Positions 1-32,000 of a stretch of 32,000 nucleotides of DNA are shown piece after piece (within the stretch, counting starts at the first letter, position 1; every line of letters starts with the position of its first letter). The DNA comes from an archaeon (GTDB taxonomy: Archaea; Asgardarchaeota; Thorarchaeia; Thorarchaeales; Thorarchaeaceae), in assembly GCA_024275415.1 (NCBI GenBank), contig JAJRZD010000022.1:8375-40374 (forward strand), given 5' to 3'. The notes beneath the pieces were generated by a model that saw nothing but the letters and a program-made list of their open reading frames with translations, was not told the origin of the DNA and did not search any database. A program made the position numbers and the translations under genes.

Positions 1-1
1 A

Positions 2-565
2 ATGTTCGTCGATGCTGTCATAGCACCTAGGTTTGAGGACAACGCCCTAAAGATACTCAAGAGAAAGAAAAAGGTCATTCTTTGTCAGTTAAGAGATTAC
101 AGGATTCCCCGACTCTCCGTGAAACTTGTCCCGAACGGTATCCTTGTACAACCTACAGATACACGCCGGCTGACAATAGATGATCTGACTGTTGTCACAC
201 AACGGCAACCGACTGAACAAGAGTTGAATGACATGCTCTTTGCGTGGATGGTCGTGAAGTACACCAAGTCAAATGCAGCTGTTATCAGTACTGAAACAAG
301 AACATTAGGTGTGGGCATGGGACAGTCCTCAAGGATTGCTGCGGTCCAGCTTGCCCTGCAAAGGGCTGGCGAAAGGGCAGAGGGATCTGTCATGGCGTCC
401 GATGCCTTCTTCCCCTATCGTGATTCAATCGATGCGGCCACCTCAAAAGGAGTGAAAGCGATCATCGCTCCTGGAGGTTCTGTCCGCGATGCAGAGTCCA
501 TTGAGGCTGCAGATGAGGCATGCATCACTATGGTCTGGTCAGGAGTTCGCTCTTTCCTGCACTGA
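2..565 (+). CDS. purH: Bifunctional AICAR transformylase/IMP cyclohydrolase, C-terminal part (5' truncated by window edge)
   Basis: Motifs VKYTKSNA, GVGMGQSSR, ASDAFFPYRD, PGGSVRD and the terminal GVRSFLH match the PurH AICARFT domain. Confidence 0.97.
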   Translation: MFVDAVIAPRFEDNALKILKRKKKVILCQLRDYRIPRLSVKLVPNGILVQPTDTRRLTIDDLTVVTQRQPTEQELNDMLFAWMVVKYTKSNAAVISTETRTLGVGMGQSSRIAAVQLALQRAGERAEGSVMASDAFFPYRDSIDAATSKGVKAIIAPGGSVRDAESIEAADEACITMVWSGVRSFLH

Positions 566-714
566 GCGATATCATTTGCTCGCATCATACACACTATCGC
601 TATAGACAGAACTTCGACAACGTTCTCGATCATATTTGACAAGCAAATAGAATTGGAGTCCAGAATCATCAACGTATCCTTAGAATTGTCAGTGATAAGA
701 AGAAAAGGAGTGGT

Positions 715-758
715 GGTCCTTGATCAGATTGTTCCCCCAAAGCAGTTGATCAAGGACC
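715..758. other. Hairpin with perfect 12-bp stem in the purH 3' intergenic region
   Basis: GGTCCTTGATCA (715-726) is the exact reverse complement of TGATCAAGGACC (747-758). On the + strand the stem extends 6 bp more with two G-U pairs (728-733/741-746). Confidence 0.7.
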
Positions 759-1056
759 TATGAAGAGAATCGCAATCGGCTTGTTGGAGAGGACACAATC
801 GGTCCCCCCCGACCACTGCTTTCGTCGTGGGGCGCTAACATGTGGTGGTTCCTGGTTAGTGGAACTCTCTGGCGTATGTTATCTATACTATTTGTGATAT
901 ATAAGGCGATGCTTCGAAAAATCATTGTCTGGAACCTTCAGAGAATACGCCAAAACGCCAATTTCAGAGTGGTTTTTGCATCACGGTCAGTATACGTAAA
1001 TTAGTGGAAACATTTGTGGATTTTTACACTTGTTCCACTGCAATTCTGTTTCCGAG

Positions 1057-2706
1057 TTATGGGAGAGCGCTGAGCCATTCATTTACTTCATCCTCGGAGT
1101 TATGCCATATCTGCGACTCCTCATCCCACAGGGTTATGACTTTCTCAGTCCACGCATCTTCAGAAACGTACCACGGCCCGATGATAGAGTGCGAATCCAA
1201 CAACATAGGCTTCATGTTGGGAAACAATGATTGCAATACAAGTGCCATCCCTTGCAGTCCGCCATCTGGCAATCTCAGAAAAAGCATCCCATCATTATCA
1301 CCTCCAATAAGAGATTGTGTGTAAGGGAGTCTCTGCCCCCACGAAATAACCGCATCAGCATAGGATGGCTCAGGGATATGGACAAAGAGGGATTCGTTCA
1401 ACCCACAATGATGAAGGTCATACGAATCTCGAAGGAGACCATGACTCTTCAGTTCGGTCAGCCGTGTCACCAAGCGTTTATACTTGACTCCTAAATGACA
1501 TCTGATCTCGCGGAGAGGGATGCCCGTTGCATATTCTCCTATGAGACGAAAATCAGAATGTCTCAATGTCATGGGGAGTGCATCACATTTTTGCATATTT
1601 GGTGTCATCAAGACACTGAGGTTCTCATTGTATATTCTTCGAAGATGCGGACCGAACAGCTCCCATGGCAATTCCCATGTGTTGCTTTCGGCACTATAAT
1701 GGTCAAAACAACGGTTCAGACATTTCAAGTTGACAGGGATGAACCTGGTTTCGATGTCGTAGTCTGAGAGGATTCGAAGATAGAGATTGATGATATGAAA
1801 ATTACGAGGGTTCTGAGGTACAAGGAGGTGAGCGACAATATCATGTTCGCCTGCAATGATGCGATTTGCAGAGTACAGGAAAGGGAAATCGATGATGTAG
1901 TCTGCGATCGATGACTCGTCGTAGCTGTTCATAAGCAATATGAACTCCTTCATACCCAATCCAGGATGAAATACCTCGACAGTTCGCCGAAGGACACCAT
2001 GTTCTTGAAGCGTCGCCAGCCTACGCGAAACCCACGAAACTGTTTTCCCTGTTTCAGCAGCTAGTTCGATACGTTTTGTTTCAGGTGCTAATAACAGGCG
2101 ACGGATGAGGCTGAAATCGGTTCGGGTGAGCTGGACTGAGAAGCGGCGCACACGTTCAAGCATATGTAAGACATAATCGGTTTCATCAAGTTTGAGACCA
2201 CTTCTTTTCATCATTATGTACTCGTTGAGAAGTTTGTTGAAGTACTGCGCACCCGAGAAGCTCTGAAACAGATGGAACGCTGCAGAAGGATCATAGAATC
2301 CAGTAGATTCGTCCCCCTTTGTACCAGCGTAATACTTCCATCGTGAGTACCAGTATTTCAGGCTCTTTGACGGTAGCCACAGTGCACCAAAACCATATGC
2401 AAAATCCTCGAGGGCGGTTTCCTCGAACCTTTCCTTCTCCAATGCCTTTCGCATGTACCCTCGCGCAAGCACACCAATATGGGGGATTTTCCCTCGAAGG
2501 CATTCATTGGACAAGACGAGTCTGTTCCCTTCGATCCACCCTCCAAAGTCGCGCTGACGAGACTCGTATGATGGGCGGATATCTTCTGGGGGTGAAACAT
2601 AGTCAAGTCCAAAGTCCTTCTGGATACGTTTAGAGATGCGCTCCCATGTGATGGTGATAAGCCCAGCCCATGAATCTCGGAACATACTGCCCTTGGATGA
2701 GTTCAT
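1057..2706 (-). CDS. Large regulator-like protein with two Lrp/AsnC-type winged-helix units and an unrecognised N-terminal domain
   Basis: Two HTH segments: KRIELAAETGKTVSWVSRRLATLQEHGVL and LREIRCHLGVKYKRLVTRLTELKSHGLL. Each is followed by an LG(M/L)-hydrophobic ligand-binding-like segment and a Trp-containing motif. Confidence 0.7.
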   Translation of the reverse strand: MNSSKGSMFRDSWAGLITITWERISKRIQKDFGLDYVSPPEDIRPSYESRQRDFGGWIEGNRLVLSNECLRGKIPHIGVLARGYMRKALEKERFEETALEDFAYGFGALWLPSKSLKYWYSRWKYYAGTKGDESTGFYDPSAAFHLFQSFSGAQYFNKLLNEYIMMKRSGLKLDETDYVLHMLERVRRFSVQLTRTDFSLIRRLLLAPETKRIELAAETGKTVSWVSRRLATLQEHGVLRRTVEVFHPGLGMKEFILLMNSYDESSIADYIIDFPFLYSANRIIAGEHDIVAHLLVPQNPRNFHIINLYLRILSDYDIETRFIPVNLKCLNRCFDHYSAESNTWELPWELFGPHLRRIYNENLSVLMTPNMQKCDALPMTLRHSDFRLIGEYATGIPLREIRCHLGVKYKRLVTRLTELKSHGLLRDSYDLHHCGLNESLFVHIPEPSYADAVISWGQRLPYTQSLIGGDNDGMLFLRLPDGGLQGMALVLQSLFPNMKPMLLDSHSIIGPWYVSEDAWTEKVITLWDEESQIWHNSEDEVNEWLSALP

Positions 2707-2872
2707 TTCGCATTTAAGTTTCTGGATAGTTAGATAACGTTTCGACAGAGTCCATCTGGTTCAGATGTGACACCGCATAAAGAATTGAAAGTGTTCATAA
2801 TCTTTTAAACTGGAAATAAAGGCATCATAGCACTCTCTCCGATTCTGAGAATTCTATCTCCTTTCAGAGTCA

Positions 2873-2879
2873 TTATATA
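2873..2879 (+). promoter_or_regulatory. TATA box of the 2902 gene
   Basis: TTATATA lies about 23 nt upstream of ATG 2902, the spacing expected for a near-leaderless archaeal transcript. Confidence 0.55.
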
Positions 2880-2901
2880 CCAAATCAAGGGCATTTTCCT
2901 T

Positions 2902-4113
2902 ATGGTGAAAGACTTGAAATTCAAGAAACCATTGATAACAACTTTACTACTTGCGGTCTTTGTTGTTGGACTTGTGGCACTTCCTGTTAGTGCTCATGGA
3001 TCTGACGATGAAGGCATGCCTGGAATGCCCGATGATATGGGACACATGCCAGGTCATGGGATGCAGGATGATTCCGTCGAGATAACAACGGATGACATCC
3101 GAATAAACGCCATGCTGGACATGCCTGCATTCCTGTTCTGGTATAATGCACCAGTTACTGACTTCAACGCAACAGCATTCATGGCAGCATATACAACCAT
3201 TGCCGAGTTCGAAGACACGAATGGTGACGGTGCATATCAGCTGAATGAAACACTGTATTCTGCACCTCTAGGTGCATATGAGTGGTCGATTCAGACCGGA
3301 TCCGTCTTGGACGATAAAGGCGACACGATCGAAGTGTGGTTGAAATACACAAAGAGTGGAGCACACACTGGCGGTGTGGACGACGACCATGAGATGCCCG
3401 GTATGTCATGGACTCCTCCAATGTACCATGATGATACAAGTGTTGATAGGTTCGAGGACACCACTATCCAATTCTGGGCGCATATATATCTAGAGAACTT
3501 CACTGGGACTATCACTGACTCTGAAGGAGTTCAGGCAACCTACACGGTAGCCGGTGGTACCGAGATGAAGATCGACATTGAGATTGGTAACTTTCCGTTC
3601 AGCACGAACACATCAAAAGTCGCGATCCAGACTGTGCTCAGGGAGCATCAGGACCTCTCCGACATGATGGACGGAGACCACATGTTCATGACACGAGAAG
3701 AATCTCGAAATAGCATTGGGAACTCGATGATGAACTGGACAACAGAGCATGGCAATGAAACGCGGTTCGAGAACATGATGGGCACACATATTCAGGGCAT
3801 CGATTTCATCGACAACAGTACTGGTCTTACTCAGGGATTCTATAGATGGGTCGACAAGGCAGTAATCACTACACCAGATAGCGAATCGGTGGCAGTGAAC
3901 GTGACGGCTTCCTATGTCGCAACGGGAATGGGATTTTCCCTGTTCTTTGCATATCCCAATTTCAGCAATGGGACTCTACTACATGACCCATCAATAGGCA
4001 TCATTGAGGATGCAAAACCAACATATGATATCCCATGGATCCCGGTGACAGCCATATCGATAGTAGGTGTGGCCCTGGTGGTCATCGTGGGTATCGCAAT
4101 TCGCAGGAGGTAG
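2902..4113 (+). CDS. Secreted, C-terminally anchored surface protein with His/Met-rich clusters
   Basis: Signal peptide ending VSA; HGSDDEGMPGMPDDMGHMPGHGMQDD, DDDHEMPGM and DMMDGDHMFM clusters; DTNGDG motif; C-terminal hydrophobic helix followed by RRR. Confidence 0.9.
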   Translation: MVKDLKFKKPLITTLLLAVFVVGLVALPVSAHGSDDEGMPGMPDDMGHMPGHGMQDDSVEITTDDIRINAMLDMPAFLFWYNAPVTDFNATAFMAAYTTIAEFEDTNGDGAYQLNETLYSAPLGAYEWSIQTGSVLDDKGDTIEVWLKYTKSGAHTGGVDDDHEMPGMSWTPPMYHDDTSVDRFEDTTIQFWAHIYLENFTGTITDSEGVQATYTVAGGTEMKIDIEIGNFPFSTNTSKVAIQTVLREHQDLSDMMDGDHMFMTREESRNSIGNSMMNWTTEHGNETRFENMMGTHIQGIDFIDNSTGLTQGFYRWVDKAVITTPDSESVAVNVTASYVATGMGFSLFFAYPNFSNGTLLHDPSIGIIEDAKPTYDIPWIPVTAISIVGVALVVIVGIAIRRR

Positions 4114-4121
4114 AAACATAG

Positions 4122-4565
4122 ATGACATACTCTTCTTCATACAAACCTACAGAAGCATACATACTATCCCTATTCGCAGGATTAGCGATAAGCCTTGCCG
4201 GGCTTTTCTGGCTCGCAATGATGTTCATTGGCCCAGCCCTAAACTGGGGCTTTTTCATGATGCATGGGGATGAAGCTGGCTACTACATGTGGGATTTCGG
4301 AATCTTTGGACTCAGCATGGGAGTGATCGGGCTAATCGTCGGTGTTGCCATCATCGGCTCAGCAATCATGCTCCAATCGAAGCCCAAGGAGCATTCAACA
4401 TGGGGCACAGTCATCATCATTCTCTCAGCCTTTAGCATCTTTGGCGGAATGGGTGGGATGGGCATCGGACTGATACTGGGCATCATCGGAGGCATTCTTG
4501 CGATAACATGGACGCCAGCTGAGAAAGAACAAGTCCAGCATATTCCGGTCAACAATCCACTATAG
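4122..4565 (+). CDS. Small membrane protein (about 4 TM), probably co-transcribed with 2902-4113
   Basis: Hydrophobic Gly-rich helices, loop FFMMHGDEAGYYMW, 8-bp gap to the upstream gene. Confidence 0.85.
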   Translation: MTYSSSYKPTEAYILSLFAGLAISLAGLFWLAMMFIGPALNWGFFMMHGDEAGYYMWDFGIFGLSMGVIGLIVGVAIIGSAIMLQSKPKEHSTWGTVIIILSAFSIFGGMGGMGIGLILGIIGGILAITWTPAEKEQVQHIPVNNPL

Positions 4566-4579
4566 AATCTATACAATCG

Positions 4580-4634
4580 GGGGTATCACGACGGGCGGCT
4601 TGCCTTGGGCGTGTACCCCTAGTTCTTTATTTTT
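4580..4634 (+). terminator. Probable terminator hairpin plus T-tract
   Basis: GGGGTA(T)CACG (4580-4590) pairs with CGTGTACCCC (4610-4619), followed by TTTATTTTT, just after the 4565 stop. Confidence 0.5.
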
Positions 4635-4705
4635 GTCACCGAGTGCCAGGTCTTCAAATTGCTCAACCACTATCAAGTCAATGTGCTTGTGTATCGCGAT
4701 GAAAT

Positions 4706-5716
4706 CTATTTCTCGATGATGTGAACAACATTCTGTCTCCCTTCACGGAAGCGCTTCACCAATCCTCTTTCCTCCATTCCTGCAAGCACCAGACTCAACT
4801 TGGATTCGCTCATGTCCAGCTGATGATACAATTCTTTCTGAGGGCAGAATCCACCCTTTGTCTTGAGGGCATCCACAATCTTTTCCTCCTCACTGGTAAG
4901 ACCTTGATATTGCACGACCCTGATTCGTCGCAGTCGCGACACCATCCTTGGTCCAACTTTCGAAACCATTAACCCCGCAATGAAACTAGCAGTGCTGAGG
5001 AGGACTGAAGAGAGAAGGGGATCCTGTGCCTCCACAACTGGATCGGTATATTCCTGAAATTGCACGATGAACACGCTCTCTTGACCAGGCTGAAGAGAAG
5101 ACACATGCCAGACAAATGCAAGCGACTCGCCATCAGTGAAGTTTGCGTCTGCCTTGGGAAACAAGGGCACCGATGAGGTGTGCGCGAGGAATGCGTGATT
5201 AGGAAGGAATGCTATGAATGTGACATTGGCTATGGCGATGTGAGGGCGCATGTAGTATACAAAGTTACCTTCGCGGATGCTGTCGATCGTAATGCCCATG
5301 CTTGACTGCAAATCGCCGCTCAGTATCTGTAGTTGGATCCTCTTGGTTTCTCCTGCACTGATGCCATTTTGAAGATCCACAGTGATCATTGAGTGGCGAT
5401 CCATCTGTTCCACTGTTGCGCTTGTTGCCTCATCATCGCTCGATGCAGAAACGATAGTAATATCCAACGAATCGACCCTGACCTCAACCTCTGTTAATGT
5501 GTCTAATCCAAAATAGTGCACCTGCGCTTCAAATATGATTGTCGTGGTACCGTTCGAGTGAATCATCGCCTTGATATCAACTGGGTCAAAGAGTATCTCG
5601 CCAGCATCATCACTTTGTGCCGCGACCCCCTTGAGGCTCATTGACGTGACCACAAGCAGAATCATGAGAGCAAGAAAGAAACGGGTATCTGAAAGTCTGT
5701 GATCGTTCATATTCAT
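4706..5716 (-). CDS. Membrane-anchored winged-helix transcriptional regulator (COG2512-like)
   Basis: Signal peptide, beta-rich ectodomain of about 190 aa, one TM helix, then C-terminal wHTH (LTSEEEKIVDAL...PQKELYHQLDMSESKLSLVLAGMEERGLVKRFREGRQNVV). GAGGTGA RBS upstream. Confidence 0.85.
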   Translation of the reverse strand: MNMNDHRLSDTRFFLALMILLVVTSMSLKGVAAQSDDAGEILFDPVDIKAMIHSNGTTTIIFEAQVHYFGLDTLTEVEVRVDSLDITIVSASSDDEATSATVEQMDRHSMITVDLQNGISAGETKRIQLQILSGDLQSSMGITIDSIREGNFVYYMRPHIAIANVTFIAFLPNHAFLAHTSSVPLFPKADANFTDGESLAFVWHVSSLQPGQESVFIVQFQEYTDPVVEAQDPLLSSVLLSTASFIAGLMVSKVGPRMVSRLRRIRVVQYQGLTSEEEKIVDALKTKGGFCPQKELYHQLDMSESKLSLVLAGMEERGLVKRFREGRQNVVHIIEK

Positions 5717-6036
5717 GTCACCTCAGTGATTTAGGACGAGTGAGAAGTGGAATCATTGATTCCAGTCTGTACAAGGTCAATCCTGATTTTGGTAATATGC
5801 GTTGGTATAGCTGCCTTTCGAGGTCTTACTCATGCCGTTACTCGCTGATATAAACAGAAACACTTCAGTTGTGATGCACATGACATCATACAGGTCTCAG
5901 GCAACAACCAGTATATCCTGCATGATGTATCCATCCCGATATATTTATGTGTGGTGGTTGTGCTATATATCATAGCCGATACATCGATTCCGATGTAGGT
6001 TCGCGTATAAAACATCAAAGGAAGCCAAATAGAAAA

Positions 6037-6597
6037 ATGATAGAAATCATATTCTGGATAGTACTGGTGTCAGTTATGATACTGTTCTTGGGACTTGGAA
6101 TAAGTATTGGCTTTCCCAAGCATCGTATCTGGCCACCGCCAGGATCGTTACAATACCGAACCGCATGGATGCTCATCGTCATCGCGTCAGTTGGAGTCCC
6201 AGTAGTGGGAATCCTTGACTGGGACAGTCTGGGTCAGCTACACTGGATACGGTTCCTGATAGGAGGAGGGCTTATTATTGCCTCTTCGGCACTGATGGTA
6301 TGGGGATTAAGAACACTGAGCATGCATCAGAGCCTAGGACTGGAAGGGACTCTTGTGACCTCTGGGCCCTACAAGTACACCCGAAATCCTCAGTACCTTG
6401 CATTGCTAGTGTTCTATAGTGCATTCATACTCGTTTCAAGCTCATTTCTCGCGCTGATTACGGGAATCCTTCTCATACTCATGTATGCACTGACGCCGCT
6501 TAGCGAGGAACCTTGGCTAGAGGAACAGTTTGGAGATGCTTACCTAGAATACAAGAAACAAGTCCCGAGGTTCATTGGATTCAAGAAGAAACAGTAA
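6037..6597 (+). CDS. Isoprenylcysteine carboxyl-methyltransferase / phospholipid methyltransferase (Ste14/PEMT) family membrane protein
   Basis: LVTSGPYKYTRNPQY and EEPWLEEQFGDAYLEYKKQVPRF motifs. Start moved to ATG 6037 (TATAAAA at about 6006-6012); the track starts it at 5947. Confidence 0.9.
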   Translation: MIEIIFWIVLVSVMILFLGLGISIGFPKHRIWPPPGSLQYRTAWMLIVIASVGVPVVGILDWDSLGQLHWIRFLIGGGLIIASSALMVWGLRTLSMHQSLGLEGTLVTSGPYKYTRNPQYLALLVFYSAFILVSSSFLALITGILLILMYALTPLSEEPWLEEQFGDAYLEYKKQVPRFIGFKKKQ

Positions 6598-6713
6598 ATT
6601 CTCTCATATTTAAAGAGAAAAGAACCAGTGGTGGGATAGATTGAATCTCAGACACAAAGAGGGCAGGAAAAAAATATTAGCAGCCAGGGAAAAGCCACTA
6701 TAGGGATTGAGAG

Positions 6714-7199
6714 ATGTCTAACCACTCCATAGATTCAAAAGAAAGGAGTTTCAGCGTGTATGCGATTATATGCGCAAGTGGGTGGATAGGAACCTCCCTC
6801 TTTATATTCTTCAAATCGCTCGAATCCCCATCGGATTGGCCAGCAGACTTCCCGGGGCCAAGCCCTAGTATCATGCCATGGGTTGCACTGGGGTTCGTGC
6901 TTATTGGAATTATAATAATGTTTTATTTCGTGAATCAGATAAAAAACTGGCCCGCACAGATGGAACCAACGAAATATTACGACCAGCCATCAGGTCTAAC
7001 AGGAGTGACCGGTCTTGGAGGTTCGCGTCCGATCGAATCGGGGTATAGCGACAGATCCACTTTGAGGATACCAGAGATTTGTAGTAAGTGCAAGTATGTG
7101 TTGCCTACAGAGGGACTTGATTGGATGGGCCCACTTGAGTTTAGATGTCCACGTTGTGGTGCGGTTCAGCATGCAAAAAAAGAAGAATGGTACTCATAG
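6714..7199 (+). CDS. 2-TM membrane protein with C-terminal zinc ribbon
   Basis: Two hydrophobic helices, then CSKC...CPRC. Confidence 0.8.
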   Translation: MSNHSIDSKERSFSVYAIICASGWIGTSLFIFFKSLESPSDWPADFPGPSPSIMPWVALGFVLIGIIIMFYFVNQIKNWPAQMEPTKYYDQPSGLTGVTGLGGSRPIESGYSDRSTLRIPEICSKCKYVLPTEGLDWMGPLEFRCPRCGAVQHAKKEEWYS

Positions 7200-7562
7200 T
7201 GGAACAACTTTTTCCTGCGATAGTGTGATGAGAAGGATCAAATTTGTCCGTTTGCTATTTGCATTGTGCCGAGTCACTAGTTGAAAGAGAACCGTCAGGG
7301 GTAGCTGGCAGCTATGGAAAACCTGTACCTCTCTCAGATTGTCTTTCAAGAAATCCTGTAGGTGCTTGAATAGCATAGGGATTGGCATCTTTCATATTTG
7401 GCGCGCCTACAAACGACCATCGCGTGTTGAACAGGTAGCATATGGTTCAGTCGACACTTCGGGAATGGACATCCCCGATGTTTGTAGCAAGTGCAAGTAT
7501 GTGTTGCCTACAGAGGGGCTTGATTGGATGGATCCGCTTGAGTTCAAGTGCCCACATTGTGG
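7078..7562 (+). repeat. Direct repeat pair of 82 nt (7078-7159 and 7481-7562) encoding the zinc ribbon
   Basis: By manual alignment 72/82 nt identical, including a 29-nt identical run AAGTGCAAGTATGTGTTGCCTACAGAGGG. Confidence 0.9.
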
Positions 7563-7590
7563 CGATATCCAACATCCGAGAAACAGATGA
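7339..7590 (+). pseudogene. Probable 5'-degraded paralog of 6714-7199 (zinc ribbon intact)
   Basis: CSKCKYVLPTEGLDWMDPLEFKCPHC nearly identical to the upstream gene. Only the end of one TM-like segment remains and all frames upstream carry stops. Confidence 0.55.
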
Positions 7591-7647
7591 CCGAGTATTT
7601 TTGGCGAAGGATTATCTTCTTTCAATTCTTAATTGAGTCGAGAAAAA

Positions 7648-7974
7648 ATGCGCACTACAGGGATATGACCAAAATGTGGAGATAGACGGATTGCAGGACC
7701 CCATCGTGTACATGGTGGCGATGGGTGGGTGAAAATTGACCTGCCGGGAATAACTACAGCTACGCTTGACTCATACACCTGCGCGAATTGTGGATATACG
7801 GAGATGTATGCGGACAGGAGAGGACTGGATAACCTGCGTCGCTCAGGCAGGTTCTTACAGAAACAACCGCAACAAGGCCGGCTTCAGCCGCAGACAACAA
7901 AATGCCCAGTCTGCATGACTCCAGTCAGGCCTGGCACAGCGAGATGTCCTGAGTGTGGCTATGACCTGACCTAG
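7648..7974 (+). CDS. Double zinc-ribbon protein (DUF2082-like N-terminal ribbon) with in-frame TGA at codon 7
   Basis: ATG 7648 reads MRTTGI-TGA-PKCGDRRIAGPHR... in frame with track ORF 7729-7974 (CANCGYTEMY; CPVC...CPEC). The TGA (7666-7668) sits at the first Cys of a CPKC knuckle. Confidence 0.75.
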
Positions 7975-8480
7975 TATACCTGAGCAGTCCAAGGGCCTTT
8001 GTATTCAATGGCAAAGACGATTCCCGCAACGATCGAGAGAACTCCAGCAAGCAAACCGGGAATAATAGCGGGAAAAATATCCTCGAGGAGGTCACCTGCG
8101 AACAGTAAGACGAGGATGATAATGCCAACCCCTGTACAGATACCACAACAAGGAGTAGATTGGATACGTTGTCCAGTGTCGTAGGTCGTGGTGGTTCTCA
8201 CTGTTGCGGCAGTGGTATAGTCTTTAGTGTACGTCACAGTCTGGTCACCAATGAAGGACAGTTGTCCGGTGTACGCCATATGAGCAATAATCAGTATGAC
8301 GACTCCAGAGGTTCCAGCGACGAAAGCCCCAAGGTCGCTATCGAAGGCGACTGCACTGATTGCTGCTTGGGTGGAAAGCAAAATCGAACTGATGACAAAG
8401 AGAATGGTTACATTCTTTGAACCTTGCGCTGTGTTTCCTCCTAGTAAAAATCTAGAGGGAATCGGTGACAAATCATACAT
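7971..8480 (-). CDS. Hypothetical membrane protein (about 4 TM)
   Basis: Four hydrophobic stretches, a Thr-rich loop and a PCCGIC segment. Its stop shares the CTAG at 7971-7974 with the opposite gene. Confidence 0.75.
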   Translation of the reverse strand: MYDLSPIPSRFLLGGNTAQGSKNVTILFVISSILLSTQAAISAVAFDSDLGAFVAGTSGVVILIIAHMAYTGQLSFIGDQTVTYTKDYTTAATVRTTTTYDTGQRIQSTPCCGICTGVGIIILVLLFAGDLLEDIFPAIIPGLLAGVLSIVAGIVFAIEYKGPWTAQVY

Positions 8481-8579
8481 ATGTTAGCAAATCTTGGATT
8501 TGTCCACAAATGAATCATAGCCTGCTTAGCAACGGAAGATAGCCACCATTTGAAACACATCATGCATATGCTCGGTGTC

Positions 8580-10148
8580 CTATAGGACATCCTTGAAACA
8601 GTCAGCAGAATAGAAATTGTCCTCGTCCTCTGAATGGTTCGTGTACCAAACCTGTGCGAAGAATGGATTTCTTTTGGCCATCATGTCAAAATCCCAAGGA
8701 GGGGGGGCGCATTCTGGGCACCAGTGCCCTGTCTTTAGAACCAAGTAAGGGGATGCTTCGAATGAGTGTCCGAAGGCACAACACCATAGCAGCTTCGCAT
8801 ACATGTCACCATCCCATGACTCAGATTCAAGCAACCCACCACGGAAAGTTGCAGCCTGTCTAAGGTCGGAGATTCCGAGGTCAGACTTGGATTCATCATA
8901 TCCATGATCTAGACGCTTCCATTCAGGTCTCAAGCAGGACTCGTCGAACTGGTTCCAGTCGCCAATAGACTCGTATACCTCCATTGAGCCATAAAAGGCA
9001 TTGATACGTGGCACATTGCCACTACGATACCAGTAGCGTGTCCCGTCTTTGCTGTCGACCATCTTCTCCAATCGTTTGCGAGCTGACCTCCTCACGAACT
9101 TGCGGATGCCAGGTATCTTGTTCAGATGTTTCACGACCTTTAGTGATAATGGGAGATGTTTCTGCACCAGCTGATAGTAGTCCTCCAGAGAGTCCCCCCA
9201 GTTATGGATATATTCGTTAAGGATCCCGCTGTCCTCAAAATACTGGCAATGGAAGTTTCTCAGGGCGAACCAGTTCCGATCCATTATCTCCCTGAAATCG
9301 TCAATCCCAAAGATAGCGTACAAGCGTTTCAAATACTCGTAATAGGTTACTCTGCACGATGGCCCACCACCCATGTTGTAGACACGCCTCCAGAATTCGG
9401 AGTCCTCTGGTACATCTAAGCAGTTGACCAGTCCCCGTCCGGCATCCCTACTAGTGTTGAGTTCGATGCAGGTTTCCAATGGCTGATGGAACATTATAGG
9501 ATCCAATAGACTCATGGCATCGGGAATTGCGATGAAGGTCTGCCTCAACGAAACCCAGTATTTTAGACCAGATTCTATGACTGCTCGCTCCCCTGCGATT
9601 TTGCAGGTCGCATAGAAATCAAAGATACTTGGTTTGAGGGGGTCACCAACGCGTCCCATGTGTATCTCACCCAAGCGATCCCCAGTTTCGGCCACGGATC
9701 CCACGTACACCAGCTTGATGTGATCCTGCCCACCGACCTCATAGATTGCCTGTATGATATGCTCGACAGCAGTGATGTTGACTGCCCTCGAAGTTTCAGG
9801 GTCGTGGTCAGCTGCCGGGGCTATGAACGCCATCGGTGAGAGGATCCAGTCTACACCACGAACCGCTTCGAGCATGTCAGAATAGACGGTCGCATCGCCC
9901 CATACGATCTTGAAACCATCACCTTCCGCAACACCCGACCCCTCGATGTCATTAACACCACATGCCCTTTCATACCTACGGAAGAGCTTCTTGTTCTTTT
10001 GTGATGGCCGTAGAAGCAATACAATGTCAAATCTACGTACACCATCAGCATTTGCTCTGGACCAGAGTTCCTTGAACGCTTCGAAACCCATCGAGCCAGA
10101 GCCGCCCAATAGAAGCACCGATTCTTTCACGGATCGTACCACATCCAA
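8580..10148 (-). CDS. NAD(P)-dependent epimerase/dehydratase-family oxidoreductase with C-terminal Cys/His zinc-finger-like domain
   Basis: Rossmann motif LLLGGSGSMG, YATCK (YxxxK), and C-terminal WCCAFGHSFEASP...GHWCPEC. Confidence 0.88.
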   Translation of the reverse strand: MDVVRSVKESVLLLGGSGSMGFEAFKELWSRANADGVRRFDIVLLLRPSQKNKKLFRRYERACGVNDIEGSGVAEGDGFKIVWGDATVYSDMLEAVRGVDWILSPMAFIAPAADHDPETSRAVNITAVEHIIQAIYEVGGQDHIKLVYVGSVAETGDRLGEIHMGRVGDPLKPSIFDFYATCKIAGERAVIESGLKYWVSLRQTFIAIPDAMSLLDPIMFHQPLETCIELNTSRDAGRGLVNCLDVPEDSEFWRRVYNMGGGPSCRVTYYEYLKRLYAIFGIDDFREIMDRNWFALRNFHCQYFEDSGILNEYIHNWGDSLEDYYQLVQKHLPLSLKVVKHLNKIPGIRKFVRRSARKRLEKMVDSKDGTRYWYRSGNVPRINAFYGSMEVYESIGDWNQFDESCLRPEWKRLDHGYDESKSDLGISDLRQAATFRGGLLESESWDGDMYAKLLWCCAFGHSFEASPYLVLKTGHWCPECAPPPWDFDMMAKRNPFFAQVWYTNHSEDEDNFYSADCFKDVL

Positions 10149-10262
10149 TTTTTGGAATCTTCGAGTGTGAAGTACCTACTTTAAGGTATCCAGTGTTTAG
10201 GTGGGCATATAGTCATAGTTAAATCGTGACGAGGTTGAAACGCAAAATGCCGGGGAACGCTC

Positions 10263-10925
10263 ATGTGGACAAAATCAGGTGATAGCAATCAAGGCCATGA
10301 TAGCATAGAGCATGTGATTGTGTCTCTGCTCGATAGCGGGCTTTCCATATTTCACCATTCATTCGTTGATGAGGAGGTAGACCCGGATCTTTTCAGTGCT
10401 TTGATCACTGCGACCTCGGTTCAACAAAAGCTCCAATCAGACTCAAACGATCGCATCCTTCAAGAACAGTTCCAGATCGAGAGATATACTGCAAGTGTCT
10501 GTCACGGAGAGTATCTCGCAGGCATCATTGTAGGATCCGGGAGTGTCAACAACGAAGTCATGAATAGGTTCCTCAAGTTTCTTGCCTCATTTGAAGAGGA
10601 ATACAAGTTCATATTGAAGAAGGCGTGGAATGGTGACAGGTCATTCTTCGACCACAAGTGGGCCCTGAATCAGTTGAAAGAGAACCTTGCTCGGCCAGCA
10701 GAGGGACTTCAATTGCACCAAAATGCTATGCAGAAGGCTGAGAATGCCAGACAGATTCGGCTCGTTCTACTTCTCAAACGGTATACTCACGGAAACGCAG
10801 TTCCCAAAAATGAGCTGATCCAATTGATTGGTGATGACCTACAGATACATGCCAAACAAGCAGAGGATTACGTCAATGACTTGGTTTCAGTAGGCATTCT
10901 TTCCGAGCGGTTTCAGAAGCGATAG
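10263..10925 (+). CDS. Longin-like domain protein with C-terminal winged-helix-like segment
   Basis: SGLSIFHHSF...DPDLFSALITA...FLASFEEEYKFILKKAWNGDRSFF follows the Asgard longin-like pattern. Tail ELIQLIGDDLQIHAKQAEDYVNDLVSVGIL is wHTH-like. Confidence 0.6.
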   Translation: MWTKSGDSNQGHDSIEHVIVSLLDSGLSIFHHSFVDEEVDPDLFSALITATSVQQKLQSDSNDRILQEQFQIERYTASVCHGEYLAGIIVGSGSVNNEVMNRFLKFLASFEEEYKFILKKAWNGDRSFFDHKWALNQLKENLARPAEGLQLHQNAMQKAENARQIRLVLLLKRYTHGNAVPKNELIQLIGDDLQIHAKQAEDYVNDLVSVGILSERFQKR

Positions 10926-10959
10926 TTTATTGCTCATGTTCTTTGAAGCATCTACATGA

Positions 10960-11619
10960 GTGAGTGTCGTGCGAATTGATGAAGCAATACTAATGAAGGC
11001 TCGAAAAGAGCAGGAACAAATTGCCTCTTTGGTATTATGCAGCGATGATAGATCTGCCAATTATGACAGCATCATCGGGGTTGATGTCGCCTACAAGGAT
11101 GATAATGCGTTTGCCTGTGCGGTCGTCATGAGTAGGAAGACAGGAAAAGTACTTGGAACCCAGCAACTCACCACCACTTGTGATACTCCCTATATTTCCG
11201 GCTACTTCTACCTCAGAGAGGGGCCCATCCTCATCAGACTCATCCATTCTTTGAAGCATGATGGTGTTTTCCTGATTGATGGGAACGGACAATTACATCC
11301 AAGAAGAATGGGTCTCGCCTCATATGTCGGAGTGAAACTGGATGTCGTGACCATAGGAATCGCAAAGAGATTGATGATGGGCACAATTGGCAAACGTCAT
11401 GGTGCCATCGCACCTGTCATACATGAAGGGACACAGATTGGTACTGCTCTATGGCTCGACAAGGCGAGGAAGCCTGTGTTTGTTTCTGTAGGACACAGAA
11501 TATCTCTTAGGTCAGCTGTCGGCATCGTGATGGAGGTTTCGGTTGGGGGCGTACCTCTGCCTCTTCATATGGCACATCTATGTTCTATTGGTCTTCGAGG
11601 TGAAACTCGTCCCAAGTAG
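10960..11619 (+). CDS. nfi: Endonuclease V (deoxyinosine 3' endonuclease)
   Basis: IIGVDVAY, PYISGYFYLRE, LIDGNGQLHPRRMGLAS, IGIAK and PVFVSVGH motifs. Confidence 0.96.
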   Translation: MSVVRIDEAILMKARKEQEQIASLVLCSDDRSANYDSIIGVDVAYKDDNAFACAVVMSRKTGKVLGTQQLTTTCDTPYISGYFYLREGPILIRLIHSLKHDGVFLIDGNGQLHPRRMGLASYVGVKLDVVTIGIAKRLMMGTIGKRHGAIAPVIHEGTQIGTALWLDKARKPVFVSVGHRISLRSAVGIVMEVSVGGVPLPLHMAHLCSIGLRGETRPK

Positions 11620-11804
11620 AACTTGTCCATTCACCATTCGAGATCTCTCGAGATGCTGTGATTCATATCCGATGAGCGCCTTTTCAACACAAAAGAAAGA
11701 TGGTATAAAAATAAAGAAACGTATATATTATTTAATGAATGTATCATTCATTATGCTCTCTGGAATAATCCATTGAGAGTACGGTTGGTAATGGAGAGAA
11801 TTTT

Positions 11805-13190
11805 ATGAAAAAGTACAACAAAATTCGACTTGGAGCACTGATTGTGATTTCGGTTATCACAATGAGTATGGGTCTTACTGTAGCACCTGTAAGTGCGTAT
11901 GGCACAGGGAGCGGTGGTACAGATGACCCGCATGATTGGATTACTGATCAAGCATTAGTGGTTCTTGGAGCGGATGGGTACACTACGATAAGAGATGAAA
12001 TACAGACATCGACCTATCTAGCAAAGATAAAACAAGGATCTTACGACGCAGATCATGGAAGTGATATCCTAGGAATTCCAGTGACTGCAAGTGAGCATTA
12101 TCACAATCCTGATAGCCATCTTGGCTTGTGGTTAGTGATTAGGTTCAAGAGTGCTGCGACCTACGCGCAAGAGAATTTTGAGAAAGCTGTCAAATACTAC
12201 AAGAATGGGGACAAGGCAAATGCCTATTACTATCTCGGGTTCGCACTTCATGTCCTACAAGACTTGACTGTTCCTCATCATGCAGCCCTGACACCCTTCA
12301 ACCAACATTCTGAGTATGAGGCGCACATCTACAATCACAAGAGTTACGTGACTGGGGTCACTTCGGGAGGTAGGTATACACTTCCTAATGTAGCAGATCA
12401 TTACAACGATGACAGTGCTTGGGGATGGGTCGACTATAACTCGCATCAAAGCATAGGATACTATTCCTATGTCAATGGCGGGAGCGATGACAATTGGGAT
12501 TATGTCGCCAGCATGATGCTTCCGTTGGCGGTTCGAACTAGTGCAGGATTCCTGAGATTCTTCTACGAGGAAGCGAACAGAGGACGACAGGAAGCCTACA
12601 GGAGCAGCTCGCTTTCAGGAAGTGGGGCTGAATACACATTCTATGTTGATGTGCCATACGGAACACACACGGTGGCCATGGCTGGCAACGAACCTGATGC
12701 CGATTTCGACCTGTATGTCAGATGGAATGCACCTCCAACGACAAGCACCTATGATGCGAAAGGATTCTCAAGTTACGCATTGGAAAAAGTGCAGACAACA
12801 GGGAAAGGCAGACTCTACGTGATGGTTCGTTCATGGAGTGGAAGCGGCAATTTCAAAGCTAGTGTGATCTACGGCGCTTCGCGGGCATCGCTAAGTACAG
12901 GCAGCTCGCTTGGTTCCTCTGGCGCCACGGTCACAAATTCCTTGTCAGGGTCGCTAAGAAATGGATTCATGCACGGTTGGGCATTCCTAGCTGGGCCGGA
13001 CACTGCTGACTTTGATCTGTACATCAGGTGGGGTGCAGCACCCACGACAAGCACCTATGACGATAGAGGCTTCACAGCACAATCACAGGAAATCTGCGAC
13101 AGCTGGATTGACTCATCGAAGACTTTCTATTCGATGGTCCGCTCATACCGTGGCAGTGGTTCTTACAGGTTGCTGCTCTTGATATTCTAG
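11805..13190 (+). CDS. Secreted Zn-dependent phospholipase C / S1-P1-like hydrolase with two C-terminal PPC-type beta domains
   Basis: Signal peptide; Zn-ligand motifs PHDW, GSYDAD, SEHYHNP, LHVLQDLTVPHH and HSEYE; duplicated ADFDLY(V/I)RW...PTTSTYD domains. Confidence 0.88.
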   Translation: MKKYNKIRLGALIVISVITMSMGLTVAPVSAYGTGSGGTDDPHDWITDQALVVLGADGYTTIRDEIQTSTYLAKIKQGSYDADHGSDILGIPVTASEHYHNPDSHLGLWLVIRFKSAATYAQENFEKAVKYYKNGDKANAYYYLGFALHVLQDLTVPHHAALTPFNQHSEYEAHIYNHKSYVTGVTSGGRYTLPNVADHYNDDSAWGWVDYNSHQSIGYYSYVNGGSDDNWDYVASMMLPLAVRTSAGFLRFFYEEANRGRQEAYRSSSLSGSGAEYTFYVDVPYGTHTVAMAGNEPDADFDLYVRWNAPPTTSTYDAKGFSSYALEKVQTTGKGRLYVMVRSWSGSGNFKASVIYGASRASLSTGSSLGSSGATVTNSLSGSLRNGFMHGWAFLAGPDTADFDLYIRWGAAPTTSTYDDRGFTAQSQEICDSWIDSSKTFYSMVRSYRGSGSYRLLLLIF

Positions 13191-13217
13191 ACGCCAGAGA
13201 GATCTCTTTCTCTATTC

Positions 13218-13249
13218 GGGGACGAGATTGTTCGTCCCCTCCCTTTTTT
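13218..13249 (+). terminator. Intrinsic-type terminator
   Basis: GGGGACGA (13218-13225) pairs perfectly with TCGTCCCC (13232-13239), followed by TTTTTT (13244-13249). Confidence 0.7.
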
Positions 13250-13451
13250 GAGCATCACGAAAATGTCATTTGGTCAATCGTTGCAGACAAACTTGTATTT
13301 TCTGTCCGAATCACGATAAAGGGCGCATCACTAGTCTAAGGGGACACTGAATTTCATCTGAAATGTGTCAGCAATTAGATGAACATGTTCGAGAAAAGCA
13401 GAAATATGCTATTGGGAATTAATTGGTACTATTTGACTGGAAAGGAATTTG

Positions 13452-16400
13452 ATGGAACAAGATGCTGCGTCTGCAACATATGCACGCCAACCTAAGATAT
13501 ACGAAACTGATGTACTAAAGATGCTGGTGTTTTCGTTTTTGATCAGTATTATGCTCATACCAGTTATGGTAGAGGCTCCCGTCCATAATGTGAAGACAAT
13601 TGTCCCTACAGCCTTGGAGCATAAGGTTGCCACAACAGCCAACCTGCGCATGGTACAGTTGACGGATCTGTCTGAACACTTGGCAACTGGGAATGTGAGT
13701 AGCTACCGAGGGTTCGCATATTCAGATGATATATCAGATGTTTTGAGGTTCGTTGACCCGATAAATCAGGTCACGTTGAACTAGTCGATCGAAACAGGAA
13801 CTTTGTACAGAAGAACCATTATCGGGGAGGACATGGACAAGGATGGTAGCACGGAATTCATGATAATGAACGATAACGGAACTGCTATCAACCTGCTGAT
13901 TGTTGATTTTAACGATGGCCTGACTACCAAATTTAATGTGTCTATCATAAATCCTCTTAGCATAACAACAGGGAACTTTGGGGGTGATGCAAGTCTGGAT
14001 ATTGCAGTATTTGGACAGTATAGTATCGTCATACTTGATGTCCAGTCAGGCAGCCTTCTAGGTAATTACTCGATTGCAGTTGGTGATTGGTATTCTGCAT
14101 ATTCAGTTGGATATTTCTTGGAAACGTCACAAGATTCGATTGCAGTGGGTATCTGGCCGGCAAGCAATATTGCAAGGATGGATATTGTAGCTGGAAATGG
14201 CTCGGTGATGAGAAGTATTACTTTGCACAACCAAGTTTTCGGACTGGCATCTTTTGAGTACGGTGCGGGACTGGACGAAGTAGCAGTATCAATAACCGAT
14301 GGCAATTTGACAGTCATAGCGCCATCGACAATGACTTCGGTCTTCAACTTGACAGGCTTACCCGAGCAAAGTTATGTTTTACCAGGAGTCTTGAACAATG
14401 ACAACCAAGAAGACCTCGTTGTAGTTTCTACCATGAGTAACTACTCGATATTCATTGATGGGTCGAATGGGTCGATAATACGACAGGGAAATAGACTAGC
14501 TAATTTGGCACAGTCACCTATTAGTGGAAACCCACCCTCTCCGGTGGTGAGCAGTGGATACATGGACGCGGATAATCTCACAGACTACACTGTTCTAAGT
14601 TATCCGGGCAATAAACCATCCTTTCTAAGGGGTTCTGATGGAACCATAGGATATGAGGAGAGTAGGATTCCCGACAAGTCGAGTCAAATCCTCGTATTCG
14701 ATATAAATGGGAATTCAAGAGACGACATCATAGTGCTGAACGGCCTGACAGCCTACATTGTCTTAAGCGATACCCAAGGGCCGCAGGTCATCCCCGAGCC
14801 CCTGTCGCCGCTGCACCCCACAATCCAAGACCCTTACATCAAGATAGAGGTCGAGGTGGTAGAACAGCTTGATGTCATCGCAGCGGATCTGTACATCCGT
14901 TATGACGGGGGCAATTGGAGTCGGCCTACCGAGAACCTTCAGGTATCAGGAAACAGATACTTTGCATTCCTCGTGGGAAAACCAGAGGGCTTCTACGAGT
15001 ATTATCTTGTCTTTCAGGATACATACTTTAACATTGGCACTCTGGGCAATGAAACAAACCCAATGAATTTCACAGTTGCAGGACATCTTTCATGGTTCGA
15101 CACAAAATACCAGAGCACAGGACTGAATCATCGCCTCATGAGCATTGGAAACTCTTCTGATGGTAGAGAGGTGATTTATACGCTGGATTCGAACTCTGGA
15201 AATATCATCCTAGAACGATATTCTACCAGAGGAGAGAATCAGACACTGGCAATATTTCCATTTGGCAACTACAGTGATTTCTCAATCTACACAGGATTAA
15301 TGGATGGTGACAACATCCTTGACCCGATACTCTTGCTGTATAGCGCAACGACATACGATGTGAACGTGTCAATCTATCATGGGAACTCCGGCTCATTATG
15401 GTTTACAACTCAATACCCATACAGAAACACATTCCAACCCGAATCTGCACAGGTATTCGATATTGATAATGACGGGATAGACGAGTTCTTCTTCGTTGCT
15501 GAGAACAGTACCTACAACGGGGAGTTCCTCATCAGATTGCGTGCCGACGGGTCATGGTCACGAACCGAAATTTCTGCGGTAGGAGCAGAGTCCTACGGGT
15601 TGAGCATTGCCAAAACGATAAATGACCACTCAGTGGAGGCAGTCGTTTCTGCAAGTACAGGATACGTGGAGATATTCAATGCCACTAGCATGAGTGTAAT
15701 ATCGACTCATAATGTGACTAGATCTGACCACGCGAGTACGATGGCTATAAGCGTCTACGTACTCAATAACAGATCTGAATCGTATTCGAAGTTCTTGGTG
15801 TATCTGCGGTTCACTGACGCTTCTGGGGTTTCAAGTGGTTTTCAGATCTTTGATGCATCAGTACCTAGCATCAATGAAACCGTAATATATGGTAATACGG
15901 ATGGATACTATTACGCGCCAATCCTCATAGATGTGGATGACGATGGGATTGATGAGGTGTTTGGCGTCAATAGAATAACCAATGAGCTAACACTGTTCAG
16001 GCTGACGGCCCCTGCAACAATAGATTGGACAATCCCAGGTAGCACTTCTGATTTCTTAAGCTCACTAGCTGTTGATTTCGATGGTGACGGTCAAGATGAG
16101 ATCGGGGTCTTCACAAGGCAGGACGAGAACCTCACGATCGTATCGCTTGATGGAACCGTCGAACGGACACTGCCGGTCGGACAGGTGTATGGCAGTATGC
16201 AACTGAGCAGCGTTGACTTGGGCTACGGAGAGGAAATAGCAGCATATCCATTGATACAAGACGGCGTCACCAAAATAGCTGTCATCCGCGATATTGTACA
16301 GATCCGACGCCTTAATGTTTCACTGACTTACGCACCATCAGACCTTTTACAAGGGGATACATTGACAGTTGATGTCGATGTGACAAACATCTATGCTGAG

Positions 16401-18974
16401 CCCATTAACGATGCAGAAGTTTACTTGACCATCCACTACCTTTCAGGTGGTAGTATCATCAACCAGACGAAAGGCCTTATTTTTGGAACCTCGAACTATT
16501 CGACTTCGGTTGCTGTGAACTGGCCTATCGGTATTGTCAATCTGAGCGTGTCTGTCAGACATCCGCTCTACGACCAATGGGAAGAATACTACCCCGGTGC
16601 ATTGACAATAAGAAGTGTCCTAGATGTGCTGGTCTATACTAGGGATATCGTGGTGCAGAACAGCACATTCTCTGCGAATATAACCGTGGCAGATAGTCTT
16701 GGATCACGAGTGTCTGATGCAGAGGTATTGGTAACTTTGGGGGGTGTGGACTATACCGCGCCTTATGTGGGCTCTCAATATAGGGTATCAATTTCAAACA
16801 TTGGCCTCTCACCAGGAGAGTATACTGTCAATACGACTGTTAATCACCCATATGCTTTTGGCATCTCGTCTGCTGTTGCCAATTTCGGGTTAGAAACAGA
16901 CAAGCTCGTAGTTTCGCAGGGGATACCTGCACTTGTGGAACAAGATGATGTGTTCGAGGGCTGGGTGAACATAACGGACGCCTTCAATAGCCCACTTGAG
17001 AACGCCCAAGTCACGCTTGTTGGTAGCGAGATGGAATTCGGTCTCATTGAAGTCGAGCCAGGGGCGTATTATCTGGACTCTCTCATGACTTTGAGTGTGG
17101 GCAACCATTCATTCACCATCATTGTTGAGCATGGATTTGTTCAAGGAACGGAATTTGGGCAGGTTCAAATCATAGTCATGGGAAACCTCATTCCGGTTAT
17201 CGCGGAAGTGCCACCTGTAGATGGCGGTGGGGTGTTCTCCGTTTCTGTGTTCATAAGTGATGGATATGGAACGATGCCGAGTGATACATGGGTGCTGATC
17301 GAGATAGACGGAAGGAACGTCACGGCGATTCACGAATCGGGAACAAAATTCACTGCTGAATTGAATGCTACTTATCCTGCCGGAATGTGGAACTTCACAG
17401 TGTACTATGGCTCAGTATTCAGCCGTGCTAGGAAGATGACCAACAGCATATTTGTCTACTCGAACCCGGTGGTCGAAACCCTATATTCAGATGGCGAATG
17501 GGAGGTAATGCAGGGGAACGACACGATAATAGAGGTCCAGGTGCGAGACTGGCAGGGCACATTGATGAAGAATGCATCAGTGACTCTCTTCATTCGGGGA
17601 ATCACCTATACACTAGGGTATGTCACTGAAGGGGTGTATCAGGCAGAAGTGTCCACGGTTGGATGGCCTTACGGCATTCACACATACTACTTGACTGTTG
17701 GTGGCGAATACCTGTATCAGAATCAATACAGTGGAAACCTGACGGTCATTGCCCGTCCTACTATCATTATCAGGCCTTCAACTACAACACCTGAACAGCT
17801 CTCCACACTCTCCATCACCGTAGATGTCAAAGACCTCTATGACAATCCGATAACGGGTCTTCATCTTGAAGTCACATTTCAGGATGTGACAAAGATTGCA
17901 GAAGAAACATCAGTGAAGGGCACCTATGAAGTTGAATTCACGGTGGAAGGTGTCGGACATGGCTCAAGGGAGATTGTGGTCGGTCTTGAGGGCAGTCTAA
18001 CATATCCAAAGAACACATCGATGACGGTCACTGTAATGGTTGCTGTACCGCGATTGGATTTGAGTCCGATGCAAATCTATACAGCTGCTGGATTATCATT
18101 TTTGATAAGCCTCATCGGAGTACTACTGTTCATCAAGATATCGTCTACCATCCTATCATCTCCAAGAAAGGTCGAGGATGTTACTCGAAGTGTCACATAC
18201 CTCGATAGGACATATCTTGTCATCGTCGCTGCTTCAGGAGCATTGGTCGTCCATTCATGGCTGCTCTATCTGAATGGCTCTTATGTATATGCACTCCTTG
18301 AGAGTGTCATATTACTTGGAGCATCGGTACTGCTCTACGGACTATGGCTTTATCGAGATGCCTACGCTTCGATACTTGTTTCTGGTGATATCAACAGGAA
18401 ACGTACTGCTCTAGGGATGTGGCATCTTGTTCTTGTCCCGTTCATCGTCCTTTTGATATTCGAATACGGGCGATATATCGAGATATTCGCATGGAATATA
18501 TTGGAGAACGTGACCCCATTCGTCATCGGCAACGTGGTGATCGTCCCGATGCTGATGACAATACTGACAACATACCTGAGTAGTATCGTAGTCGTTGTTG
18601 TCAGCTTCTATTGGGAGATACAAAAGGGACTTCGCCGAATCGAAGATATGAAAAATTCAGGCACTCCAGGGAATGTGATCACGGATGAACAAGTGCTACT
18701 TATAGGAAGAACTGGAGCATCAATACGCATAAAGTTCCTCATGTTCCTGTTGGTTCTAGGTGCGATAACGGTAATGCAACTGGAATTTCTCAGGAGCTAC
18801 TCAATGGTTGCGATTGTCCTGCTCCCAATCCTGTTTCTGGTATTGATACCATTCATCTCAACGAGAATCATCAAAGGATTGCCACATGCATATAGAAGAA
18901 TTCAGCGTACAAGAGAGGGGGGGTTTGACGCGGAAGAAACATATGAACCGGATGAATTAATAATGGATACCTGA
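13452..18974 (+). CDS. Giant (~1840 aa) surface protein: signal/TM, FG-GAP-like propeller repeats, Ig-like stalk, ~7-TM C-terminus; interrupted by one in-frame TAG at 13782-13784
   Basis: Track ORFs 13449-13784 and 13803-18974 are in the same frame, joined by AAC-TAG-TCG ATC GAA ACA GGA ACT TTG. The hydrophobic leader is only in the first ORF. Repeated DxDxDGxxE/D motifs are in the second. Confidence 0.85.
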
Positions 18975-19123
18975 ACACACATGGCAGATCACACCAGCCA
19001 ATAGGAGTCACTGAGAACTCCTCAAAGATGCGTTGGAAACCAGTCCCATCTTGATGTGCTCGGAATCACATCTGTCGGCAGACCCATAGTTGCGGGTATT
19101 ACCGACGAGTCCATCAAATGAAA

Positions 19124-20677
19124 TCACAATGGGATATTCCCATGTTTCTTTGGCGGACGGGTTTGACGCTTGGTTTCAAGCAGGTCTAGTCCTTTGCATA
19201 TGAGGGGACGGGTTTCGTGGGGGAAGATGACCTTGTCTATGTACCCTAGTCCTGCCGCGATATAGGGGTTGGCGAATTTCTCTCGGTACTCCTTGGTCAG
19301 TTCAGCCCGCTTTTTCTCCTTGTTTTTTGCGGCCTCGATCTCTTTCCTGAAGATGATATTGATTGCACCATCAGGACCCATTACTGCAATCTCTGCAGTA
19401 GGCCACGCGAACACAAGGTCTGCTCCAATATGTTTGGATGCCATGACATCAAAAGCACCACCATATCCTTTCCTAGTGATGATGGTGATGAGAGGGACGG
19501 TGGCCTCGGCGTACGCATAGAGAATTTTTGCACCGTGACGAATGATCCCTCCCCATTCTTGTGCAGTCCCTGGTAGGTATCCCGGCACATCTTGGAACGT
19601 GATGATGGGGATGTTGAATGCATCACAAGTACGGACAAAACGAGCACATTTGTCAGAAGCGTTGATGTCAATTGTCCCCGCAAGATGGGCTGGGTTCTGA
19701 CCAACGATGCCGACAGCCCGACCATCGAACCTCGCAAAGCCGGTAATCATGTTCTGAGCCCAGTGTTCATGAACCTCGAAGAACTCGCCATTGTCCACAA
19801 GTTTTCTGACTACATCACGCATATCGTATGGCTTGTTGGGATCATCGGGTACGATATCATCAATCGACATATCGACATCATCGGGAGCGTGTCCAGTTTC
19901 AAACCGCGGCGGATCCTCCATATTGTTGCTCGGCAAATAACTGAGCAGCGTTCGTATCTGGTCGAAACAATGCTCTTCGTCCTCGCTGGCAAACTGGGCA
20001 ACACCACTCACGGAGTTGTGGGTCATTGCACCACCAAGCTCCTCGAAGGTAACTTCCTCCCCCGTCACCGTCTTGATGACATCGGGGCCCGTGATGAACA
20101 TGTGAGCCGATTCTTTCACCATGATGGTAAAATCTGTGACTGCTGGGCTATACACAGCACCACCAGCACAAGGGCCCAGGACAGCAGAGATTTGAGGAAT
20201 GACGCCGCTTGCAAGAGTGTTGCGTCTGAATATCTTACAATATGCCACGAGACTCTTGATGCCTTCTTGCACCCGCGCACCGGCTCCCGAGTTCAACCCG
20301 ACAAGAGGGGCACCCACTTCCATGGCAAGATCCATTATCTTTACGATCTTCTCGCCGTACATCTCGGATAATGAGCCGCCAAAGACAGTGAAATCCTGGC
20401 TGAAAATGAAAACCTTTCTCCCGTTGATGGTGCCATAACCGGTCACAACGCCATCGCCATAGATCTTCTTCTTGTCCATCCCGAAGTTGGTTTCACGGTG
20501 CACTACGAACTCGTCAATCTCGACAAAGGAGCCCGGATCAAGGAGTTTGTCGATTCTCTCTCTTGCAGTGAGCCGGCCTCGATCATGCTCCCGCTTGATT
20601 CTCTCTTCGCCGCCTCCAAGTTTGGCTTCTTCTCGCTTCCGTTTCAATTCCTCGAATTTATCATTGGCCATGTTCAT
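19124..20677 (-). CDS. pccB: Acyl-CoA carboxyltransferase beta subunit (propionyl-CoA carboxylase beta / methylmalonyl-CoA decarboxylase alpha type)
   Basis: GRLTARERIDKLLDPGSFVE, DFTVFGGSL, SGAGARVQEG, GGIIRHGAK and PPKKHGNIPL motifs. Confidence 0.95.
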   Translation of the reverse strand: MNMANDKFEELKRKREEAKLGGGEERIKREHDRGRLTARERIDKLLDPGSFVEIDEFVVHRETNFGMDKKKIYGDGVVTGYGTINGRKVFIFSQDFTVFGGSLSEMYGEKIVKIMDLAMEVGAPLVGLNSGAGARVQEGIKSLVAYCKIFRRNTLASGVIPQISAVLGPCAGGAVYSPAVTDFTIMVKESAHMFITGPDVIKTVTGEEVTFEELGGAMTHNSVSGVAQFASEDEEHCFDQIRTLLSYLPSNNMEDPPRFETGHAPDDVDMSIDDIVPDDPNKPYDMRDVVRKLVDNGEFFEVHEHWAQNMITGFARFDGRAVGIVGQNPAHLAGTIDINASDKCARFVRTCDAFNIPIITFQDVPGYLPGTAQEWGGIIRHGAKILYAYAEATVPLITIITRKGYGGAFDVMASKHIGADLVFAWPTAEIAVMGPDGAINIIFRKEIEAAKNKEKKRAELTKEYREKFANPYIAAGLGYIDKVIFPHETRPLICKGLDLLETKRQTRPPKKHGNIPL

Positions 20678-20915
20678 ACCATCCTGTGTGCGAGGGCTAA
20701 AAGGAACTCATCTCTCGGTTTTTTGAATGTTCTGATTCTGCCTGGAATACAAGTCCAACAGGATCGGGAGGGGGAAAATCGAATTATCAATATCGTATTG
20801 ATGATGAGCATTGTAGATGAGGTATTTGGCAGGTTCTCGTCATTTGTGCAAAGAGTGTTTATCAAAATTGCAGTGTTATCTCTATTAGAAGGCGAATGTA
20901 CAGGAGTCTATTTTG

Positions 20916-21830
20916 ATGGCAAAAGTTGAACTCTCGTATATTAATCGACAAGGTAGAACTAAGACTCTCTCGGTGAACCATACTGCGACCAGAATTGAGT
21001 TCACCAATAAGGGTATCGCGTCGATTGACCTTTCGCCGATCAGAGAATGTATAAGACTGAGAGATTTTCTAATATATGGCAATGAGCTTGTTGAACTCGA
21101 CCTCACGCCGCTTCAGGGATGCCCTCTACTTAGGACACTGGTTCTTCGTGATAACAGGCTGCGAGAGATTGATCTCAGCCCTATTAGAGAGAGCATGGAA
21201 CTATCAAGATTGGATCTCCGGGAGAACCAACTCCAATCACTGGACTTGGAACCACTTGCGAATCATCAAGGTCTGGACAAGTTCCAACTGGAGAAGAACC
21301 CACTACTGGAACTGGATATTAGCCCTTTGCTAACATGTAGAGGATTAAAGGAAGTCACTCTAGATAGACACCTAAAACTCAAGGCTTCCCGAAGTCTTGC
21401 TGGCGCGGTACGCGGACCAATGACCAAGTACAGAAACAGAATCGTGTGGTATGAAAGACAATTCACCCCAACGTCAACGCAAAAGCCGATACAAGCAGTA
21501 TCATCGAATCATGCAAGCAACATGGCACTCGGAGTTTTGAAATCTGTCCCAAGAATCACTATGCAAGAATTGACCAGGTATACGGACATGTCAGTCGAAG
21601 ACACACGAGACCTCGTATTCCTTCTTGTAGGCGAAGGAAAGGTTTCCGGACGATATGAGCCTTCCACTGACGAGTTCATCTCACTTGATGCGGTTCAGAC
21701 TGTGAAAGAGCTCAGGTCTGACGAGATAGTGGTTCAAAGATGCCAATACTGTGGAAGCCCACTTCCCAGACGTTTGATTCCTGGCGATAGGATCGCCTGC
21801 GAAGCTTGCGGTCAAACGAACGAAGCGTAG
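20916..21830 (+). CDS. Leucine-rich-repeat protein with C-terminal winged-helix (PCI-like) segment and zinc ribbon
   Basis: About five (I/L)DL(S/T/E)PL...LxLxxN repeats; ITMQELTRYTDMSVEDTRDLVFLLVGEGKVSGRY; CQYC...CEAC. Confidence 0.85.
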   Translation: MAKVELSYINRQGRTKTLSVNHTATRIEFTNKGIASIDLSPIRECIRLRDFLIYGNELVELDLTPLQGCPLLRTLVLRDNRLREIDLSPIRESMELSRLDLRENQLQSLDLEPLANHQGLDKFQLEKNPLLELDISPLLTCRGLKEVTLDRHLKLKASRSLAGAVRGPMTKYRNRIVWYERQFTPTSTQKPIQAVSSNHASNMALGVLKSVPRITMQELTRYTDMSVEDTRDLVFLLVGEGKVSGRYEPSTDEFISLDAVQTVKELRSDEIVVQRCQYCGSPLPRRLIPGDRIACEACGQTNEA

Positions 21831-21989
21831 ACCCATTCATACATTGTAGATACCTCCATAACCAACGAAAATCTGCCAGAGGGATAAGATACTGTATGAC
21901 ACATATCGGCAGTATTGCTCACAGGACGCACATTCTTGAATCCCGGAATGAACAGCCATTCATTTGATGGGATAACATGTCCTAGAAGG

Positions 21990-22850
21990 TTAGGATTTGT
22001 TGGCTTCTCGAAGATACGAAACTTTGGCGAACTCATCCAGATCACTCCGGGTCAACGCCTCATTAATGGACATCCCTATCAGTTCTACGCCTAGTTTCAA
22101 AGATGCTTTGTCGAGCCATGCTTCTCTTGTGTCCCGTGCGATAATGCTAGCTGCTGCAACGGCACATTCTTTCTCGGCATTATGCATCTGAACGACTTCA
22201 GCCTGTGTGACATCGATTCGCCGTTCAAGTCGCTCATTCATCTTCTTCCTGTCAAACTCGTCGATGACTATTCTGATTGGCTGTGCTTTTACTCTCAGAT
22301 CTTCGAATACATTCCCGATGGCTTCTGCATGTGCCCAGGCAAGGAGATGATTGAGATTCTTGCCCTCAGCACGCATCTCGGCAAGGCGTCGTTCAAAGGT
22401 CTTTGGTGGTATTGTTATCGATTGGGATGCAAGAGAATGCTCTTCGATTTCGAAAGCGAGCTCTCCAATCTTGTAGGGGGACAGCTGCTTGCTGTCCATG
22501 ACTCCAACACTGCGAAGGTAGGCCTCCTGCTCTGCATCAATCCCGACGGCCGCGACAACAAGCGGGCCTAGCCACTCGCCCTTACCAGCTTCATCAGACC
22601 CGATGGTAATGGCAGTAGAGCCACCGGACATGATTTGCTGTACTGAATCCCTGAGCAGCTTTGCGGTTTCAGGGGAGTTGGCCACGACCTTCCCGCTGGA
22701 ATAGCCAACAATCAGCCCTCCTGCATAATAGAAGCGAAACGCCTCGTATTGGTTGGAAAGGCGTCGTTGATGTGTGTTCTCGTGATCCATAAGAAGCACA
22801 CGTAGTTCATCCAAATGCTCAGGCGATATCTTTACCACGTAGGGATCCAT
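21990..22850 (-). CDS. rnhC: Ribonuclease HIII (RNase H2 family with N-terminal TBP-like domain)
   Basis: GSDEAGKGEWLGPLVVAAV, DSKQLS, IDEFD and AAASIIAR motifs, preceded by a ~80-aa domain ending IVGYSSGKVV. Start moved to ATG 22850, directly after birA. Confidence 0.8.
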   Translation of the reverse strand: MDPYVVKISPEHLDELRVLLMDHENTHQRRLSNQYEAFRFYYAGGLIVGYSSGKVVANSPETAKLLRDSVQQIMSGGSTAITIGSDEAGKGEWLGPLVVAAVGIDAEQEAYLRSVGVMDSKQLSPYKIGELAFEIEEHSLASQSITIPPKTFERRLAEMRAEGKNLNHLLAWAHAEAIGNVFEDLRVKAQPIRIVIDEFDRKKMNERLERRIDVTQAEVVQMHNAEKECAVAAASIIARDTREAWLDKASLKLGVELIGMSINEALTRSDLDEFAKVSYLREANKS

Positions 22851-22854
22851 TCTT

Positions 22855-23640
22855 CTAATCACATCCTCGAAGGTGAGTGACTTCACCTGAATTGACACGA
22901 TGTGTACGACCTGCATCATCTCGTATCAATAGTGAACCATCTCTCTCGATGTCAAAAGCAATGCCCACCAGTTCTGTCCCATGTATCCGTGCCACTACCT
23001 GTTTCCCAAGGGTCAGACAGTGTGTCCTATACACGGAAACTACGTTCGATAGGGAAGGGCACTCCACAAGCCAAGATTCAAGTGCGACCACAATGGCAGC
23101 GAGGAACTCTTCAAGATTGTGCTCCTTTCCAGTTTCAATCCTGAGAGATGTAGCATGTGAACGGATTTCTTCAGGAAACATGTTCGGAAGTGTGTTGACG
23201 TTGATGCCAGCACCAACAACAAGTCCCTTTATTCTTTCATCATCCGTGACTAGTTCTGAGAGGATACCACATACCTTCCTGTTGCTTACTAACAGGTCAT
23301 TCGGCCACTTGAGCATACACTCCAATCCGGATTTTTTATGGATAACTTCGCGGATGACACAGGCGACCATCAGCCCGTAGAGCGGAAGGGAAACCACCTC
23401 GGATGACGGGAGAAGAACCAGTGAGAAATACAGACCTCCCTTGGGAGAATGCCAAGCACGTCCTAGTCTTCCTCGTCCATGAGTCTGCGCTTCAGCAACA
23501 ACGAGTGTCCCATGTCCAGCCCCTTGGGATAGCAGTCCTTTCGCGATAGTGTTCGTTGAATCGACTATATCGAACACCTCTACACGGTGTTGTGCGGATG
23601 ATGTCAGCAGATTTGAGAGTAACCGTTCCTTATCGATCAT
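22855..23640 (-). CDS. birA: Biotin-protein ligase (no N-terminal HTH)
   Basis: STN, QTHGRGRLGRAWHSP, KWPND, KVCGIL and GAGIN motifs. Start ATG 23640 preferred over GTG 23658. Confidence 0.96.
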   Translation of the reverse strand: MIDKERLLSNLLTSSAQHRVEVFDIVDSTNTIAKGLLSQGAGHGTLVVAEAQTHGRGRLGRAWHSPKGGLYFSLVLLPSSEVVSLPLYGLMVACVIREVIHKKSGLECMLKWPNDLLVSNRKVCGILSELVTDDERIKGLVVGAGINVNTLPNMFPEEIRSHATSLRIETGKEHNLEEFLAAIVVALESWLVECPSLSNVVSVYRTHCLTLGKQVVARIHGTELVGIAFDIERDGSLLIRDDAGRTHRVNSGEVTHLRGCD

Positions 23641-23786
23641 GTGATAGACACGGTGCACCTTCAGATGGCGATATCTTATGAATCCTACACTGTTCCCAAA
23701 GCTGTTTTTTGATCATTGTGTGCTAGAATTCATTGCAACATGGTTTATATTGTGCCGAACTTGCGTATTCTCGCGAGTGGTACACA

Positions 23787-24611
23787 ATGCCGAGCTTTGC
23801 GGGTGCTGTCATACTACCGGAAGAGAGGAAGACATTGCTCTTCAAGAACAGGGACTTGAGAACTACGAACCACAAGGATGAGATATTCTACGATGTGGAC
23901 TGCTTTGGTATCCGTGGGGTTGATGCCGTGACGGGAAAGGTCGCTGGGCTGGCTGTAGGTGTCAACCGACAGGGCCTTGCAGCAGCCAACACCCATGTCA
24001 GGAACACAGACGATCCGTCGTATCACTTATTGACAGAGCAGATCCTGATGTTCGCTAAGGATACAGAAGATGGACTCGCATTAGTAGTCGAGCATCTGAA
24101 GCAAGGCCGAAAATACCAGTGGGGTAACATAGTTCTCGTTGATAAAGATAGTGCACTGGTGATAGAGGTAGCAGGCAGTGAACATTCGATAGAGTGGTCA
24201 CAGCGAAAGGTGCTTCGGACTAGTCATCATATCCTATTAGACACTGAGGATGCGCTGAGAGCTCAAATGGGAAATTCACATATCTTCGAGTCGTCATTGA
24301 AGCGCGTGGAGCGCGGTTATGACTTGCTCAGGCAGTCCACCAGCAAGGACGACATAATGAACTTGCTCAAAGACCATGGCGATGGCCCCGGACAGTCCAG
24401 CCTTTGTCGACATGCTGATTCTACAGATGACTTGACCACTGCGATGAGCTACATTGTTGAGGTCACCTTTGACCCAGAATCGGGGAAACCTCGCATAGTG
24501 TTCAACGTGGCCAACGGGAACCCCTGTTCATCTGAGTATAGGGCGATACCTCTTGTGTTCCCTGCGGATGAGGAAATCATGAAACGGGCATCACAGATGT
24601 ATTTACAATAG
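23787..24611 (+). CDS. Ntn-hydrolase fold protein, peptidase C45/AAT-like, apparently lacking the N-terminal Cys
   Basis: LLFKNRD, GVNRQGLAAAN, GNIVLVD...VIE and SLCRH motifs. Start ATG 23787 preferred. Confidence 0.7.
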   Translation: MPSFAGAVILPEERKTLLFKNRDLRTTNHKDEIFYDVDCFGIRGVDAVTGKVAGLAVGVNRQGLAAANTHVRNTDDPSYHLLTEQILMFAKDTEDGLALVVEHLKQGRKYQWGNIVLVDKDSALVIEVAGSEHSIEWSQRKVLRTSHHILLDTEDALRAQMGNSHIFESSLKRVERGYDLLRQSTSKDDIMNLLKDHGDGPGQSSLCRHADSTDDLTTAMSYIVEVTFDPESGKPRIVFNVANGNPCSSEYRAIPLVFPADEEIMKRASQMYLQ

Positions 24612-24635
24612 GCAAGTCCCAGTGCATCACTGAGA

Positions 24636-25931
24636 TCAGGTCATATCTTCATCCTCTGCTTCGACGATCTCAATACCAACCTCTCTTTCAGTAGCTGCTC
24701 GGATTGACTCAATCTCGGCCTCCTTTGACTTGAAGAACACATAGAAGAGGATGATAGAGAGTACATACAGTCCTGACACGAGGATGTAGGGGAGGCGATA
24801 GAGTCCTGCAGCTAGAAGTGCACCCCCAATGTTGGCAGCGACTCCACGAACGAAGGAGCCGCCAGTCCGTACTATCCCTGTTGCAGTAGCACGCTCCTCC
24901 TTGGTCAGACATTCCATGAAAAGAGCCTGCGCAACAGGCCCGGCCATATTCATCAGTACGGTTCTCGCAACATATGCTATCACAGCCAGGTAAAGGACGG
25001 GTGCCCACGATATCATCAACAGGAACGGAATAGATAATGCCTCAGTGACTACTACCGTTCGCACTTTCCCGATGCGATCTGAAAGAGCGGGGGCTGTGAA
25101 ATTCCCTACCGCCAAAACAACGGTGTTGATGGCGAAGATGATACCGATGAGAGACGAGTCTGCGGAGAACACTTGGGCGAAGAAGACATTGAAGAATATG
25201 ACAATCATTCCAGCACCCAGGCCAAGAATCGTGACAGCTGTAGCATACTGTCCGATGAATTTCCAGCTGTGTACGTTCTGGAAGCCGAATCGAGAGCCCA
25301 TGTTTGGAGCCCGATCCCGTGACATGGGAATAACTGCAAGGCCACCGATGAACATGGGTATCAGGCTGAGCCAGAGCGTGAACCGGTAGGGAAAGAACAG
25401 CCCAGAGGTAGAGCCCATCGAGGTCTGTAATATGTTCGGGAGGAAACCGCCTGTCAGGTTCCCGGCGAGCACTGAAAGGAGCGAGATACCGCTGCTGAAA
25501 CCGAATAGATGTGCGCGTTCTTCATTAGTCGATAGCTCTGTGATATAGGGCCCCCATGACACCTGACTGAAAGCACTTGAGAAACCGAGCACAACTTGCG
25601 ACAGCATAAGAGTGATAGGATCGAGAGAAACGTATTGGACAGTAATCATCAGAAAACTCACAAAAATTGCGACCATCACAGTCTGTTTCCTGCTTCGTCG
25701 ATCTGTGTACATCCCTGCAACTATTGCGATGGCAGCAGTAGCAAACATGGAAATTGAAAGGAAGAAACCGAGGAAGTCTTCTGCGAAACCGGCCTCGAGC
25801 ATATAGAGATTGAATATCACCGAACTTATCCCGAATGCGAATGCATTAAGGGCATTGCTCGTGATGTACAATCTAGCGTCTTTTCGAAATAGTCGGATCC
25901 GTTCGATGTAGCCCAGTTTCCCATTCTCCAA
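24636..25931 (-). CDS. MFS transporter
   Basis: About 12 TM helices; motif A-like GMYTDRRSRK and ALSDRIGKVR. Confidence 0.93.
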   Translation of the reverse strand: MENGKLGYIERIRLFRKDARLYITSNALNAFAFGISSVIFNLYMLEAGFAEDFLGFFLSISMFATAAIAIVAGMYTDRRSRKQTVMVAIFVSFLMITVQYVSLDPITLMLSQVVLGFSSAFSQVSWGPYITELSTNEERAHLFGFSSGISLLSVLAGNLTGGFLPNILQTSMGSTSGLFFPYRFTLWLSLIPMFIGGLAVIPMSRDRAPNMGSRFGFQNVHSWKFIGQYATAVTILGLGAGMIVIFFNVFFAQVFSADSSLIGIIFAINTVVLAVGNFTAPALSDRIGKVRTVVVTEALSIPFLLMISWAPVLYLAVIAYVARTVLMNMAGPVAQALFMECLTKEERATATGIVRTGGSFVRGVAANIGGALLAAGLYRLPYILVSGLYVLSIILFYVFFKSKEAEIESIRAATEREVGIEIVEAEDEDMT

Positions 25932-26052
25932 TATCCATTACTCCGACAGGGTGTCTGTGAAATGTCTGCCAATGAGGATAGCCTATAATCATATCGAACT
26001 GTACATCGTCAAATGGACAAATCTAAATCGTTGAATGGTTGTCCGGAGGGAT

Positions 26053-27102
26053 ATGAAAAAGATTGACCTCCGTAGTGATACCTTCACCCTTCCAACAGAT
26101 GAGATGATAGAGGCGATTGCTACAGCACACAGGGAAGGAAGACTCGGTGACGATGTAGCCGGAGAAGACGAGGTAGTGAACGAGCTGCAAGAGAAGGCAG
26201 CAAGTATCCTTGGGAAGGATCGAGCGTTGCTGGTGACCTCCGGGACTCAGGGGAATCTTATCTCGATGTTCTCTCAGACGAAACGTGGCGATGAGATAGT
26301 GATGGAAAGGATGTCACATACGTTCCTGTTCGAGGGCGGAGCTATGGCGTCACTTGGCGGTCTATATCCTAAGCCAGTCGAAGGCGTCAGGGGCTACATC
26401 CTTCCAGAAACGTTGGAAACTGCCATCAGTCCTGATGATGCCCACTATGCGAGGACAGCAATGGTCATCATCGAGAACACGCATAATTACGCAGGAGGTG
26501 TTGTCACCACACCAGAGCAGATCAAGGCGCTTTGTGAGGTCGCACGTTCCCGCGAATTGAAAATCCATGTTGACGGTGCCCGCCTGTTCAATGCAGCGGT
26601 TGCCCTTGGAATCAAAGCACGCGAGCTGGTGAAAGATGTTGATAGCGTCCAGATTTGCCTGAGCAAAGGTCTCTCGGCTCCTGTGGGCTCAATCATCGCG
26701 GGTACTGAGGAGTTCATCCACGAGGCGCACCGAATGCGCAAGAAGATGGGAGGTGGCATGCGTCAGGCAGGCATCATTGCAGCCCCAGGGATCATCGCTC
26801 TTGAGAAGATGGTAGATAGGCTGAAAGAAGACCACGCAAACGCAAGACTTCTCTTCGAGCGGATATCACAGGTTCCTGAGTTGGATGTCGAACCACCGGA
26901 CACAAACATTCTCTTCGTGAAGTTAGATAGACTAGGGATTGATGCAGGGCGTTTCTCTAGAGAACTGGCCGAAAAAGGTATTCTCGTCTATGGCGAATAT
27001 GGCACACGAACTAGGTTTGTGCTAAACCGGATGGTTAGCAGAGAAGATACTCTCTATGTTGCAGACGCCATTGAGGAGATTGTCCGGAAAGTCAGTGGAT
27101 GA
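26053..27102 (+). CDS. ltaE: Low-specificity L-threonine aldolase (PLP-dependent)
   Basis: IDLRSDT, SGTQGN, IENTHN, HVDGARLFNA, CLSKGLSAPVGS and GGGMRQAG motifs; GGAGGG upstream of ATG 26053. Confidence 0.96.
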   Translation: MKKIDLRSDTFTLPTDEMIEAIATAHREGRLGDDVAGEDEVVNELQEKAASILGKDRALLVTSGTQGNLISMFSQTKRGDEIVMERMSHTFLFEGGAMASLGGLYPKPVEGVRGYILPETLETAISPDDAHYARTAMVIIENTHNYAGGVVTTPEQIKALCEVARSRELKIHVDGARLFNAAVALGIKARELVKDVDSVQICLSKGLSAPVGSIIAGTEEFIHEAHRMRKKMGGGMRQAGIIAAPGIIALEKMVDRLKEDHANARLLFERISQVPELDVEPPDTNILFVKLDRLGIDAGRFSRELAEKGILVYGEYGTRTRFVLNRMVSREDTLYVADAIEEIVRKVSG

Positions 27103-27103
27103 A

Positions 27104-27382
27104 CTACCCACCTATCTTTGCTCTTGCATCAACCAGCATCTTTGTGCAGTGATCAGACCAATCCGGGGCAAGCTTCATTGCTTTCTCTGCACATTCGATG
27201 CACTCGTTATACTGCCCTAGCTGGTAGTGCAGCCTCGCCTTGTAGAACCAAGCATGTGCATATTCTTCATTGATCCGTACTGCCTTGGAGTATGCTGATA
27301 GTGCCTCATCATAGCGCCCATTCGCTTCATGGCTCTTCGCTTTGCGATATAATGCGAAATGGTCGAGGTCTTCCTCAGACAT
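27104..27382 (-). CDS. Small TPR protein (about two repeats)
   Basis: GRYDEALSAYSKAVRINEEYAHAWFYKARLHYQLGQYNECIECAEKAMKLAP; GGAGG RBS. Confidence 0.88.
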   Translation of the reverse strand: MSEEDLDHFALYRKAKSHEANGRYDEALSAYSKAVRINEEYAHAWFYKARLHYQLGQYNECIECAEKAMKLAPDWSDHCTKMLVDARAKIGG

Positions 27383-27461
27383 CAGTTATGCCTCCAATTG
27401 GATAATATACTCAACTAATCAAATAAGTCCTCTGTTGTCAAACTAGCCATGGGCCTATTCT

Positions 27462-27869
27462 CTATTCAGGCTCTTCGCATATCTCCAAAAGAACGCCAGA
27501 CGTAGACTTTGGATGAATGAAAGCGATTCTCATGTTGTGTGCACCAATCCTTGGCTCGTTATCGATCAGGCGGACATCATTCTCCGCATGCTTTTGAAGG
27601 TCTGAATGGATTGCATCGGTTCTGACTGCAATATGATGTATGCCTCCACCCCGTTTTTCAATGAACTTGGCAATTGGGCTATCCGGACTTGTGGGCTCCA
27701 GCAGTTCGATACGGCTCTCCCCTATCGTAAGAAATGCCACACGAACCTTCTGTTCCTCCACTACCTCACTTCCCATGTACTCCAAGCCCAAGATATCCCT
27801 GTAGTAGGGTAGCGCCTCTTCGATACTCTTGACTGCAATGCCGATATGATCTATCTTGTCAATTGTCAC
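27462..27869 (-). CDS. mce: Methylmalonyl-CoA epimerase
   Basis: IDHIGIAV, IELLEP, GGGIHHIA and AFIHPKSTSGVLLEICE motifs; GAGGTGA RBS. Confidence 0.96.
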   Translation of the reverse strand: MTIDKIDHIGIAVKSIEEALPYYRDILGLEYMGSEVVEEQKVRVAFLTIGESRIELLEPTSPDSPIAKFIEKRGGGIHHIAVRTDAIHSDLQKHAENDVRLIDNEPRIGAHNMRIAFIHPKSTSGVLLEICEEPE

Positions 27870-27878
27870 GATCTCACC

Positions 27879-29549
27879 TCAAAGGATGTCAGGTGCCTTG
27901 TACTCGCCGAATACAGAACGCAAGACATCACAAATCTCTCCAAGTGTTGCATATGCTTTGACTGCGTCAATGATATAGGGCATCAGGTTCTCAGTCCCCT
28001 CAGCACACTGCTTCAACGCCTTCAGAGTTGCCTCGACCTTTGCACCGTCACGATCCTGCTTCAGTGCCATCAATCGTTCGACCTGTTCACGTTCGATCTG
28101 TGGATTGACCCTCAGATACTCCATGGATTGCTCCTCTTTGACCGTGAACTTGTTGACACCCACAACCACTCGCTCCCCACTATCAACTGCTCTCTGGAAC
28201 GCATATGCTGCAGCGTGGATCTCTTTCTGGATATAACCTTGTTCGATGGCAGCCGGTGCACCGCCCATGGAGTCTATCTTCTTGATGTACTCCGTTGCCA
28301 ATCGCTCAATTTCGTTCGTAAGATATTCAATATAGTAGGATCCCGCAAGTGGGTCGATAGTATCACCTACACCAGACTCGTAGGCGATGATCTGCTGGGT
28401 TCTGAGCGCAATTTGCACCGAGTCCTCGGTGGGAAGTGACAGTGCCTCGTCACGCGAGTTGGTATGGAGTGATTGCGTGCCTCCGAGCACAGCCTGTAAT
28501 GCCTGCATCGTGACACGAACGATGTTGTTATCAGGCTGCTGTGCAGTTAGGGTGCATCCGGCAGTCTGTGTGTGGAATCTCATACGGGTTGACCTATCAC
28601 TCTTTGCATTGAATCGTTCCTTCATTATCCGAGCCCAGAGTCTACGTGCCGCACGGAACTTGGCAATCTCCTCAAGGAAATCTGAATGGCTGCCAAAGAA
28701 GAAGGAGAGGCGAGAAGCGAATGCGTCCACATCCAGCCCACTCTTGATAGCAGACTCGACATAGGCAATCCCATCCGCAATCGTGAACGCGACTTCTTGG
28801 ACTGCGGTTGAGCCAGCCTCACGTAGATGGTAGCCGCTGATCGAAATCGTGTTCCATAGCGGCATCTTCTCAGAGCAGAATCGAAAGATATCTGTGGTCA
28901 GTCTCATTGATGGCTGGGGCGGGAAGATGTAGGTTCCGCGTGCAGCATATTCCTTCAGGATGTCATTCTGGACAGTTCCTCGAAGCTTCTCCATAGGAAC
29001 CCCCTGCTTCTCGGCCACTACAATGTACATGGCAAGAAGGACGCTGGCTGGGGCGTTTATTGTCATGGATGTGCTTACTTTGTCTAATGGAATCGAGTCA
29101 AAAAGAACCTCCATATCAGCAAGCGAATCGATAGCAACACCCACCTTTCCGACTTCACCTTGTGCCAACGGATGGTCGGAGTCATAGCCAATTTGTGTTG
29201 GTAGGTCAAAGGCAACTGAGAGACCTGTCTGACCTTGCTCCAGCAGGAACTTGAAGCGCTCATTGGTTTCCTTGGCTGTGGCGAATCCGCTATACTGCCT
29301 CATGGTCCAGAAGCGACCGCGGTACATTGTCGGTTGGACACCTCTCGTGAAGGGGTAAGCACCAGGAAAGCCAACATCTCTGTTGTAGTCGATGTCTGCG
29401 GTGTCCACTGGGGAATACAAACGCTTGACGGGGATTCCGGATATCGTTGCGAACTCCTTCTTGCGCTCTGGAAACCTCTCAAGGGTCTTCCCAACGACCT
29501 TCTCATCCCACTCTTTCAGGGATTCAGAAACGTCCTTCTCCTCGACCAA
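27879..29549 (-). CDS. Methylmalonyl-CoA mutase, substrate-binding (large) subunit
   Basis: [40 protein letters not shown] and GGTQSLHTN motifs. The Tyr and Arg fit methylmalonyl-CoA specificity. Confidence 0.97.
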
Positions 29550-29559
29550 ATTATTTCAC

Positions 29560-30519
29560 CTACTCTCTACACTTGACAAGGAATTCCGTGATAAGACGCT
29601 CAGCAACAGTATAAGGGTCTTCTCTCCGGAGGGCAATCTCACGGATTGCGTTCTCATACTCAGGACGACCACGTAGTGTCGAAAGAAGTTCGCGGGTCAA
29701 CTTGTACTCCATGAGTTGCTCCAGCTCTTCTCTGCTCCGACGAAGCCCGCGTGCCTCAAGTTGTCCACTCGAAGCCAGATATGCAAAGTGTTCCTCAATC
29801 ATATCCACAAGCTCTGTGATGCCCTCACCTGTCCGTCCATTGGTGAGGATAACGGGCGGTCGCCACGTTCCCATCTTTTGGTCAGTATCAAGCATAGCAT
29901 TGATCTCTGTGACCTTCTTGTCTGCACCGGGCAGATCGCTCTTGTTCACAACAAAGATGTCTGCAATCTCCATAATCCCTGCCTTGATAGCCTGAATATC
30001 ATCTCCACTTCCCGGGACATCAGTCACTATCACAGTGTGAGCAATCTCGATGACCTCGACCTCCGACTGTCCTGCACCTACTGTTTCGACTAGGATAACA
30101 TCTTTTCCAAAAGCGTCAACAGCCCTTACCGCATCTGATGTTGCTCTTGAGAGACCCCCGAGATGCCCTCTCGTCCCCATGCTCCTTACAAAGACCTCGT
30201 CATCCAGACTGTGCTCTTGCATCCGGATACGGTCTCCAAGCAGTGCGCCGCCAGAGAAAGGGCTTGATGGATCAACACAGATAATCCCTACTGACTGCTC
30301 ACGCTTCCTATACTCGGTGGTGATTCGTGTCACAAGTGTGCTCTTACCAGACCCCGGAGGGCCGGTCACTCCAATAATCTTGGCATGTCCAGTGTTCTTG
30401 TAAAGACGACTGAGCACCTCTGAGGCGATTGCGTCCTCGTCCTCTATAAGTGAAATAAGACGTGCCAGCTCGCGACGCTTGCCACTAAGGATACCCTCTA
30501 CGAGCTTTTCGACAGACAC
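29560..30519 (-). CDS. meaB: Methylmalonyl-CoA mutase-associated GTPase
   Basis: GPPGSGKST, DPSSPFSGGALLGDRIRM, ETVGAGQSE and NKSD motifs. Confidence 0.96.
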   Translation of the reverse strand: MSVEKLVEGILSGKRRELARLISLIEDEDAIASEVLSRLYKNTGHAKIIGVTGPPGSGKSTLVTRITTEYRKREQSVGIICVDPSSPFSGGALLGDRIRMQEHSLDDEVFVRSMGTRGHLGGLSRATSDAVRAVDAFGKDVILVETVGAGQSEVEVIEIAHTVIVTDVPGSGDDIQAIKAGIMEIADIFVVNKSDLPGADKKVTEINAMLDTDQKMGTWRPPVILTNGRTGEGITELVDMIEEHFAYLASSGQLEARGLRRSREELEQLMEYKLTRELLSTLRGRPEYENAIREIALRREDPYTVAERLITEFLVKCRE

Positions 30520-30542
30520 TCGAACACTCCCATCAAAAGATA

Positions 30543-30947
30543 CTACTTCTTGACGTTGCTCTGTATGAAATCGACAATCTCCTGAAGTGGAGTCCCTGGA
30601 CCAAATACCTCAGCGATTCCCACTTCTTTGAGCATGGGAACATCATCCTCAGGGATAATTCCGCCAGCCACAACGAGGATGTCATCAACCCCTTCGGCAT
30701 TGAGCAGTTCCATGACACGTGGAAATATCGCATTATGAGCTCCACTCAAGATACTAAGCCCAATCACATCAACAGCCTCGTCAATGGCCGCCCGAACAAT
30801 CATCTCTGGTGTCTGCCGAAGGCCTGTGTATATCACTTCCATCCCAGCATCTCGGAGCGCCCGAGCGACTACCTTGGCTCCGCGGTCATGGCCATCCAGA
30901 CCAGGTTTTGCGACGAGTACACGAATCTTCTTTGAACTCAAGGGCAC
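30543..30947 (-). CDS. Methylmalonyl-CoA mutase cobalamin-binding (small) subunit
   Basis: [14 protein letters not shown] (DxHxxG) and GLSILSGAH. Start moved to GTG 30947; the track's extra 25 codons contain the TATA box. Confidence 0.96.
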
Positions 30948-30987
30948 ACCTCTAGTCCTAACTGATGATGCGAAGCTTCTCCGTCTT

Positions 30988-30995
30988 GATATAAA
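30988..30995 (-). promoter_or_regulatory. TATA box of the mutase operon (B12 subunit-meaB-mutase-mce)
   Basis: TTTATATC on the - strand about 40 nt upstream of GTG 30947. Confidence 0.55.
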
Positions 30996-31343
30996 GCCTT
31001 TCGATTTGGGGGCTCTGCTCAAGTTTTACAGTACTTGCTGTATGCCACAGCGAATCTTGTGGTTAGCATTACAGCTGCTGCACCTCATATCATAAGAATC
31101 GTGGTATATGGATAGGCAATTCAGGGCACATGAGTAGGACTCAAAGGGAATCCTTCCAGAATCGGTTCTATCTTAGTCAGTAGATGTATACGTTTCTCCA
31201 TCAGATGAGTCCTGCATAGGTGGCGAACCTGAGGGGTTGCATACAGTATCGAGGTTCTTTCGTCATGTTTCTTGATATTTCACATGATACTCAGTCCGAA
31301 AATATGTTTAAAAGCCATCTTAAGTGATTAGTAATGAGCATTG

Positions 31344-32000
31344 ATGACCGTGGCAAAAAAGGACCCCGATGCCATCGAGACCGCCAAGAAGGTTCTCGAG
31401 GCATTGAAACGTGACCCCACTCTCAGAGAGCAGTTCTTCGAGATAATCGAGCCGGGGACGTATGTCAAACGTGATGAGATGACTGAGGTTCTCCATGAGA
31501 TCAAACAGTTGCGTTTTGAGAGCAACCAGCGCTTCGAGGCCATGGACAGACGTTTCGATGCCATGCAGAAGCAGATGGACAAGCGCTTCGATGCCATGGA
31601 CAGACGTTTCGATGCCATGCAGAAGCAGATGGACAAGCGCTTCGATGCCATGGACAGACGTTTCGATGCCATGCAGAAGCAGATGGACAGACGCTTCGAT
31701 GCCATGCAGAAGCAGATGGACAAGCGCTTCGAGGCCATGGACAGACGCTTCGATGCCATGCAGAAGCAGATGGACAAGCGCTTCGAGGCCGTGGACAGAC
31801 GCTTCGAGAAGGTGTTCGAGCGGTTCGATGACCTCTCTCTTGCGTTGGGCCACGACTTTGAGGAGTTCAACAGCTACTGGTTAGAGACCTTCCTTGTCGA
31901 GCAAGGGTATCCCAAGGTTCGTGTCCAGAAACGACATTTCGTTGACAACGAGTACACGGTGTTCGCTCACTCCAAGGATGTGGAGATTGACCTGTTCAAC
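31344..32000 (+). CDS. Coiled-coil repeat protein of DUF3782/PD-(D/E)XK nuclease type, 3' truncated by window edge (absent from the ORF track)
   Basis: Open + frame from ATG 31344 to the end: MTVAKKDPDAIETAKKVLEALKRDPTLREQFF...EIKQLRFESNQRF[repeats]...LALGHDFEEF...KDVEIDLFN. Confidence 0.85.
   Translation, partial: MTVAKKDPDAIETAKKVLEALKRDPTLREQFFEIIEPGTYVKRDEMTEVLHEIKQLRFESNQRFEAMDRRFDAMQKQMDKRFDAMDRRFDAMQKQMDKRFDAMDRRFDAMQKQMDRRFDAMQKQMDKRFEAMDRRFDAMQKQMDKRFEAVDRRFEKVFERFDDLSLALGHDFEEFNSYWLETFLVEQGYPKVRVQKRHFVDNEYTVFAHSKDVEIDLFN
31536..31826 (+). repeat. Intragenic tandem array of 21-nt and 33-nt units
   Basis: Units (E/D)A(M/V)DRRF (7 aa) and DAMQKQMD(K/R)RF (11 aa) in the order 7-11-7-11-7-11-11-7-11-7, plus a degenerate 7. 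Near-identical at nucleotide level. Confidence 0.95.

Follow-up and report, generated by a model that had tools for sequence, protein, structure and literature searches.

Integrin alpha subunits carry one seven-bladed propeller and end in a single helix with a short conserved tail, while adhesion GPCRs (class B2; GAIN/GPS plus 7tm_2) place a giant adhesive ectodomain on a seven-helix domain. Models of the origin of eukaryotes presuppose that Asgard cells come into contact with partner microbes. To our knowledge, no Asgard contact receptor is known, and the surface proteins seen by tomography are without an assigned identity. Our literature search found no paper combining Asgard and FG-GAP; Liu et al. 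2021 in Nature is reportedly the source that others give for integrin repeats and 7TM proteins in Asgard archaea. Lokiarchaea in culture lack an S-layer; their envelope is a single membrane from which complex surface proteins protrude (PMC9834061). FG-GAP propellers serve adhesion in prokaryotic adhesins of the Bap1 type (PMC11879085). The Dictyostelium adhesion protein SadA has nine helices, an extracellular repeat region, and a tail that binds cortexillin and talin at the actin cortex (PMC9197732).

Our locus, in a Thorarchaeota genome and thus from the Asgard archaea, close relatives of eukaryotes, encodes a giant surface protein with an adhesion-receptor layout, in which no kinship to GPCRs or integrins was found. 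The protein runs from a signal peptide through an FG-GAP propeller, a beta-sandwich, a second propeller, six Ig-like repeats and seven helices to an acidic tail. Its features are given below in coordinates of the window, the whole stretch of 32,000 nucleotides analysed.

13218..13249, + strand: hairpin and T-run, a terminator-like site that closes the upstream phospholipase gene and sets it apart from the surface-protein gene.
13452..18974, + strand: whole gene, 1840 codons; aligns end to end with intact orthologs of 1844-1904 aa at 52-57% identity.
13512..13577, + strand: N-terminal hydrophobic helix (aa 21-42), signal peptide or signal anchor; hydropathy 2.4, with a similar segment opening the orthologs.
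13644..14771, + strand: propeller 1, eight blades with FG-GAP/DxDxDG calcium-type loops; 32 modelled strands at pLDDT about 90, best matches eight-bladed (Z 25-28).
13782-13784, + strand: in-frame TAG at codon 111, inside blade 1 of propeller 1; breaks the frame, probably an assembly error.
14778..15080, + strand: single beta-sandwich between the propellers, from the secondary structure of the model; 45% mean identity across homologs.
15084..16301, + strand: propeller 2, eight blades with FG-GAP loops; 32 strands, BamB at Z 27.5, FG-GAP_3 at E=8e-12.
16308..18047, + strand: stalk built of six Ig-like repeats, each about 96 aa long, from repeat alignment; mutual similarity to E=1e-7.
18069..18866, + strand: seven-helix domain of no known family, N-out/C-in, from hydropathy, model and homolog alignment; no family or fold match.
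18867..18974, + strand: after TM7, a basic amphipathic helix leading into a short acidic cytoplasmic tail that ends at a TGA stop, from model and sequence; a double zinc ribbon lies here in one clade.

A genome-wide family search returned this gene as the only copy in its genome. It is probably monocistronic; no conserved co-oriented neighbour or operon partner was found, and the neighbours vary between paralog groups. Cysteine is absent from the entire protein, and this member carries no fused catalytic domain or known output domain. The first-pass annotation, made from the DNA letters, had pointed to many sequons. The count bears this out: there are 42, where shuffled sequences average 16 (max 28), and all lie on the predicted outer side.

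The internal TAG, which the first-pass annotation did not mention, is probably assembly noise, because 11 isolated internal stops occur in 355 orthologs of this genome (about one per 30 genes) and PylS was found neither in this genome nor among 86 genomes of the family. In a control genome the credible count is 0-1, as three of the four remaining matches look like antisense shadow frames. The six nearest orthologs have Gln (CAA/CAG) at codon 111. An assembly artefact is our favoured explanation with good confidence, while a recent null allele is rather doubtful and recoding is hardly credible. General decay of this copy was not seen, the 4.3% of conserved columns that deviate being within the range of intact members. 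Pyrrolysine read-through was rejected because PylS is lacking, PylB gave no match over the cut-off, no stable hairpin follows the TAG (z=+0.9) and TAG serves as an ordinary stop in this genome, where it terminates 82 of 225 conserved C-termini and so is not avoided. A same-genus paralog (G003) has a second in-frame TAG, at a different and non-conserved site. Any claim of recoding drawn from this assembly has to reckon with this rate of spurious stops, about one per 30 genes.

In the model, both propellers are eight-bladed and resemble BamB and Bap1, rather than having the seven blades of integrin alpha. Structure matches to BamB, WD40 and Bap1 (Z 24-28) are closer than those to integrin alpha (Z 18); eight-bladed matches reach Z 25-28, integrin 18.6. 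FG-GAP motifs in two blocks, separated by a single beta-sandwich, had been read from the sequence, and a propeller was expected in the predicted structure. The model contains the sandwich and two propellers, and the protein matches Pfam FG-GAP_3 at E=1.3e-13. The motifs themselves are partly loose: strict DxDxDG-type loops number 6 (shuffle mean 0.07, max 2), and among the 16 blade positions that can be made out, many are degenerate. A pair of propellers over a membrane part also recalls EMC1, which would make the protein a factor in membrane-protein biogenesis or quality control. Propeller searches do return EMC1 (Foldseek TM 0.27-0.28; VIA Z 21 at rmsd 35 Å; Pfam EMC1_N E=0.02), but the match spans generic propellers only, the heads are swapped between clades of a patchily distributed family, and a stalk of 3-18 Ig units keeps the propellers off the membrane. 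Such a role is highly improbable.

The six Ig-like repeats, also foreseen in the first-pass annotation, give weak Big_1/Invasin_D3 matches under the cut-offs (Big_1 E=8e-6). A census of stalk length across homologs found roughly 3-18 units. The final repeat meets TM1 within about 8 residues, via a near-invariant Pro.

Beyond this junction, the predicted run of seven hydrophobic helices and a short acidic tail was confirmed: the seven segments are helical in the model (pLDDT 83), 88-100% of 107 homologs keep them hydrophobic, and the final 20 residues include 8 D/E. Lys and Arg are skewed towards loops 1, 3 and 5 and the tail (mean 23.6, vs 2.0 on the opposite side, in 107/107 sequences), and the topology is therefore N-out/C-in. 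In the model, TM3, TM5 and TM6 extend into the cytoplasm as long helices, and conserved residues gather at their cytoplasmic ends. Outer loop 2 forms a hairpin, inner loop 3 is long, and an amphipathic helix 8 is present. Mean identity is 53% in the membrane domain, where 23% of columns are near-invariant; the ectodomain parts reach 34-45% and 6-11%, a contrast that is partly compositional because hydrophobic domains show inflated identity. Conservation reaches about 0.7 in TM3 and TM5-7, and includes specific polar and aromatic residues.

The fold comparison of the C-terminal region that had been suggested with the first-pass annotation yielded no specific Foldseek or VIA match, nor any known non-signalling membrane family. 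The membrane domain matched no Pfam or NCBIfam family (the Pfam check covered 107 members) and no transporter family, and PDB sequence searches gave nothing specific. Foldseek against the PDB found nothing at E<0.1, a wide VIA search brought up only helical bundles of a generic kind (best Z 10.4; the best 50 listed include no GPCR) and an atlas structure search reached a TM of at most 0.34 by query; these blanks are no proof of a new fold, and the fold comparisons use a model with pTM 0.74.

Direct comparison with GPCRs, with the same model of pTM 0.74, gave Foldseek TM 0.26-0.29 at E above 0.1, and VIA Z 6.4-6.8 at rmsd 14-17 Å over about 240 residues. The first-pass annotation had claimed no GPCR homology, in agreement with these values and with the lack of a 7tm Pfam match in 32 or 107 members. 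A GPCR relative that has diverged strongly, an archaeal proto-adhesion-GPCR whose helix packing is mis-modelled, would share the topology (N-out, seven helices, outer loop 2 hairpin, long inner loop 3, helix 8). GPCRs also fill many of the top, non-significant Foldseek matches, and structure clusters annotated as GPCRs are reported to include Asgard members (10.64898/2026.10.28.762692). We nevertheless regard such kinship as very unlikely in view of the poor superposition, the absence of the GPS cleavage motif (0/131 members), the lack of any Cys column above 10% for a TM3-ECL2 disulfide, and the failure to find the class A motifs DRY, CWxP and NPxxY. A search for G-alpha (PF00503) had no match in this genome (93% complete), though no control genome passed the cut-off either.

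A search for the membrane domain on other ectodomains, as had been proposed, found it in Thorarchaeota, Loki, Hel, Njord, Baldr and Heimdall lineages, under FG-GAP, BNR/Asp-box or CarboxypepD/SpaA-type heads. These are the same domain by profile-profile comparison (probability 99.9%, E=4e-37), which in long members is always C-terminal to a large ectodomain. The tails vary as well: a cytoplasmic double zinc ribbon follows the helices in 40 of the 131 long members, in a Loki-dominated clade, and a conserved helical tail does so in one Thorarchaeota paralog group. An apparent HTH fusion (G030) was rejected as a scaffold-gap artefact. Within the Loki class the family occurs in only 20 of 161 genomes, and the domain was not found in two complete genomes searched (4.4 Mb and 6.0 Mb); it is therefore, given this patchiness, not core Asgard machinery.

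Five other giant FG-GAP proteins of this genome end in a single helix, hence one helix is enough for anchoring. We infer that the membrane module does more than anchor the protein, because no other region is as conserved, and because it recurs below ectodomains of different types and bears a zinc-ribbon tail in one clade, while single helices anchor other giants. Alternatively, the module might be a structural strut that bears load and fastens the glycoprotein coat to the membrane or cortex (e.g. actin) without regulated signalling, its extra helices giving pull-out strength or a fixed cytoskeletal dock. The absence of an enzyme or output domain and the solitary gene would suit such a strut, as would Asgard envelopes with many surface proteins and no S-layer (PMC9834061) and the binding of cortexillin and talin by the SadA tail (PMC9197732). 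Yet a strut seems somewhat unlikely given the one-helix anchors of the other giants, the conserved polar and aromatic residues, and the swapping of tails between clades.

Capture and uptake, or a gated channel, is a less likely function, in which a nutrient polymer or ion bound by the propellers would be conducted or gated by the membrane domain, possibly in oligomeric form. The TM3-TM6 span does align with membrane bundles of four helices, Cys-loop channel subunits among them (Z 8-9, generic), and the other clade has BNR/Asp-box heads, which are typical of glycan-acting proteins. However, the sole conserved charged residue in mid-membrane is a His in TM4, present in 48% of members, no transporter family matched, no conserved transport neighbour was found beside the gene, and a long stalk would keep cargo far off the membrane.

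Our preferred reading, held at about even confidence, is an Asgard-specific contact-sensing adhesion receptor that signals via its conserved cytoplasmic helical face. The exported head, modelled as two eight-bladed propellers with calcium-type loops, sits on an Ig stalk of variable length; in this receptor it would bind to another cell or to a matrix polymer, at a distance of tens of nanometres from the membrane. Load or binding on the stalk might then shift the TM3-TM6 bundle and alter a cytoplasmic docking face, which could recruit a small GTPase, a cytoskeletal adaptor, a zinc-ribbon protein or a similar partner. The Loki-dominated clade may have its interaction module, the double zinc ribbon, fused directly. 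The likeness of the propeller to the biofilm adhesin Bap1 and the Lokiarchaeal envelope with its protruding proteins (PMC9834061) speak for this reading; the missing output domain, the lack of conserved neighbours and the patchy distribution speak against it. The first-pass annotation had proposed an adhesion or contact-sensing receptor with a signalling or transport module; a module beyond a mere anchor, conserved, reused and gaining tails, is what our results support, while the signalling itself we infer. More tentatively still, and short of even confidence, the seven-helix domain might be the transducer of an undescribed Asgard-wide class of adhesion receptors that reached the adhesion-GPCR layout independently. 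Heads and tails of this class would be interchangeable, and it would couple contact between cells to the archaeal cortex of actin or small GTPases. The family offers a named candidate for an Asgard contact receptor, with a conserved, uncharacterised seven-helix module and swappable heads and tails. Solving this 300-residue module would bear on signalling and on whether the adhesion-GPCR layout arose twice.

Compared to known membrane sensors, the protein shares a multi-helix membrane module with MASE and 7TM-DISM sensors, but has no Pfam match to them in 107 members and no fused kinase, cyclase or HAMP domain. A weak language-model likeness to MASE10 (0.88, 157 shared features) is under the tool's reliable range and was not reproduced with a Loki member. 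A microbial rhodopsin was rejected, since TM7 has no Lys where the retinal-binding Lys is expected (mid TM7) and rhodopsins superpose at rmsd 14-17 Å. So was a 7TM ion channel of the insect odorant-receptor superfamily, in which the N-terminus is intracellular and the C-terminus extracellular (10.1101/2023.08.30.555482), the reverse of the orientation in 107/107 members.

Among adhesion proteins, the integrin-alpha layout suggested earlier holds for a calcium-loop FG-GAP propeller followed by beta-sandwich legs (propeller and first sandwich align to alphaV at Z 18.4, rmsd 8.9 Å). It fails in that there are two eight-bladed propellers, nearer to BamB, WD40 and Bap1, and seven helices instead of a single-pass tail. 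A search for integrin beta (PF00362) had no match in this genome, nor in the controls. Vibrio cholerae Bap1 (Z 24.5, 14% identity to the propeller), prokaryotic FG-GAP adhesins and single-anchor archaeal giants share the adhesive propeller and Ig-like stalks, but are secreted or single-pass, whereas this protein has a conserved seven-helix base with a cytoplasmic face. Dictyostelium SadA and TM9/Phg1, with nine helices and EGF repeats and no sequence match found to the present protein, are functional analogues only, as multi-pass adhesion proteins. The adhesion-GPCR layout, also suggested earlier, stands as a layout without GAIN/GPS, cysteine or class motifs, and with a bundle that superposes poorly (TM-score at most 0.29). 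What the two share is a giant adhesive glycosylated ectodomain (glycosylation here being predicted from sequons) on seven N-out/C-in helices, with a long inner loop 3 and a helix 8.

Translation from position 13452 gives a frame of 1840 codons that ends in TGA at 18972 and contains a single internal TAG, at which an ORF finder cuts it into 111 and 1723 aa. The gene and its product contain:

13452-18974 (+): gene studied
13782-13784 (+): in-frame TAG, codon 111, inside propeller 1
aa 21-42: N-terminal hydrophobic helix, from hydropathy
aa 953-1532: six Ig-like repeats, the stalk
aa 1540-1805: seven hydrophobic helices

Apart from the broken frame, all the elements named in the first-pass annotation were present, including six strict DxDxDG-type FG-GAP loops (0.07 in shuffles) and 42 sequons (16 in shuffles). 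The protein may bind calcium and may be glycosylated.

At the position of the amber codon, the six nearest orthologs encode Gln. In the source genome TAG serves as a regular stop codon, terminating 490 of 1417 long ORFs as well as 82 of 225 conserved C-termini. A search for PylS came up empty in all 86 family genomes, with a positive Methanosarcina control. Comparison with 355 orthologs from a same-genus genome revealed 11 isolated internal stops in the source genome (8 TAA, 3 TAG). Most of these replace a Glu or Ser codon, and some of the affected genes have flanks that are 96% identical. The reciprocal control gave at most one credible case. At this rate, ~0.15 stops are expected in a gene of this length. 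Genome-wide, ~3% of the genes carry an isolated in-frame stop, chiefly through G>T or C>A. The isolated stops suggest a noisy consensus, which weakens any recoding or pseudogene claim based on this assembly. No decay was seen elsewhere in the gene, and the amber codon most likely reflects an assembly error. Alternatively, it may be a recent null allele; because the downstream fragment has no signal peptide, the gene would be inactive if the stop were real. A same-genus paralog also has one in-frame TAG, at a different site (L061:5405-5407, genome G003). Elsewhere in the window, a small zinc-ribbon gene at 7648-7974 (+) has TGA at an expected CxxC cysteine. This TGC>TGA change is C>A, the same type as the noise of the source genome, although that genome does have a tRNA-Sec.

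The closest named relatives are Thorarchaeota, and six orthologs, all with open frames, align end to end at 52–57% identity. The membrane domain is the best-conserved part of the protein (53% identity, compared to 34–45% for parts of the ectodomain). A single query detected it in 20 of 36 same-family genomes, commonly as two paralogs, and among 1.84 billion representatives a profile search retrieved 149 matches. Named members come from Thor-, Hermod-, Baldr-, Njord-, Loki/Promethe-, Hel-, Hod- and Heimdallarchaeota and Asgardarchaeum. Its distribution within the Loki class is uneven, with members in 20 of 161 genomes. Two members carry non-Asgard labels: a Latescibacterota MAG (contig of 4.4 kb) and an entry titled Nitrososphaerota; the genome of the latter (G056) was placed in the window's own phylum. 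Both nest with Njord/Baldr members in the tree, which points to misbinning or mislabelling. Judged by its named members, the family is likely confined to Asgard.

Across 107 diverse members all seven segments are hydrophobic, and in each of these proteins the topology by the positive-inside rule is N-out/C-in. Conserved residues concentrate where TM3, TM4, TM5 and TM6 reach the cytoplasm. In the model (pLDDT 83, pTM 0.74) the helices are long, TM3, TM5 and TM6 extend into the cytoplasm, the second outer loop forms a hairpin, and an amphipathic helix follows TM7. The domain matched no Pfam or NCBIfam family and no solved structure by sequence; its best structural matches were generic four-helix bundles over TM3-TM6. 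An uptake or channel module is an unlikely reading of this domain. A diverged GPCR is very improbable. GPCRs did occur among the weak Foldseek rows, but superposed at TM 0.26–0.29 (rmsd 14–17 Å). In a motif and residue check, GPS, cysteines, class A motifs and the retinal Lys were all absent.

The ectodomain model covers aa 65-955, with TAG read as Gln and the stalk outside it (pLDDT 90.5). It is all-beta, with 32 strands on each side of the central sandwich, and as modelled the head consists of two propellers with eight blades each. Its highest-scoring structural matches were 8-bladed propellers (BamB, ODA16, Rsa4, Cdc4 and the designed Ika8; Z 25–28), and the Vibrio biofilm adhesin Bap1 gave Z 24.5 at 14% identity. 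A biogenesis factor seems the most remote of the readings. An integrin-alpha layout had been proposed. Its FG-GAP-type head stands, but the propeller is not that of integrin alpha, since the 8-bladed matches outscore integrin alphaIIb (Z 18.6) and alphaV (Z 18.4). The stalk ranges from ~3 to 18 units among homologs, consistent with expectation for a spacer.

In a quick, midpoint-rooted tree, a Thor/Njord/Baldr clade has mainly FG-GAP heads and short tails, and a Loki-dominated clade mainly BNR/Asp-box heads and a cytoplasmic double zinc ribbon; their membrane domains are homologous across 276 columns. A third group has CarboxypepD/SpaA-type ectodomains. Long-stalk paralogs (L042, L043, L047, L048, L055, L056) end in an acidic linker and a conserved two-helix tail of ~35 aa, for which Pfam gave no match. 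The source genome encodes six other giant, sequon-rich FG-GAP proteins of 1.0–2.7 thousand aa (C63, C110, C83, C29, C30, C1). A non-signalling structural strut is a less probable yet serious alternative; five of these six proteins end in a single C-terminal helix, and hence seven helices are unnecessary for anchoring alone.

The gene appears to stand alone, with a terminator-like site upstream, a convergent carboxyltransferase downstream, and no conserved co-oriented neighbour among the homolog loci. A secreted Zn-dependent phospholipase C-like protein with PPC domains (11805-13190, +) is missing at the syntenic same-genus locus L066 and is probably a recent insertion. A leucine-rich repeat protein at 20913-21830 (+) has a weak C-terminal double zinc ribbon match. 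Immediately downstream of one Thorarchaeota paralog group lies a convergent, conserved secreted/membrane protein of ~570 aa (L116:6920-8623 (-) and 30 other loci), also with a weak double zinc ribbon match and followed by a stand-alone receiver domain; possibly, it is a partner acting in trans. Downstream of the long-stalk group, a convergent vWA-domain protein (L117:1676-2740 (-) and 7 other loci) showed no sign of co-transcription with these paralogs.

The analysis shows the architecture, the topology, the conservation and the swapping of domains. The favoured reading, with about even chances, is that the gene product is a contact-sensing adhesion receptor. Its propeller heads would bind a ligand, the stalk would transmit, and the TM3-TM6 bundle would present a regulated docking face on the cytoplasmic side, possibly for signalling through a partner. 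Published work does mention integrin repeats and 7TM proteins from Asgard archaea (PMC9258230; 10.64898/2026.10.28.762692). Our literature search found no paper describing this protein family, which may overlap with those published families. By the membership tests of adhesion GPCRs and of integrin alpha, the gene product belongs to neither, and its likeness to adhesion receptors is one of layout.
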